Virus record (IMG/VR): IMGVR_UViG_3300006052_000009
Span: 1-64,000 of that record
Length of the DNA stretch: 64,000 nucleotides
Direction: 5' to 3' (one strand)
Source of the DNA: a virus
Below are positions 1 to 64,000 of this stretch, one piece after another. A program made the position numbers and the translations under genes. The notes below the pieces were generated by a model. It was not told the DNA's origin. It searched no databases and saw nothing but the letters and a program-made list of their open reading frames with translations. Numbering within the stretch: the first letter of the stretch is position 1; every line of letters starts with the position of its first letter.

Positions 1-13
1 CCAAATTTGATTG

Positions 14-673
14 CTATTTCTTTGTTGTCCATAAATAATCGGTTACAAGTTGTCGCGCCTCTGAAAGTAATATTGCCGCCTTAGTCAGTCCCTCACTTGA
101 TCCAACTTTTTCAAGTTCGTATTGCGCATTCAAGATGGCTTTTTCGCATGGACTAAATAAGTCTACTCTCACTGATCTCATCTCTTTGGTTATGCTCTGT
201 TCGTTAGAGGATTCAATCTTGAATATTTCAATAGCGTCTTTTGCGGTATAATATCCATGAAGATAAATCGCTCCTTTTGTGCCAGAAGCTTTTTCATCCT
301 CTGTTTCAAGTTCTTCTTTCTTCTCTTTCATAGTTTGTTTTGGTTCACGATTATAGGTTCTGTTTGCATCTGGAATAATGCCCGTTGCATTAGGTATCGG
401 TTTTGGTTCAACTAAATGAGCAACCTTCTTGCCAAATGGCCCTGTAAGTTGGCCTTGTTCATAAACTTCTTCCCTCACCTCCAATTCCACATCAAGCTCA
501 TAGAGCTTTAGGGGTGTGGGGTTCCAACGTTCAGTTAATGGTATCTCAAAAATATCAGCTATTAGTGATTTAACTTTCTCCCAATCTTCTCTGGCTATGG
601 GGGTAGCGGCTTGGTTATAATCTCCATTATCAGCCCACCACCATGATCCGTCTTCTTTACAAAATATAGTCAT
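14..673 (-). CDS. hypothetical phage protein
   Basis: 219-aa ORF, ATGA-coupled to the upstream gene; no recognised motif. Confidence 0.7.
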   Translation of the reverse strand: MTIFCKEDGSWWWADNGDYNQAATPIAREDWEKVKSLIADIFEIPLTERWNPTPLKLYELDVELEVREEVYEQGQLTGPFGKKVAHLVEPKPIPNATGIIPDANRTYNREPKQTMKEKKEELETEDEKASGTKGAIYLHGYYTAKDAIEIFKIESSNEQSITKEMRSVRVDLFSPCEKAILNAQYELEKVGSSEGLTKAAILLSEARQLVTDYLWTTKK

Positions 674-892
674 TTGAATATATTTAATTGTCTATAATTA
701 CTAATCCTTAACTCATTAAACCAATTACGAGTTACAAGCACTGTATAATGACCTTCATTCTCAATTTGTTCTTTAGTGCACCTTTGAGCCATTCCTGTTT
801 TGCCAACTATACATTTAGTTGCACAATTACAAGTACATCTATTTTCCTTATCAATTAGTATGTGTGCCATGATCCGTCTTTTTTACAAAATA
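641..892. repeat. 26-bp direct repeat (641-666 and 867-892, 25/26 identical)
   Basis: ccatgatccgtcttctttacaaaata vs ccatgatccgtcttttttacaaaata. Confidence 0.9.
670..870 (-). CDS. small Cys-rich hypothetical protein
   Basis: 66 aa, CTCNCATKC cluster; flanked by 26-bp direct repeats. Confidence 0.6.
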   Translation of the reverse strand: MAHILIDKENRCTCNCATKCIVGKTGMAQRCTKEQIENEGHYTVLVTRNWFNELRISNYRQLNIFK

Positions 893-898
893 GTATTT

Positions 899-1165
899 TC
901 ATTTGTGCAATGTTTTTAATTTTAAAGCACTGTCAAAACCAAAGACTTGTTTAGTTGCTTGGAATGAATCTTCTTTTTTATCTGATTTAATCATAAGCGA
1001 TACACTTTCACCAAAACAATCAATTCTATGTTGATGAGGATTGATATAACAAAATCCTGCACTAACTGGATTAAGGTATTTGAATGTTGAATGTTCCATT
1101 ACGCAAGGGAAAATTATTACTTCATCGTATTCTTTCAACCTTACATATTTTTGTTTTTCGCTCAT
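899..1165 (-). CDS. hypothetical phage protein
   Basis: 88-aa ORF in a coupled minus-strand operon. Confidence 0.7.
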   Translation of the reverse strand: MSEKQKYVRLKEYDEVIIFPCVMEHSTFKYLNPVSAGFCYINPHQHRIDCFGESVSLMIKSDKKEDSFQATKQVFGFDSALKLKTLHK

Positions 1166-1380
1166 ATCCCGTACTTTGATTTTAGATAATGCTCAATATT
1201 TTTCACGTTTTCGCGTGCTCCATATTCATATCCATCATTCCACGCCTCTTTTATTTCCTCAAGGAAGAACCCTACCAACTTTTTGGTATATACTTCTGAA
1301 TTGTGATGGGTTAATGGAGAATCTTTTTTGTTCGCATCCTCCATTAATATTTTGTAAATCTTTCTTTCTAGTTCTTTCAT
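1162..1380 (-). CDS. hypothetical protein (start revised to MKELERK)
   Basis: ATG at 1380 avoids the long overlap with the upstream gene; ATGA coupling at the 3' end. Confidence 0.6.
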   Translation of the reverse strand: MKELERKIYKILMEDANKKDSPLTHHNSEVYTKKLVGFFLEEIKEAWNDGYEYGARENVKNIEHYLKSKYGI

Positions 1381-1400
1381 AGGAGTGTCATTTGGGTTGA

Positions 1401-2603
1401 CTAAACTTCCTCCTCTTTTTTCCTCCGCACAATGGTCTTCGCTGTCTCCTTCAAGGCAATGCCATTGACTTCCTTGCCTGTCTCCGCGAACTTGGCAAGC
1501 CACCAGCCGATGGCATCAATGTAGTCTCCGTTCTTTTTGCGTATGGTTGTAATCTTGCCCGAGGTGGCAACCTTACCGATGACATCTAGCAATGGCACCA
1601 GCCAGGAACGATCACTGACAAACTCGGCCACGATCTTCACAGGCCCAGCATTAAGGTCTTGAGTCGTGGCCTGCTCCACGAAGGTGGCCTCCATGATGTT
1701 CATGTCCTTCTGGTTCTCGATAGCGGTGGTTGCCGTGGCGAGTTCTGACTCAACCTCCTTGCGCCTGAGTTCATCTTGCTTGTCAATAAGAGTCTTACGT
1801 GCGGCCTCCTTCTCTGCGTTATCTTTAGCATCAAGCAATGCTTGTTTTATGGCAGGCATCTTGGCGCGATACTCGTTCTTGATTTCAGTGGCTGTGCTGA
1901 TGTAGGCCGTGTTGAACAACCGATAAGATAACTCCTTCTCTTGCTTGAGCGACTCGATGTACTCTTTGGTGAGTTCATCGTTGAGGATATGACGCTTATT
2001 GAAGTCGGTATGGAAGCATGCATTGTACTTCTCCTCGTTAAGAACTGGATTGGTGTTCTTGTTGATCTCGGCTAATTTGTGGTCATAGTTCTCCATCGTG
2101 ACGGACTTCTCCCATTGCGCCATGGTGTTGAGCATGGTCTTCTTTATCCCTGCGAACATCTCAGCAAGTTGCTTGCCCACAGCGGACTTAATCTCTGCCT
2201 TATACACCGCCACCTGACGCTGCATCTCTGCGGCCAGTTCTGCCTTCTTCTTCTCATCGATCTTCTTCTGGTCATATGAAGTAACGACAGCCTTGGCCAG
2301 CGCATATTCGTTATCCTTGCCCTTGTCATCAAGTGGTCGCTCGAACGACATCAGGTAGTCCTTGATCTGATCGAGTGGCTGGGTGATCTCTACCCTCATC
2401 TCGTTCACCTTGGCGTAGATGTCTCTCACTTTGGTGAGTCTGGTGATGACGGCATCGCGAGTCTCATCGTCTGTGACCTCGGTGGCTTGAATCTCCTTGA
2501 GCACCTTAATGGCGATCTCATTGCCACGCTGAATCCTCGGGAGGTTGGCTTCAATCTTCTCTGCTATTGTCGTGATCGGTAGTACGGTTAGTTCGGTGCT
2601 CAT
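1401..2603 (-). CDS. coiled-coil protein of the recombination module
   Basis: 400 aa, helical K/E/A-rich, near RecT; function not assignable. Confidence 0.7.
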   Translation of the reverse strand: MSTELTVLPITTIAEKIEANLPRIQRGNEIAIKVLKEIQATEVTDDETRDAVITRLTKVRDIYAKVNEMRVEITQPLDQIKDYLMSFERPLDDKGKDNEYALAKAVVTSYDQKKIDEKKKAELAAEMQRQVAVYKAEIKSAVGKQLAEMFAGIKKTMLNTMAQWEKSVTMENYDHKLAEINKNTNPVLNEEKYNACFHTDFNKRHILNDELTKEYIESLKQEKELSYRLFNTAYISTATEIKNEYRAKMPAIKQALLDAKDNAEKEAARKTLIDKQDELRRKEVESELATATTAIENQKDMNIMEATFVEQATTQDLNAGPVKIVAEFVSDRSWLVPLLDVIGKVATSGKITTIRKKNGDYIDAIGWWLAKFAETGKEVNGIALKETAKTIVRRKKEEEV

Positions 2604-2824
2604 TTCGTTTTAAATTTATTTTTGAATACTTCCAATGGCCACATGTAACGCTTGCCCTCCATGTGCTCTAAGTCGCGGCCAACAACAAACGGCACAGATA
2701 AAAATTCCTGTAGTTCTTTATCAGCATTCCACGCATGGTCAATGATATCGAGAACCACAACCTTAAACCCGTGATCATCAATGTAAACGCCAGGTTCAAT
2801 ACCGTGCTCATTAATTCTTAGCAT
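2600..2824 (-). CDS. hypothetical protein
   Basis: 74-aa ORF, ATGA-coupled. Confidence 0.6.
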   Translation of the reverse strand: MLRINEHGIEPGVYIDDHGFKVVVLDIIDHAWNADKELQEFLSVPFVVGRDLEHMEGKRYMWPLEVFKNKFKTK

Positions 2825-2920
2825 AAAATAGTTTGATCAGACACACATACGCGAGTTGAAACAGTACCGACATCACCACTGCATCGGCTACCAGAATGAT
2901 AGTATCGTAGTAGGAGTCCA

Positions 2921-3808
2921 TTACTTTAAAAAGTCTTCAAGTTCTTTGTCCTCCTGTGACTTGGCTTGTTTTTTTACCTTCGATGCTGCTGGTGCCTCCG
3001 TTATGTTAACCATCGTGTTCTGGGTTGTCGTTGGCTCCTCCACTTGAACCTCATGCGTAACCTCTGTTGTTACCTCTTCTTCGTCCACCTCCTCGGCCTC
3101 AAGTCCTTTCAACTCGCTAGACACCTCCACCTGTGGCGCAGAGTAGTACAACTTGTAGCCACGGTTGTAGGCAACCTTGCAGGCCATCTGTTGTGGCCAG
3201 GTATTCCATACATTATAATCACTTTGATCCTTGCTTTTGCTCTTGGCTTTTACAATCTCGTCATGGTACACCACAACATCTACGACCTTGTTGTCGCTAA
3301 AAATTATCCGGAAGTAGGACGCGACAATATTTTCCAAGGTGGCAGGTGGTTGTTTCTCGGAAGTAATATGTTCAAGTAAAATATTGTTTAGTTTGTCGTG
3401 CTTGTAAGTGTCACCCTTCAGGATCACCTGACCTTCGCCAACGAACTTAACAGAGGGCATCCTTCTGAGCAACTCACGCTTGCCGTGTGCCCCGATCTGC
3501 ACCTTGACGGTATCACCGTAGGGGATGGGATAAAGTTGACCCTCCTTAGAGAAGGATAATCCCGTTGTGCCAGCCTTAACCAAGGCACTGAAGTGACTGA
3601 AGCGGTCGGCCTTCTTTAATTTGTCATTGGCGTTGATTATCTCAAGATAATGAAACACCTCCGACATGAACCTGTTGTTGCCATCCTTGCGTCCCGTGAT
3701 GGCCTCATAATTACGGATAAAAGTATCGCGGACGAAGTTTAAGGACAGGGCATCTTTGACCGAACGAGCCTCCGCAAGTTCTTGGGTCATTTTTTTTAGC
3801 TGTGACAT
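2921..3808 (-). CDS. recT: RecT/Bet-family single-strand annealing recombinase
   Basis: GLSF..GQLYPIPYG..VQIGAHG..ELLRR; W.TWP.QMA.K motif; acidic C-terminal tail. Confidence 0.85.
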   Translation of the reverse strand: MSQLKKMTQELAEARSVKDALSLNFVRDTFIRNYEAITGRKDGNNRFMSEVFHYLEIINANDKLKKADRFSHFSALVKAGTTGLSFSKEGQLYPIPYGDTVKVQIGAHGKRELLRRMPSVKFVGEGQVILKGDTYKHDKLNNILLEHITSEKQPPATLENIVASYFRIIFSDNKVVDVVVYHDEIVKAKSKSKDQSDYNVWNTWPQQMACKVAYNRGYKLYYSAPQVEVSSELKGLEAEEVDEEEVTTEVTHEVQVEEPTTTQNTMVNITEAPAASKVKKQAKSQEDKELEDFLK

Positions 3809-3897
3809 TGTCGTTTTGTTTATTTCGATGTAAACCTACTAAAAATATTTTTGTACACAATACTTTGATACAATTTTTTTTTTACCATCTTTGTCCC

Positions 3898-4515
3898 ATG
3901 AATAATCAACCTAAAAATAACCCAATTATGAGACACAAATCAATCCCCAATGGACTTACGCATGAAACCCTCGGACAATGGATCATGCAAAACAGGATCG
4001 AAACAAGAGTTCACTCCGAGAGGATCGAACTCGATGACGAGCAAATACGCGAACTCGAGCACAAATCATCCATGGCATCAAGAGCCATCGACAAGCTCAC
4101 ATCTCAATTAAAGGACATCACTGAATACTTTAAGAAAGGCACCCAAGAGGCGATGCCATTCACAATCTACCCCACCAAAGGCATCGATGTATTGAAGGCC
4201 AACCGCGAGTTTGCCGACAAGTGTCTCGAACTTGGTTACACTGAAGAAAAAATAGAATTGTATGGCCTTCCTTATCCAGAGAAAGAGCAAATTATTTATG
4301 TCGACATCACTGGCGCGGAATACGAGGAGTACACCGAGCACATGAATGACGAGCAGAAGAAAATATTCAACACCTTATTCAAGGAAGAAGAAACGCTGGA
4401 GGAACAAATCCACCGCGAGCAGAAACAAAAAACTAAGAACCTAGAGGTCAACTTTGACGAACGCCAAAAGAAAAACATTCACCCTACGAAGGGGACTGAA
4501 TTGGGACCACTGTAA
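3898..4515 (+). CDS. hypothetical protein
   Basis: ORF with start revised to ATG 3898, 4 nt after CATCTTTG. Confidence 0.7.
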   Translation: MNNQPKNNPIMRHKSIPNGLTHETLGQWIMQNRIETRVHSERIELDDEQIRELEHKSSMASRAIDKLTSQLKDITEYFKKGTQEAMPFTIYPTKGIDVLKANREFADKCLELGYTEEKIELYGLPYPEKEQIIYVDITGAEYEEYTEHMNDEQKKIFNTLFKEEETLEEQIHREQKQKTKNLEVNFDERQKKNIHPTKGTELGPL

Positions 4516-4705
4516 TCTCGAATCCCAACTCTTCGAATAAAGGTTTGATGTCCTTATGAATAGCGTTAACGATTTTAGTTTTGTCGTTTTGATCCAACTC
4601 CATCTTGGTAGTACCATTTTTGCGAAAGTAAATTTTAAAGTAATTTACCTTTGCGGCCTTGGACAACTTGGACAGGTTGATCAGTGTTAGTTTATTGAAT
4701 TGCAT
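4484..4705 (-). CDS. small putative DNA-binding regulator
   Basis: MQFNKLTLINLSKLSKAAKVNYFKIY resembles an HTH; TACATTTG promoter 4 nt upstream. Confidence 0.5.
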   Translation of the reverse strand: MQFNKLTLINLSKLSKAAKVNYFKIYFRKNGTTKMELDQNDKTKIVNAIHKDIKPLFEELGFEITVVPIQSPS

Positions 4706-4744
4706 GACACAAATGTACAATAATATTTGCATTAGCAAAAAGCC

Positions 4745-5140
4745 ATGAAAATTGAACAATTGCGTATCGGTAACTGGGTGTGGGATGACTACTCTGGAGA
4801 AATGATCGTCAAAGAGATCGAAAAGGGTAACAATGAGCATGACTTTGTCGGCCTTTGTAAAGGATGGTCAAATGTGATTGGAAAATATAATGTCGCAATG
4901 ATACAGCCAATATTCATCACTGAAGAGTGGCTGAAGAAATTGGGGTTCACCGATGTTAGAAAGTACAATCCAAATGCAGGGTACGAAATCAAAATTCCTG
5001 GTGGATGCCTTCGATCATATTGGAACGGTAGAATACTCATCTGCTCACACGATGATACAATAGGATTTTATTGCGAGTATGTCCACCAGTTACAGAACCT
5101 ATATTTTGCTCTCACGCAAGAAGAACTTAAAATAAAATAA
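4745..5140 (+). CDS. conserved Bacteroidota-phage hypothetical protein
   Basis: LRIGNWV...IQPIFITEEWLKKLGF...YVHQLQNLYFALT pattern. Confidence 0.75.
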   Translation: MKIEQLRIGNWVWDDYSGEMIVKEIEKGNNEHDFVGLCKGWSNVIGKYNVAMIQPIFITEEWLKKLGFTDVRKYNPNAGYEIKIPGGCLRSYWNGRILICSHDDTIGFYCEYVHQLQNLYFALTQEELKIK

Positions 5141-5142
5141 TT

Positions 5143-5517
5143 ATGCAACCACTACAACTCAAGGCTTTTCTTAAGCCCGAAAATAAAATCATTAACATAC
5201 CTGGCTACGAGGTGGTCAGCGATGGCATCAGAATCTTTGACGGACACTACTTTAGAACGATTCTAAATAACGACATCAAGGTTTTAAGATGTGTCGGTGT
5301 CCCTGATGTGATGGGAAGAGATATTTTCGAGGATGACTTAATTGACGTTCGTATGCCGTTCCCAAAAGCAAATTTTATTGCCAGAGTTAAATTTACAAAT
5401 GGTAAGTTTGTCGCTGAGGGTGAAAAGCATGTATACGATGAGTGGAAGTCTCAAGAAATTTACGTTACTGGAAATTTTAACCTCGAACCTCTTGCCTTCG
5501 AGAAACAAAATAGTTAA
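5143..5517 (+). CDS. YopX-family protein
   Basis: G..D..GRDIFEDDLI and terminal V.GN motif. Confidence 0.65.
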   Translation: MQPLQLKAFLKPENKIINIPGYEVVSDGIRIFDGHYFRTILNNDIKVLRCVGVPDVMGRDIFEDDLIDVRMPFPKANFIARVKFTNGKFVAEGEKHVYDEWKSQEIYVTGNFNLEPLAFEKQNS

Positions 5518-5616
5518 GTTCATCTCCCCAAGTCTTAATTTTTTTTGTCTTTTTTTCAGGCATGGTTTTTTCAGTAAATAGTAAAACGTAGAAAAAAATA
5601 CACAAACCGACAATTT

Positions 5617-5940
5617 ATGGATTCACCGCTGAAGGAATTTCTCCTAGTCTCTGCCGACTTCTTAAAGTTAATGGCCGCCAAGCCCAACGGATACGAAAAA
5701 GACACCCTCGAAAGTTTCTACGACCGTTCCCGTGCCATCGTCCAGAACGCTGAACTCGTCATGCATGCGGCCAAGCTCGAAAAAATTAACGAGCATGCCA
5801 AGGCCAAGATCATGGAGGCAGAACTCAAAAAGATATACAACTATCTTTACATGAAGTTTCCTACACACGCGATGGAACTAATCAAAGAGTCATCACTACC
5901 CACAAGAAAAGAACTTGACGCTCCACTGATTCTGAAATGA
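5617..5940 (+). CDS. hypothetical protein
   Basis: 107 aa, ATGA-coupled to the VapE-like gene. Confidence 0.65.
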   Translation: MDSPLKEFLLVSADFLKLMAAKPNGYEKDTLESFYDRSRAIVQNAELVMHAAKLEKINEHAKAKIMEAELKKIYNYLYMKFPTHAMELIKESSLPTRKELDAPLILK

Positions 5941-7385
5941 GTGTTCAACCTAACAAGCCCGTAATTATTGCAGGGGAGATCGCCTCTGTCTTTGCCGAGA
6001 TACGACTGCTCAACAGAGAAGGTGTAGAGTGGACCAAGGGCGAGGCCGAAACGCTTGCCCTCAAGCACTCCATGGACGCAGAGAAGATTTTTGGGTGGGG
6101 AATCAAGATTTATGAAAAATTTCTAGACGAGAAGGGTGCCTTCACGGGCACCTACATCAAACGCCTCGAGGCGCACCTCAACGATACGTTCCTCTTCAGG
6201 CGCAATCCGCTGTCGCGCTCCGTCAGCTACAAATTGGTGAGCGAACCCAAGGGCGAGTGGATGAACTGCAACTACAACGACATCTGGCGATTCATCCAGC
6301 ACAACAAGCGTGACATGGGCATCCGCGAGAAGGTGGGAATCTCCGATGTGCAGACCATCCTCGAGTCGGACTTCGTCAAGGAGTACAACCCCATCAAGGA
6401 TTACTTCGACAACATCGAGCCGTGGGATGGAGAAGAATACATCGATGCCTTCGCCAACCACATCCAGTGCGAAGACCAGGAGTTCTGGCTCACTCAGTTC
6501 CGTAAGTGTCTCGTAAGAATGATCGCATGCTCCTATTCACACATAGAGAACAGGATAGTGATGACACTATACACAAAGAACCAGGCCATAGGAAAGAATC
6601 GCTTCATCAAGTTCCTAGTCCCCGACAAACTAAAAGAATACTTCAAAGAGGACCCCATCACCGACCACAAAGACTCCGAGATCGCCCTGACTCAAAACTT
6701 CCTATGGCACATGGATGAACTCGAGTCACTCAACCGCAAAGACCTCACCGCCCTCAAGTCGTTTATATCCCGATCCACCTCCAAGCAACGCCTCGCCTAC
6801 GCTAGGCAGGAACTTCCTCGACCACGCATCGTAAACTTCTGGGCATCGACTAACAAAGATGAATTCCTACAAGACGTTCAGAACACTCGCTGGTTATGCT
6901 TCCGGATAAAGTCGATCAACTGGGATTACGACAACGAGTTCACTGGCGTTAAGAAAGTAAACATCGACAAGGTATGGTCACAGGCATGGCACCTGTATCA
7001 GTCAGGCTTCAACTTCCGTCTTGATGAGAACGAGCGCACAGCTCAGGAGAAAGTCAACAAGTCATTCGAGACAATCTCCATCGAGAAGCAACTCATCGCC
7101 AAGCACCTTCACTCCTGTCTGCCTAACGCGATGAACGGTGAGTTCATGTTGCCCGTTGACATCCTCGAGTATATCACCAAGTCATCGGGTAGAATGAATC
7201 TGTCACAGTACGCTATTACACCTGCTCTCATCCAGTTGGGATTCGAACAAATGGAGCAGAAAATAAATGGCAAGATGCTAAAGGGATTCTGGTGCCTGAA
7301 GGTTCACCAAGAAGGACAGACAAACTTTACGGATACAGACAAGGAAGATAAAATCGATCACAGTCAAATAACAGTACCGTTCTGA
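5937..7385 (+). CDS. VapE/VirE-family P-loop NTPase (replication helicase-like)
   Basis: YNPIKDYF..PWDG, Walker A-like NQAIGKN, Walker B MDELE, ASTN..EFL.D..NTRW. Confidence 0.85.
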   Translation: MSVQPNKPVIIAGEIASVFAEIRLLNREGVEWTKGEAETLALKHSMDAEKIFGWGIKIYEKFLDEKGAFTGTYIKRLEAHLNDTFLFRRNPLSRSVSYKLVSEPKGEWMNCNYNDIWRFIQHNKRDMGIREKVGISDVQTILESDFVKEYNPIKDYFDNIEPWDGEEYIDAFANHIQCEDQEFWLTQFRKCLVRMIACSYSHIENRIVMTLYTKNQAIGKNRFIKFLVPDKLKEYFKEDPITDHKDSEIALTQNFLWHMDELESLNRKDLTALKSFISRSTSKQRLAYARQELPRPRIVNFWASTNKDEFLQDVQNTRWLCFRIKSINWDYDNEFTGVKKVNIDKVWSQAWHLYQSGFNFRLDENERTAQEKVNKSFETISIEKQLIAKHLHSCLPNAMNGEFMLPVDILEYITKSSGRMNLSQYAITPALIQLGFEQMEQKINGKMLKGFWCLKVHQEGQTNFTDTDKEDKIDHSQITVPF

Positions 7386-7597
7386 TGAAAACCGTCCATC
7401 ACTATAAAAACTACACGCTCACAATCACCAAGATCGGTGGCCGTATAATTTATGAGATAAGTTAGCGAGGCGTGATGTTGTTTACCGAGGGCTTAGGCTT
7501 CCTCCTCTTCTTCGGATCCTTACGTGGCATAACAGGAACACGCCTTGTGGACGGATCCAGTTGCATCATGCCCCCAGCGTCAAGCGGAGGGTAGTGC

Positions 7598-7882
7598 TCA
7601 GAGTTCGTTTCCCCACATGTCATGGTGTGTAGGCTTATTGACCTTGGCAGTCGTTGGCTTTTTCTTAATTTCTGGTGGAGGCGTTCCTTGGAAGAACTCA
7701 CCGTTCTTCATGAAGTGAGCACCGGTTGAATTGGAACCAGTCTTCTTAACGTGCTCCAAAAACCCGTGATCAGTAGTGTGGCCTGGGTTGCCATCCTTAA
7801 TTTGGCCTGGTCCCTTGCCATCCAAAAATCCACTACCAAGACTTGGTGTGCCCTTTTCTGTCTTTGCTGGTTGTTTTCCCAT
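7598..7882 (-). CDS. small basic G/K/P-rich protein
   Basis: 94 aa, TAATG-coupled. Confidence 0.65.
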   Translation of the reverse strand: MGKQPAKTEKGTPSLGSGFLDGKGPGQIKDGNPGHTTDHGFLEHVKKTGSNSTGAHFMKNGEFFQGTPPPEIKKKPTTAKVNKPTHHDMWGNEL

Positions 7883-8127
7883 TACATTTTTCCTTTAAAT
7901 CGTTCGCGATAATTACTCTTTGGTGGCGCAGCCTTCTGGCCTACACCTTTGTTCCTTGTGAATGTCTTGTCTGGATCGGTGTTCATGTCGTAACTCCTCA
8001 CGTTCAAATTGTCCAGATACGAACTGATCGACAGATCCTCTCCGTTGTTCTTGCGATTCATTTTGCTGTTAGGCGCATTCGGATTGGCTACCGAGAAGTT
8101 GTTTTCACCGTTGGCCTGGCGTTTCAT
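7882..8127 (-). CDS. small basic N/K-rich protein
   Basis: 81 aa, coupled to both neighbours. Confidence 0.65.
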   Translation of the reverse strand: MKRQANGENNFSVANPNAPNSKMNRKNNGEDLSISSYLDNLNVRSYDMNTDPDKTFTRNKGVGQKAAPPKSNYRERFKGKM

Positions 8128-8348
8128 CCGATCTGTTTTTTGTATGGCTTGATCGGTGTCTTCACAAACTCACCCATTTTTTTAAGATTGCTCTTGTTGA
8201 TTAGGGATGCCTTGTTGCCACGGCTGCCAGGAAATACCAAGTCGTTGATCGGTGCCTCTCCATTGAGAGGGATCAATTTAGGGTGTTTCATCTCATCGAG
8301 ATAAGTGCTCCTTAATGGATTAATGGTCTTGCCGTCTTGCTTTGCCAT
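8124..8348 (-). CDS. small basic protein
   Basis: 74 aa; first gene after a TACCTTCG promoter-like site. Confidence 0.65.
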   Translation of the reverse strand: MAKQDGKTINPLRSTYLDEMKHPKLIPLNGEAPINDLVFPGSRGNKASLINKSNLKKMGEFVKTPIKPYKKQIG

Positions 8349-8420
8349 AAAACTGATTGATTAATACAACGAAGGTAAGAAATTAATATTATAATCGGTG
8401 ATTCAGCGTTTTGGTTGTGA

Positions 8421-8693
8421 TTATTTTACATCTACCTTCCTGAATCCATGCTTCCAAAGCATTCGGCATAAATCGGTAGCAAACTTAGCTACATCATCCT
8501 CATGCATTTGTGGGTCTATCATGTGGATACATTCATGAATAAACGTATCCATGTAACCTTTCGTTCCCCCGTGAACTTCTTTTCTAGGGTCTATTTCGAT
8601 CGTATTGAATTTAGCGTCTTTGGGATCGTTCCAGGCGTAGCCGGCAGCCTTATGCTTTCCTAATTTGCGCTCGACTACTTTAGGACTTTTCAT
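8421..8693 (-). CDS. small zincin-like metallopeptidase-fold protein
   Basis: DTFIHECIH (HExxH) with downstream E. Confidence 0.7.
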   Translation of the reverse strand: MKSPKVVERKLGKHKAAGYAWNDPKDAKFNTIEIDPRKEVHGGTKGYMDTFIHECIHMIDPQMHEDDVAKFATDLCRMLWKHGFRKVDVK

Positions 8694-9685
8694 ACTATCT
8701 CGTAACCCATTATCTTTTTATTCTCCACTGAGAAGTTACCATCCTGGTAAACCGTTACTCTGGAAAAACCAAGATTGTATTTATTGATTGGCTGGTATGC
8801 AGGGTGTAGATCGCTTAAACACCCAGCCGTCCAACAACCAATGATATTATCATTCAAATCCTTTTCTACGTGCTCAGTGGTCTGATGATGGTGGCCGCAG
8901 ATAGTATTAGACTTAGCCCGAAGGTAAAGACCTCTGGCTGGGTTGACTGGACTGAATATAGCCTTACCAAACTCGTGTCCATGGACAAGGTTCAACTTGC
9001 CCATCTTCATCACCCTCTTCTTAGTTACGATTTCAATATTTCTTTTCTTCGCAAGTTCTCTTTCATCATCGGTAACACCGTGAAGATTAAACAGGTAATT
9101 GAAATTTAAAATAGGAAAGTCGGCTACCTCTGGGTGCTTTCTGAGCCACCTCTCAAATCGTTCATCGTGGTTTCCTATCTTAAAAATAATGGCTGCATCA
9201 GGAAAATTATTTCTCAAGTCGGTCAAGAATCCCATACACATTCTTAACTCCTCCCACGTACTTATTCTCTCCTCGGGATCCTTCTCGAAGTCTGACATCT
9301 GATAGAAGTCCATCAGGTCACCGCCAAGGATTATCGTATCAACCTTAACCTTTTTAAAATAATTAAGGGCCAACTCAATGGCCCTTTTATCGTGGTAGGG
9401 AATATGTATGTCAAACAGTATTCCTATATTTTTTCCGCTGACTATGAATGGTGTGTAATCATTTTTTTTGCCCTCCGGAAGATTATGCGAAATGTAAAAT
9501 TCCTTGTGAGTCTCTTTCAGTCTAACACTTCGGCAGCCACCGGTTACTGCCCTTATATAAACCCTACCTTCCTCGGCATCCTTAAAATGTGTCGGATGAT
9601 ATTTATACAACAACTCACCCAACTTTTTTTTAGAAAGTGTAGGATACTTTTCGATTAAAGCTCTGGCTTTGTCTGCCTTAGTCAT
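8690..9685 (-). CDS. calcineurin-like metallophosphoesterase
   Basis: DIHIP, GGDLMD, GNHD, HGHE, CGHHH motifs. Confidence 0.9.
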   Translation of the reverse strand: MTKADKARALIEKYPTLSKKKLGELLYKYHPTHFKDAEEGRVYIRAVTGGCRSVRLKETHKEFYISHNLPEGKKNDYTPFIVSGKNIGILFDIHIPYHDKRAIELALNYFKKVKVDTIILGGDLMDFYQMSDFEKDPEERISTWEELRMCMGFLTDLRNNFPDAAIIFKIGNHDERFERWLRKHPEVADFPILNFNYLFNLHGVTDDERELAKKRNIEIVTKKRVMKMGKLNLVHGHEFGKAIFSPVNPARGLYLRAKSNTICGHHHQTTEHVEKDLNDNIIGCWTAGCLSDLHPAYQPINKYNLGFSRVTVYQDGNFSVENKKIMGYEIV

Positions 9686-9719
9686 TAACCAAAGGTAATA
9701 TTTTATAATTAACTGATTG

Positions 9720-9881
9720 TTACCAAATAAGCGTCAGTGACTCGGGCAAGTAGTATCTGATGTATCCTAAAAATCGGCCACACTTGATCTTGACCTTGTA
9801 GTATGGCCAATCGGTACCTATATCTTCCATAATCACACCAAAACCATCGTACCCAGCCTTAACGAAGTCACCGACCTTCAT
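9720..9881 (-). CDS. small hypothetical protein (53 aa, MKVGDFVKAG)
   Basis: translated by hand; ATGA-coupled; below ORF-track cutoff. Confidence 0.55.
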   Translation of the reverse strand: MKVGDFVKAGYDGFGVIMEDIGTDWPYYKVKIKCGRFLGYIRYYLPESLTLIW

Positions 9882-10138
9882 TTTAAAAGGCGTTTCAGCG
9901 ATAACATCAATTCTTCTTTGCGCTCCCTGTTTTCGATAAGACGGTGTAAAATTTCCTCCATTTCCTCCTCATTATCTCTTTCTTTTGCCATTCTATGCCA
10001 CTCCCTTAATGGCATCGAAATGCAATGACCGCCCACATCGATGGTTATCCATCGATTTTTAGTGACATATATTTTATCCGAGTAGTAGTCCTCAGAATAC
10101 TCATATATCAACTTATCTTCGTTTTTAGCCTCACTCAT
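9878..10138 (-). CDS. hypothetical protein
   Basis: 86-aa ORF in operon. Confidence 0.6.
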   Translation of the reverse strand: MSEAKNEDKLIYEYSEDYYSDKIYVTKNRWITIDVGGHCISMPLREWHRMAKERDNEEEMEEILHRLIENRERKEELMLSLKRLLK

Positions 10139-10139
10139 T

Positions 10140-10328
10140 TCAAAATGTTCCGTAGTTTCTCTCCTGCTCTATAGCCGACCATCTGTTCATGGCTTCGATA
10201 GCACCATCGATCATCAACTTAAGTTCACCTTCAGTCTTTATCTCTTCCCACTCTTCATCGGAGATGTCCTCCTCAAGCGCGAGTGCCTTAACCCAACACT
10301 CCTTCAATATTTTTTCTTCTTCACTCAT
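10140..10328 (-). CDS. small acidic hypothetical protein
   Basis: start revised to MSEEEK at 10328 (ATGA coupling). Confidence 0.55.
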   Translation of the reverse strand: MSEEEKILKECWVKALALEEDISDEEWEEIKTEGELKLMIDGAIEAMNRWSAIEQERNYGTF

Positions 10329-10678
10329 CGCCTCGCCCCTCCAATCTGCCTCCGATTCCCCCACAACGATGGATCCAACTGCGCTGCTTTTGACCAGATC
10401 GTGTTCATCGCCACCTTACGGCAACCGACCTCTCCGTGGGCCATCTTCGTGACCTCACTCTTCACCCTCCCACTCTGCGTGATGTGGCTCTTGGTCCTGT
10501 TCAAAGCCCAACGCCAGCGGCCTTTACGCACCCTGTGCACAGCGAAGTGCATGCTGTTCACCCTGGCGGTAAGTGCTCGGGTGCCAGAACCCTCCCAGAT
10601 GACATTAGGCATTCTTCCCAACAAATTGAATGTTATTGTTGCATTTGTCCCCTTGATCGGTGCATGCTCTACTATCAT
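10325..10678 (-). CDS. hypothetical protein
   Basis: 117 aa, coupled at both ends. Confidence 0.55.
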   Translation of the reverse strand: MIVEHAPIKGTNATITFNLLGRMPNVIWEGSGTRALTARVNSMHFAVHRVRKGRWRWALNRTKSHITQSGRVKSEVTKMAHGEVGCRKVAMNTIWSKAAQLDPSLWGNRRQIGGARR

Positions 10679-10896
10679 GGCTTCAACTTATTGACATGCA
10701 TCTTGATGTTGTCCTCCGTGCTACGGATGGCACTGCGCACCTCACCGCTGACACCAGTAACCTTGGCCATCAGCCGTGTCTCGAGTTGCTCGAGTTTGAC
10801 CTCGAGTTTATGAGCCTTGTCTTTCACAGAGTTGCTCACAATAATGCCCACAGCAAATCCTATGCTCAGGCAAACGACAATAATGATCATAATCAT
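10675..10896 (-). CDS. small membrane-anchored protein
   Basis: hydrophobic N-terminus then coiled coil; A/C-rich leader before ATG 10896. Confidence 0.55.
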   Translation of the reverse strand: MIMIIIVVCLSIGFAVGIIVSNSVKDKAHKLEVKLEQLETRLMAKVTGVSGEVRSAIRSTEDNIKMHVNKLKP

Positions 10897-10989
10897 AATT
10901 TTTGGGTTAGTTGGTTGTCTTCTTCTTACCGAATACAGCGAATGGTGCGGCAATGAGCGCGACCAGCGCAATGAGAAAATTTTTGCGTT

Positions 10990-11265
10990 TCATGGTTGAT
11001 TGGTTACGTCCTCAATCCTTATAGCTGGCTGAACAGTCACCCTGCCACCGTCATTCTTTCGGATCGTAAATCCCTGCCCCTCCACCGAGAATGTGTCACC
11101 CACCTGAAGTTCATAATGATTGCTCATCAATGGAGGATTGTTCAACAGGTCGCACTCCAGTTCGGCTGCCTCATGTAACCTCCACCTTGAGGATATCACG
11201 CCCGACTCATCCTGAACGGACCACGATCCGTCTTCCAGGCCTACTACTTTATATATCATCACCAA
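10990..11265 (-). CDS. hypothetical protein
   Basis: 91-aa ORF; exact start uncertain. Confidence 0.5.
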   Translation of the reverse strand: MVMIYKVVGLEDGSWSVQDESGVISSRWRLHEAAELECDLLNNPPLMSNHYELQVGDTFSVEGQGFTIRKNDGGRVTVQPAIRIEDVTNQP

Positions 11266-11371
11266 TTGTTTTCATCGAAGTCCTTGAACATCCACATGCA
11301 CCACCAGAAGTAGGCGATCAACAAGACCAACCCACCCGTAATCACAAACCCAAGTATCTCTAAAAATTCTT

Positions 11372-11761
11372 TCATAAAATGCCGTCTAGTGAAATGTCGT
11401 CTACTGGCTGAACCTTCATCGCCTCCTTACCAACTGGATCAACAACCTCTTGGCTTTGCTCGGTCGTGTGAACCGTTACCTCTCCTTTCGTGATCAATGT
11501 TCTGAACATCTCGTCATTGACATGGTGTGAAGTCAAAGTACCTGTCTTCAATGTGTCCTTCGCCATCTTCACATTATCCGGATGAGTAAAAATTACTGGC
11601 TTGTCAGTCTCCGTGGCATAGTACCTCGTCCGCACCTCATCAAGCAAAAACTCCTTCACTCCCTTGAATCCTCCGTCCTTCACCATCCGTCCGATCGCCA
11701 CCGCCTCGGCCTCACTCACCCTGAAGCTCAGCACCAAACTTTTCTTCTTCTCTCTTGCCAT
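11372..11761 (-). CDS. ribbon-helix-helix (MobC/CopG-like) DNA-binding protein
   Basis: LSFRVSEAE..AI..MVK.GGF.GVKEFL; own promoter. Confidence 0.65.
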   Translation of the reverse strand: MAREKKKSLVLSFRVSEAEAVAIGRMVKDGGFKGVKEFLLDEVRTRYYATETDKPVIFTHPDNVKMAKDTLKTGTLTSHHVNDEMFRTLITKGEVTVHTTEQSQEVVDPVGKEAMKVQPVDDISLDGIL

Positions 11762-11765
11762 ACAA

Positions 11766-11796
11766 CAAATGTATAAAAGTTGTTTACAAATACAAA
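11766..11796 (-). promoter_or_regulatory. Bacteroidota sigma70 promoter TTTG-N19-TACATTTG
   Basis: -7 box at 11773-11766 and -33 box at 11796-11793; ATG 4 nt downstream. Confidence 0.7.
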
Positions 11797-11815
11797 TGCT
11801 TTTGTATCAAAGTCC

Positions 11816-12196
11816 TCACTCTTCCCCCAACATGTCCTTCATCCAATCCTCCTGCTCCACCTTCGGCTTCTCCGTACCCCTGATCCTGGCAAGTCGCTCC
11901 TCGCGGGCCTCATTCTCCCTCTCGAGCCTGATCTTCTCCCTCTCGTCCTCACGTATCGCCCTGAGCCTCTCCCTCATCCTCTCCTTCTCCTCGAGGTCGG
12001 CACCCTTCGCGCTAACCTGCTGATCCCTCTGGTGCTTCCTTACCATACCCGCCACATCCGTGCCCTGCGGAATACCCGTCAGACACAGATACTCAACCAT
12101 CTCCCTCAGCCCTACCCCGTGCGCCCGACACAGCTCCGTCAGCCTCGCATCATCCTCAAAAGTCAACCGAAATGTCTTCACAACTGTCGTTACCAT
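11816..12196 (-). CDS. RHH/CopG-like protein with charged coiled-coil tail
   Basis: KTFRLTFEDDARLTELCRAHGVGLREMVEYL; start revised. Confidence 0.55.
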   Translation of the reverse strand: MVTTVVKTFRLTFEDDARLTELCRAHGVGLREMVEYLCLTGIPQGTDVAGMVRKHQRDQQVSAKGADLEEKERMRERLRAIREDEREKIRLERENEAREERLARIRGTEKPKVEQEDWMKDMLGEE

Positions 12197-12203
12197 AGCT
12201 TTT

Positions 12204-12431
12204 TTATTTATCGTACTCCCATAATGGACCATCCAGATACACATACCAAACGTCATCGTGCACCGTGTTCAGCCTACCCCTCAACTGAGCCTCCGTGCAC
12301 CCGTAATACTCCGCTGCATCCCTGTAATTATCAAACTCCCGAGGCACACTCCCCCCATCCTTATCCAACATCTGGATAAATGCCCTCACCCCTCGCACCC
12401 ATACACCTGGCAGTCTTCTCCTCTTTATCAT
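12204..12431 (-). CDS. NUMOD1-like small DNA-binding protein
   Basis: Q.LDKDG...REFDNYRDAAEYYG pattern. Confidence 0.55.
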   Translation of the reverse strand: MIKRRRLPGVWVRGVRAFIQMLDKDGGSVPREFDNYRDAAEYYGCTEAQLRGRLNTVHDDVWYVYLDGPLWEYDK

Positions 12432-12730
12432 AATCCAGCCTCCTCGGCCTCAATCTTTGCCTTCACCTCCGCTAATATCCTCCTCCTGCGCTCCTTCTTC
12501 GCCTCCTTCTCCTCCTTCCTCCTCTGCTCAAGGAACATCGTCTCGTAAGACCTCATGTTCCACAACTTTTTCTTCACATCATCCTCGTCAAATCCGAACT
12601 CATACCTACCAACAAATTGAAGCAGTTCCGACACCGTCATTCCGTACTTCTCACAGACCCTGTTTACATTCAATTTATTGTGCTCTAAGAACCACACCGC
12701 GATCATCTTTTTTTTCTCCATAAAAAACAC
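12428..12730 (-). CDS. hypothetical protein, possible HTH
   Basis: NVNRVCEKYGMTVSEL; start may be ATG 12721. Confidence 0.55.
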   Translation of the reverse strand: MFFMEKKKMIAVWFLEHNKLNVNRVCEKYGMTVSELLQFVGRYEFGFDEDDVKKKLWNMRSYETMFLEQRRKEEKEAKKERRRRILAEVKAKIEAEEAGL

Positions 12731-12876
12731 TGAATTGCTCCGAGTATACTTGCAAATTTAAGATTAAAAATATAAAATCAAAATACTTTTTTAAAAAATA
12801 CTAAAAACACGACTTTTTTAAAACCGCTTTTTTACATGTGTATACAAAGAAAAAATCAGACCCCGAGGAGAAATGT

Positions 12877-12954
12877 GATCACCACAGATTAATAGGATTT
12901 TTGAAGTATACTGTATAAGATATACATAAAAATTCCTATTAAACTGTTGTGATC
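12877..12954. repeat. 34-bp imperfect inverted repeat (29/34) with 10-bp spacer
   Basis: arms 12877-12910 and 12921-12954. Confidence 0.85.
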
Positions 12955-13349
12955 GTTTTTGTAATACAAAATCCTTTGAAAAATGACCGAAAAATCACCA
13001 TGTTTACAGAAATGTTTACAAATGTCTACAAATTTGTTTAGAATCATTCCAAATAAGCACCAAAATCCCAGAAATCAGCGTGTAACAGTAGTTTTAACAC
13101 CCAAAATCACCCCCAAATTTGCTTTTGACAAAAATCACCCCTATTTTCACATAAAATGACACCAAAATTCCGCACGCTTACGTCAATGCACCTCCCGCAC
13201 CAATGTCCCCCCGCGAGTCCCGAATTGGGCTTTTGGTTTTCTGAGGGGTGGGGAGTCGATTTTCCCAAAAAGAGAATCCAAAACATAATGCTTTTATCTG
13301 ATTGTCAGCCGGTTACAAACTATTTAACATAATACAAATTATATAACAC

Positions 13350-13916
13350 ATGGAAACTGATGGGTTGAATGGCCAAAAGCCTGTTTCTGATGGGGTTTCA
13401 CGTGAAACGCGAGCGAGCGCGAATGATGGAGGCACATGGTTATTTAGAAACAGTCTAAATAGGAGGGATATACGACTCAACAGGATTGACGAGAGGATAA
13501 TACACATCAAGACAAAGAGGAGGCTTTGTACTTACTTTGGATCTCTTGGATATGAGACAAAGTTTTATTTGACTGATCGAGTATTGAACACGTTGGGAAT
13601 ATTTGAATTATGGTGTGTGATGAATAATAAAATTGCTGGTAGTATCAAGAACATTGTTCATTGGTCGGGTTACTCTTCATCGTGGGTGAGGGACTACACA
13701 TGGGGAATGAATAAGTGTGTTGAGTTAGGATATTTGGAGAGGATAAAGTTCAAGAGGGGTTATGTAATTGGATTGACTGAGAAGGGACAGAGAATAATTG
13801 AGATGTACGATAAGATGTGGGATGTAGTGATCAAGGAGATTGAGGGTAGGGGAAATGTATTGATCGAGAAGAGGGGAAATAAGGCAGTTTCATTCGAGCG
13901 CAAATCTGCAGCGTAA
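13350..13916 (+). CDS. winged-helix (MarR-like) DNA-binding protein
   Basis: C-terminal ELGYLERI...IGLTEKGQRII. Confidence 0.6.
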   Translation: METDGLNGQKPVSDGVSRETRASANDGGTWLFRNSLNRRDIRLNRIDERIIHIKTKRRLCTYFGSLGYETKFYLTDRVLNTLGIFELWCVMNNKIAGSIKNIVHWSGYSSSWVRDYTWGMNKCVELGYLERIKFKRGYVIGLTEKGQRIIEMYDKMWDVVIKEIEGRGNVLIEKRGNKAVSFERKSAA

Positions 13917-14091
13917 AAAAAATCCAGGGTAATTAGAATGGTTCTAAATAATACGTGTTGGTTCTCAATGCGTTGAGTTGCATGTAATATTGATGTAAGG
14001 TTATTTCTACAAGATATTTTGTAGTTCAAAGAATTTTGTAGACATTTGATGTGTCAAGTGAGGGATAAAACACTTCTAAACGATCAAGAAT

Positions 14092-14428
14092 ATGAACACA
14101 CATTTCGACATTAATGAGCATGGGTGCAGAGACTTCCCGAAAGAGTCTCAATTAGAATTGGTACGTGCGATGGCACGTTCACAGATAGTATGGTCATGGG
14201 GTGCGCATGCATGGGCAAACGTATATGACAAGGGATTGAGGTTTTAGAGTCAATGGTCACCATCACAAAGGTCTTGTGTACATTGTTGTGAATGGTAGCG
14301 ACTTGTTCGATGTGTATCTGACTGACAACAAAGGTAAGATCAAGGAGAGTCTGATTGATGTGTATGTTGAAGACTTGATTAACACGATCGATCAGAGAGT
14401 TGAATACATTGATGCATACAAATTTTAA
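14092..14428 (+). pseudogene. frameshifted hypothetical gene (+1 shift at 14242-14247)
   Basis: frame 0 stops at TTT TAG; +1 frame continues RVNGHHHKGLVYIVVNGSDLFDVYL; joined product 111 aa. Confidence 0.7.
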
Positions 14429-14680
14429 TCTTAAACAATAAACGATCATGAAAACGATTAGCACAACTGACGAGTTAGTTGCCATGAAGGCGAGACTCAC
14501 ACATTTCGAAGATGCGTATCAGGCATTAAATTCTGCTTGGATAAATGCGGAGTATGAATTTAATGATGGCATTCTTAATACTAATAATCCTACAGACTGA
14601 AGACGGATTAAAGACGAGTGTTCGAATAGAGGAGCATCAATTTAAAGAAATACTGAACACATTTAAGAGGTGAATTACCA

Positions 14681-14710
14681 TCCTGTGGGTGATTGGTTTT
14701 GCCCACAGGA
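14681..14710 (+). other. 10-bp hairpin with GATTGGTTTT loop
   Basis: tcctgtgggt/gcccacagga; intergenic; no U-tail. Confidence 0.75.
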
Positions 14711-14752
14711 GCAATGCGAATATTCGCAGATATTAAAAACAATAAACGATCT

Positions 14753-15457
14753 ATGGAAACTTATGTAGCGACAAGGGAGCAATTGATGGGAGTATCATTG
14801 CCCGAACAAACGAAGACTTACAAACCTGTAAGCCATGCACAATTGATTGACTTGACATTGGAGTCTATTGACAAGTCAGGATTTAAGTTAGCGAGTGAGG
14901 AGTATTCAGCATCACAGAATGGTCAGATTGCCAACGGCAAATTTGCGATTGCAAACTTGTTTGACACAGAGATGCAATTACAGATCGGATGGCAGAATAG
15001 TTACAACAAAAAACTGACCTTGAAGTTTGCCATTGGTTCGCGCATCTTCATCTGCTCGAATGGATGTGTACGTGGTGACTTTGGTAGTTTTAAAAGAAAG
15101 CATGTGGGTGATGTGCAGGAATTCACACCAGAGGCGATCACGGAATACATCAAGAGGAGTTCGGATGTGTTCACCTTGATGCAATCAGAGAGGGATGCCA
15201 TGAAGTCTGTGGGACTGACGGCTCGCGATCGTTCTACCTTGGTGGGTAGGATGTTCTTGGAGGAGGAATTGATCACAGCGACACAGCTAGGCATCATTGC
15301 ACGGGAGATCAAGGCACCGACACACGATTATAATGCCGAGGACAGTCTATGGGAGTTGTACAACTACACCACGTTTGCCTATAAGGAGATTAACCCAGCA
15401 TTGTGGATGAGTCAGCATATGAGTGCGCATGAGTTTTTTGTGTCACTCACCAAGTAG
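14753..15457 (+). CDS. DUF932/DUF945-family protein
   Basis: TYKPVSH, NSYNK, RIFICSNG, KRKH, SLWELYNYTT; start revised to ATG 14753. Confidence 0.8.
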   Translation: METYVATREQLMGVSLPEQTKTYKPVSHAQLIDLTLESIDKSGFKLASEEYSASQNGQIANGKFAIANLFDTEMQLQIGWQNSYNKKLTLKFAIGSRIFICSNGCVRGDFGSFKRKHVGDVQEFTPEAITEYIKRSSDVFTLMQSERDAMKSVGLTARDRSTLVGRMFLEEELITATQLGIIAREIKAPTHDYNAEDSLWELYNYTTFAYKEINPALWMSQHMSAHEFFVSLTK

Positions 15458-15497
15458 AATGGTTCGTTGGGGAGGTTCGACTCCTCCCCTACTTGCA
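15451..15497 (+). ncRNA. tRNA top-half mimic (T-arm plus acceptor-like stem)
   Basis: GGAGG-TTCGACT-CCTCC T arm; caagta/tacttg closing stem; no D or anticodon arm. Confidence 0.55.
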
Positions 15498-15515
15498 AAC
15501 TAATTTTTAACGATC

Positions 15516-15695
15516 ATGTACACACAACTAACCATTGAACAGGCCTTGGCTGAGCTGATCAGCCTCCACGGAGTATTGATTAAGATTAAGGACGCGCCAG
15601 GCATTGAGCCGGTGCTCAAGACATTGGATTCTGCCTACAAGGCATTGGACGACATGGCTCAGGATTATGCAAACTATTTGGAGGAAAGGAGGTAA
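15516..15695 (+). CDS. small helical protein (59 aa, MYTQLTIEQALAEL)
   Basis: translated by hand; AACGATC directly before the ATG. Confidence 0.65.
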   Translation: MYTQLTIEQALAELISLHGVLIKIKDAPGIEPVLKTLDSAYKALDDMAQDYANYLEERR

Positions 15696-15699
15696 CGCC

Positions 15700-16359
15700 A
15701 TGAATACAAAAACGATTAACGGAATCAAATACATCGTTTACGAGGCTGGTATGGTCTTAAGCGATGAAACAAAATCATACTATTTCGAAAATGATTTGGA
15801 TTATGATGGGGATTTGAAATGCTTGTATTTGTATGCAATCAAAAGCGTAACGGTCCGAGGCAATCAGGATGTCCGAGGCAATCAGTATGTCGGAGGCAAT
15901 CAGTATGTCGGAGGCAATCAGGATGTCCGAGGCAATCAGTATGTCGGAGGCAATCAGTATGTCGGAGGCAATCAGGATGTCCGAGGCAATCAGTATGTCG
16001 GAGGCAATCAGTATGTCGGAGGCAATCAGTATGTCGGAGGCTATCAGTATGTCGGAGGCAATCAGGATGTCCGAGGCTATCAGTATGTCGGAGGCAATCA
16101 GGATGTCCGAGGCCATCAGGATGTGAGGTACCTCATTGTTTACTGTTTTTGCAAATATCCTATTAGATTAGATAGAGATTCCGATGAAATAAAAATTGGA
16201 TGTGTCTCTAAAACTACGGATGGATGGAATGACTTTTTCGATAATAAGCAAACTATTTCTATGAGTGCAGAGGATAGAAACTATAAGAAACTGGCCGCTG
16301 CTTTGAATGCTGCCATTGCGATGAGGGATGTTTTAAAAGTTATGAACGATAAGCCATGA
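15700..16359 (+). CDS. hexapeptide-repeat (beta-helix-like) protein
   Basis: 15 x V[GR]G[NYH]Q[YD]; C-terminal IKIGC...W motif; start revised. Confidence 0.75.
   Translation: MNTKTINGIKYIVYEAGMVLSDETKSYYFENDLDYDGDLKCLYLYAIKSVTVRGNQDVRGNQYVGGNQYVGGNQDVRGNQYVGGNQYVGGNQDVRGNQYVGGNQYVGGNQYVGGYQYVGGNQDVRGYQYVGGNQDVRGHQDVRYLIVYCFCKYPIRLDRDSDEIKIGCVSKTTDGWNDFFDNKQTISMSAEDRNYKKLAAALNAAIAMRDVLKVMNDKP
15853..16122 (+). repeat. 18-bp tandem repeat, 15 units
   Basis: consensus gtc[gc]gaggc[atc]atcag[tg]at. Confidence 0.95.
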
Positions 16360-16465
16360 TCGTCATCTATTGGAACGGTCATCGCTGGGAGTTTAACGAT
16401 CAAGAGGGATATGCATTCCTTGAGTATTGGAAGTTAAAGGGTGATGGCGCAAATGTATTTAAGAA

Positions 16466-16651
16466 ATGAGGAAAACCAAAAAACCTGAATGGATCAAGAA
16501 AGCAATTCGCAATCAAAATGCGAGGAAGAGATACTTTATGAAACGATATGGTAATCTTGATCGCATGGAAGTGATTGAGGCAAAATTTCAACACATGATG
16601 GATGAATGGTCATTCAATGATGAACTTAAAAAAATGGAAGATATTAAATGA
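16466..16651 (+). CDS. small basic hypothetical protein
   Basis: 61-aa ORF. Confidence 0.5.
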   Translation: MRKTKKPEWIKKAIRNQNARKRYFMKRYGNLDRMEVIEAKFQHMMDEWSFNDELKKMEDIK

Positions 16652-16653
16652 CT

Positions 16654-16718
16654 AGGTGGTAGCCTTCGGGCGCACGTTCATGTTTTACTTGATCGTTTTC
16701 ATGGACGGCCACCTTTTT
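16654..16718 (+). ncRNA. candidate three-way-junction RNA with 17-nt U-rich loop and U-tail
   Basis: P1 16654-60/16708-14; P2 gcc-TTCG-ggc; P3 16675-82/16700-07; intergenic. Confidence 0.65.
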
Positions 16719-16733
16719 AACTGCAAACTAATT

Positions 16734-17039
16734 ATGGAAAAGAAAAAACTTTTAGGCGATTGGACAAGAAAAGAATTTGAGGCTCTCCCATGTAGAGCAT
16801 GGGATGAGGAGATTGAATTCACTTCTATGGTTATACTACCAACAAGACGCATTCATGATTCGGGCTACAGATGCATGGATTTTGTTGCGTGCAAAAATCA
16901 GGTTCCTTTCGTTCGTCTTTCAGGGTGCTCTGATGTAATCCACGTTGATGGCATCGGTGGTTATGGTAAGGACTGGCTAAACTCACATCGGATGACATGC
17001 GGTAGTGCGCTATCTTCATTTGAATTATACAGTTTATGA
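16734..17039 (+). CDS. hypothetical phage protein
   Basis: HDSGYRCM..GCSDVIH; start revised to MEKKK. Confidence 0.6.
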   Translation: MEKKKLLGDWTRKEFEALPCRAWDEEIEFTSMVILPTRRIHDSGYRCMDFVACKNQVPFVRLSGCSDVIHVDGIGGYGKDWLNSHRMTCGSALSSFELYSL

Positions 17040-17297
17040 AACCGCTACCTGCATCTTTACTGACTATCTTCATCGGCTATATATTGGCCTTTGTGATCTT
17101 TGTTTTACTAGTTAAATTGATATCGCTATGAAAACACATTTGAAGACGATAGGGGTAATGATGTTGATATTCACATATTGGATATTAATCTGGTGGGCAA
17201 TGGCTGAGTTTAAATGGCTGGCATGGGCAGTAATATGGATTTTAGGTGGAGGATTACTTGTTTGTTTATATGTCATTATTTACAAATCTCTGAAGCC

Positions 17298-17495
17298 ATG
17301 AAAATAAGAATCGAAGTACAATGTGAACTTTGCAAAGGCAATGGTTATGTTGATAGAACATTATGTCCTTACTGTGATGGTAAGGGATGGATTAAAATGC
17401 CAATGATATTAAGTCAAAAAAGATATGTTCCTGATGATGAGACTTATTTGGTTGTTGAGTTTTTAATTGATAATAAACAAGAAGTAGAACTATGA
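17298..17495 (+). CDS. DnaJ-type zinc-finger protein
   Basis: CELCKGNG...CPYCDGKG. Confidence 0.65.
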   Translation: MKIRIEVQCELCKGNGYVDRTLCPYCDGKGWIKMPMILSQKRYVPDDETYLVVEFLIDNKQEVEL

Positions 17496-17650
17496 CCTAC
17501 GATGTTCGCGAATATAACTCAGGGCGACTAGTCCGCACGGTAAGGTGGAATTTGCCCATTGGCATGGCTCGCTTTTATAAGCGATTACTGGAGAACTCTC
17601 CGCACATGGATGGCAGTAAGTTTGAGATTGAACTAAACAAGAAGGTATGA
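17492..17650 (+). CDS. small hypothetical protein (52 aa)
   Basis: translated by hand; ATGA-coupled at both ends. Confidence 0.5.
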   Translation: MTYDVREYNSGRLVRTVRWNLPIGMARFYKRLLENSPHMDGSKFEIELNKKV

Positions 17651-17955
17651 GAATAAATCTGGCTGAACTTCTAAAACAAAATGGGGTAGCATTAACCCGA
17701 GGGAGCAAACTATTTTTACTTTTCCTATTGTCTGGCTGCATCACAAGCAACAATCGATTCTACAACACGATTACTGACTGCAAACTAATTGTGCTCGACA
17801 AGAGGTACGTACCTGGCTTTCAGTCTCCAGATAAATATCTGCTGAAAGTGTACGAAAGTGGTGAGTATCGGTGGCTAAGTTCATCGGTGTCACAGTACAA
17901 AGTTCTTGCCATTGGTGATACGCTGAAGACAACACTAATACAGAAGGTGCAATGA
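17647..17955 (+). CDS. putative lipoprotein
   Basis: LFLLFLLSGC lipobox-like. Confidence 0.5.
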   Translation: MRINLAELLKQNGVALTRGSKLFLLFLLSGCITSNNRFYNTITDCKLIVLDKRYVPGFQSPDKYLLKVYESGEYRWLSSSVSQYKVLAIGDTLKTTLIQKVQ

Positions 17956-18146
17956 GTTGGACACAAGAATTTAAAGGGGCTGCATTTCTTTTTACGAAAA
18001 AAGATGAATCGACAGAACTTCATCCATTACAGAATTTTCAATATCGCTTTCGCAACGGCCAGTTCGTGATCGCTTTGAATGAAGACCACGCTCGCTTCCT
18101 CACTGGCAACAAGACAGAAGTATTTTCATGTAATCCATTAAACTAA
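17952..18146 (+). CDS. hypothetical protein
   Basis: 64 aa, coupled. Confidence 0.5.
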   Translation: MSWTQEFKGAAFLFTKKDESTELHPLQNFQYRFRNGQFVIALNEDHARFLTGNKTEVFSCNPLN

Positions 18147-18158
18147 CCAATTAAAACT

Positions 18159-18596
18159 ATGAGTGAATTTGAAAGACAACAAAAACTAGAAGAAAAGGAG
18201 CAACTTAATACCATCTTTCGCATCACGCGATTTGTTGGTACTTCTTTAATCCTTGTAATCGGACTGCTGATGTGGGGGTGTCCCAACTACAACGTATATC
18301 AGCAGAACTTAGAAGGTGAGGCTGAACTCGCAAGAGCCACTCAGAACAGGCAGATTAAAATTCAGGAGGCCAGAGCAAAGATGGAGGCTGCAAAAGATTT
18401 GGCCACGGCAGAGATCATTCGTGCCGAGGGTGTTGCTAAGGCAAACGCAATCATCGGTGAGAGTCTTAAGAACAATGAAAGCTACTTGCGCTATCTTTGG
18501 ATCGACAACATGGATAAGACTGAGAACCAAGTGATCTACATTCCAACTGAGGCTGGCTTACCTATACTTGAGGCAGGGAGACTGAAGAAACCATGA
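18159..18596 (+). CDS. membrane-anchored SPFH/prohibitin-coiled-coil-like protein
   Basis: TM segment, AEGVAKANAII.ESL...YLRYLWI, VIYIPTEAGLPILEA. Confidence 0.7.
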   Translation: MSEFERQQKLEEKEQLNTIFRITRFVGTSLILVIGLLMWGCPNYNVYQQNLEGEAELARATQNRQIKIQEARAKMEAAKDLATAEIIRAEGVAKANAIIGESLKNNESYLRYLWIDNMDKTENQVIYIPTEAGLPILEAGRLKKP

Positions 18597-19084
18597 CTTT
18601 CAAAGACACCGACATCTTCAAAAAGTACAAGCATCCGAACAAGGAGAAGGTGCTCAAGTACGTGGAGTTCATGAACGACAAGAACTCCACGTACATACGC
18701 ATTGAGAACATTGAGGAACGCAAGAAGGCATGCCAGCATGCGAGTGGATTGGATATCGTACCTGAAGACAAGGACTACAAAGACTTGGTGGTGTACTACC
18801 TGAGTTACTGGCAACATCACAACAAGTTCTCGTTGCTTAGAACAAGGGAGGATTTGCTGATTGAAACCTTAAAAAACATGAATGAGCCAATAGATGAGAA
18901 ATCAGATGAGGATCAACGATTAAAAAATGTTAAATTGAAACTTGATTTGGATATTCTTGCAAATCGATTAATCGAGGGGATTGAAGAATTATACAATTCT
19001 ATTTATGGTGATTTTAAAAAAGAAGGTGAGGAGCACATAAAACAAGCATTAAGCCCTGAGCAAAGACTTAAAAATAAAAAATAG
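18593..19084 (+). CDS. hypothetical protein, possible terminase small subunit
   Basis: 163 aa, helical, upstream of TerL; function inferred from position. Confidence 0.45.
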   Translation: MTFKDTDIFKKYKHPNKEKVLKYVEFMNDKNSTYIRIENIEERKKACQHASGLDIVPEDKDYKDLVVYYLSYWQHHNKFSLLRTREDLLIETLKNMNEPIDEKSDEDQRLKNVKLKLDLDILANRLIEGIEELYNSIYGDFKKEGEEHIKQALSPEQRLKNKK

Positions 19085-19870
19085 ATGCAAACTGGAGTTT
19101 ACACTATTACTAATAAAATAACCAATCAGATTTATGTTGGTTCCACTGGTAAAAGTTTTAAAGAAAGATGGTGGAAACACAAAAATCAATTCAAGCTAGG
19201 TAACCATTACAATCCATATTTAAGATACGCTGTTGCTTTTTATGGGATAGATAATTTTGAGTTTGAAGTTTTAGAAGAATGCGAACCAAGTCATTGCGTA
19301 TTCATGGAGCAGTATTGGATGAATTTACTTTGCTCATATGATTTAAATTTTGGATACAACTTTAAAACCAATGTAACTAGCAATTTAGGTGCAAAGCATT
19401 CAGAAGAAACCAAGCGAAAAATTTCATTAGGTAATAAAGGAAAAATAAGCCCAATGCGTGGAAAAAAATTGTCTGAGGAAACAAAGGCAAAAATGAGTAA
19501 GTCTCAATCTGGACGTAAAATGAAGGAAGAATTTTGTATTAAAAATGGATTAAGAAAAAAAGGTAATAAATACTGGTTGGGTAAAAAACATTCTGAAGCC
19601 ACAAAAAAAAGATTGTCGCAATATAGAACAGGCAAACAATCGCCCATGAAAGGAGTAAAATTTTCAGAAGAACGCATCAACCAAATGATTACAAACCCCA
19701 TCAGAAAAAAAACAATTTTACAATTTAATAAAGAAGGAGTTTTTATAAAAGAATGGCCATCAATAAGAGGTGCAGCAAGAATTCTAAATTTGCAACATTC
19801 AAATATTGCCTCTTGCGCAAAAGGAATAGCTAAATCTTGTGGTGGATTCATTTGGAAATTTTATTCCTAA
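19085..19870 (+). CDS. free-standing GIY-YIG homing endonuclease (NUMOD3/NUMOD1)
   Basis: GVYTITN..IYVGST; HSEETKRKIS repeats; C-terminal NUMOD1; AT-rich. Confidence 0.9.
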   Translation: MQTGVYTITNKITNQIYVGSTGKSFKERWWKHKNQFKLGNHYNPYLRYAVAFYGIDNFEFEVLEECEPSHCVFMEQYWMNLLCSYDLNFGYNFKTNVTSNLGAKHSEETKRKISLGNKGKISPMRGKKLSEETKAKMSKSQSGRKMKEEFCIKNGLRKKGNKYWLGKKHSEATKKRLSQYRTGKQSPMKGVKFSEERINQMITNPIRKKTILQFNKEGVFIKEWPSIRGAARILNLQHSNIASCAKGIAKSCGGFIWKFYS

Positions 19871-19881
19871 CTTTGTCTACT

Positions 19882-20511
19882 ATGAAAAAGATTATCTTAA
19901 CACTTACACTCGTTGCAATAGCATTCTATTGCTATGAGTCACCGTTGCGAGATCGAAGATCACACCTAGCCAAGCCTCAAGCCTCCTTCTTGGAGGCTTT
20001 CGCATTTATAAAGGGGCATGAGGGACACTACGCAAATGATGTTTCAGATAGGGGTGGTGAGACATACACAGGCATCACTCGCAAGTGGAACAGAGATTGG
20101 AAGGGCTGGAAGTTCATCGATCAGGCCAAACCACTCAGGCAAAATGATAGCGTTGGTGGACTTGTTCCTCACTACGTGCTCGACTACTACCTCACCATCT
20201 GGGTGCGCGAAGGCTTTTATATGATAAGAGATCAGCAGGTTGCTAATTATGTGATGGACTTCCGGCTCAATGGAACCATTGGCACAATGATCACCAAGCG
20301 AGTGATGAGGGAGATGGGTGCAAAGATTGTAGTTAATAACGTGATGGACGAGGCAACTTGTATACAGATGAATAGATTGGATAAAAAAGAGTTTCTTAAA
20401 AGACTTAGCAATCGCAGGGTGCAGTTCTATCAGAATGTAGCAAGGCGCGATCCGAGTCAGAAGAAATTTCTAAACCACTGGCTGTATCGTGCAAGGCGAG
20501 TTCAAGTTTGA
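19882..20511 (+). CDS. glycoside hydrolase family 108 muramidase with N-terminal signal/anchor
   Basis: HEGHYAND.SDRGGETYTGIT; C-terminal QKKFLNHWLYR; start revised. Confidence 0.85.
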   Translation: MKKIILTLTLVAIAFYCYESPLRDRRSHLAKPQASFLEAFAFIKGHEGHYANDVSDRGGETYTGITRKWNRDWKGWKFIDQAKPLRQNDSVGGLVPHYVLDYYLTIWVREGFYMIRDQQVANYVMDFRLNGTIGTMITKRVMREMGAKIVVNNVMDEATCIQMNRLDKKEFLKRLSNRRVQFYQNVARRDPSQKKFLNHWLYRARRVQV

Positions 20512-20534
20512 TATCTTTGTGGGACTAACTGACA

Positions 20535-22673
20535 ATGTTTACTCCGACAAGTAATCCGTACAAGTTTCAATATCTCGTTACAGGCATCTCAGGTCCTGGC
20601 ATTGAACAAGTATATCTTCCCGAGCAGCCAAAGAAACTTCATTTCGAGAAAGAACAGAAGTTCATCAGACCAACTCCTCCAGAGTATTTAAGGGACTGGA
20701 TGGATGAGTTTGAACAAGAACGTGAACTGGATGATAACTACATTCACCCTCATCAGGCCGAGCTAAACAAGTGGGAGGAACAAGAGTTTGAAAGAGTAAC
20801 AAATGGGTTCTGGTTCTGGAACAATGGAACACCAACCTATCTCACAGGTGATTACTATAAATACTTAACTCAATGGCAACCGTTGTTTGGCCATCCAGAC
20901 TTTAGGGAAGCAGACAAAGAAGTATTCTATTGGATAAAATATTGGGAGGAGGATCCCGAGTGTTATGGGGGAGTTTATAATACTCTTCGCAGGGCTGGTA
21001 AAAGCACAACAATGGGATTCTGGATTCTTAACAGAACATCCACCAACTTCAAACATCTCTCCGGAATGCAGGGAGAGGATGACACCAAGATCAGAAATTT
21101 TTACAATGAAATGGTGATTGATCCATTTTATAAACTTCCATACTACTCCAAGCCTACATACGATACCACAACGCTACAGAAGAAAGGAATTATCTTCAAA
21201 GATCCACCCAAGCGTAACAGACGCAGAATAGTATCAAAGGATAAGTTAGTCCTTGAATCTAAAATGGATTTTAGAACAAGCGAAGCCAATAAATATGATC
21301 AGGCTAAACTTCATTCATACCTGATGGAGGAGCCTGGCAAAACAATTTCGGTTGATGTATCTCAACGATGGGCATTTGTGAAGCCTTGTTTAAGACTTGG
21401 TAAAAAAATAATTGGCAAGGCATTCTGGGCAACAACTGTTGAGTTCATGGATGCGGCTGATCGTGGAGGTCGAGCCTATAAGAAAGTTTGTTTCGAGTCT
21501 GACTTTGACAGGCGCACTAAACTTGGACAGACTAAGTCGGGAATGTATGCTGCTATGATGCCTGCGGACTGTGCATACGAAGGATTCATTGACGATTGGG
21601 GAAGGCCAATGCGTGAGAAGGCAAGACAAAATATTCTCGATGAGCGTGAAGCATACAAAGACAATCCTAAAGATTACTCTGCACTCATCAGAAAGTTTCC
21701 TCTCAATTGGAACGAAGTATTTTACATCTCTGCCGACAAGTGCGAGTTCAATGCGACTATACTTCAAGACAGGAGATCAGAATTATTGATGAACCCTCCT
21801 CAATTGCGTTTGGTCAATCTACGATGGGCAGACAATGAACGGTTCTCTCGCGTCCAATGGTTTGACGATCCTGACAATGGGTGGCTTAAGCTCGGATGGC
21901 TTCCAAGAGATGAGAAAGAAAGAGAGTGGCTCAACAATGTGGAAGAAAGGTTTGAGAATGGCAGAACGAAATATATTCCAAGGAACACCAACATCTTCGG
22001 TTCAGGTGTTGACCCTATCGATCACGGTGTGGTGGTAACGGATTCCATGACCAACGATAGTGAGTTTGTGTCCTCACGCAGATCGCGTCCTGTTCTATTC
22101 GTCAAACGCAAGTACGACTCGTCTATCGATGGACAGATAAGCCAAGAACTTCTCGAGCAACGGGCAAGAGAAAAATATCCATACGTCACAGGCAAATACA
22201 TCGCCATGATGGACCGCAGGCCGAGTGACCCTAACGTCATGTTCGAACGTGCGCTCATGGTGTGCTGGCTGTTTGGCACTCAACTCAACGTAGAGCACCA
22301 GAAGCCTGGCATCATCAACTGGTTCAATGATGCAGGCTGTGAGGAGTTCCTTCAGGACAAATACGTTCCCATCGAAGCTCTACGCAAAAAATCCGATGAC
22401 CAGAAGGGCACACCAGCCTCAGCGATGATGATCCAAGAGTATACCTCTGCCATCGCCACCGATGTAGAATACTTTGGACACACCTACATTTTCCTCGAAA
22501 TGATTGACGATGACCTTGTCTTTGATCCACTTAACACCAAGGTGCATGACTACACCGTGGCTCAGGGAATGACCGAGATTGGGTGCAAGATCAGACCGAA
22601 ACAAGTTGCATTGCCTGTAAAGGACATCACAGACTACTTCAGAGTATACAAAAAGCCAGAAAGGAAGTATTAA
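20535..22673 (+). CDS. terL: terminase large subunit
   Basis: Walker A RRAGKST, Walker B LMEEPGK, nuclease GVDPID; precedes portal. Confidence 0.9.
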   Translation: MFTPTSNPYKFQYLVTGISGPGIEQVYLPEQPKKLHFEKEQKFIRPTPPEYLRDWMDEFEQERELDDNYIHPHQAELNKWEEQEFERVTNGFWFWNNGTPTYLTGDYYKYLTQWQPLFGHPDFREADKEVFYWIKYWEEDPECYGGVYNTLRRAGKSTTMGFWILNRTSTNFKHLSGMQGEDDTKIRNFYNEMVIDPFYKLPYYSKPTYDTTTLQKKGIIFKDPPKRNRRRIVSKDKLVLESKMDFRTSEANKYDQAKLHSYLMEEPGKTISVDVSQRWAFVKPCLRLGKKIIGKAFWATTVEFMDAADRGGRAYKKVCFESDFDRRTKLGQTKSGMYAAMMPADCAYEGFIDDWGRPMREKARQNILDEREAYKDNPKDYSALIRKFPLNWNEVFYISADKCEFNATILQDRRSELLMNPPQLRLVNLRWADNERFSRVQWFDDPDNGWLKLGWLPRDEKEREWLNNVEERFENGRTKYIPRNTNIFGSGVDPIDHGVVVTDSMTNDSEFVSSRRSRPVLFVKRKYDSSIDGQISQELLEQRAREKYPYVTGKYIAMMDRRPSDPNVMFERALMVCWLFGTQLNVEHQKPGIINWFNDAGCEEFLQDKYVPIEALRKKSDDQKGTPASAMMIQEYTSAIATDVEYFGHTYIFLEMIDDDLVFDPLNTKVHDYTVAQGMTEIGCKIRPKQVALPVKDITDYFRVYKKPERKY

Positions 22674-22709
22674 TAAGTTTTTAATTAACTTTGGGAAAAT
22701 TGCTTCTTA

Positions 22710-25112
22710 GTGAGTAATAATTCCCAATACCCATTTCCTGATGAGTGGGCACCGCCCAAGAAAAAAGAAAGCATGGAGTACGGCCTTCAAGCAGCAAAGG
22801 CTATATACTTCTCAACCAACAGATACGGATATAGATTGTTTAATGATACGAGTTCATTCAATGCACTTGTAGAACTTGCTCAAGGCCGCCAGTCTTCCGA
22901 TAATATTTACCGAATGCTGGGCTTTTATCAAGACCGTGGCCTCACCAATGATGACAATGGTTCGCTTGCATACATCGATGTGCAGGTGCTCAATCTGATT
23001 ACGAAATATGTGAACAGAGCTGTTGCGAAGTTGCAGCGGTATAAGTACGATGTTTCTTTTACGGCAGTTGATCCATTGAGTGTCGATGAGCAGAAGCAGA
23101 GGAGTGCTCAGATCAAGACGCTGTATGAACTCAAGGATTGGTTTACAAAGTTGAAGGTCGATCCGCAACAGATGTTTCCAGAACTGGAAGTGAATCAATT
23201 GCCAGAGTATCCAGACGAGTTGATGTTCAATCTGTCGGCCAACTCGAAGATCAGAAAGATTGTCGATGCGGAGAAGACGATGAAGCTGGTTAATGGGACG
23301 ATCAACGACATGGATCAGGTGATGAGGGAGATTGATTGGGACTTGACGGTGATAGGAAGAGGCCATGCGCATTGTTACTTAGATGAGAATGGCATCCCAA
23401 GGACGAAGAGGATTAATCCCAAGTTCTGGGGTGGAAGCTATGTAGAGAATGAGAATTTTACTAATCAGGAATATGCGTTCTTCATTGATTTCATTACGAG
23501 AAATCAGTTTAAGACGGAGGCGCAAGGACTACTGACGCAGGCCGAGATGGATGAGGCGATTGCTGCCCATGCGTATCCGAACACAGCAGCAAGTTTCGGA
23601 ACATTGCCACAGTATTACGACAACTATGACGGTCTGGAGTACATTCCAGTGATGAGGTATTACTTCCTGAGCAATGACAATGTTGCCTATAAGATTTGGG
23701 ACAACAAGGAGACAGGCAACAGGATGATGGACATGACGCACTATGACTACAAGCCTACGCAGGCGAGTACGAAGGACCAGAAGATAGTGCAGAATTCTTT
23801 CACCAGCGTTTACGGTGGAACTTGGATAGTCGACTCCGAACTTGTATACAATCATCGGAGGGTGAATATGCCACGCACGGCACTGGTTAACTCTCGCCTG
23901 CCGATCATTACGTTCGCACCGAACATGAAGGAGGGCAGGATCGTGAGTGTGGTGGCGCAACTCGAGGAGATGGCCTTCATGCTCAATGTTGCCTGGAATA
24001 GGATGAAGGATATCTTGGCTAAGGGCAGAATGGGTGTGATCGAGTTGAACCTGACAGCCATTGAGAACATTGCACTCGGCAAGGGTGGCAAGCAGTGGAC
24101 CGAGAGAGAGGCTGTCGACTTCTTCTTGCAGAGCAACATTTGGGCAACAAGACAGAATACGAATCAGTACGGCCAGAACATAGGCAACTCGCTGAAGGAG
24201 TCTTCGGCTGGGCTTACGATCACGGACTATTTGCAGACGATTACTACCTGCATCAAGATGATGGACGAGATCACGGGATCCTCGGTGGTGGAGTCGGCTA
24301 CGTTGCCTGATCGGTTGACCACTGGTAACATGGAGGCACAACTAGCCGCAGGCAGCGATGCGATTGAATACTTGATCAATGGCCGTCAGCAGATATTCAA
24401 GCAGGTGTGTCACATGAATATGTTACTCACCCAACAGGCGAAGTTGAACAAGGTGCACATTCAGGGCATGATACCCGCGCTAGGTACATCAACGACTGAG
24501 TTCTTTGAGGTGCCCGATGAGATTGCATATTGTGACTACGGTCTTCAGATGCAGCCATCGCCAGGACAGGAGGAGTGGAATCAGTTCTTCATGGAACTCA
24601 TGGAGGCACAGAAGGAAGGAAGAGTTAACGCATCGGATGCGGCATTCATCAGGCAGGTTAAAGATTTGACGTTGGCTCGTTATGTGCTGGCCACTCGCGA
24701 GAAGATCAACGAGGCCAAGAATCAGAAGATGGCACAGCAACAACAACAGTTCCAGATGCAGAGTGCAGATCAAGCCAACCAGTTAAGGTTGCAGACAGAG
24801 ATGCAGTTGCTTGAGAAGAAGAAGCAGGACGAGCAGGAGAACATGCTGATACAGGCAAGGATCGATGAGGCATTGCTACAGCGTAAAGCAACATTTGATG
24901 CTGAGATCAATAAGATGGCCGATGCTATGAAGGCAACCATCGCCAAGCAATCGGGCATCGACACGGTGCTCAAGGAGGCAATGAGAAGCAAGTCTAATGA
25001 CTACAAGTCGGACAAACAGCATGAGGCCAAGGTGCTCGATGCACAGACAAAACTGGCGACCGCTGCACTTCAGGCAGCCTCTAAAAAGAAAGAAAAAGCG
25101 GAAGCAAAATAA
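22710..25112 (+). CDS. portal protein
   Basis: 800 aa after TerL, Q-rich coiled C-terminus; GTG start. Confidence 0.85.
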   Translation: MSNNSQYPFPDEWAPPKKKESMEYGLQAAKAIYFSTNRYGYRLFNDTSSFNALVELAQGRQSSDNIYRMLGFYQDRGLTNDDNGSLAYIDVQVLNLITKYVNRAVAKLQRYKYDVSFTAVDPLSVDEQKQRSAQIKTLYELKDWFTKLKVDPQQMFPELEVNQLPEYPDELMFNLSANSKIRKIVDAEKTMKLVNGTINDMDQVMREIDWDLTVIGRGHAHCYLDENGIPRTKRINPKFWGGSYVENENFTNQEYAFFIDFITRNQFKTEAQGLLTQAEMDEAIAAHAYPNTAASFGTLPQYYDNYDGLEYIPVMRYYFLSNDNVAYKIWDNKETGNRMMDMTHYDYKPTQASTKDQKIVQNSFTSVYGGTWIVDSELVYNHRRVNMPRTALVNSRLPIITFAPNMKEGRIVSVVAQLEEMAFMLNVAWNRMKDILAKGRMGVIELNLTAIENIALGKGGKQWTEREAVDFFLQSNIWATRQNTNQYGQNIGNSLKESSAGLTITDYLQTITTCIKMMDEITGSSVVESATLPDRLTTGNMEAQLAAGSDAIEYLINGRQQIFKQVCHMNMLLTQQAKLNKVHIQGMIPALGTSTTEFFEVPDEIAYCDYGLQMQPSPGQEEWNQFFMELMEAQKEGRVNASDAAFIRQVKDLTLARYVLATREKINEAKNQKMAQQQQQFQMQSADQANQLRLQTEMQLLEKKKQDEQENMLIQARIDEALLQRKATFDAEINKMADAMKATIAKQSGIDTVLKEAMRSKSNDYKSDKQHEAKVLDAQTKLATAALQAASKKKEKAEAK

Positions 25113-25143
25113 TTTGTGCAAAAAGCATAAAATATTTTTTATC

Positions 25144-25151
25144 TATCTTTG
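25144..25151 (+). promoter_or_regulatory. TATCTTTG -7 promoter box (similar boxes at 19868, 20512, 22686, 42584, 49087, 59056)
   Basis: TAnnTTTG consensus in intergenic gaps before late genes. Confidence 0.65.
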
Positions 25152-25171
25152 AATAACTAACCAACAATTTT

Positions 25172-26395
25172 ATGGCAGAAGAAGTAGCGGAAGTAAAGGA
25201 GATGGAGAAAGTATACGATATCTCCCAAGGCAAATATGTAGAGAAAGAAAAGGAGCCTGTCAAAATAAAGGAAAAGCCATCCAACCCTATTCCGGATTAC
25301 GATGAAGAGGGCAAGGAAGTAAAGCCTGTCAAAGAATCCAAAGCAAAAAAAGAACCAGAAGAAGAGGAGGAAGTTGAAGAAGTAGAGGCGAAAGAGCCTG
25401 ACTTTAACTCCTACCTTAAAGAAAAATATTCCATCGATGATGAGGATCAACTTCAAAAGATTCTCGATTCAAACCAAAAATTTGAGGCGCAGATCGAGGA
25501 ACTTAAGAAGGCATCAAAGGATCCTGTATACAAATCAGACAAGCAGAAAAAATTGATCGAATGGCTTGATCAGTCTGGTTACGATCTCGATAAAATAGGT
25601 GACGGACTCGAGTCTGCCGCCACGCTCATGAACCTCAATGTCGAGAAACTAGAGGACCGCAAGGCACTCGAGGAGGCATTCATCATCGACAATACCGACA
25701 TCACCAGAGAAGAGGCGAAGAAGTTATTCGCTAGGGATTACAAGAAATATAACCTCAACGAGGAGGATTTCGCTGACGAGGCTGAGTTCAAAGAAGCTCA
25801 GGAACTGGCCGACATCCAACGTAAGAAGGATGTAGCGAAGGCAAAAAAAGTTCTTTTGGCCAACCAAGAAAAACTCAAAGCCACCGAGCCAGAGAAGAAA
25901 AAAGAAGAGGCACCGAAAGAAGTTACTGCACCGAAGGAGGCTGTGGAGTTCTATTCAAAGCAAATCAACGACATTTTTACCCAGCCTGACGGAAAGAAAT
26001 TTGATCGGTTTATCTTCGAGGATGACAACGATCCCAACATCAAGATCACAGTAAAAATCCCCGAAGACAAGTTGAAGTTCTTGAAGGAAATGTCTATTGA
26101 CTACCTCAAAAACACGACCTTGTATGATCAGAATAAAAAAATTCCTAATTTTGATCCGCAGAAACATATCAAGCAAGTCTTCGATGCGCTGTATGGCGAT
26201 TGGAAAGATGAGCAGATGTTCAAGCAAATAACCACACTTGCCAAATCACTTAGAGCCGAGCAGTTAGCTGGCTTCAAGCCAACGAAAGAAAGCAAGAGTG
26301 GAGGAAAGGGAGATGGTATTCCATCATACAGCGATCAGTTTAAGGAACTGGCACGTAAAGCGAAAATAGATAGAGAGAGAAGCGGAGTACGCTAA
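25172..26395 (+). CDS. capsid scaffolding protein
   Basis: very acidic, K/E-rich, between portal and major capsid gene. Confidence 0.7.
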   Translation: MAEEVAEVKEMEKVYDISQGKYVEKEKEPVKIKEKPSNPIPDYDEEGKEVKPVKESKAKKEPEEEEEVEEVEAKEPDFNSYLKEKYSIDDEDQLQKILDSNQKFEAQIEELKKASKDPVYKSDKQKKLIEWLDQSGYDLDKIGDGLESAATLMNLNVEKLEDRKALEEAFIIDNTDITREEAKKLFARDYKKYNLNEEDFADEAEFKEAQELADIQRKKDVAKAKKVLLANQEKLKATEPEKKKEEAPKEVTAPKEAVEFYSKQINDIFTQPDGKKFDRFIFEDDNDPNIKITVKIPEDKLKFLKEMSIDYLKNTTLYDQNKKIPNFDPQKHIKQVFDALYGDWKDEQMFKQITTLAKSLRAEQLAGFKPTKESKSGGKGDGIPSYSDQFKELARKAKIDRERSGVR

Positions 26396-26441
26396 TTTTT
26401 TAAGTCAGGGAGAATTTTTTATCAAAAAAAAATAATCCCCA

Positions 26442-27923
26442 ATGGCAACGCCAATAACAACAGTAAATACCTATCGGGATTTCTCGTTTGCTTCTTCGGA
26501 GCAATACCCAGTTATCTCCAACATTGAGTTCCTTTTGGAACCACAGATCGTAAAAGAACTTTTCAACATCAACCCACTCCAGACCGACATCGGTGACTTC
26601 ATGAAAATGGGGTTAATGGAAAAAGTGGAAGGTGAAGAAATCATCCACCGTGAAATGCGTCAGATTTTGTCTGCGCCATTTGTAAACACGGACACCACGC
26701 AGACCAACGTGTACGGAACTGCATCGGTAGGTAACGGTGACCCCGCTGCCTTCTCAGGTTTGCAGTACATTCAACTTTCAGCCGCATCTCACTCCCCAGG
26801 TACCGGTGTTAACTCGCTTGACTTCTCATATCCTCGTCAGGGGATGGTGATCGAATTCAACGGTCAGCAGTTCTGGAGAGTACAAGGTAAGCGCGACTCA
26901 CAAGGTGGACTGTATGCAGGCGCACACCGCTTGTATATCACCCAATTGATTGGAACCTCGCTTCCTTTATCGAGCATCATCAACCTGAACGGTTCTACCT
27001 ACGGTGGTAACCAGATCACGGTACCTGCTCCAGCATTTGAAGAAGCTACCTACGGTATGCAACAAGGGTTGATTCCTACCTTCACCAACATCAGGTCTTA
27101 CCTGACTACTTTCGGTGAAGTGTACACGACCACTGACAAGCAGTTGACCAACAGGTCATATCCTATCGTCAACCCTGCAACGGGCGAGACTATCAACTTC
27201 TGGTATGTTCTCGGAAGCCGTACAACTGAAGAGTTGTTCATGCTTCAAATGGCAATGGGCTTGTTCGTGATGCCATCTGCCGATGCAAACGCTGTGGCTT
27301 ACGATCCAGTATCCGGAACAAACAAGTCGCTGACCACCTCTGGTGGTTACATCCCTACACTTCAAGCCAATGCGCCTCTGAAGCAGTACGATGATCAAGT
27401 GACGCTGACCTTGTTCAAGGATTTGTATCGCTTGAGAAACCGTTTGAACCAATCAGGCGACACCCTGATGTGGCATGGTCCTGAATTCGCGTTCAGAGTT
27501 TCTGACTTGATCACTCAGTTAGGAGACAATGGTTCGATCATCTATGATCGCCCAGCAGTCGACCTTGAGATCAGCACCATCGCTCTGCCTGGCGCGAAGT
27601 TCCACTTGAAAGGTCTTCGTATCCTTGACAATCCTCAGTTGACCAACATCCCTGGCCGTCCTTACCCATGGTACTTCATCGCGAAGCCTATGGACAAGAA
27701 GGAAGATGCCAAGACTGGTATTCCGATGGATTGCTTTACCATCATGTATAAGCAACAGATGGGTGGTGGCGCAAGGGGCTACTACAAGGTATGGCAGACT
27801 GGTGCCTATGCACCCGTTCCGACCTCTACTCAACGTGTGTGCCAGACCAACTACGCTTCCGAAGAAGGAATCCGTGTTGTGGCTGCATCCAAGCACATCT
27901 TGGGACAAGGTTCTCAGTTCTAA
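26442..27923 (+). CDS. major capsid protein
   Basis: 493 aa after scaffold, followed by a strong terminator; size and position as in Crassvirales-like phages. Confidence 0.8.
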   Translation: MATPITTVNTYRDFSFASSEQYPVISNIEFLLEPQIVKELFNINPLQTDIGDFMKMGLMEKVEGEEIIHREMRQILSAPFVNTDTTQTNVYGTASVGNGDPAAFSGLQYIQLSAASHSPGTGVNSLDFSYPRQGMVIEFNGQQFWRVQGKRDSQGGLYAGAHRLYITQLIGTSLPLSSIINLNGSTYGGNQITVPAPAFEEATYGMQQGLIPTFTNIRSYLTTFGEVYTTTDKQLTNRSYPIVNPATGETINFWYVLGSRTTEELFMLQMAMGLFVMPSADANAVAYDPVSGTNKSLTTSGGYIPTLQANAPLKQYDDQVTLTLFKDLYRLRNRLNQSGDTLMWHGPEFAFRVSDLITQLGDNGSIIYDRPAVDLEISTIALPGAKFHLKGLRILDNPQLTNIPGRPYPWYFIAKPMDKKEDAKTGIPMDCFTIMYKQQMGGGARGYYKVWQTGAYAPVPTSTQRVCQTNYASEEGIRVVAASKHILGQGSQF

Positions 27924-27930
27924 TTTCAGT

Positions 27931-27964
27931 GAGGGGATGGAACTAACCATCCCCTCTTTTTTTT
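27931..27964 (+). terminator. intrinsic terminator
   Basis: gaggggatgg-aactaa-ccatcccctc plus T8. Confidence 0.9.
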
Positions 27965-27982
27965 ACTTAACCGACAAAAACA

Positions 27983-28987
27983 ATGACAAAGGTAACCGAC
28001 AGTGCCTTGGATGAATTCTTAGTAACGAAATCACCAGCACCATTAAAAACAGAATCGAAAGCCAAACCAAAGGGCACCCGTTTCGGGCGATTCAGAATTC
28101 CTCCCTCAATTAATCTATCTCCTCAGATGTTGCCGCCACTCACCAGAAACAAGATGGCAATCTATGAAGTTGTCAATGTGGCTCGCGATGGCAGGCAGTT
28201 GACTAGAGAAGTGAATGGGAAGACAATACAGGTAAACAACATTGGAGAAATTCCACCTGTACAACTTTCGCCTGTATACAAAATTTACGACAGGTTCGAG
28301 GAGGACTTGGCTCGTAGAATGAAGACAATGGTCTTCTCGGATGAAATCAATGTTCAGGAATATTTCAACACAGTTGCAAAAAACATTGATCCGACAACGA
28401 CAATGAAATTGGAGATGCCTGAATTGTTGAATGGACAGGTAATCGTTGATTGCGAGGCCAATTACACAAAATACGTGTGGTGGGAACTACACCCTTTGAA
28501 CGACAGTAACAAGTTCAGAGATAAAACAAAGACTCCTTTATTCAAAAGAGCCGATGTTCATTATTCTTCTCCTCATCTTCAATTGATGAAGATGGACTTG
28601 CAACGTGATGCGGAAGAATATGTAATCAAATTGAATGCTGAGAAATTGATTAATCTCGCCTCTGCATTTGGAATTCCATCCTCTGTTTCTATTCAGGACA
28701 TGAGACTTGATCTTCGTATCAAGGCCAAGAATAATCCGGAGGAGGTATTGTTCAAGTCTCCCGAGAAACATGCGGCCACACTTCGGTTGGCGGTAAGTTG
28801 CATGGACTTGTCCATCATCGATTACAATTCAGCGACACAGGAATTCTTTTTCCCTCACGCTGACGAGCCATTCTTTACGGTGCCATTGGATCAGACACCA
28901 CTCGAGGCATTAGCCAAGTGGCTTACCACCGAGGAGGGAGAGGAAGCTAAAACTTATTTAGAGACAACTGTCTCTTTCTGGAAATAA
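27983..28987 (+). CDS. hypothetical protein downstream of the major capsid gene
   Basis: 334-aa ORF. Confidence 0.75.
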   Translation: MTKVTDSALDEFLVTKSPAPLKTESKAKPKGTRFGRFRIPPSINLSPQMLPPLTRNKMAIYEVVNVARDGRQLTREVNGKTIQVNNIGEIPPVQLSPVYKIYDRFEEDLARRMKTMVFSDEINVQEYFNTVAKNIDPTTTMKLEMPELLNGQVIVDCEANYTKYVWWELHPLNDSNKFRDKTKTPLFKRADVHYSSPHLQLMKMDLQRDAEEYVIKLNAEKLINLASAFGIPSSVSIQDMRLDLRIKAKNNPEEVLFKSPEKHAATLRLAVSCMDLSIIDYNSATQEFFFPHADEPFFTVPLDQTPLEALAKWLTTEEGEEAKTYLETTVSFWK

Positions 28988-29049
28988 GTTGTAATTTTAT
29001 CTCGCGCCTGACCAGCGTTACGTTCTTACAAAGCCTAGTACGTTTATTG

Positions 29050-29080
29050 AAAGCCCCACATCTTACGGTGGGGCTTTTTT
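29050..29080 (+). terminator. intrinsic terminator
   Basis: aaagccccac-N8-gtggggcttt plus T tract. Confidence 0.85.
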
Positions 29081-29112
29081 ATTGGCATCAATTTTATCCT
29101 TAACTTGCAATT

Positions 29113-29841
29113 ATGTCTGATAATGCTGGAATTTATGCTATTACATCTCCTTCAAATAAAGTCTACATCGGACAAAGTCATAATATAAAAAAAAGGTATA
29201 AGCAATACGCTTATCTATCAAATAAAGAACAACCAGCCATTCATAATTCTATTTTAAAGTATGGTTGGGAGACTCATAAATTTGAAACAATTCTATATTT
29301 AGATGAACGCATAAATCAATCTCTTTATGATTACTGGGAATGTTTTTTTATAGAGCATTACAAGCAACAAGGTTATACTTTACTGAATTTAACCTCTGGA
29401 GGAGGTCATTGTAAGATGTCAGAAGAAGCAAAAATAAAAATGTCAATCGCTGCAAAAGGCAAAGTTAAAAGTGCTGAATGGCGAAAAAAAATATCTGATA
29501 GCAATAAATTAACAAGGAAACTAGGACTTCATAAACCCAGTATTTATTGGTTAGGTAAGGAAAGAAGTCAAGAGACAAAAAATAAAATAAGTAAGTCAAG
29601 CATTGGTAAACAATTATCAGAAGAACATAAAGCAAAAGTTGGACGACAGGGTGAAAAGCATCACAAATCCAAACTATCAAATGAACAGGTTAGAATAATT
29701 ATGCATGCTTTAAAATTTGGTGCAATAGGAACTGAGTTAGCTAAAATTTTCAATATTGGCAGCACTACTGTTTATGAAATAGGTAACGGCATACATTGGT
29801 CTCATGTTACAGGAATACCTAAAAGGAAAAATTATCAGTAA
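29113..29841 (+). CDS. free-standing GIY-YIG homing endonuclease (NUMOD3, C-terminal HTH)
   Basis: GIYAITSPSNKVYIGQS; SEEAKIKMS repeats. Confidence 0.9.
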   Translation: MSDNAGIYAITSPSNKVYIGQSHNIKKRYKQYAYLSNKEQPAIHNSILKYGWETHKFETILYLDERINQSLYDYWECFFIEHYKQQGYTLLNLTSGGGHCKMSEEAKIKMSIAAKGKVKSAEWRKKISDSNKLTRKLGLHKPSIYWLGKERSQETKNKISKSSIGKQLSEEHKAKVGRQGEKHHKSKLSNEQVRIIMHALKFGAIGTELAKIFNIGSTTVYEIGNGIHWSHVTGIPKRKNYQ

Positions 29842-29863
29842 ATTGCAACTAAATTTATAAATC

Positions 29864-30535
29864 ATGGCCTTAACATTTGTGACCGCTATACAACAGGTAA
29901 CAGTTGACTTATCTCATGGTTATTTGGTTGATTATACAGTTTACGGTGGATCTAACGTAGCCCGTAATACTCTTTCAATTTTCGTTTACATCGCAAAACG
30001 GGACGTTAACAACAACGACACTTTCTTAACTATCGATAACTCATCACCACTCACAGCAACGCAGTGGTACTTTTCTATGCCTGCACAGGACGGAAATTTT
30101 GTGGCAAGTATTTTTGCTTTCAACATCTGGTCGGCAGGATCTTATACTTTGAATGCATGCGTATACTACTCACCAAATTCGAGTTATTACATCGCCAACA
30201 CAGGAACATCGAGCACACCTGGTGCCGATGGAACGTGGACTTTGATCACCAACATTCTTCAGACTTGCTCTGGTAATTCATCTGTTCAACAGGCGCAGAC
30301 TTACAATTTCTCTGCTGCCGTTGCTCAGGCTGGCGCATTGTCGCTGGCTCTTGCCGACTTTGGTAACAACGTGAAGTTAGGACGCTATAAGAGTTGGGAG
30401 GATGCCGCACAGGTGCTGATCGGCCCAGCATTAATTCAAAGTGCTCTTACGAATTTCAGACAAGGGAACTATACTAACTGTCAGTCGATAATGGATTATG
30501 TTGACGCACAGACACAAACTACTTATTCTGCATAA
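29864..30535 (+). CDS. virion structural protein
   Basis: T/S/N/A-rich; in structural operon. Confidence 0.65.
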   Translation: MALTFVTAIQQVTVDLSHGYLVDYTVYGGSNVARNTLSIFVYIAKRDVNNNDTFLTIDNSSPLTATQWYFSMPAQDGNFVASIFAFNIWSAGSYTLNACVYYSPNSSYYIANTGTSSTPGADGTWTLITNILQTCSGNSSVQQAQTYNFSAAVAQAGALSLALADFGNNVKLGRYKSWEDAAQVLIGPALIQSALTNFRQGNYTNCQSIMDYVDAQTQTTYSA

Positions 30536-31219
30536 ATGAGTCTTCCAATTCGCGCAGCCTCGGAGATTACCGTAATCATCAATAACGCTCAGGCCGCTGT
30601 TAGTGGCCTAGGTAAGCAAATTGTTGATGAGAAAAAGCGTGGCCTCAATGCATCCAACAGAGCACACCGCGATAAAATCTATAGACTCATTCTTCTTATT
30701 AATTACTTACAAACTCTACTTGATGACAACGGTAATGTAAGGAACTGGTACAGTAACAATGCCGCCACCTACAACCAGATGCTTGATGGTGTGGTGAAGC
30801 TCTCGGGAATATTCCAAGGGCCATCGATACCATTGATGACCAGTGTGAACATCCCGATTATTCTTTATCAGGGATCAAGCAACTCAGACATTGACAATGG
30901 TGGCATAGGCACAGCGATAAGTAAAACCGTTAATAGCCCATCGACTATTGTTGATTCATTTACCGCCATAGGTTCGTATGCTTTTTATGTGTTGGGTGTC
31001 TCTGGAGTGAATGCGGGTGAGGGTAGCAGAACGTCAACTTTATTTGTTACGATAAGAGGATCCAGCACCCCCACTTGGACGGAGACAAAGACTACCGACT
31101 TAGGTGGGATTACGACACCTATAGTTTTTAGTTTTACAAATTCTGGTGGAAATATAAATTTAGTTGCGACTGCTTCAACAAATAACTGGTCTGTTAATGG
31201 TTTCAGATTAAATGGCTGA
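30536..31219 (+). CDS. virion structural protein
   Basis: helical N-terminus plus beta-rich C-terminus; precedes fibre gene. Confidence 0.65.
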   Translation: MSLPIRAASEITVIINNAQAAVSGLGKQIVDEKKRGLNASNRAHRDKIYRLILLINYLQTLLDDNGNVRNWYSNNAATYNQMLDGVVKLSGIFQGPSIPLMTSVNIPIILYQGSSNSDIDNGGIGTAISKTVNSPSTIVDSFTAIGSYAFYVLGVSGVNAGEGSRTSTLFVTIRGSSTPTWTETKTTDLGGITTPIVFSFTNSGGNINLVATASTNNWSVNGFRLNG

Positions 31220-34200
31220 TGCACTCAAAATATCCAATGGCCTCATCTTTGACTTCTCCATTAATGGTGCGGGGCCAAGTGATGTCTTGTTGTTTAGTGA
31301 TTCGAGTGGCAACCTTACCCAGGCATCTTCTCTTGCTGTCAACAGACTTGTAGCTCAGACACCATCGAAGGCAACTGTATTTGATGCAAGTGGATTCATC
31401 ACCGCATCATCTGTAACGGCTACCGAGTTAGGATATGTTTCCGGTGTCACTTCATCGATACAAACACAACTTAATGCCAAGCAACCAACGATCAGTCTCA
31501 CCGCTAATCGCGCTGTGGTCACTAATGGATCTGGTGTCCTAATTGCATCGGCAACACTTGATACAGAGATAGGATATGTGTCGGGGGTTACATCGTCAAT
31601 ACAGACTCAACTTAATGCAAAGCAAGCAACCATCACTGGTGGTGCAACAACTATAGTATCATCTAACCTGACTGCATCTCGAGCACTTGTCTCTGACGGT
31701 AGCGGAAAGGTAGCGGTCAGTAGTGTGTTGTCTTCAGAACTTGCCTATGTATCTGGAGTTACTTCTTCGATACAGACGCAGTTAGGAACTAAGTTGACGG
31801 TTACAATAACATCGCCTACCAGTGGACAGATAATTTCTTACAACGGTTCAGCGTGGGTTAACTCCTCTGCCGGTGCGGGTACGTTACCAGTAGGTGGATC
31901 GGCAAATCAGTATCTCACTAAGATTGACGGAACAAATTATAACACTCAGTGGTCAACATTGATCACCGCAAACATCACCGATCTAACTGCTACTTACAGT
32001 GAGATAAATATTCTGCATGGTGTTACAACTACTACTGCACAGTTAAACTACCTCAATACTACTACCTCCGATGTTCAGGTTCAGATAAATAACAAGTTAA
32101 CAAACTCGTTAACGCTGAACTCCATCTGGGTTGGTAATGGTGCCAATGTTCCTGCCCCATTGTCTACTGGTCCTAACGGATATGTTCTTAAGAGTGTATC
32201 TGGTGTTCCTACATGGCAACCGTACTTGGCTACTTCTTTTATTGGTCTTACCGATGTACCTGCGTCTTATACGGGAGCAAATAGTTATCTCGTTCAGGTT
32301 AATGCAGGTGCCACAGGTCTTCAGTTTGTCGCAACGAATAGTGTTGGTTGGCCGCTGACTGGATCGGCTACTATCACTGGCAACGTAACGATGACTCTTC
32401 CTGCGGCAGATGTGGTCTACTTCAATGCCGCTGGATACACAGATACCAATACTTTCTTCCAATGGACAAGCACGGCCACAAGTTATAATCAGAACATCAT
32501 ACAGAACCTCAGTTCTGCGGCCACTGCGAGTACGAACTTCATTGTAAGTAATAACCTAGGAACTGCTACTACCTATTATTTTGAAATGGGTATGAACAGT
32601 TCAGGATTTACTGGCAGTGGATCATTTAACATAGCCAACGCTGGATATCTTGATGTTACCAATGGTGATCTGGTGATCGGAACACTTACCTCTAATGCGA
32701 TACACTTTGTAATTAATGGGGGGAGTGTGAGCACCGATGCGATGTTGATCGACACGCATGGGAAGGCGACATTTTATCCATCGGCTACGTACACAGGTCT
32801 TAATGTTGGAACGGGCAGTGCCGATCCATCTACTCCTAGTGGTGGAGATTTATTCTATAACACTACGCTGACTGCATTGAGGGCATACATCAATGGTGCG
32901 TGGGTAAGTTTAGGTGCTGGCGGCGGGGGAGGCACACCCGGAGGTTCTAATACACAGTTGCAGTACAACAACTCAGGCGCATTCGGGGGAACGAGTGCAA
33001 CGTATAGTAGTGCGACTGGTAAGGTGACTTTTACACCGACCGCAACGTATTCAGGGATGAATATTGGCACTTTAGCTGGCAATCCCTCTACATTGAGCAA
33101 TGCCGATATTTGGTATAATTCAACAACATCTCAATTTGTAGGTACTGGGTTTGGTTCTGGAATAACTTCCACTTTTCTGGGAGGACAAGCAGTGCCAGCA
33201 GGTCAAGGTCAGATACCTTATAACGTAAGTGCTAATTCAGCGGTGTTAAGTTTTAGTTCAAACTTCACTTATAATACAATTAAATTCAATGTAGGAGGTG
33301 CCGCCCAATCCTCAGGCGTAAACTCTCTAGCCGTCTTCACTGGCCGTGCTGATACGGGCATCACAACAACTACGGAACAGATCGACATCGACTTCGCGCT
33401 GAACAGAACTGTGACGTGGGCATCGTCATCTACAGTAGCTACTCAGCGACAGATTTATGTCAGGGGCGTAACGTTAGCCGCTGCATCGGCAGGCCAAGTG
33501 TTCACCAATGCGTATTCACTGTATGTGGATCCACCAGTAGCGGGAACGAATGCGAGTATAGGAACTGCTTGGGCAGCAGGATTTAATGGGAATATGTGGT
33601 CTAATGGACAAGTTTTATTTGGCCCATCAGGAACAGCTTTTTATAGCGCATCAGAAATATTAAAAATTAGAAGTGATCAGAATAATGGGGTTATATCATC
33701 AGTAACCAATACTACTGCTGGCACATCTGCCTATGCGGGATTTTTTGCGTCCACCAGCTCTAGTTTTTCAGGTGCACTGGTGATGATAACTTTATCATCA
33801 TCTTACGCTACGAGCGGAATTTTAGTGGCAAACTCATCATCGGTTTATTCTAATACTGGAGGCGGCCTAAATTTAGGTACCAATATTGCACAACAAACCA
33901 GTCTTTGGACTAATGCTACAAAGCGTCTAGCTATTGATGGCTCAGGTAACACTGTCTACACACAAGGCGCATTGTCTTCTTCATGGACCTCATCTTGGAA
34001 TTATATCTCAGGCAACCACACCATAATCCCTGCCAGTTCCGAACTAGCAGACTTCATCTTCAACTCGGCTAGTGGTGACAATACCTTCAACTCAGGTGGT
34101 TCTCTCGCAGTAGGTACACGCACGAAGGCATGGGCAAGTGGTGCAGGTACGGTAGCGACTCAGCGCGATATCTACATCAGAGGCACGATCTACAGTTCGG

Positions 34201-36257
34201 CAGGAAGTAGTACAACGATAACTAATGCGTACACATTGTATGTCGATGCACCAAGCACGAACACTTCGGCAGGATTTGCGCCTACAGTGACAAATAATTT
34301 TGCTGCTGGTTTCAATGGCAATGTTGCTGTATTAGGTAATTTCAATGTGACAACTTCTTACAGCACAATTATAAGTGCAGGCCAGACAATTTCATTTACA
34401 GCTAGAGCATTTAACAGTTTTGGAGGTACAACTTCTTTTAATTTCACACCAGGTGCAAGTACAAATATTGCCACTACCAGTGAGCAAAATAATTTTGTAA
34501 TTACTGGCGTTACTTTACAGTGGGCTGCTGGCACTGTGGTTATCCAAAGAGATAACCTTATAAAGGCTAATACATTAACTGGTGCTGCCGCAACAGCAAT
34601 ATTTACAGATGCAGCAACATTTGCAATAAATGGAGCACCTATAAAAGGAACCAATGCATCAATAACTAATGCTCACGGATTACTTATCCAATCGGGATCA
34701 GTGGGTGCTGCAACCAACTCCTTCGGCCTCACTGTTAACGCTCAAAGTGGTGCTACCAACAACTACGCAGCGCAGTTCTTAGGGGGCACTGTGATCTTTA
34801 AAAACGTGTTATCATATACCGACACCGACATCTTCACGATGGCCGCCAGTTCGGTGAACAGTTTCAATCAGCACATCATTCAGAATACCAACAGTGGCAC
34901 AACTGCATCGACTAATCTGATCGTCAGCAACAACAACGGAACCGCCACGACATACTATGGCGAGTTCGGCATGAACTCTTCGGGCTTCACTGGATCAGGT
35001 TCATTCAACCAGCCCAACTACGTATACTTGGACTCCACCAGCGCAGATCTCGTAATAGGAACGACCACATCGAATGCGATTCACTTCGTAATCAATGGCA
35101 ACAGCGTCACTACGGATGCCATGGGAATAGCCACCACTGGCAAGGTTCTCCTCTATCAGACCGCATCCTATGCGGCCTTCAACATCAACGGATACACTGC
35201 TGACCCAAGTACGCCTACGGAAGGCGATCAAGCCTACAATACGACTTCACATGTAATGAAGTTCTATAACGGCAGCACTTGGGTATCAATGGGAGGCGGT
35301 GGAGGAATTACTAACAGTGCATCGAATACCGAACTCATGATGAGTGACGGTACAAACGCCACACACTCTGGTTTATTTGTCAGTACCCAAGGTAGCCTCG
35401 ACTTAGGTTCAACAAGTATCGCAGGTGACAGAGTAATACACAACATAAGTTCTAGCACAGATTCTTATTTGAGCCTTCAGCCTAAAGGAGTTGGAATCGT
35501 TAGAATTTATAACGGATCCTTTGCTGTTTATGATACTAACACGCCAGGAACATTTAATAATTATTTAATATTTCAAGCAGATAATGGATCTGGCTATTCA
35601 ATCGGCCCAGGGGTACCTACCAGTGCAAATGTTAGATCATTTACCATCAATGGTGCCCAAGGGAATGCGACAACAACAAGCGGTGCTGATTTAATTTTAA
35701 CTGCTGGAGCTGGTTATAGTGTTGGTAACACTAATGGCGCAAATCTGTATTTAAAGGGAGGGGCAAAGAATAGTTCGGGAACAAATGGTAATGTTGGATT
35801 TTTTACTACCTCTGGTAGTTTCGGTGGTGGCACTGATGTTGCATTTATTCATGATGCTACAACTAACCCATCCACAAATCCAACGGCAGGATACATTCTA
35901 TATTCCGATGGATCAAACCTGTCTCATCCAACGGTAAGGGTTCCATCAGGGGCAGTTGCCGATATATATCAAGGTGGGTTTGTTGTCGGTACAGTTTCAG
36001 CGACTACTCAAACATTGGATAGAACACAAACTGTATGGGTCTTTACTGGATCTTCGGGATCAACTTGGACTCTTCCTGCTTTATCGGGCAATACAAACTT
36101 GATTTACTTCATTAAAAATAGAGGCACTGCGAACATCACCTTGCAAAGAGCAGGCGCAGATAATATCTTTGATACTGCGGTGGTGACCTCTGTAACCATT
36201 CTGCCTGGAAGCGCAGTGATTGTAAGTAATGACGGAACCTACTGGAACATAATGTAA
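31212..36257 (+). CDS. long tail fibre/spike-like protein
   Basis: 1681 aa, S/T/G/N-rich; TELGYVSGVTSSIQTQLN repeats; GGGGG hinges. Confidence 0.8.
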   Translation: MADALKISNGLIFDFSINGAGPSDVLLFSDSSGNLTQASSLAVNRLVAQTPSKATVFDASGFITASSVTATELGYVSGVTSSIQTQLNAKQPTISLTANRAVVTNGSGVLIASATLDTEIGYVSGVTSSIQTQLNAKQATITGGATTIVSSNLTASRALVSDGSGKVAVSSVLSSELAYVSGVTSSIQTQLGTKLTVTITSPTSGQIISYNGSAWVNSSAGAGTLPVGGSANQYLTKIDGTNYNTQWSTLITANITDLTATYSEINILHGVTTTTAQLNYLNTTTSDVQVQINNKLTNSLTLNSIWVGNGANVPAPLSTGPNGYVLKSVSGVPTWQPYLATSFIGLTDVPASYTGANSYLVQVNAGATGLQFVATNSVGWPLTGSATITGNVTMTLPAADVVYFNAAGYTDTNTFFQWTSTATSYNQNIIQNLSSAATASTNFIVSNNLGTATTYYFEMGMNSSGFTGSGSFNIANAGYLDVTNGDLVIGTLTSNAIHFVINGGSVSTDAMLIDTHGKATFYPSATYTGLNVGTGSADPSTPSGGDLFYNTTLTALRAYINGAWVSLGAGGGGGTPGGSNTQLQYNNSGAFGGTSATYSSATGKVTFTPTATYSGMNIGTLAGNPSTLSNADIWYNSTTSQFVGTGFGSGITSTFLGGQAVPAGQGQIPYNVSANSAVLSFSSNFTYNTIKFNVGGAAQSSGVNSLAVFTGRADTGITTTTEQIDIDFALNRTVTWASSSTVATQRQIYVRGVTLAAASAGQVFTNAYSLYVDPPVAGTNASIGTAWAAGFNGNMWSNGQVLFGPSGTAFYSASEILKIRSDQNNGVISSVTNTTAGTSAYAGFFASTSSSFSGALVMITLSSSYATSGILVANSSSVYSNTGGGLNLGTNIAQQTSLWTNATKRLAIDGSGNTVYTQGALSSSWTSSWNYISGNHTIIPASSELADFIFNSASGDNTFNSGGSLAVGTRTKAWASGAGTVATQRDIYIRGTIYSSAGSSTTITNAYTLYVDAPSTNTSAGFAPTVTNNFAAGFNGNVAVLGNFNVTTSYSTIISAGQTISFTARAFNSFGGTTSFNFTPGASTNIATTSEQNNFVITGVTLQWAAGTVVIQRDNLIKANTLTGAAATAIFTDAATFAINGAPIKGTNASITNAHGLLIQSGSVGAATNSFGLTVNAQSGATNNYAAQFLGGTVIFKNVLSYTDTDIFTMAASSVNSFNQHIIQNTNSGTTASTNLIVSNNNGTATTYYGEFGMNSSGFTGSGSFNQPNYVYLDSTSADLVIGTTTSNAIHFVINGNSVTTDAMGIATTGKVLLYQTASYAAFNINGYTADPSTPTEGDQAYNTTSHVMKFYNGSTWVSMGGGGGITNSASNTELMMSDGTNATHSGLFVSTQGSLDLGSTSIAGDRVIHNISSSTDSYLSLQPKGVGIVRIYNGSFAVYDTNTPGTFNNYLIFQADNGSGYSIGPGVPTSANVRSFTINGAQGNATTTSGADLILTAGAGYSVGNTNGANLYLKGGAKNSSGTNGNVGFFTTSGSFGGGTDVAFIHDATTNPSTNPTAGYILYSDGSNLSHPTVRVPSGAVADIYQGGFVVGTVSATTQTLDRTQTVWVFTGSSGSTWTLPALSGNTNLIYFIKNRGTANITLQRAGADNIFDTAVVTSVTILPGSAVIVSNDGTYWNIM

Positions 36258-36258
36258 C

Positions 36259-37968
36259 ATGGCAAGATACGACAACATAACACTTCTAGCAGGTTCTAAC
36301 ACCACTCAGGTGAGTAGCACAACTGTGCAGTTATCTCAACTAAGTTTTGTTGGTGCCGGTGGATTATCTGTTGGCGTAAGTAATGGCTCGGTAGTTATCT
36401 CTGGAGCCGCAGGTGGTGGTGCAGCAATATCGGCAGGCACACAAAGCACGAATGGAGGAACAGTCGTTTTCTCCAACTCGAACAACGTAACATTTGGGAT
36501 GAGTAACAGCAGTATTGTAACTGCTTCGTTTTCTCAATCAAATCAAAATGTAAGTTTATATGCTGTTGGAAACACAACAATTAATAGTTCTCTCGGACTT
36601 ACTCTTCCTACTCTATCTTTTGATGGAGCCGGTGCGGCCTACGTTGGATTCAATAATAACAGTGTAGTTATAAATGTACAAAGTAGCCTAAGTAATATAA
36701 ACGTCAGCGGAGGAACAACATCTAACAACTTAAGTAACCTTGTCTTTTCTAACAGTAACAATGCCACGTTCGGATTAAATGGTTCTACCATGACAGTCAG
36801 TGCCCCTGTGAATTTCTCAGCGGGCACAACAAGTGGTAACCTAACCCAGATATCTTTTTCGAATGGTAGCAACGTAAGTTTTGGATTGAATGCAGGAACT
36901 ATTACTGCCTCAGTAGCAACATCACTTACCAACATTAACGTAAGTGGTGGAACAACATCGAATAATTTATCAGCTATAACTTTTTCAAACGGAAACGGTA
37001 TTTCATTTGGATTGAACGGTTCCACTATGACGGCCAGTATAGCCACCAGTCTCTCTGTCGTTAACTTCTCGGCAGGTACAACAAGTGGTAACTTAGGCTC
37101 CGTAGTCTTCAGTAACAGCAACGGTGTATCTTTTGGACTCAATGGTAGCACGGTCACAGCCAAAGCTGGATTCCTATCATCATATGAGCCGTTCCAATTG
37201 CAGTCTAACATCACCATGACTTTAAACGGTGCATCTGTATCGCATGCCGCTGCCTTTATTCTTCCATCGCCTATATCTGCATCATTCTTGAGAATACCTG
37301 TGGTGATGTCTACCAACAGTACCACGCTTGCAACTGCGGCTCAGTCATTAAGTGATTCGGCTGCCGTGTACAGCACTTGGAATGCTGTAGTCTACTCACT
37401 CGGAACAGGGGCAAGTTCTCAAAGTTTAATCTCTGTAGCTTCTGGATCTATAGGCTGGACTGATCTGAACTCCATCAGCATGAGTGCTAACGGAACACAG
37501 TACAGTATAACTCAAGCTATCTCTGGATACGCTAACGGTGCAGGAACGACTTTGACAACGCAATATTCTATTTCAAACACCAACATCTCTTTAACGACAA
37601 ACCAGATAGCAACTATCTTCTCAGGATCAAGATTCCTAGATATAAACTTTGCCAACTCCCTCTCCGCTGGTGCGTACTGGATAATCTATGGTTACAGTTC
37701 ATCATCTGCTTATGGCGGTGATGCCAACAGCACACAGTTCTCTAACGCGACACAAAGAAGAGTTTACTACTCTAACCACTACGGGTTATCTCAAGCAAAC
37801 ATCGCCTTTGGAATTATGGGTTCGACAAACTTTACATCTGGCGGTTTGTTAGGTGCAGGTTCATTCTCTACCGCTGGTGGTGGAACAACAAGCGCATTAC
37901 CTATCTCTGCAATATCATCAAGCGCAAGCAACGTAAGACCTTATTTTCAAATGTTAAGATCAGCATAA
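36259..37968 (+). CDS. S/T/N/G-rich repeat structural protein
   Basis: repeats of N.S.GTTS.NL....FSN.N...FGLNGST. Confidence 0.7.
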   Translation: MARYDNITLLAGSNTTQVSSTTVQLSQLSFVGAGGLSVGVSNGSVVISGAAGGGAAISAGTQSTNGGTVVFSNSNNVTFGMSNSSIVTASFSQSNQNVSLYAVGNTTINSSLGLTLPTLSFDGAGAAYVGFNNNSVVINVQSSLSNINVSGGTTSNNLSNLVFSNSNNATFGLNGSTMTVSAPVNFSAGTTSGNLTQISFSNGSNVSFGLNAGTITASVATSLTNINVSGGTTSNNLSAITFSNGNGISFGLNGSTMTASIATSLSVVNFSAGTTSGNLGSVVFSNSNGVSFGLNGSTVTAKAGFLSSYEPFQLQSNITMTLNGASVSHAAAFILPSPISASFLRIPVVMSTNSTTLATAAQSLSDSAAVYSTWNAVVYSLGTGASSQSLISVASGSIGWTDLNSISMSANGTQYSITQAISGYANGAGTTLTTQYSISNTNISLTTNQIATIFSGSRFLDINFANSLSAGAYWIIYGYSSSSAYGGDANSTQFSNATQRRVYYSNHYGLSQANIAFGIMGSTNFTSGGLLGAGSFSTAGGGTTSALPISAISSSASNVRPYFQMLRSA

Positions 37969-37983
37969 ACTAACCAACTAACC

Positions 37984-38709
37984 ATGAAACCACAATTGAT
38001 CACTCTTCAGACCGAAGGATTCCACAACAAAGATTTAGTTAAGACATCAACTCGATTGATGAAGGGAGGTTCTTGGAAGAAGCAAAGAGTGATAAGTTTA
38101 ATTCCGGCAGGAGAAAGTATTCCAACTAAAGTTTATTTAAGTCATCTCGGTTTGATCTTCCCTCCTAATCAAGCGGCTCACCGAATGGTTGCCATGGGCA
38201 TGGAGGTAGGGGAGGCATTCTCTAACGCCATCGCTGAAATTCTCGCCAATCCAGAGTTAAGCAAGTGGGAGTATCTGCTCACCATAGAGCACGACAACAT
38301 GCCTCCACAAGATGGGCTGATTAAGTTGATTGAACAGATGGAAAACAATCCTAAACTTTCTTGCATCGGTGGACTTTATTACACCAAAGGAGAAGGAGGC
38401 GTAGCCCAAATCTGGGGCGATCCGAACGATCCGATCATAAACTTCAGACCTCAAGTTCCCGATCCGAAGGGTGGCTTGGTTGAATGTTGTGGCACAGGGA
38501 TGGGATTTAATCTTTGGAGATTATCGATGTTCAAAGATGAAAAATTACCTCGTCCTTGGTTTAATACACAAAACGGTAAAGAGGGGAAAGGCGTAGGCAC
38601 CCAGGATTTAACTTTCTGGAGCAACGCAAGGAAGCATGGATACCGTTGCGCTATTGATTGTAGCATCCGAGTGGGCCATTACGATCAATTAGCGGATTTT
38701 GTGTGGTGA
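37984..38709 (+). CDS. GT-A fold (GT2-like) glycosyltransferase
   Basis: YLLTIEHD (DxD-like), GTGMGF, QDLTF...A...GY...ID...VGH. Confidence 0.75.
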   Translation: MKPQLITLQTEGFHNKDLVKTSTRLMKGGSWKKQRVISLIPAGESIPTKVYLSHLGLIFPPNQAAHRMVAMGMEVGEAFSNAIAEILANPELSKWEYLLTIEHDNMPPQDGLIKLIEQMENNPKLSCIGGLYYTKGEGGVAQIWGDPNDPIINFRPQVPDPKGGLVECCGTGMGFNLWRLSMFKDEKLPRPWFNTQNGKEGKGVGTQDLTFWSNARKHGYRCAIDCSIRVGHYDQLADFVW

Positions 38710-38735
38710 AGAGAAACTAACTAACCGATTAATAC

Positions 38736-40442
38736 ATGAAAACTAAAAAGAAAACTTACTCCGACAAAGTAAAGAACAAACTGAACCCGACATCGATTAA
38801 ACCGATTCGCATTGATTGTGGATGTGGTAAGAACAAACGCAAGGATGGAGATTGGATTGGTGTAGATGTGATCGCCTTCGAGGGAGTCGACATAGTGATG
38901 GATTTAGGCAAGAATAAGTGGCCATGGAAAGATGGTTCCGTTGACGAGGTTCATGCTTCACACTTTGTCGAGCACCTGAAGCCAGAAGAAAGAATTCATT
39001 TTGTAAACGAATTGTACCGAGTGTTGAAGGATCCTAAATATGTTGACGGCAAGCGTGTAGAAGGATTCGCCACCATCATTGTTCCTCACTGGGCAAGCCA
39101 ACGGGCTTATGGGGATTTAACTCATTGTTTTTCTGAGGACACAGAAATATTAACTGAGAACGGATGGAAGTCAATATCAAAAGTTAATATTGGTGAAAAG
39201 GTATTGTCTTTAGATTTAAAGACTGAAGAAAGTCATTTTGAAGAAGTTATCGGTGTAATCAATGAACCTTACATTGGTCCAATGTTGCATTTTGAATCAG
39301 AATGTCTTGATTTAAAAGTTACACCAAATCACGATATGGTGTGGAGAGCAAAAACTAATAGTTCCCCAGGCTACTATAAAAGAAAAGAAATACCTCATCC
39401 AAGACCAATATTAAGAAAATCTCAAGCAGATACTTTTGAAAAAATGGGTGGACATCATCCACGTTGTGGAACTGCTGTAATTAATTGGAAAGGCGAATTC
39501 CATGAAAAAATACGTATTGCAGATGATGAATTAAGTCTAGGTAGAGTTTTAAATGCTGAATATAAATCAGAAGACTTTGCTGAATTTATGGGGTGGTTTA
39601 TTGCTGAGGGGCATGTTGATTTAAGTAGTAATAATCACTACAGAATTACTATTGCTCAAAGTAGTTCTGCAAATCCACATAAAGTGGAACAAATAAAGAA
39701 TTTATTGGACAGAATGGGATTTACTTATAAAGTATATCCTGATAGAATAAGATTTGATTCAAAACCACTTGCTTTATATCTCAAAAAATTAGGATTAAGC
39801 CATGAAAAGTTTATTCCGAATGAGATTAAATCTTTATCACCCAATCTATTGAGAATATTTTTAGATTCTGCCATAAAGGGTGACGGTAGAACTAATAGTA
39901 GTAATGGATGGGAGTACGCAACAGTATCGTTAAGACTTGCAGATGACATACAAGAAGTTGCTTTAAAGGCTGGATACAGGACATCATTAAGGAAAGATAG
40001 GGTCGCTGGAACATCAGGTGGAGTTGTAAACGGACATGAGGTAATAAGCCAACATGATCTTTATATGGTTGGGATTTATCAAAATACTGATTTATGGTAC
40101 CCTAAGCCAAAAAGAATTGAATATTCAGGTAAAATGGTTTGTGTAACATTAGCTAATCATAATAATATTTTTGTAAGAAGAAACGGGAAACCAATTTGGT
40201 CTGGTAACTGCTGGCCACCAGTGTCTGAATTCTGGTTCTATTACCTCGACAAGGATTGGAGGGCGATTAACGCTCCCCACAACGATAAGTATACATGCCA
40301 CTTCGGATGTAACTGGTGGTACAACATGAAGGAGGAGATACAGTCGCGCAACACCGAATACCAGACCAATGCGGCTTTATACTGGAAGGAGGCATGTTCA
40401 GATACAATAGCTACCTTTGAGAAAAAACCTTTAACCAAATAA
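38736..40442 (+). CDS. class I SAM-dependent methyltransferase interrupted by an intein
   Basis: DCGCG motif I, WPWKDGSVDEVHASHFVEHL, ELYRVLK; 207-aa extein after splicing. Confidence 0.85.
   Translation: MKTKKKTYSDKVKNKLNPTSIKPIRIDCGCGKNKRKDGDWIGVDVIAFEGVDIVMDLGKNKWPWKDGSVDEVHASHFVEHLKPEERIHFVNELYRVLKDPKYVDGKRVEGFATIIVPHWASQRAYGDLTHCFSEDTEILTENGWKSISKVNIGEKVLSLDLKTEESHFEEVIGVINEPYIGPMLHFESECLDLKVTPNHDMVWRAKTNSSPGYYKRKEIPHPRPILRKSQADTFEKMGGHHPRCGTAVINWKGEFHEKIRIADDELSLGRVLNAEYKSEDFAEFMGWFIAEGHVDLSSNNHYRITIAQSSSANPHKVEQIKNLLDRMGFTYKVYPDRIRFDSKPLALYLKKLGLSHEKFIPNEIKSLSPNLLRIFLDSAIKGDGRTNSSNGWEYATVSLRLADDIQEVALKAGYRTSLRKDRVAGTSGGVVNGHEVISQHDLYMVGIYQNTDLWYPKPKRIEYSGKMVCVTLANHNNIFVRRNGKPIWSGNCWPPVSEFWFYYLDKDWRAINAPHNDKYTCHFGCNWWYNMKEEIQSRNTEYQTNAALYWKEACSDTIATFEKKPLTK
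39126..40208 (+). mobile_element. intein with LAGLIDADG endonuclease (361 aa)
   Basis: N-terminal CFSEDTEILTENGW; VTPNH block B; FMGWFIAEG and FLDSAIKGDG; C-terminal WSGN followed by Cys+1. Confidence 0.92.
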
Positions 40443-40446
40443 AATT

Positions 40447-40851
40447 ATGGCACAAGTAGTAATGACAGACGAACAAAAGGAACTGCTTATCGCGGATCCT
40501 AATTTTGTAACGGCAGTAAAGTGGTCTATCCTGGCGCAGGCAGACTATGAAAGAGGAGTTGATGGAACTGGAGTTAGCGGAGCCGCTAACCTAAAGCAAT
40601 GGGCACAGTGGAGGCCGTTAGCCGCACAGATAATTGCAAATCCGGCAATCATCAATGGTGGTGCAGCGCAGTTCTTTGTGAACCAAATCTCTGTTCAGAG
40701 TTTAACCTGCTGGGATAATGTTTCTAACCTTACTGCCGATGCCATCCAATGGTTATACGGCAACCACGGTGGAAACTCAACTAATTACTTTGGAGCTAAT
40801 TCATTAGCCCAGGCATGGTTCGCTCAACAAGTGTTAACTTCTCCTTGGTAA
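40447..40851 (+). CDS. hypothetical structural-module protein
   Basis: 134-aa ORF. Confidence 0.65.
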   Translation: MAQVVMTDEQKELLIADPNFVTAVKWSILAQADYERGVDGTGVSGAANLKQWAQWRPLAAQIIANPAIINGGAAQFFVNQISVQSLTCWDNVSNLTADAIQWLYGNHGGNSTNYFGANSLAQAWFAQQVLTSPW

Positions 40852-40854
40852 TCA

Positions 40855-42573
40855 TTGGCAGACGCATTAAAGATATCGAACGGATTAATATTTGACTTCA
40901 CTATCCCTAGCGCAGGTGGTAGCGATCTCTTACTATTCTCCGATTCCAACGGTAACTTAACGCAAGCGTCTTCTCTTCCAAGTAGCAGAGTCTCTGGCGG
41001 TGGCAATCTAACGGAGGCAACATCTTCAGTTCTAACCATAACTGGTGGAACTGGATCGGTGCTCGGATCAGGTGTAAGTATTCAAGTAAAGCAGGCCACT
41101 ACATCTGTTTCAGGTTACCTGTCGAACACCGATTGGAATACGTTCAACAACAAACTAGGAACTTCGCTCACTTCGGCATATATCTTTGTTGGTAACGGCT
41201 CAAACGTAGCCACTGGAGTTGCCCCTTCTGGTGCCATAGCAATAACCAATGCAGGGGTAACTTCTATCAACACCAACTACATCACCGACACGATGGTGAA
41301 CTCATCGGCTGCTATTGCCTTTAGCAAGATGGCCGCACTATCAATCAACAGTGCCGTTGTCACAAATGGCTCGGGATTCATTACCACAAGCGCAACAACA
41401 GCCACACAGATTGGATATTTAAGTTCTCTATCGGGTGACATCGCTACTCTCTTTGCTACCAAGTTAACCGTGACCATAACCTCTCCATCCAACGGACAGG
41501 TCATCAGTTACAATGGTTCTGCATGGGTTAACTCTTCTAGTGGAGGAACTTTACCTACGGGAGGTACAACTGGCCAGTTCTTGGCAAAGAACAGTTCAAC
41601 TAACTATGACGCAGGTTGGTTTACATTGACGGCATCCAAGATCACGGATCTGACCGCAACGGCCACCGAGATCAACACTCTTCATGGCGTAACGACAACG
41701 ACAGCTCAGTTCAATTATCTTAACACGACCACGAGTGACGTTCAGGTTCAATTAAATGGTAAACTGAATAATTCTCTTGCCTATAATTCAATCTGGGTAG
41801 GTAATGGAGCCAACCAACCAACCCAATTGGCCGCAAGTTCCAATGGTTACCTTTTAACTATTGTCTCAGGATCACCGCAGTGGGCACCGATACCATCTGG
41901 CCTTGTTCCATTCACTAATGCAAGTTCTCCTGCCACGATTCAGAATTTCTCAAGAGGATGGTATTACCTAGACATGCTCACCACCAACAATATTGTTTTT
42001 GGTGGCGGTAATGATGTTGGTACAATCGTAACGCTTACAAGGACAACAGCGGGTACCGATGGCGTTGTCCCTCCAGATTCATCGTACAGCAACACGATAA
42101 CTCCTAACGGATCGGCATCCTTAAATTACAAGGGTAGATATGTAACCAGCATCCCTGTAAGCTCCAGAAACATCACAATGATGATGGTTGCCAACGCTGG
42201 CGGTATAAACTACTGGAAATGCATCGGTGAAGATTTAGCGGCTCCTACGACTGGTGTTTGGACCTCGGTAAGTTCATTCTCAGGTTCTTGGACAGGGTCT
42301 AACGTAAGGTATCGCCTTGATGGGTCTGGAATAGTTTATCTTTGCGGAGTTCTTACTTATAATGGAGGAACAACTCAAGTAACAGCTAACTCGGCTTTCC
42401 CTAATGCAGTCAGTTCAAATACTCCTAATCTTTTAGTTCTGGCATTAGGAAGCAGTGTATATGGGTACGTTCAGATCACCACCGCTGGAAGAATGAATAT
42501 TGTCAACGTTTCCTCAGCATTTACTAATGGTGACCAATTCTCTTTGAATGGCTTGATTTATACTACCGTATAA
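40855..42573 (+). CDS. second fibre protein, paralogue of 31212-36257
   Basis: same MADALKISNGLIFDF N-terminus and shared internal blocks; TTG start. Confidence 0.8.
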   Translation: MADALKISNGLIFDFTIPSAGGSDLLLFSDSNGNLTQASSLPSSRVSGGGNLTEATSSVLTITGGTGSVLGSGVSIQVKQATTSVSGYLSNTDWNTFNNKLGTSLTSAYIFVGNGSNVATGVAPSGAIAITNAGVTSINTNYITDTMVNSSAAIAFSKMAALSINSAVVTNGSGFITTSATTATQIGYLSSLSGDIATLFATKLTVTITSPSNGQVISYNGSAWVNSSSGGTLPTGGTTGQFLAKNSSTNYDAGWFTLTASKITDLTATATEINTLHGVTTTTAQFNYLNTTTSDVQVQLNGKLNNSLAYNSIWVGNGANQPTQLAASSNGYLLTIVSGSPQWAPIPSGLVPFTNASSPATIQNFSRGWYYLDMLTTNNIVFGGGNDVGTIVTLTRTTAGTDGVVPPDSSYSNTITPNGSASLNYKGRYVTSIPVSSRNITMMMVANAGGINYWKCIGEDLAAPTTGVWTSVSSFSGSWTGSNVRYRLDGSGIVYLCGVLTYNGGTTQVTANSAFPNAVSSNTPNLLVLALGSSVYGYVQITTAGRMNIVNVSSAFTNGDQFSLNGLIYTTV

Positions 42574-42613
42574 AATTAATCGCTATTTTTGTATAAACTA
42601 ACTAACAAATCAT

Positions 42614-42976
42614 ATGAAAATTAATCTCAATCATCAGTTCAAGACCCTCGGGGGTAAAGAGTACGACAAAGTAGATCAGGCAGGTAATCTGATCGAACCA
42701 CATCACATGGCCAAGTGCCTCGGCCTCGCTATGTGGCAGTTTGCTGACAAGAACATGAAGTTCAAACTGTGGGCTGAGTCACTCTATAAGACTGGCGAAA
42801 TGGAAATCGACAACGTAGACTTCGACCTCATCGTAGCATGGCTCGAGAACTACGGCACCGATCCACAGAAGCAATGGATCCCTTGGTTCTGCCAAGTAGG
42901 TATCAAAGGACAGGTGATCGACTCCATCAAAGAACAAAAGGAGGGATCCGAAACAAAGTTGAAGAAAGTTAAATAA
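42614..42976 (+). CDS. hypothetical protein, possible fibre chaperone
   Basis: 120 aa after fibre gene; function inferred from position. Confidence 0.55.
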   Translation: MKINLNHQFKTLGGKEYDKVDQAGNLIEPHHMAKCLGLAMWQFADKNMKFKLWAESLYKTGEMEIDNVDFDLIVAWLENYGTDPQKQWIPWFCQVGIKGQVIDSIKEQKEGSETKLKKVK

Positions 42977-43641
42977 TGACTATCGATCGCGCTTATCAAA
43001 TTTTGCAGCTACTGTTCAACAAACAGCAAAATGGAAATATTGCGCCTTCACAATTCAACGCTGCCGCACCAGTTGCGCAGATGTCAGTCATTAACAAAAT
43101 TCTCGGCAACGAGCAAGAGTACACGCCAGGTCATCCCGTAGCACGTTACGGGATTGGCCTTACTCAAAAAATCATGGAGGACTTGGGTCAGTTGATTTCC
43201 ACGCCTCAGTCATTATCTTTCTCTTCAGGCATCGCTACCTATCCTACCTCATCATTGTATTTATACACAATGGTTGATGCTCAGGGTTATATCATCAAGC
43301 CAGTTCAACATGATGAGGCGGTGATACTTAATCAGTCCGTCATCAAACCACCTATAGTCAACAAAGCAATTTACTACGTGCTTGGCACAAGCATTTATAT
43401 TCTTCCTTCATCGATCACTACAGCGAATGTTTCGTATGTAAAGATTCCTACTGATCCTTACTGGAATTACACCATTACAAATAACTCACCTGTTTATAAT
43501 TCATCTGGCAGTCAAGATTTTTCTGTCGGTCCAATGTTGCAGTTAAGAGTTATACTTGTAATGGCACAAATGTTTGGATTAAATTTGAATCTGGCAGATG
43601 TAGTTCAGGTATCCCAGGCGTTGGAACATCAAGGGGCATAA
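42976..43641 (+). CDS. tail ring/adaptor protein 1
   Basis: NKQQNGNIAPSQFN, YVKIP; ~220-aa crAss-like ring pattern. Confidence 0.7.
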   Translation: MTIDRAYQILQLLFNKQQNGNIAPSQFNAAAPVAQMSVINKILGNEQEYTPGHPVARYGIGLTQKIMEDLGQLISTPQSLSFSSGIATYPTSSLYLYTMVDAQGYIIKPVQHDEAVILNQSVIKPPIVNKAIYYVLGTSIYILPSSITTANVSYVKIPTDPYWNYTITNNSPVYNSSGSQDFSVGPMLQLRVILVMAQMFGLNLNLADVVQVSQALEHQGA

Positions 43642-43644
43642 GAT

Positions 43645-44349
43645 ATGGCACTGAACAGAACCAAATTGTGGTACGGAGAGCAGGTGCTTAATCAGCTAAC
43701 CGATTCTAATCGCAACAGAGATGAGAAGATTGACCTTCGTGAAATTTACATCCAACTCGACAACGCTGTTAACTCTCTCGCGAAAACAAACCATCTCGAG
43801 AATTGGATAAAGTATGGTAATGGTCAGGTAGACGAGGGGTGGAAGACAGTCTTTGGGCCAATCACCATCACAGACCCGATTAATTATGGACCATCTTACT
43901 TTCAGATTCCTGCGAACTATGTCGGATTAAGACGCAACGAGGGTATAAGCGAGGTTTACTTCACCAACGATCCAACGGCCGTAACTCAGAAATATTATGA
44001 TCCGATCCATGTAATATCGCAGCGCGATAGTATCGTGTATCGTAACAACATGGCTGGACAACTTGCAGGCAGATTAAGTGTGTTCCCTCTCAATGGTAAT
44101 CTAGTATTTAATCAACCAAACGTGGGTGCTGTTTTTGGTACAGTCAATGTGTCGCTTGTAATAAAAGACTCTACACAGATACTTGAGACTGCGCCTTACC
44201 CTGTGCCAGCCGAGTATGAAGACATCATCATAAAGCAAACCGTTGCCTACTTCCGTGAGCGCAGACAGCAGCCGACAGATTTAGTGCGCGATATGAACGA
44301 CAGTAATGACGCTAAGGAGCCGAGATACAGAACAACACAAACTGCATAA
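43645..44349 (+). CDS. tail ring protein 2
   Basis: YPVPAEYEDIIIK...PTD..D; synteny. Confidence 0.65.
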   Translation: MALNRTKLWYGEQVLNQLTDSNRNRDEKIDLREIYIQLDNAVNSLAKTNHLENWIKYGNGQVDEGWKTVFGPITITDPINYGPSYFQIPANYVGLRRNEGISEVYFTNDPTAVTQKYYDPIHVISQRDSIVYRNNMAGQLAGRLSVFPLNGNLVFNQPNVGAVFGTVNVSLVIKDSTQILETAPYPVPAEYEDIIIKQTVAYFRERRQQPTDLVRDMNDSNDAKEPRYRTTQTA

Positions 44350-44352
44350 GGT

Positions 44353-45180
44353 ATGTCGATGTTATTTTTTAATGAGCCAGGGATAGCCGATATAAACGAA
44401 GAGGACAATAACTTCTTCAAATTGTCAGCCGTTTGCGATCAGGTTGCCATCGATCTTGACTTACCTTCGTCACAATACTTTAATCGTTTTTTGAGCTGGG
44501 CGAGTTTGGGGTTACTCGAGATACATTTTGATGCGTGTGAGGAAATCAAGACTACTACATTGCCAGTAAGTGCAGTGCTCACGGCTCAGTGCCCTATTGA
44601 TATGGTCGACTGGATTTCTATTGGCATTCAACAAAATCAGTATGTCACTAAGATGTCTGTTAATGACCAATTAGATCCATCACCAAGAACTGTGGCAACA
44701 TTTAATCCAACGGATGCACCTCCACCAGGATGGTTGCCTAATGATACAAACATTGTCGGCTACGGTGGCTTTGCCTTCTCTAACCCAGGTGGACGGGCAT
44801 TGTTCTCTGGAGCAGGTGGACTCCCGCAGACAGGAAACTTCAAGGTTGTCAATAGACCTGACGGCCACAAGGAGATATTACTTGACTCGGGCCTATGCCT
44901 ACCAAACAGTATAATTTTCTTGGAGTATCTGGCAACTGGTATTAATCCATCTGGTGAAACGATCATCTCTCCTTACTATTACAATTATGTTCGTGCCTAT
45001 ATCCACCACCAGTGGGCAAAATTCGGCAAGGGTGCCCAGAAGACGGAGTCTGAAATCATACGCACAGGCCGAGAATTATGGCACGAGGAGATGAAGGTAA
45101 GGGGCAGAACCAGCGCAATTGACATCAAGTCCCTTCTTACTGTGATGAGGAAGAATTACCGACTAACGGCACATGCCTAA
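44353..45180 (+). CDS. tail ring protein 3
   Basis: P.DMVDW..IG, IFLEY; synteny. Confidence 0.65.
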   Translation: MSMLFFNEPGIADINEEDNNFFKLSAVCDQVAIDLDLPSSQYFNRFLSWASLGLLEIHFDACEEIKTTTLPVSAVLTAQCPIDMVDWISIGIQQNQYVTKMSVNDQLDPSPRTVATFNPTDAPPPGWLPNDTNIVGYGGFAFSNPGGRALFSGAGGLPQTGNFKVVNRPDGHKEILLDSGLCLPNSIIFLEYLATGINPSGETIISPYYYNYVRAYIHHQWAKFGKGAQKTESEIIRTGRELWHEEMKVRGRTSAIDIKSLLTVMRKNYRLTAHA

Positions 45181-45216
45181 TTTTTAATTAACTTTACAAT
45201 CTAAAACCAATAGCAT

Positions 45217-45540
45217 ATGAAAAGCATGATCGGATTCGAAAGCGGTAATAAAGCCAATGCACCAGGTAAAGGAGGTAGTTCCTTGCCAACAGGTAAAACA
45301 TCAAGCGAAACTTCGCTTAAGGGAAAAAATGACAAATTGAAGGATTACGGCAAGAGAAATGAGTCTCCCGATGAGCCCTCAAAAGATTCTATCTCAGATT
45401 TGATCAAAGGTGTGCATCATGTGCATCACAGTGGAGGCAAATTCCATGTTTCTACTCAAGGTGGAACAAAGAGCTACGGAGCCGACACAAAATTGTCTGA
45501 AGCATTTGGACATTTAGTTGAGCCTGATTCCGGAGAGTAA
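45217..45540 (+). CDS. small G/S/K/H-rich protein
   Basis: 107 aa with its own leader. Confidence 0.6.
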   Translation: MKSMIGFESGNKANAPGKGGSSLPTGKTSSETSLKGKNDKLKDYGKRNESPDEPSKDSISDLIKGVHHVHHSGGKFHVSTQGGTKSYGADTKLSEAFGHLVEPDSGE

Positions 45541-45548
45541 TTTAACGT

Positions 45549-48500
45549 GTGGCTGAAGAAATTTACATCGCCCCTACGGGCGGCCTGAATACCGATGACT
45601 CGCCACTCTCAGGTAGCGCAGAGAATCCTAATGTCTCAGATTACCAGCAAGGGGACTACCGTTACGCCTTAAACGCTCGTATAAGTGCATCATCTCAAGG
45701 TAATTCGGGTGGACTTGAGAACATCCCATCCACTTTATTAATTAATAATTATTACACTTGGAACGGCTCCTCATTTGTCTCGGGTTCTCCACAATCAGGA
45801 ACAAACACAGCCATCAACAAATATGAAGACCGACAGAATGGATTAGTTTTTTGGTTTGTAAAAAATTCTAATGGTCATCACGCCATACTTCAGTACAACA
45901 GGGTAACTCAACAGATTTGGGAGTTACTACAGTGGGACGGATTATTATTTTCAAATTGGATTTCATGCACCAAGATTGATAAGTATTTGCTATTCACTGA
46001 TGGCAACACCACGCTAGGTACTGGCAATCCTCCTCGCATCATTGATGTTACTTCTATTTATACTTTGAAGTATACATTAGGAAGTAATTTTTCTGAGTAT
46101 CATATCAGCCTATCCAAGTGGGCACCAGTTGCGCCACCTATAATCAACGTGACAGGTCAGGCGGCAGGTAACGTATTTATCAAGGTTGGTATTTATCAGT
46201 TTGCATACCGGTATATTTATATTGGTGGCTTCCGTTCAACCTGGTCACCAGCCAGCAACTTTGTAAGCAACGAATTACTTGGTTATGTTAACACACCGTC
46301 ATCTAATCCACTTCAAGGACCATTTACAAACTTTGGAGTAAACACCAATGGCTTTATTTTTGATTACACTACTCCTGCCAACACAGCATTCCCTCACAGC
46401 GATTCAAGATTTTACACATTTGTCGATACTATTGAGTACGCTTATCGTGACTCGGCAAATGCATCATGGAGAGTGTTCAGTAGAGTTCAACTAAATGGAT
46501 CGGCTCCAGCTACCGATATAACTTTTGCAAATAGTGGCGCACTTTATAATGTTGCAGACAGTGACATTGGCCAGCCATACGATGCTGTTCCTTTATTAAG
46601 TCAAACAGTTGAAGCTATTGATAACAGGCCGATGCTTGGTAACAACTTGGATGACCTTGCACCAATGTCAAACTTTGCTGTGACTAATGTTCAGGTGTAC
46701 TCGGTGTCATATACTAACGCGAGAAATGACTGGTTTAATTATTCTGGTGGGGCATTACCTGATAAAACAGCTCAGTGGTTTTCTTTTAAAGAAAACGGTA
46801 TCTACAAACTTGGAATAATATTCAAGCATTACGATGGACGCAGTGGTCTTGTGCAGACTTTGGATTACTGGACTTATAATATTCCTGTTAATTTAGCACA
46901 GAATCCATGTGCTCAGGAGGACCTTCATGCATTAGGATTTAAGATTGCCGCAGGACTTCAGCCACCAGTTTGGGCTGTAGATTATCAGATCGTAAGAACG
47001 AATTGTTTGAACATTGATATGTTCATCATTGGACAAGTGGCAGATATAATATTTCTAACTGCTGGACCAACTACAGATTTATCTACCGGACTGAATGCCT
47101 CTGTTCAATCGGCATTCTCGGATTATTATAACAACTATAATACTGGTGGCTCTCAGTATCCATTGATCTCAAGAATAATTAATGCAATTAGTACCAATGC
47201 GGCGGTTTCCTCTCCATTATCTGCTTCTTTAATCTATTTTGACATAAAGAATTTCACGATTTCATCAAACATTGGATTTGGTATTAGTTCTTCTTCAAAT
47301 AGTGTCTATTACAATTGGCAACAAGGTGATAGGATAAGATTTTATGCCTCAACAACTTCAAATTTTAGTGGCCCTTATGTTCAATTTGATCAGTTGATTT
47401 TGTACTACAGTGGAACTGGAATAGCGGTGGCCATTCCAGATAATTTTAGTTCATATTACATGGGAAGTAGAACCACTGTAAAGGCAAGTGCAACACCCTC
47501 AGCATCCAAATTGTTTTCAATAGAAATCTATCGGCCAAAAAAATATTCTAAAGACAACGATGTTGTTTATTATGAGATGGGTGAATGGTATCCTGTGTTG
47601 CAGCCAGGAACTGGGAGTAGGGCGTTTAGTAAAACTGACTTTACTTGGTCTGGTACTGGATCAGTTACAACATCAACAGTAAACGGGTTCAATTATTATA
47701 ATACATATCCCATTATTAATGGTGACGTTTGGCTTGTTGTAAAAAATTTCTATTACCCATTTGCTGGAGGTGGTAATAACACTGTCTTCAGCGGGTACTT
47801 GGGTGGATTCCAAACAGGTGGATTCAATATTATTACTGACTATCCTTTATTCCCTCAGATGAATCAGGATAGGAATAATGCTGCTGGTATATGGGAACAC
47901 AATGTTGGGAAACCGCTGTCGGCCTATAAGTACAACGCTGTTCAACTGAATAAATACAACCAAGTTAGATTTGGTGGTAAGTTTTTAGAAGATTCAATAT
48001 TCATAGGCATAAATAATTTCAGAGATGAAAACCAATTCCTCTATCCGTCTGAATATGGAAAGATTCGGGCGATGGTTAATACGAGTAATACGCAGGTTAA
48101 AAACGTGGGTAATATACTATTGGTGATCGGTGAAGAGGAGGCTTGGAGTGTTTATGTAAACAGAACAACGCTCGAGGATCTCAGTGGTAATACCCAAGTT
48201 AGTTTGAGTGACAAGGTACTTGGTGCCTACAATACTTTGCTTGGATCATTCGGTACATTAAATCCGGAAAGCGTAAGCAAGCGCAACTCGAGGGTTATTT
48301 ACTGGAATAACAAAAAGGGGACATGGGTTCGTTACAGTGAAGATGGTCTTACTCCGATTAGTAAGTACAAGATGGGCACTTGGTTTAAAAACCTTGGAAT
48401 AATAATGTCACCTAGCTTTGCGGCTGGGAATACGCCAGCAACTGCATTGTCTGTGTATGATAATTATTACGATGAATGGATTACATTATTCAGTTCATCG

Positions 48501-49085
48501 TATCTGCCAGGAACATATCAGGGCTACTCCTCATACAAATCAGCAACATTCTCTGAACTTCCAATGGAACACGGAGGCAAAAGGTGGAAGTCTTTCTTTG
48601 ATTACAGCACCGATATATTTGCGGCATTGGAAAATGAAGTTTACTCAATCATTGGAACTAATGTTCATATTCATTACGGAGGCACGGATTTCAATTCATT
48701 CTACGGTTCTAAGAAAGATACTTACTGGCAACCGATAGCCAATCCAGAAATCAGGCGTAAAAAGATTTGGAAAAATGTGCAGGTAGGTGCTCAGGATAAC
48801 TGGTCTTTCCCGACAATTACTGGTGACCCTGTCAGTAACGGTGGAACACAGCAACAAACTAGCCTTTTGCTTGCCAACATGAATCAAATTGAGGGTGACT
48901 ACTGGTCAGATATCTACCGCGATCAGAATACACCCAATGTTTCCAATGCGATTGTGGAGGGACAGCCGATGAGATCGAAGTCCTTGTCATTGCTTATGAA
49001 GCTAGATCCATCGGTTACTTGGTATTCATTTTTAAGTTGGCTTATGGTGTATTACGACATAAGCGAGAAGACGGCAAAAAAATAG
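45549..49085 (+). CDS. tail stabilisation/muzzle (nozzle) protein
   Basis: GGLNTDD..YRYALN.R N-terminus, YQFAYRY, NPESV, TPIS.YKM. Confidence 0.8.
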   Translation: MAEEIYIAPTGGLNTDDSPLSGSAENPNVSDYQQGDYRYALNARISASSQGNSGGLENIPSTLLINNYYTWNGSSFVSGSPQSGTNTAINKYEDRQNGLVFWFVKNSNGHHAILQYNRVTQQIWELLQWDGLLFSNWISCTKIDKYLLFTDGNTTLGTGNPPRIIDVTSIYTLKYTLGSNFSEYHISLSKWAPVAPPIINVTGQAAGNVFIKVGIYQFAYRYIYIGGFRSTWSPASNFVSNELLGYVNTPSSNPLQGPFTNFGVNTNGFIFDYTTPANTAFPHSDSRFYTFVDTIEYAYRDSANASWRVFSRVQLNGSAPATDITFANSGALYNVADSDIGQPYDAVPLLSQTVEAIDNRPMLGNNLDDLAPMSNFAVTNVQVYSVSYTNARNDWFNYSGGALPDKTAQWFSFKENGIYKLGIIFKHYDGRSGLVQTLDYWTYNIPVNLAQNPCAQEDLHALGFKIAAGLQPPVWAVDYQIVRTNCLNIDMFIIGQVADIIFLTAGPTTDLSTGLNASVQSAFSDYYNNYNTGGSQYPLISRIINAISTNAAVSSPLSASLIYFDIKNFTISSNIGFGISSSSNSVYYNWQQGDRIRFYASTTSNFSGPYVQFDQLILYYSGTGIAVAIPDNFSSYYMGSRTTVKASATPSASKLFSIEIYRPKKYSKDNDVVYYEMGEWYPVLQPGTGSRAFSKTDFTWSGTGSVTTSTVNGFNYYNTYPIINGDVWLVVKNFYYPFAGGGNNTVFSGYLGGFQTGGFNIITDYPLFPQMNQDRNNAAGIWEHNVGKPLSAYKYNAVQLNKYNQVRFGGKFLEDSIFIGINNFRDENQFLYPSEYGKIRAMVNTSNTQVKNVGNILLVIGEEEAWSVYVNRTTLEDLSGNTQVSLSDKVLGAYNTLLGSFGTLNPESVSKRNSRVIYWNNKKGTWVRYSEDGLTPISKYKMGTWFKNLGIIMSPSFAAGNTPATALSVYDNYYDEWITLFSSSYLPGTYQGYSSYKSATFSELPMEHGGKRWKSFFDYSTDIFAALENEVYSIIGTNVHIHYGGTDFNSFYGSKKDTYWQPIANPEIRRKKIWKNVQVGAQDNWSFPTITGDPVSNGGTQQQTSLLLANMNQIEGDYWSDIYRDQNTPNVSNAIVEGQPMRSKSLSLLMKLDPSVTWYSFLSWLMVYYDISEKTAKK

Positions 49086-49101
49086 CTAAATTTGAATTAT
49101 T

Positions 49102-49692
49102 ATGGATTCAGAAGAAGGTACAAACATTTTTAATGGTGCTCTTTCTGGCGCGGGAGCAGGTGCCGCTTTAGGTCCAGAGGGTGCATTAGTTGGTGGAGTT
49201 ATTGGTGCTGGATTAGGATTATTAAAACCTAAGCGTCCAAAATATAACATTGCGCCTGAAGTAAATGAAAATAAAGCATTAGCATCTGAATCTGCATTTG
49301 GTGTAAACCCAGAAATTGAAAGAGGGATCCAGTCTCAGGATCAAAATATGGCCAGTACCGTCAGCCAAGGCCAGCAGTACACCAACAATACTGGATCTAT
49401 TCTTAATCTTCTTCGTTCGGCCAATACTGCCCGTAACCAAGGAGTTAATTCTTTGCTTGCCGAAAGTGGTAACCTTCAGTCCCAAGGACGCAGTCAATTA
49501 ATGGGTGCCAATCAGCAGGGAGAGGCAGCTAGAGACAAAGCATTCGAGTATAACCAAGCCCAGCCATTCAAATATCAAACTGAGAGCATCGATAACATGG
49601 TTAAAGGAACATCTCAAAATCTATGGAAGATGCTTGATGCACAGAAGGCCGCTGGTATAATGAAGGAAGCTAACAGTAGTATTGATATTTAA
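49102..49692 (+). CDS. small ejection (internal virion) protein
   Basis: Gly/Ala-rich hydrophobic N-terminus; follows muzzle gene. Confidence 0.65.
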   Translation: MDSEEGTNIFNGALSGAGAGAALGPEGALVGGVIGAGLGLLKPKRPKYNIAPEVNENKALASESAFGVNPEIERGIQSQDQNMASTVSQGQQYTNNTGSILNLLRSANTARNQGVNSLLAESGNLQSQGRSQLMGANQQGEAARDKAFEYNQAQPFKYQTESIDNMVKGTSQNLWKMLDAQKAAGIMKEANSSIDI

Positions 49693-49695
49693 TTA

Positions 49696-51585
49696 ATGGC
49701 CTACCAAGAATTTGCTAATCCTAATGCAGCCGAGGCACCAGATATTGGTGACATGCCTCGGACGCTACAGGCATTGCAATATGTCAATCAGCAAAAGGAG
49801 AGAGCACTACAAGCTAGAAGAACCGCTGCTCAGAATTTAAAGGAATTTACTATAAACGGTAAGGATACGCCTAGTGTTGAGAGATTAACAAAAGAAGCTC
49901 AAGACGTTAAAAATGAAACGGTGAATGATATTATGAATTATGGTTCACCAAGGCCAGAGACTATAAAAAAACGAGATAAGATCGAACTGGCTCATAATAT
50001 AATGAAGACCGTTGATGAACAGACAAAATCTACTCTTGAAGAAATAGGAAAGTGGGATAAGTATATGAATAAGGGTAAGGCTATTGGTGAACTTGGTGAA
50101 GTAGCTACTTTTAATCCACCGGAGAACATGGATTTAATGGAGCATCAGCATGAGAGGGCTAATAGACTTTTAGATTTTCAGAACAAAGTAAATTCCGCTG
50201 TTAAGGGTGGTGATCACACTCCTGAATACTATAATAATGATTTGTTTACTGCTGACTGGGTAACTAAACAACACGAAAAAAATAAATCAAAATGGGGAGT
50301 AGGAACCGATGAAGAGGGTAAAAATTCTGGATCAACTGAAGCTCCACTAGTTGATTCAAAAGGTAATCCAAATGTTGAACCGCACATCAATGCTTACTTG
50401 GAATCTGATCCAAGAGTATTGCCAACAATACAACATGAGGCTATGCAACAAATAGAAAAAAATGTTGAAAATAATATTGCCTCTGATAAGAATTGGTTGG
50501 ACAAGGCGGGGAGAGCACTGTATGGGAAACCTTTTCAAAGTAAAGAAGAAGCTATAAATGATTTATTCAATCACCCAAATAATAACATTGTACCGGAAAC
50601 AGGTGAACTACAGCCTAGCGCGACAGATGAAAATGGTAGGATATTGAAATTTAATGACAGAGTTAGAAATATTGCAAAAGAAAAACTTGAAGAGTATAAT
50701 AATAAATCAAGTGAATACCTGCATGACGTGAGTAAAAACAATCATTCATTTGGTGCTAATAAAAATTCTTCAGTTAACGTACAGTACGATAACGGAAGCA
50801 CTGCACCTGGCCTTGGGCTTATTATCAATCATAAAGACAAGCCGATTCCATATGTTAACTTTCAGCCTAATAAATACTACAACCTATCAACTGGACAGAA
50901 TGTTAAAAATGTAAATCATCTTGATTTTAACGCTAACAATTATGTGCTTGTTTTGCGTAAAAAAAATGGTGATTTAGTTCCATTCAAAGCGCAAGATCAC
51001 GATCAGTTATTAGAGGAAATAAAGAACACTCCAGCCAAAGATTTAATAGGTAGTGACTTAACGTGGGCTATGAAAGGACAGGCTATAAATAAAGCCAATG
51101 AGTCATCAGCCCTCGATGCAATGTCGGCAGAGATGGCAAAAAATCCATCTCCTGCATTAGCCGCTGCCATCCAAGCATTAAAAGATTTTAAAAGTGGTGC
51201 CTCTGGAATTTCCCCCGAGCCACTTGCTGTAATGCAGAAATTAAGTGGGATGCCAAATATGATTACTGATATGATGATCGAGGTACCCAGAAATGGAAGT
51301 GCTGAAGCTAATTTGAAGGGATTCACTGGCGTTAATTTACACGATCCAAAAATTCTGAATAGGCCAGAGTTTAAAGATGTAATTGATTCATTCAATCAAA
51401 AAAAGAAAGAATCCAAAATACCAGAAGAGGCAGTAAAATCATATTGGGAGTCTCCAAAGGGGAAAAGTGATTTATCAAAAATAAAAAATACAGTAACACA
51501 AGATGAATGGAGCAATAAATGGAAGTCATTGAAAAGCGGAGAAAAAATGATCGGATTGGACGGTAAAGAATATACTAAAAAATGA
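49696..51585 (+). CDS. internal virion/ejection protein
   Basis: 629 aa; synteny. Confidence 0.6.
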   Translation: MAYQEFANPNAAEAPDIGDMPRTLQALQYVNQQKERALQARRTAAQNLKEFTINGKDTPSVERLTKEAQDVKNETVNDIMNYGSPRPETIKKRDKIELAHNIMKTVDEQTKSTLEEIGKWDKYMNKGKAIGELGEVATFNPPENMDLMEHQHERANRLLDFQNKVNSAVKGGDHTPEYYNNDLFTADWVTKQHEKNKSKWGVGTDEEGKNSGSTEAPLVDSKGNPNVEPHINAYLESDPRVLPTIQHEAMQQIEKNVENNIASDKNWLDKAGRALYGKPFQSKEEAINDLFNHPNNNIVPETGELQPSATDENGRILKFNDRVRNIAKEKLEEYNNKSSEYLHDVSKNNHSFGANKNSSVNVQYDNGSTAPGLGLIINHKDKPIPYVNFQPNKYYNLSTGQNVKNVNHLDFNANNYVLVLRKKNGDLVPFKAQDHDQLLEEIKNTPAKDLIGSDLTWAMKGQAINKANESSALDAMSAEMAKNPSPALAAAIQALKDFKSGASGISPEPLAVMQKLSGMPNMITDMMIEVPRNGSAEANLKGFTGVNLHDPKILNRPEFKDVIDSFNQKKKESKIPEEAVKSYWESPKGKSDLSKIKNTVTQDEWSNKWKSLKSGEKMIGLDGKEYTKK

Positions 51586-54500
51586 AAACAGGGAAAGACA
51601 ATCCTAAGAACTGGACTCCACCAGATGATGCCGTAGAGGTAATGGAGAAGCCATCATGGACTCCTCCTGAAGATGCTATTCCTGTAAAAAAAAAAGACCA
51701 TACCGTAAGCGAAACCGCATCTCCAAGTACATCAGCACAACCTGGCTCGGGCGAGTCATCCGTGGCCTTCGAGCAGCCAAAAAAGCCTTCTGGAAAAGCT
51801 ACAGAACCCAACATCCTTAATGCGCCTTCCGTCAAGGCAATGCAAGAGGTTGACCTAAGCAAGCCTGAAGAAGAAACAAATATATGGAAGGAACTCGGTA
51901 AGTTTTTAATCGGAGATACTCAGAATAAACTTTTCCAACAGAAACAAACCAAGGAGCAGAAAGTCAAATCAGAGTTCTTCAAAGAGGCTGGTGAAGAAGA
52001 GGATAAATCTTTATCACATCAAATAGCGCAGGGATTAAAGCAAGTCGGTCCATCTCTTGACAAGGCTGCTGTTGAAAATATTTCAATGCTACCGAAGGCT
52101 TTAGCCATGGCACAGCATGGTGTTGAACTCGGCATAGAAAAGATCACAGGTGCCAAAGCACAACCAATAGAGAATTTATTGCCGATGCAGGCAGGTAAAT
52201 GGATTGATGATAAGGCAAGAGAGTTAGGCATCGGTGTGATTGATCCTCGCCACGCAGGATTTTTGAATAGTGAAATTCCTCACATGTTCGGTAATATGTT
52301 ACTCCTTTACATGACAGGCGGTGCATCCGCCGCAGGTAAGGCAGGACAACTCGCAGAGGGACTTGCTAACGAAGGATTGAAGGGAATGACCAAGGAGGCC
52401 ATCAAGCATGTAGGGCCGACTGCCGCAGTTGCTGGTGCTCAGATGGGAGTAGCTGAATTTGAGAAAGCAAAAGAAATGGGTGCCTCTGATGATGCTGCCT
52501 TCAGAACTTTCCTTGGCACACTTCCTGCAAGTGGCTTTTATGCTGTACCTCTTGCAAGACAAATAGAGAGAATCAATAATCTTACTGGTGGTGGTATTGT
52601 AAATGCACTTAAGACAAAAGGGATCAACTCAATCGAGATGGCTACTCAGTCGGCAGTGTATAACACCATGTCTAATGCCATTGCTAAAAATCAATACGAT
52701 CCTAACCGAGGATACTTGGAGGGATTGAAAGAGTCTGTAGGCACTGGTGCATTCGTTGGATTGATAATGCCTGGAGTGGTTAAGGTGGCGAAGGAAAATC
52801 CTAAGTACAGAGATGAAATATTGAAGGAGGCAAGAACCGTCCTTGAGAAGCCAGATGTGGTTAAATCACCAGAGCAGACGATCAGTGATGCTCAGGATGA
52901 AATAAAATCTTCTGGTGATCTTGGGAATATAAATCAGAAAGCCGAAGAAATAGTCGATAACCTTAAACAACAAAGCAATGCCGTACAAGAGCCTAAAGCA
53001 GGAGAGGTACTTCAACGCGAACAAGAGCAAGTTGGAGGCACAGGGAGTGAACGTGGACGAGTGGAACAAAGCGTCCAAGGGAAAGAAACTTCCGGAGAGA
53101 GCAATGTCCAAGAGCCACGCACGGAAGAAACTGGCAATGGTGGCGTTGGCAAACAAGAGGAAACATTAAACCAACAACAAAATGAAAATGAAACTGGGAA
53201 CGGGGAAACGCTTCAAAGCAGGCGTGAACAAAATCGAGAAGAAGGAGGGACTGAGCAAGGAGTCAGCCTCAGCGATAATGGCCAGCGCAGGGAGGAAGAA
53301 GTACGGGGCGAAGAAAATGGCGGCCTGGGCGCACAAAAAGTAAATGAGTCAACAATTGGATTTGCACCATATCGTTCGAAAAATGTTAAAACGATTAAGG
53401 AAGACAGCGAGATTCGTCAGTCGGAAGACTACAAAGCTCATCAAGAGAATGTACAAAAGATTGCAGACGGACTGGGAATAAAGATCGTTGACAAGGCCGA
53501 TACGTGGGGTGGATATGTGGACAGCGAGACAGGTGTTCCTGTGCAGGAGGTGTCCAACATGATCCACGTAGAGGGACCGCCAGAGAAGATCAAATTGATG
53601 GCTGCCTTGCTTGGTAAGACATCCCCAGAGATGCAGGACTCCGTGCTCATCGGTGGCTATAAAAATGAGGGTAACGGGGTAGAATATCGATTTAATTTGG
53701 GTGATTTTAAGCAGGGTGAAAAAGCCGTAAAACTGCTAAAGGAGAATGGATTGGAGTATTTTACCCTAGATACCAAGACGGGGCAATTGACAATTTTAGA
53801 TCCTGAGAACACGAATACAAAAAATATTGTTACATTTACTGAATCTCTCAAGAAAAATGGAATCGCACATGAACTCAGAGCCAGCAAAATCGAAGCCGAA
53901 TTCATCGGATCACAAGATTATGATCGAATTATTGGAGAAGGAGCACGGACTCAAGTGGGAGCAGAGAACGGGTTCGATATTAATGCCCATATCAAAGGGG
54001 CTGAAGGAAAGTATGAAGGGATCAAAAACTCCAAAGCCCTAGAGAAGTTCGGTGTCCAACCAAAGGACATTCCTGCCACAAGCAGTTTACTCACAAGACT
54101 ATTCGAAGGATTAAAGCAGTCGGGAATTACGACAGCTAAGAATGTGTCCGATTGGGTAAGTATTGGTAAGGCAGCTAAACAAAGGGTATCCGCTTTATTC
54201 CAACCAACCATTTACGGACTAAGTAAAATTACGAAAGAACCTGCTTTTGATAAATCGAACTTTGAAAAAGATATTGCCAGTGGTCGCGTATCGTTTAAAG
54301 AACCAAGTGAATCATTGGAGGATAAATATTTTGCAATCACCCATCCAGATGATTTTTATACAGGCAGTACCAAAATAGGTAATAAAAAAATATCAGAGGG
54401 TGGTGGTGGTGTATTTTTCACGCTGGCCAGAGGTGGAAAAGGTGATGTGTGGGCATCTGTTTCTGAAAATGGAGCCAAGAATTTCGCTAAACAATTGAAT

Positions 54501-57500
54501 GAATCATTAGAAAAAAATAATGGCGAAGGTATAGTGATTCTATCTAAACGTGATGATACAAAACACTCAACATCGCTACAAGCTAAAGTTGGATTTGTTA
54601 AAATGCTTTTGCATTACGGAAAGGATAAAAATGGTTATGACGGATTGATTAAAGCGATCAAGGATATCTATAGCATAGGTAATACAAAAGACGCTCAAAA
54701 AGTTATAGATCTTTTTGATAATTACCTCCATGGTGGTCGAATGGCAGACGGACAAACCATGAACGAGGCAAAGACATCATATCAAAATTTCAGAGCATCA
54801 TTAATAAAAAATGCTAATCCATTAATAACTCAGATGATGAGAGATATGGGTTATGAAGGTCCAGAATTTTTTGATGCAACCCAACTAAAAAAGGGTATCT
54901 ATAAAGCAACTGGGAAAGGGATTGATACCATGTTTACTGACATTGGTCAGGAAGATTTTTTAAAAGGTGTTGCGCCTGGTTCAGCCTACGCTGCGATAAA
55001 AGTTAACAGTAAAGTCATCGTTGAACCTAACAAAGGACATCCCTCTTATCCATTTTTAATAAAAACTGCGGATGGCTCACCAGTGAAACTAGATGTTTTC
55101 AAAAGAACATTTATGACTCACGGTAAAAATCAAGCTATCAATGGACGATCTAGTGAAAAGGGAAGTTTTGGAGTAGTAACAACAACAAAGCCAGATTACA
55201 CATTCAATAAAAATGCTGATTTAAATAACCCATCATCAAAGTCATTAATTGATCCGCTTAGTAAATATGGAGCAATTGATAGAACGAATGCCTTAAAGCA
55301 AAACGCTAACGCTCAATTCCGTGTCAAGAACGGTCAGAAGATCATTGAGTCACTCAAAGACTTCAGCCGTGTAAAGAACAAGGCCAAGGCTGTCGTTGCC
55401 TTCACCCACGAAGTAATGCATGGCACAGTTACATCTATCCTCGATGCCGCATCAGAGGGAAATGAGGTTGGACTTAAGCATGCTAATACCATCGTTGAAG
55501 AGTTCAATAAAGCAACTGGTAAGAATATCACCCGCGATCAGTTGCTACAAGGTAATGAACAGTTCAAGCAAGGTAAGACCACTGACTCGTATCGTGCTGT
55601 GCAGGAGTTCATCGCCAGATCGTGGGAACTTTATAACCGCAAGGGACCGAAAGGGTTCAGCGAGTCATTCCAGAAAGTCCTCGATGCGATATCTACTTCG
55701 TTCCGTCAGGTGTACAAAGCCTGGAAAGGAAGCGAGATCGATGTGCCACTCTCGAAAGAACTCGAGGGTATGTTCAATGAATTATTAGGAAAAGAAAATG
55801 AAAAAACTGAAACCCAACGAACTGGAGAAACTACAGGAGGAGAGCCAGTTTCAGAAACTGCCACACAAGAAGCACTTCCTCCACAAGAAAACAAAGAAGT
55901 CCAAGGAACAGAAGGACTGAAGCAAGAGGCACCTGAGCAAGGACAAAAGAGCCTTTTAAATCGTGCCTATTTTGGCGCAACTGAAGAAACGATAAAATCG
56001 GAAATTGAAAAACAAGGACTACAATATCCGATTGAGTCACATGAAGAAGCTCGAAGAAAGGCTGATGAATTTATTAATTCAGTTGGAATTGACAACGCTC
56101 TTAATGCGGTTAGAAATAATGAAGTAGAGGATGGTGCCGCTGCTTACATCTGGGCAAAAGCAATTGATTCAATGGATAATAATCCTGTTGAACAGGCTAA
56201 ACTATTGGGTGAGTTCGACACTAAAATGCGTTCAAGTGGTAGGCTTATTTCGGCACTTGGTGATGTATACAAAAGTTCTGATTTCAATTACAATGTAGAA
56301 AGACAAATAAGTCAATTTAAAACATTGAACAATGGACAGATACCTATTGAAGTTGAAAGAAAGTTCCGTGAACTTGATCAGAAACTGAAGGAGGCTAATG
56401 ATAAAATCAAACAACTTGAGGCTAACCAAAACTCCTTCAAAAGAATAGCCGAGCACGAAAAGGAGGAACGTAAAAAATTAATAACTGAAAAAAAGAAAAA
56501 GGAGATAGTCAACTTTTTTGATGCTCTGAAAATCGATACCAAAAACAACATTGCAACCGCATCAATATTGCCAATAGGGGTTCTTCCTCATGTATGGAAT
56601 GCGACAGTTGATGTTATTAAACAGGCTGTATTAACAGGTGCCGATGTAGCCAATGCTATTCAGGCGGGTATTGATTACATTAAGGCAAATCAAAAAGAGC
56701 CATTTGATGAAAAGAAATTCAGGGAAGAGTTTACGCCTGAAATTCAAAAGATCATTCCTAGGAAAGAGCCTGTTAAAATGCCTTCCGTTGAACAAGGAAA
56801 AATTAAAATTCCAGACAGTTTAATAAAAGAACTTGTAGCCAATGGGGCATCTACAATTGAGGAACTTACAGATCAGGTTCATTCTCTAATTAAAGAAACC
56901 AATCCGGAGATCACCATTAGGGAGGTGAGGGATGCCATTACAAAGTACGGACGTACTGCTTCAATGAGCCAGGAAGCTATCGATGTAGAGATACGTAAGA
57001 TGAAGAGAATTGGCCGACAGTTGTCAATATTGGAAGACATTCAAAAGAAACAACGTCCACTACGTTCTGGACTTCAGCGGGATAAATTATCTGATCATGA
57101 AAGAAGACTTCGTAAAGAAATAAACGAGGGCTTAAAAGAATTGCCATTAGATAAAGAGGAGGAGGATAGACAATGGAGGACGGCACTTGATGCTGTTAAA
57201 TCACGGCTTCAAAATCAGATATCGGATCTCGAGCATCAAATCGAAACTGGCAAGAAGACACCAAAGAAAAAAGGTATTGAATATGATGCCGAAGCGATAG
57301 CGTTACATAAAAGAAGGGACGAATTAAAAAGCATCATTGAAGAAATTGAAGGGAAACAAGGTGTCCCCGATGAGACAAGATTAAAGAATGCAATCAAGGC
57401 TGCCGAAAATTCTCATTATGAATACGAAAGAAGAATCAGAGAAAAAGATTTCTATAAAAGAGAAGGGAAGCCTCTTCCTGAATCAGAAGAATTAAAGATA

Positions 57501-59039
57501 GTAAAGGAACAAAGAGATCAGGCCAAAAAGATTTACAATGAATTGAAGGAAAGCGAGGGTGTAGCAGAGGCGCAAAGAAGAGAATCGAGAAAGAAAGCAA
57601 TTCGTAAATCGATCTCCGAATACGAAAGAAGAATTAAAGAAAAAGACTTTGTAAAAAAAGAGCCAAAGAAAACTTCTGTAGACGAAGAATTGAAACGACT
57701 GAAGATTCAAAAGAATCAGATCAAAGAACAATTTGATATTGAGCAAGAGAAAAACAGACTTGCTAATAGAACGAAGTCTGAAAAGGCTTGGGATGCAACT
57801 TTGGATATTTCTAATCTTCCAAAGTCTTTGTTAGCATCAATTGATATGTCGGCCCCACTTAGGCAAGGAATAATATTAAGTGCTGGTAATCCTGTAATTG
57901 GAGGTAAATCTTTTGTTGAAATGGTTAGACAAGCATTTTCAAAAGAAAGAGCATCCCAATGGCTTCATGAATTAAGGATGACTGATGAGTATCAATTAAT
58001 GAAGGAATCGAAATTATTCCTATCTGAGCCAAGCGTTTCATTGTCTGCCAGAGAAGAATTTTTCATGTCTAATTTAGCTGAGAAAATTCCTGTTTTAGGA
58101 AAATTAGTCGCTGGTAGTAACAGGGCTTATACTGGGTTCTTGAATAAGTTGAGAGCCGATGTTTTTAATTATGGTGTAAATAATTTAAAAGATCAGGGAA
58201 TCACAATTGAAAATAATCCAGAGGTATATAAAGCATGGGCATCATTTATCAATAATGCTAGTGGTAGGGGTGAGTTAGGAGCACTAGAAAACTCTGCAAC
58301 AGTTTTAAATACTGTATTTTTTGCACCACGATATGTAGCATCAAGGATTAATCTTTTGAATCCTGTAACCTATGCAAAGATGCCACAACCTGTAAGGATA
58401 ATGGCAATGAAAAATATGCTTTCATTTCTTGGATTTTATGCCATTACAGCGATGATGATGTCGGCGGCAGGAGCCGAGGAAGAAAAAGATCCTCGTAGCA
58501 CTGATTTTGGTAAGTTCAAATTTGGCGATACACGTTATGACATACTCGCTGGATTCCAACCAATCATTAGATTGATTGGTCAGTTAGCAACAGGTGAGGT
58601 TAAAAGAAAAGGTAAGATTCAATCTTTGACATCACATGAAAAGAATGGAAAAATTGTACAGCCACAAGAAACAAGGGCTGACATTTTATTAAGATTCGGA
58701 AGAAGTAAATTATCGCCAGCATTGGGAGCCGCTGCTGATCTATTGACGGGAAAAGATATGGTTGGACAGCCTGTTACTTGGGACTCAGAACTGCTTAAAA
58801 CAGTTACTCCTCTGTACATTCAGGACATCCACTCAATTTATAAGAGCGAAGGAGCCACTGGAGTCTTAACATCGGCCATTCCTGCGTTCTTTGGTGTTGG
58901 AGTTCAGAATTATCCAGAGAAACCAGAAAAACAAAAGAAATCATTATCATTAAGACAACAGATAATGAAGCCATTTAAGGAGGCCATGCATCCAATGGAT
59001 AGTACCTTTAATAAACTGAAGAAAGACTTGAGAAAATAA
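51582..59039 (+). CDS. large polyvalent ejection protein with zincin-like domain
   Basis: 2485 aa; HEVMH at 55407 with downstream QEFIA; long coiled coils; C-terminal hydrophobic domain. Confidence 0.8.
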   Translation: MKTGKDNPKNWTPPDDAVEVMEKPSWTPPEDAIPVKKKDHTVSETASPSTSAQPGSGESSVAFEQPKKPSGKATEPNILNAPSVKAMQEVDLSKPEEETNIWKELGKFLIGDTQNKLFQQKQTKEQKVKSEFFKEAGEEEDKSLSHQIAQGLKQVGPSLDKAAVENISMLPKALAMAQHGVELGIEKITGAKAQPIENLLPMQAGKWIDDKARELGIGVIDPRHAGFLNSEIPHMFGNMLLLYMTGGASAAGKAGQLAEGLANEGLKGMTKEAIKHVGPTAAVAGAQMGVAEFEKAKEMGASDDAAFRTFLGTLPASGFYAVPLARQIERINNLTGGGIVNALKTKGINSIEMATQSAVYNTMSNAIAKNQYDPNRGYLEGLKESVGTGAFVGLIMPGVVKVAKENPKYRDEILKEARTVLEKPDVVKSPEQTISDAQDEIKSSGDLGNINQKAEEIVDNLKQQSNAVQEPKAGEVLQREQEQVGGTGSERGRVEQSVQGKETSGESNVQEPRTEETGNGGVGKQEETLNQQQNENETGNGETLQSRREQNREEGGTEQGVSLSDNGQRREEEVRGEENGGLGAQKVNESTIGFAPYRSKNVKTIKEDSEIRQSEDYKAHQENVQKIADGLGIKIVDKADTWGGYVDSETGVPVQEVSNMIHVEGPPEKIKLMAALLGKTSPEMQDSVLIGGYKNEGNGVEYRFNLGDFKQGEKAVKLLKENGLEYFTLDTKTGQLTILDPENTNTKNIVTFTESLKKNGIAHELRASKIEAEFIGSQDYDRIIGEGARTQVGAENGFDINAHIKGAEGKYEGIKNSKALEKFGVQPKDIPATSSLLTRLFEGLKQSGITTAKNVSDWVSIGKAAKQRVSALFQPTIYGLSKITKEPAFDKSNFEKDIASGRVSFKEPSESLEDKYFAITHPDDFYTGSTKIGNKKISEGGGGVFFTLARGGKGDVWASVSENGAKNFAKQLNESLEKNNGEGIVILSKRDDTKHSTSLQAKVGFVKMLLHYGKDKNGYDGLIKAIKDIYSIGNTKDAQKVIDLFDNYLHGGRMADGQTMNEAKTSYQNFRASLIKNANPLITQMMRDMGYEGPEFFDATQLKKGIYKATGKGIDTMFTDIGQEDFLKGVAPGSAYAAIKVNSKVIVEPNKGHPSYPFLIKTADGSPVKLDVFKRTFMTHGKNQAINGRSSEKGSFGVVTTTKPDYTFNKNADLNNPSSKSLIDPLSKYGAIDRTNALKQNANAQFRVKNGQKIIESLKDFSRVKNKAKAVVAFTHEVMHGTVTSILDAASEGNEVGLKHANTIVEEFNKATGKNITRDQLLQGNEQFKQGKTTDSYRAVQEFIARSWELYNRKGPKGFSESFQKVLDAISTSFRQVYKAWKGSEIDVPLSKELEGMFNELLGKENEKTETQRTGETTGGEPVSETATQEALPPQENKEVQGTEGLKQEAPEQGQKSLLNRAYFGATEETIKSEIEKQGLQYPIESHEEARRKADEFINSVGIDNALNAVRNNEVEDGAAAYIWAKAIDSMDNNPVEQAKLLGEFDTKMRSSGRLISALGDVYKSSDFNYNVERQISQFKTLNNGQIPIEVERKFRELDQKLKEANDKIKQLEANQNSFKRIAEHEKEERKKLITEKKKKEIVNFFDALKIDTKNNIATASILPIGVLPHVWNATVDVIKQAVLTGADVANAIQAGIDYIKANQKEPFDEKKFREEFTPEIQKIIPRKEPVKMPSVEQGKIKIPDSLIKELVANGASTIEELTDQVHSLIKETNPEITIREVRDAITKYGRTASMSQEAIDVEIRKMKRIGRQLSILEDIQKKQRPLRSGLQRDKLSDHERRLRKEINEGLKELPLDKEEEDRQWRTALDAVKSRLQNQISDLEHQIETGKKTPKKKGIEYDAEAIALHKRRDELKSIIEEIEGKQGVPDETRLKNAIKAAENSHYEYERRIREKDFYKREGKPLPESEELKIVKEQRDQAKKIYNELKESEGVAEAQRRESRKKAIRKSISEYERRIKEKDFVKKEPKKTSVDEELKRLKIQKNQIKEQFDIEQEKNRLANRTKSEKAWDATLDISNLPKSLLASIDMSAPLRQGIILSAGNPVIGGKSFVEMVRQAFSKERASQWLHELRMTDEYQLMKESKLFLSEPSVSLSAREEFFMSNLAEKIPVLGKLVAGSNRAYTGFLNKLRADVFNYGVNNLKDQGITIENNPEVYKAWASFINNASGRGELGALENSATVLNTVFFAPRYVASRINLLNPVTYAKMPQPVRIMAMKNMLSFLGFYAITAMMMSAAGAEEEKDPRSTDFGKFKFGDTRYDILAGFQPIIRLIGQLATGEVKRKGKIQSLTSHEKNGKIVQPQETRADILLRFGRSKLSPALGAAADLLTGKDMVGQPVTWDSELLKTVTPLYIQDIHSIYKSEGATGVLTSAIPAFFGVGVQNYPEKPEKQKKSLSLRQQIMKPFKEAMHPMDSTFNKLKKDLRK
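52978..53169 (+). CDS. nested small basic protein (+1 frame), 63 aa
   Basis: MPYKSLKQERYFNANKSKLEAQGVNVDEWNKASKGKKLPER; A/C-rich leader. Confidence 0.7.
   Translation: MPYKSLKQERYFNANKSKLEAQGVNVDEWNKASKGKKLPERAMSKSHARKKLAMVALANKRKH
53182..53343 (+). CDS. nested small basic protein (+1 frame), 53 aa
   Basis: MKMKLGTGKRFKAGVNKIEKKEGLSKESASAIMASAGRKKYGAKKMAAWAHKK; leader taaaccaacaacaaaATG. Confidence 0.7.
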   Translation: MKMKLGTGKRFKAGVNKIEKKEGLSKESASAIMASAGRKKYGAKKMAAWAHKK

Positions 59040-59079
59040 ACATTAACTTTTTACTTAACTTTGTTAAAAACCAAGCATT

Positions 59080-59598
59080 ATGGCCGAATTAGCATACGCC
59101 CTTCATAAAGAAGTTGAAACCTATAGACTCGTTATGGGTAACAACTCGACAACTGTTCACCCTGTGCTTGGTACATTCCCAATAAAAGGATGCATACCAC
59201 TTCCAGTCACTGACTCAACGAGAAACCCTGGCACCATCACCACCAATGCAGGAACGCCAACCGTTGTTGTAGGAACGGGAACAACGTTTCTTTCCTATTA
59301 TACACCTGGAGATTTTATCGCTGACGGTAATGGTGTATGCAGAAAGATAACACAGGTTAACTCGGACACGCTTTTGACTGTTGAGGCGGCATGGCCATCT
59401 CCCCTCAGCAATGCTACTCCAAACAGGGTTAAGCCTTTGTACTCTTCGATTGAAGCTCATAATACTAGCGCATCCGTTGCGGCTGTTCTTCTTGAACAAA
59501 CATTTCCTGCTGGAGATACATTCGTTAATAGCGGAGCACCTGTCTCCTACGATGTAAGCACGGCCTCAAGTCAGATTTCTTTCACCCTACACGTTTAA
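59080..59598 (+). CDS. virion accessory/structural protein
   Basis: V.GTGTTF...PGDFI..ITQVNSDT.LTV motif. Confidence 0.6.
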   Translation: MAELAYALHKEVETYRLVMGNNSTTVHPVLGTFPIKGCIPLPVTDSTRNPGTITTNAGTPTVVVGTGTTFLSYYTPGDFIADGNGVCRKITQVNSDTLLTVEAAWPSPLSNATPNRVKPLYSSIEAHNTSASVAAVLLEQTFPAGDTFVNSGAPVSYDVSTASSQISFTLHV

Positions 59599-59604
59599 AA
59601 TTTT

Positions 59605-59883
59605 ATGGAACCATTTCTCAACGGATCATTCAACCCCAATTGGGTATTCAGCGGAATAGTAACAATTTTATGCCTTCTTGTGTGGCGAATGTTGACGAAG
59701 ATGGAGAAGAACGTGGAGAAGCATGCAGAGAAATTGGAAATACACCACACAGCAATTCAACTTCATGAACAGAAACTTGAAGATCACGAAAACGACCTGA
59801 AGACACACCGCGAGACAACACGCGAACTAGCCGAAGAAGTTGTACGGAAAATGCAGATCGCATTTGATGTAAGAAAGTTATGA
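59605..59883 (+). CDS. holin/antiholin-like membrane protein
   Basis: single TM plus coiled coil; coupled to the endolysin gene. Confidence 0.55.
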   Translation: MEPFLNGSFNPNWVFSGIVTILCLLVWRMLTKMEKNVEKHAEKLEIHHTAIQLHEQKLEDHENDLKTHRETTRELAEEVVRKMQIAFDVRKL

Positions 59884-60359
59884 ATCTCACCGACCACATA
59901 AGTAAGTGGTGCTCGTATGGTGAGGCCATCCATTCACAGAATGCAGAACGGTTAGGTATTATCAATATTCCAAGCGATGAAGTTCTCGAGGATATGAAGT
60001 ACACCGCTACTCATATTTTCGATCCAGTGAGGGAATTCATCAATGAGCCATTAACAGCATCTAGTTTTTTTCGTTGTGCTGAATTGAATGGCAATACGCC
60101 AGGAAGTAGCAACACAAGTCAACATGTGCTCGGACAGGCTGTCGATATGTATTCGACAGGAAGGCTTGTCGATATATTTAAGTTCGTAAGAGACCACCTT
60201 GAGTTCGATCAATTGCTCTGGGAATACGGATCCACAGTTGTCCCTGCATGGGTTCACGCCAGCATCACATCACACAGAGCGAACAGAAAGCAAATTCTCC
60301 GTGTGTACGTTGACGAGAACAAACAGATTCACTACATACCATTTGATCTACACATATGA
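59880..60359 (+). CDS. peptidase M15 (Zn D-Ala-D-Ala carboxypeptidase-like) endolysin
   Basis: SFFRC.ELN, SQHVLGQAVD, FDQLLWEY, WVHAS. Confidence 0.9.
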   Translation: MNLTDHISKWCSYGEAIHSQNAERLGIINIPSDEVLEDMKYTATHIFDPVREFINEPLTASSFFRCAELNGNTPGSSNTSQHVLGQAVDMYSTGRLVDIFKFVRDHLEFDQLLWEYGSTVVPAWVHASITSHRANRKQILRVYVDENKQIHYIPFDLHI

Positions 60360-60799
60360 CAGCCTTCATCTTCATTGGAATGGAACCTGACTTTGGCATC
60401 CAGCCTATCAGTCTCGCATTACTTTTTGTGCCTTTGTTATTCAGATTGTACTTGGACTACGAGACAATAGTTATTCATAATGAAAGGCCTAACCACTCGC
60501 TACATACCGCAATTACTGGTGCGTTGATGGCTGTGCTTTCTGTTATAGTATGGTACATTGAACCGGTGAAATACTGCTGGCAGCCGTTTTTATTGATGTG
60601 GGGAATCTTTGGATTGTTTTTTGATTATTTACTCAACATACTGAGAAAAAAGGAATGGTACTACATCACTGTTGACAATCCTGGCATATTTGACAGAGCT
60701 TTCCTTGCCATCGGAGTATGGGGAGAATTGTTCTTTAAGTTGTGGTGGCTACTGACCACGTTCTCGGTTTACTTCTACATGAGTTATATTACAGGATGA
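60356..60799 (+). CDS. multi-pass membrane protein
   Basis: about four hydrophobic segments; FDYLLN..R.K.WYY. Confidence 0.65.
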   Translation: MTAFIFIGMEPDFGIQPISLALLFVPLLFRLYLDYETIVIHNERPNHSLHTAITGALMAVLSVIVWYIEPVKYCWQPFLLMWGIFGLFFDYLLNILRKKEWYYITVDNPGIFDRAFLAIGVWGELFFKLWWLLTTFSVYFYMSYITG

Positions 60800-61161
60800 A
60801 AGTCTGGATGGCGATAGCTGTTGTCATCAGCATACTAGGTACGCTGGGACTACTCGTGAAGGGTGTTAAATTTTTCCATGGTCTTATTGATTCACTTACT
60901 ACTGAGCAGGGTGGATATAGCGCAAGAAAGATTGTTGCTTATTTCGGAGTGATAATGGCTGGAATACTAAGCGTCAAACACACCAATCATGAAAATGCTG
61001 ACTCTATTATAACTACTTGGTTGGTATTTGTATCCGTGTGCCTTGGTATAGTTACCGCATCACAACTTATTCAATTGAAGTTGGGTTCATCTTCCAGCGC
61101 ACCATCCGACAAAGATGGCGACAGGAATCCAAAACCATCGGACGGCCTTCCTGTGGGATAG
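60796..61161 (+). CDS. holin-like protein
   Basis: three hydrophobic segments; GYSARK motif; start revised. Confidence 0.6.
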   Translation: MKVWMAIAVVISILGTLGLLVKGVKFFHGLIDSLTTEQGGYSARKIVAYFGVIMAGILSVKHTNHENADSIITTWLVFVSVCLGIVTASQLIQLKLGSSSSAPSDKDGDRNPKPSDGLPVG

Positions 61162-61458
61162 TTTTACGATAATCTCATCCTTATAGTCCATTGCTTTGTG
61201 TAGGTTCTGAATAACAGAATCCTTTGCAACAATTTGTTGCCCTTTAAGTAATGAGATTGAATCGTACTTGTTGATTTCTTTTGTCAATCCCTGAATGTGT
61301 TTCTCCTGAATTCTGATGAGCGTATCCTGAGCGTCTTTGATCTGTAAGTCGCGTTGGATAAGCCTTCCGATCCTGAGCGTTGTGCATACCGTTGAGTCCT
61401 GAGCTTGTACAGCGAAGGCACCAAGCGTGAGGATTAGTGCGAGTATCTTTTTTGCCAT
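61087..61458 (-). CDS. spanin-like exported coiled-coil protein
   Basis: signal peptide, coiled coil, C-terminal hydrophobic segment. Confidence 0.55.
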   Translation of the reverse strand: MAKKILALILTLGAFAVQAQDSTVCTTLRIGRLIQRDLQIKDAQDTLIRIQEKHIQGLTKEINKYDSISLLKGQQIVAKDSVIQNLHKAMDYKDEIIVKLSHRKAVRWFWIPVAIFVGWCAGR

Positions 61459-61772
61459 AATGAATCGAGTTGAGAGGCCTTGTATTTTATCGTTGGCATG
61501 AAGGTGATATGATTAACCACAACGTGCTCTATCTTGGAAAGAGAGTCACTTTGATGGGCAAGTTTAGAGATGTCCTTTGTTAGATCGGCAATGAACTTGT
61601 CTTTACGTGCTGCCGAGTCTTCCCATGCCTTGGCTTTCATCTCATGGAACTTTGCTTCTGCCTTGTACTTGGCAAGCAGGGCATCCTGATTGGCCGAGGA
61701 GCGTCCTAAGAAGTAGGCACCGCCTAATACGATAGTAAAGACAGCCCAGAAAATTATTTTTTGCGCATCCAT
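61434..61772 (-). CDS. spanin-like membrane-anchored coiled-coil protein
   Basis: N-terminal TM plus coiled coil; overlaps partner gene. Confidence 0.55.
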   Translation of the reverse strand: MDAQKIIFWAVFTIVLGGAYFLGRSSANQDALLAKYKAEAKFHEMKAKAWEDSAARKDKFIADLTKDISKLAHQSDSLSKIEHVVVNHITFMPTIKYKASQLDSLWQKRYSH

Positions 61773-62494
61773 ATATTTTCTTCAAGCATGACGTAGTAAT
61801 CCACTCCCTCTATTTTAATAATCCAATCCGATGCCTCTTGGTATAAGATCACATCTCCGGATTTCAAATCAAAACCCTTACGGCAGAATGCGATTGTTCC
61901 TTCGTAAAGTTTAGCCTCGACTTCATCCTTAACGATCAACCCTGTCTCACTTTTAAGTTCATCTTCTGACTCGAGATTAGGTTTTACAAGGATGTACCCG
62001 CCTTGCGGACGTATGTCTCCATTCTTACCGACAGCGCAGATGATTTGATCTACGGTTGCCAGATACTCGTCATCGCCAATGAGATTCTCTGGTTCAGTAA
62101 CAGAGGGGTGGAAGTAGACTTTTTCACCCACTTCACAGTCGATGGTAGTCCCGTAATCGGCAATAGTTGCGTAGTTGATTCGCTCGCAAATACCTGGATG
62201 ATATTTAGTGTTGTCCCACTCGGGTTGAACACCTTGATTCCTTTGGGATTGGATGGCATCATGGCCAATGAATATTTTGGGGTTAGGGAAGCCTGGGTCG
62301 ATGGGCATGTAATTCGTGTCCCTGTAGCCAATTGGTTTAGCTACAATCGTCCCTGTCAGTAGCTTGCGTTCATACCTATCAAGTTCCTTTTCTTCTCTGT
62401 ACCACGCTGTATTGAGTCGTATCAGTCCAGTTTCTGTCGGGCGAGTGTCGTAGATGCTGTCTGCCTTGATAATGTGATAGTCGAGTAACTCCAT
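61754..62494 (-). CDS. GroES-like co-chaperonin with tandem domains
   Basis: IRPQGGYILVKP..SETGLIV..GDVILY..IEGVDYYVMLEENI; N-terminal GTIVAKP..VGEKVYFH. Confidence 0.75.
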   Translation of the reverse strand: MELLDYHIIKADSIYDTRPTETGLIRLNTAWYREEKELDRYERKLLTGTIVAKPIGYRDTNYMPIDPGFPNPKIFIGHDAIQSQRNQGVQPEWDNTKYHPGICERINYATIADYGTTIDCEVGEKVYFHPSVTEPENLIGDDEYLATVDQIICAVGKNGDIRPQGGYILVKPNLESEDELKSETGLIVKDEVEAKLYEGTIAFCRKGFDLKSGDVILYQEASDWIIKIEGVDYYVMLEENIWMRKK

Positions 62495-62559
62495 AAATCA
62501 AAGATACTAAAAATCTTGTATTTTTTTATAAAAGAATTTTTTATACATTTGACCAAGAC

Positions 62560-62586
62560 AAAAGCCCGATCATCCCGTGATCAGGC
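62560..62586 (-). terminator. probable intrinsic terminator
   Basis: gcctgatca-cggga-tgatcgggc plus TTTT on the minus strand. Confidence 0.55.
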
Positions 62587-62668
62587 CGTAAACTAACCGA
62601 CAATGTTGAGAGTATTGGGGAAGAGGGCTGGTAAATTAATATCAGCCCTCTATTTTGGGAATCAATTA

Positions 62669-62932
62669 TTAAGCAACCGTCTTTGCTTGGAGGGTCGCGA
62701 TTGTATCGAGAACGAACAACTCCTGCTGAAGCCATGGCTGAGAGAGAATAATTTTTCCGTAAAGGTATGGAAGACCATATATGCTCTGGCCTCCGCGCAC
62801 GTTCACAGGATACATCGCATTTATCTCATCCGTAGTCAAGACAAACGGATAGGAGTCTGTTACGAACCACGTACCATATGAATCTACGTTTCTTTCGATA
62901 CGGTACACTTGGAGGTTGATTGCTAATGCCAT
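62669..62932 (-). CDS. hypothetical protein
   Basis: 87 aa, A-rich leader, protein-like composition. Confidence 0.65.
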   Translation of the reverse strand: MALAINLQVYRIERNVDSYGTWFVTDSYPFVLTTDEINAMYPVNVRGGQSIYGLPYLYGKIILSQPWLQQELFVLDTIATLQAKTVA

Positions 62933-62975
62933 AATTTTTTATTTTAAAGTCTAAAGGTCGTTAAAAATATTTCGA

Positions 62976-63854
62976 ATGCCAAACAAGCCGATTCCTTTTA
63001 AGTTTTCCCTCTTCCCTGGCGATCTGATTAATGCGATGGCAGGCATCAAAGAAATTTGTACTCGCCTCAATACAACGGCAGAAATCTTCTTGGGACTCGA
63101 TGTAGAGTGGAAGGTAAGCGAGATCATCGCCAAGGGTAGAAAATCAAAATCTACCCTTACAAAGGAGACACTCGATATGCTCTCGCCACTTCTGCTAAGC
63201 CAAAAATACATTTCCAAAGTAAGAGACATCAACGAGGAGCACTCGGAATACTTTAAGAAGTGGATCGATGCCTTCCAAAACATGGATGACTTCGAGTATG
63301 CCGCCAAGTGGTATGCGCAGAATCAAGGTTCATTAATAGACCTAGACAAGCACCAGACTTATCCAATCAGCATGCCTTACGGCAACATCTTCCGTTGGAA
63401 CTTTTATGTCTATCCTGACATGACTTGCGACTTATCTCAGCCATGGCTTGACGTGGAGGTGGATGACTTTGTGCCACACGATGCGATCATTGTCAACAGA
63501 ACAGAGAGGGCAATCAATCCAACTATCTCTTATGCGTTCCTGAAGAAGTACGAGAAACGAATCATCTTTGCTGGCCACAAGGAAGAGTGGATAATATTCT
63601 GCCAGCAGTTCAATCTAAACATCCCACGTTTGATTATTAAAGACTTTTACGAACTTGCGTCCGTGATACGATCAGCAAAACTATTCATCGGAAATCAGAG
63701 CTTGTGTTTTTCTATTGCTGAGGCGGTCAAGGTACCACGCATCCTCGAGACTTGCCAGTATCTCCCCAACGTGATTCCCTGCGGAAAGGATGCATACGAC
63801 TTTTATTTTCAACAGCCATTCGAGTATATGGTCGATAAACTAGCCAACCAATGA
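62976..63854 (+). CDS. GT-B fold glycosyltransferase (GT9/heptosyltransferase-like)
   Basis: GDLI N-terminal motif; ELASVIRSAKLFIGNQS..SIAEAVKVPRI. Confidence 0.8.
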   Translation: MPNKPIPFKFSLFPGDLINAMAGIKEICTRLNTTAEIFLGLDVEWKVSEIIAKGRKSKSTLTKETLDMLSPLLLSQKYISKVRDINEEHSEYFKKWIDAFQNMDDFEYAAKWYAQNQGSLIDLDKHQTYPISMPYGNIFRWNFYVYPDMTCDLSQPWLDVEVDDFVPHDAIIVNRTERAINPTISYAFLKKYEKRIIFAGHKEEWIIFCQQFNLNIPRLIIKDFYELASVIRSAKLFIGNQSLCFSIAEAVKVPRILETCQYLPNVIPCGKDAYDFYFQQPFEYMVDKLANQ

Positions 63855-64000
63855 TTTGCCCGAATACAGGTCAATTTTGTGTCTATAAAAATAGCAGTGC
63901 ACCTTGTGGTCAAAATACGTGTAAATTTGGTGGTACCCCTGTAAGCATTCCAAGCCCAGCACCACTTATAGGTTGGATTTGTCCACGATGCCAAAGAGTG

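What the first reader, a model, noticed from the sequence alone, without database searches (positions are those of the whole stretch)
16654..16718. Structured RNA whose loop is antisense to a motif at early-gene start sites
Seen: an intergenic three-way junction (P1 aggtggt/gccacct, P2 with cUUCGg tetraloop, P3 cgttcatg/catggacg) ends in a U-tract and exposes the loop TTTTACTTGATCGTTTT (16683-16699). Its complement occurs at starts of upstream genes in the same operon: AAACGATCAAG (14078-14088, 11 nt perfect, ATG 14092), AAACGATCA (14440-14448) plus CATGAAAACGAT (14447-14458), AAACGATC (14744-14751, ATG 14753) and AACGATCA (15509-15516). AAAACGAT also lies just inside the 15700 gene. Inference: a multi-target phage sRNA that shuts off translation of early genes by masking SD-less initiation regions. 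I do not recognise this as a described system.
Basis: partly seen in the sequence, partly recalled or inferred. Interest (0 to 1): 0.85.

Follow-up and report, generated by a model that had tools for sequence, protein, structure and literature searches.

The report
Phage terminator loop complementary to early-gene leaders
A terminator-like RNA hairpin in a phage of Bacteroidota-type bacteria carries an unusually large loop that is the exact complement of a short box just before the start codons of several upstream early genes, and related phages keep this match, so it may be an RNA switch for early genes, although no experiment shows this yet.

Summary
Window 16654-16718 folds as a branched hairpin (-24.2 kcal/mol, z -3.15) ending in TTTTT, three bases after the stop codon of an upstream gene. 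Its 17-nt apical loop is complementary to AAACGATC(AAG) boxes that lie 0-3 nt upstream of four early-gene ATGs.

New evidence: three other phage genomes carry the same arrangement (G001, G002 and metagenome contig L038; terminase 46-62% identical). Each has a strong hairpin plus T-tract followed by GCAAACTAA. There are three unrelated stem designs but one conserved loop core, ACTTG(A/G)TCGT. The loop follows each phage's own leader box: window loop A with leader GATC, G001 and G002 loop G with leader GACC. However, it rests on a single substitution event, and a DNA site present in both orientations would show the same pattern.

Against: duplex-energy and unfiltered match counts do not beat shuffled loops, because T-rich loops match A-rich leaders. 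The window and G001 show no promoter of their own for the element, and no RNA data could be obtained.

Best reading (0.45): an early-operon terminator whose loop acts as an anti-leader RNA. It is a new variant of phage antisense control and is untested.

The parts
16654..16718 (+). Branched hairpin (P1, P2 with a UUCG tetraloop, P3) plus T-run. It looks like an intrinsic terminator, placed 3 nt after the stop codon of ORF 16466-16651.
   Evidence: Sequence. Fold -24.2 kcal/mol, z -3.15. No Rfam family at gathering threshold, and only snoRNA noise with E>1.
16683..16699 (+). 17-nt apical loop TTTTACTTGATCGTTTT, proposed as the anti-leader. The core ACTTGATCGT is conserved as ACTTGGTCGT in G001, G002 and L038.
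   Evidence: Mean unpaired probability 0.79.
14078..14088 (+). Leader box AAACGATCAAG, 3 nt before ATG 14092. It is an 11-nt perfect complement of the loop.
   Evidence: Duplex -14.4 kcal/mol, region 0.70 unpaired.
14440..14458 (+). Leader box AAACGATC directly before ATG 14448, followed by AAAACGAT inside the ORF. CATGAAAACGAT is complementary to the 3' part of the loop plus 4 nt of the P3 arm.
   Evidence: The same box-ATG-box arrangement occurs in G002 at 14807-14833.
14744..14751 (+). Leader box AAACGATC, 1 nt before ATG 14753 of the DUF932-family gene.
   Evidence: Pfam DUF932, E 1.8e-7. Homologues align from residue 1-3 of this start.
15509..15516 (+). Leader box AACGATCA overlapping ATG 15516. 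It is preceded by GCAAACTAATTTTT (15495-15508) and by the hairpin GGGGAGG-ttcga-CTCCTCCCC.
16395..16404 (+). Extra copy of AACGATCAAG inside ORF 16356-16469, 290 nt upstream of the loop.
   Evidence: It is one of 3 copies in the window, against 0.18 expected.
16723..16733 (+). GCAAACTAATT motif directly before ATG 16734. It is the second conserved block of the element in all four genomes.
   Evidence: GCAAACTAWTT occurs 6 times against 0.16 expected, all on the + strand within 15495-17790.
16734..17039 (+). Downstream gene of 101 aa. The true start is ATG 16734, not the upstream GTG or ATG that would run through the hairpin.
   Evidence: All 23 IMG/VR loci found with this protein encode a relative, and 22 of the 23 matches begin at query residue 1-11 (L023 begins at residue 32). 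The upstream DNA of those 23 loci shows no comparable hairpin.
16466..16651 (+). Upstream gene of 61 aa. Its stop codon lies just before the hairpin.
12951..12958 (-). One more inverted copy of AAACGATC, in the 630-bp divergent intergenic region. It is not in a hairpin loop and its meaning is unknown.

Best explanation
The element is the intrinsic-terminator hairpin that closes the first block of rightward early genes of a roughly 73-kb podophage with a Bacteroidota-type host. Unlike ordinary terminators, it presents a 13-17-nt single-stranded apical loop with the conserved core CUUG(A/G)UCGU.

An RNA would carry this hairpin: either the 3' end of the early transcripts or a stable 3' fragment of them. 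In G002 and L038 it could also be a short RNA started from the GCAAACTAA motif just upstream. Through the loop, this RNA would base-pair with the box AAACGA(U/C)C(AAG), which lies 0-6 nt before the AUG of three or four upstream early genes. Because the duplex would lie against the start codon, the most likely effect is to block ribosome loading, possibly followed by decay. That would be a self-limiting shut-off of the immediate-early genes, acting in trans or within the same polycistronic RNA.

Shown: the structure, the conserved loop on changing stems, the complementarity, and the co-variation between loop and leader. Inferred: that the RNA exists as a stable species, that the pairing happens, and that its effect is repression.
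For: 1. The fold and T-run are at the stated place.
2. Four genomes have the same layout of hairpin, T4-5 and (A)AAGCAAACTAA-ATG. The fold values are window -24.2 kcal/mol (z -3.15), G001 -21.3 (z -2.60), L038 -26.0 (z -3.27) and G002 -27.2 (z -3.59).
3. There are three unrelated stem designs but one loop core, ACTTGRTCGT. In the consensus fold, 3 of 6 pairs are kept through changes on both sides. Each stem contains a G-U pair when read on the + strand, which fits a + strand RNA.
4. Among simple hairpin-plus-T-run sites with a stem of at least 9 pairs and at least 6 G-C pairs, 6 of 7 have loops of 3-6 nt. The seventh is the G001 element, with a 16-nt loop.
5. Loop and leader match within each genome.
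   - Window: loop TTGATCGT; leaders AAACGATC(AAG) at 4 start codons.
   - G001: loop TTGGTCGT; AAACGACCA occurs 3 times in 70 kb, all just before ATGs 0.8-2.5 kb upstream of the hairpin.
   - G002: loop TTGGTCGT; all 4 + strand copies of AACGACCA in 76.8 kb lie 1-3 kb upstream of the hairpin. Three lie directly before an ATG and one directly after it. The best leader has a 12-nt perfect complement.
6. In all three complete genomes every leader copy has the same orientation and lies upstream of the hairpin. The only inverted copy in the early region is in the loop.
7. When only matches with at least 3 G/C are counted, 3 start regions per genome carry a complement of 8 nt or more. The numbers of 1000 shuffled loops doing as well are 0 (window), 3 (G001) and 20 (G002). 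The longest match of 11 nt is reached by 5 of 1000 shuffles, and 12 nt by 2 of 1000.
8. The loops are 0.57-0.93 unpaired and the target regions 0.57-0.83 unpaired. Duplex energies range from -9.7 to -18.8 kcal/mol.
Against: - Duplex energies of the loop against all start regions do not exceed shuffled loops for the window. Three regions reach -10 kcal/mol or lower, against 2.93 expected, and 162 of 300 shuffles do as well. For G001 the result is marginal (15-18 of 300).
- Unfiltered counts of 8-nt matches do not exceed shuffles: 208, 60 and 173 of 1000 for the three genomes. T-rich loops match A-rich leaders by composition.
- Genome-wide, several coding sites pair with the loop as well as the leaders do, or better, when G-U pairs are allowed.
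- The leader boxes are repeats of one cassette, so they count as one event. The co-variation is a single substitution, and G001, L038 and G002 share a related early region.
- G001's own loop pairs over only 8 nt. One G002 leader, AAACAACCAAT, has a central mismatch.
- The conserved loop flank UUUUAC lies outside the complementarity for most leaders.
- No promoter was found for the element in the window or in G001.
Confidence: 0.45

Rival explanations
1. This is a DNA-level signal, not RNA pairing. AAACGAYC(AAG), together with GCAAACTAATTTT, would be part of a mobile terminator-promoter or leader cassette at early-gene boundaries, comparable to the PeSL cassettes of T4-type phages. Alternatively it would be the site of a phage DNA-binding protein. 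The copy in the hairpin loop is then the same site in the other orientation, so it tracks the leader version automatically.
For: - GCAAACTAWTT occurs 6 times against 0.16 expected in the window, on the + strand only. G001 has 5-6 copies and G002 has 9.
- This motif sits before ATGs, across ATGs (ATGCAAACTAAT) and across stop codons. That fits a DNA or transcription signal better than a translation signal.
- L038 has two extra genes, relative to G001, between two GCAAACTAATTTT-ATG junctions. The same gene carries the box in G002 but not in G001. Both look like cassette shuffling.
- On the minus strand, the window hairpin reads like a leader plus ATGAAC.
- An inverted copy of a site co-varies with the site by definition.
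Against: - An orientation-free DNA site should be found in both orientations. Instead all 10 leader copies (window 4, G001 3, G002 3) point one way.
- The single inverted copy per early region is always in the apical loop of a strong hairpin whose stems have been replaced three times. That is the signature of a presented single strand.
- A directional promoter copy pointing backwards inside a terminator has no evident use.
Confidence: 0.2
2. This is an ordinary early-operon terminator. Its loop would be conserved for another reason, for example as the binding site of a phage or host RNA-binding protein or as a stability element. The complementarity to the A-rich leaders would then be incidental.
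For: - The position directly after a stop codon, the GC-rich stem and the T-run fit a terminator in all four genomes.
- Loop conservation extends to UUUUAC, which most leaders do not match.
- Composition-driven matches are common.
- A 2-bp AC/GU mini-helix inside the loop is invariant in all four.
Against: - Perfect complements of 11 and 12 nt that include the GC-containing core are rare for shuffled loops (5 and 2 of 1000).
- The 10-mer AACGATCAAG occurs 3 times against 0.18 expected.
- The A-to-G difference in the loop falls exactly opposite the T-to-C difference in the leaders.
Confidence: 0.2
3. The pairing is real but has a positive or structural role. A 3'-to-5' long-distance loop-leader contact within the polycistronic early RNA would stabilise the leaders against nucleases or help ribosomes reach SD-less starts, as in the long-distance kissing contacts of 3' translation enhancers in plant RNA viruses. 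Alternatively it would modulate read-through of the terminator.
For: - The complementarity and co-variation are the same as for the main explanation.
- All boxes lie upstream of the hairpin in the same transcription direction in the three complete genomes, so pairing in cis is possible.
- CATGAAAACGAT (14447-14458) would invade 4 bp of the P3 stem.
Against: - A duplex ending 0-3 nt from the AUG lies inside the ribosome footprint, so occlusion is the simpler expectation.
- Nothing in the data indicates the direction of the effect.
Confidence: 0.1

Closest known systems
c4 antisense RNA of phages P1/P7 (Rfam RF01695) and the CI RNA of satellite phage P4
   Same: These are phage RNAs encoded in the same operon as their targets. 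They use exposed loop sequences to pair with short complementary boxes at or near a ribosome-binding site of the operon's own transcript. Loop and target differ together between related phages, which is the basis of P1/P7 heteroimmunity. These mechanistic details are recalled. Calls here showed only that RF01695 exists and that Citron & Schuster 1990 is cited for it (passages of PMC2864571).
   Different: - No sequence or structure match: Rfam returns nothing at gathering threshold and no c4 hit up to E=10.
- Here the regulator would be the terminator hairpin at the 3' end, and the targets are three or four leaders upstream of it. In P1 there is one downstream target.
- The host is Bacteroidota-type and the phage appears lytic.
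PeSL (promoter-early stem-loop) cassettes of T4-type phages
   Same: Conserved composite stem-loop-plus-promoter motifs sit at the boundaries of small, variable early ORFs and are associated with modular gene shuffling. Here a hairpin, a T-run and GCAAACTAATTTT(+box)-ATG recur at early-gene boundaries, and gene content between the motifs differs among relatives. For PMC2839356 and PMC4122927 I saw only the search listing and the start of each abstract.
   Different: - The motif sequence is unrelated to PeSL, and promoter activity is untested.
- As far as I recall, PeSL loops are not reported to be complementary to leaders.
3'UTR/terminator-derived trans-acting sRNAs of bacteria, and T4 RegA (a protein) as a functional analogue
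   Same: In the bacterial sRNAs, a stable 3'-end fragment that includes the terminator acts on the translation initiation regions of several mRNAs. T4 RegA represses many early mRNAs by binding next to their AUGs. Both points are recalled and come from no call.
   Different: - In known 3'-derived sRNAs the seed is usually 5' of the terminator hairpin, not in its apical loop.
- RegA is a protein.

Membership tests
Rho-independent (intrinsic) terminator | GC-rich stem followed directly by a run of U, placed after a stop codon | tested here: met
   Window: stem and TTTTT at 16654-16718, 3 nt after TGA 16649-16651. The same holds in G001, L038 and G002.
Rho-independent (intrinsic) terminator | Small apical loop (typically 3-8 nt) | tested here: not met
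   The apical loops of this element are 13-17 nt. Of 7 strong simple hairpin-plus-T sites in G0, G001, L038 and L041, 6 have loops of 3-6 nt, and the seventh is this element in G001.
Rho-independent (intrinsic) terminator | Transcripts actually end there | not testable with these tools
c4 antisense RNA (RF01695) | Match to the family covariance model | tested here: not met
   cmscan of the whole window gave 0 hits at gathering threshold. In 16550-16800, up to E=10, only 3 snoRNA models matched, with E 1.2-6.1.
c4 antisense RNA (RF01695) | Loop sequences complementary to boxes in the same operon's transcript near a start site, co-varying between related phages | tested here: met
   This is a likeness in logic only and does not show membership.
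PeSL-like mobile regulatory cassette | Conserved stem-loop plus promoter-like motif repeated at boundaries of variable early ORFs | tested here: inconclusive
   The repeated GCAAACTAWTT motif (6 against 0.16 expected) and the gene shuffling between motif copies fit. Most copies lack a hairpin, and promoter function cannot be tested here.
Trans-acting (3'-derived) sRNA | Discrete stable RNA species | not testable with these tools
   No RNA data.
Trans-acting (3'-derived) sRNA | Accessible seed complementary to several mRNA initiation regions, above chance | tested here: inconclusive
   Loop and targets are predicted to be largely unpaired. Enrichment is significant only after low-complexity matches are removed. 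Energies and raw counts give no significant result.

The most novel reading that the evidence does not exclude
A lineage of phages of Bacteroidota-type hosts uses the loop of its early-operon terminator as a multi-target anti-leader riboregulator. Every immediate-early transcript would end in an RNA that masks the box next to the AUG of the same gene set, giving an RNA-only, self-timed shut-off of early translation in hosts that largely lack Shine-Dalgarno pairing and Hfq. Loop and box would evolve together and could set phage-specific 'immunity' between relatives.
Probability: 0.4. Interest if true: 0.8.

Novelty: new variant of a known kind. Interest (0 to 1): 0.62.

Why it matters
If the pairing is functional, this would be a compact RNA-only timer for early genes in a phage group whose regulation is almost unknown. 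It would also be an example of a terminator loop serving as a seed, and a case where regulator and targets can be read directly from the genome sequence.

It offers a cheap, decisive experiment: loop and leader compensatory mutants in a reporter. It also gives a searchable signature for similar systems, namely a large conserved terminator loop together with its complement beside start codons.

My literature checks were limited to two searches. One covered crAss-like virion RNA polymerase and early promoters. The other covered phage-encoded sRNA with Bacteroidetes, crAss or early genes (1,651 papers matched, 15 listed). Neither listing showed a description of such an element. The phi14:2 preprint says that early transcripts had no detectable common upstream motif (passages seen). 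Its supplementary tables could not be seen.

Tried and rejected
- **Protein-anchored search around the element.** Relatives of the downstream 101-aa protein (23 loci) and of the DUF932 protein (12 loci) are in unrelated phages. None has the hairpin or the motifs.
- **Nucleotide search of cultured phages.** No relative was found. In protein mode, the terminase is 25% identical at best, to Flavobacterium and Cellulophaga podophages. That is too distant to carry the element.
- **Pattern ACTTGRTCGT-N10-40-GCAAACTAAT.** In IMG/VR, 32 stretches matched. Only 2 are real, and both are G001 contigs. The other 30 are unrelated sequence: 25 near-identical copies of one family, 4 of another and 1 single hit. 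In GTDB genomes, all 14 hits are chance, with no hairpin.
- **Relaxed pattern ACTTGNTCGT-N8-38-GCAAACTAA.** This gave 47 stretches. The only true ones are G001 (2 contigs) and G002, and all 14 new loci are chance.
- **Pattern GCAAACTAATTTTTA.** Only G001 and G002 carry several motif copies.
- **Other searches for relatives.** A terminase search of GTDB contigs found no relative. The p18593 alignment found only G001.
- **L038 and L041 upstream DNA.** It could not be extended because the records are not held. L038's leaders are therefore unknown.
- **Idea that the 2485-aa protein is a crAss-type virion RNA polymerase.** It has no DFDxD motif and no Pfam hit, so the idea was dropped.
- **Idea that GCAAACTAATT is a host promoter.** On the + strand it does not fit the TAnnTTTG consensus (recalled). 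Its reverse complement does fit. This was left open.
- **Consensus folding.** The automatic alignment of the four sequences is poor because the stems are not homologous.

Full report
**Setting.** The window is the first 64 kb of a single 72,894-bp virus record.
- The genes to the right of a 630-bp divergent intergenic region (12722-13349) are small + strand ORFs of mostly unknown function. After them come a GIY-YIG endonuclease gene, the large terminase subunit (20535-22673; named from cultured relatives at 25% identity) and the structural genes. One structural protein has a crAss-type muzzle C-terminal domain.
- Most gene starts lack a Shine-Dalgarno sequence. Many are preceded by TAnnTTTG a short distance upstream. 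I recall that consensus as the Bacteroidota -7 promoter box.
- The nearest cultured relatives infect Flavobacterium and Cellulophaga, so the host is very probably a member of Bacteroidota. The 2485-aa protein has no DFDxD motif and no Pfam hit, so I do not call it a virion RNA polymerase.

**The observation.**
- Every coordinate and sequence in the finding is correct.
- The hairpin begins 3 nt after the TGA of ORF 16466-16651. It ends in TTTTT and is followed by AACTGCAAACTAATT-ATG.
- The ATG at 16734 is the real start of the next gene. Of 23 homologues found in IMG/VR, 22 align from residue 1-11 of that start, and none shows a comparable hairpin upstream. The ORF extension through the hairpin is therefore not coding.
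- Rfam has no family for the element, and no tRNA was found in the window.
- The complementary boxes lie 0-3 nt before the ATGs at 14092, 14448, 14753 and 15516. A further AACGATCAAG lies inside ORF 16356-16469.
- The 10-mer AACGATCAAG occurs 3 times in the window against 0.18 expected.

**Relatives.** Protein-anchored and pattern searches found three other genomes with the element.
- G001 is an IMG/VR record of 70,051 nt, also represented by a second, identical contig. Its terminase is 62% identical.
- L038 is a metagenome contig. Its terminase is 60% identical to the window's and 88% to G001's.
- G002 is an IMG/VR record of 76,773 nt, estimated 99% complete. Its terminase is only 46% identical and sits elsewhere in the genome, on the other strand.

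All other pattern hits were chance matches: 30 of 32, 14 of 14 and 14 of 14 new loci. The early regions of G001 and the window share almost no detectable protein homology; 2 of the 20 window ORFs queried had a match.

Even so, all four genomes have the same layout: a strong hairpin right after a stop codon, a T4-5 run, and then (A)AAGCAAACTAA shortly before an ATG. The hairpins fold at -21.3 to -27.2 kcal/mol with z -2.6 to -3.6.

The stems are unrelated:
- Window: CGUUCAUG/CAUGGACG inside an outer helix, with an extra UUCG arm.
- G001: one long GGCCCGGGGGAG/CUCUCCCGGUGUCC stem.
- L038 and G002: CCCCGGAG.../...CUCUGGG around CAAGGU/ACCUUG.

The apical loop keeps one core:
- Window: UUUUACUUGAUCGUUUU.
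- L038: UUUACUUGGUCGUUUU.
- G002: UUUUACUUGGUCGUUGA.
- G001: UUUAAAACUUGGUCGU.

Strong ordinary terminators in these genomes have loops of 3-6 nt (6 of the 7 strong sites found; the seventh is this element).

**The loop follows the leader.**
- In G001, AAACGACCA occurs three times in 70 kb, always just before an ATG and 0.8-2.5 kb upstream of the hairpin.
- In G002, all four + strand copies of AACGACCA lie 1-3 kb upstream of the hairpin. They are AAACGACCAAGT-ATG, immediately followed by AAAACGACCAAG inside the ORF, and AAACGACC-ATG twice. The first gives a 12-nt perfect complement to G002's loop.
- The window therefore has loop A with leader T (GATC), while G001 and G002 have loop G with leader C (GACC).
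- The box-ATG-box arrangement is shared by the window (14440-14458) and G002 (14807-14833).
- In the three complete genomes all leader copies point the same way and lie upstream of the hairpin. The one inverted copy in the early region is in the loop.
- Loops and targets are predicted to be mostly single-stranded, and the duplexes are -9.7 to -18.8 kcal/mol.

**Controls that weaken the case.**
- Duplex energies of the loop against all start regions are no better than those of shuffled loops for the window, and only marginally better for G001.
- Genome-wide, several coding sites pair as well as the leaders do when G-U pairs are allowed.
- Raw counts of start regions with an 8-nt complement are also not significant: 208, 60 and 173 of 1000 shuffles reach the observed count. 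The reason is that T-rich loops find A-runs in the leaders.
- Only when the matched segment must contain at least 3 G/C does the signal stand out. Then 3 start regions per genome qualify, against 0, 3 and 20 of 1000 shuffles, and the longest matches of 11 and 12 nt are reached by 5 and 2 of 1000 shuffles.
- The leader boxes are copies of one cassette and are not independent. The co-variation is one substitution, and G001, L038 and G002 share a related early region.
- G001's own loop pairs over only 8 nt. One G002 leader (AAACAACCAAT) has a central mismatch.
- No RNA data could be obtained.

**Context that bears on mechanism.**
- GCAAACTAWTT is a second conserved signal. It occurs 6 times against 0.16 expected in the window, on the + strand only and within 15495-17790. 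G001 has 5-6 copies, G002 has 9, L038 has 5 and L041 has 4.
- This motif lies before ATGs, across ATGs and across stop codons. L038 has two extra genes between two copies of it, relative to G001. This resembles the promoter-stem-loop cassettes of T4-type phages (search listing only). It may be the early promoter or a processing site.
- In G002 and L038 a copy lies 12-13 nt before the hairpin. That could make the hairpin a short transcription unit of its own. The window and G001 have no such copy.

**Interpretation.**
- The simplest reading that accounts for all the following is a + strand RNA whose loop pairs with the leader box: a single-stranded sequence presented on interchangeable stems, strand-specific orientation, position next to AUGs, and matched variants. 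I put this at 0.45, with repression of translation as the likelier direction because the duplex would lie against the start codon.
- A DNA-level site or cassette remnant (0.2) explains the co-variation but not the conserved hairpin presentation.
- A terminator whose loop is conserved for another reason (0.2) explains the extra conserved loop bases but not the 11-12-nt matches.
- A positive or structural long-range contact (0.1) cannot be separated from repression with sequence alone.

**Comparison with known systems.** In logic the element is closest to the c4 RNA of P1/P7 and the CI RNA of P4 (recalled; RF01695 seen), but it is not a member of either family. It is also close to 3'-derived sRNAs, and T4 RegA is a protein analogue (both recalled). 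I rate it a new variant of a known kind. It is real, conserved and experimentally tractable, but functionally unproven.

Noticed in passing
window 15495-17790 (+ strand); G001 and G002 early regions: GCAAACTAWTT(TT) is a strongly over-represented, strand-specific motif at early-gene boundaries: 6 copies against 0.16 expected in the window, 5-6 in G001, 9 in G002, 5 in L038 and 4 in L041. It lies before ATGs, across ATGs (ATGCAAACTAAT = MQTN) and across stop codons. It could be an early promoter, a processing site or a cassette junction. Its reverse complement fits the recalled Bacteroidota -7 box TAnnTTTG.
   Followed up: partly
window 15853-16124: There are 15 tandem copies of an 18-bp unit (91% matches) inside gene 15700-16359. 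They encode hexapeptide repeats (VRGNQD/VGGNQY) and give a weak Pfam hit to an ice-binding-like adhesive domain.
   Followed up: partly
window 12722-13349: This 630-bp divergent non-coding region between the leftward and rightward operons contains short direct repeats: ATGTTTACA-like three times around 13000-13035, and AAAATCACC three times between 12990 and 13140. It could be an origin or a control region.
   Followed up: no
window, many gene starts (e.g. 18140, 37967, 38714, 42595, 62590): Middle and late genes often have AAACTAAC(C) in a short leader before the ATG, frequently downstream of a TAnnTTTG box. Most starts lack a Shine-Dalgarno sequence, but gene 15700 has AGGAGG.
   Followed up: no
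window 19085-19870 and 38736-40442: 19085-19870 encodes a GIY-YIG/NUMOD homing endonuclease. The 568-aa protein from 38736-40442 has Hint and LAGLIDADG domains and looks like an intein-containing gene.
   Followed up: no
L038 697-1103 compared with G001 (L037 4823-4840): L038 carries two extra small genes between the hairpin and the MNLYEY gene. They are flanked by identical GCAAACTAATTTT-ATG junctions, which suggests cassette insertion by recombination at the motif.
   Followed up: partly
L181 2630-2850 (G002): A long GCT/GAT/TAT-rich simple-repeat tract lies inside an early ORF and gives an Ala/Tyr/Asp-rich low-complexity protein segment.
   Followed up: no
G002 3980-6124 (- strand): G002's terminase is only 46% identical to those of the window and G001, and it sits on the other strand far from the early region. 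Yet G002's early region is close to L038's. These phages are mosaics, and the early module seems to move between lineages.
   Followed up: partly
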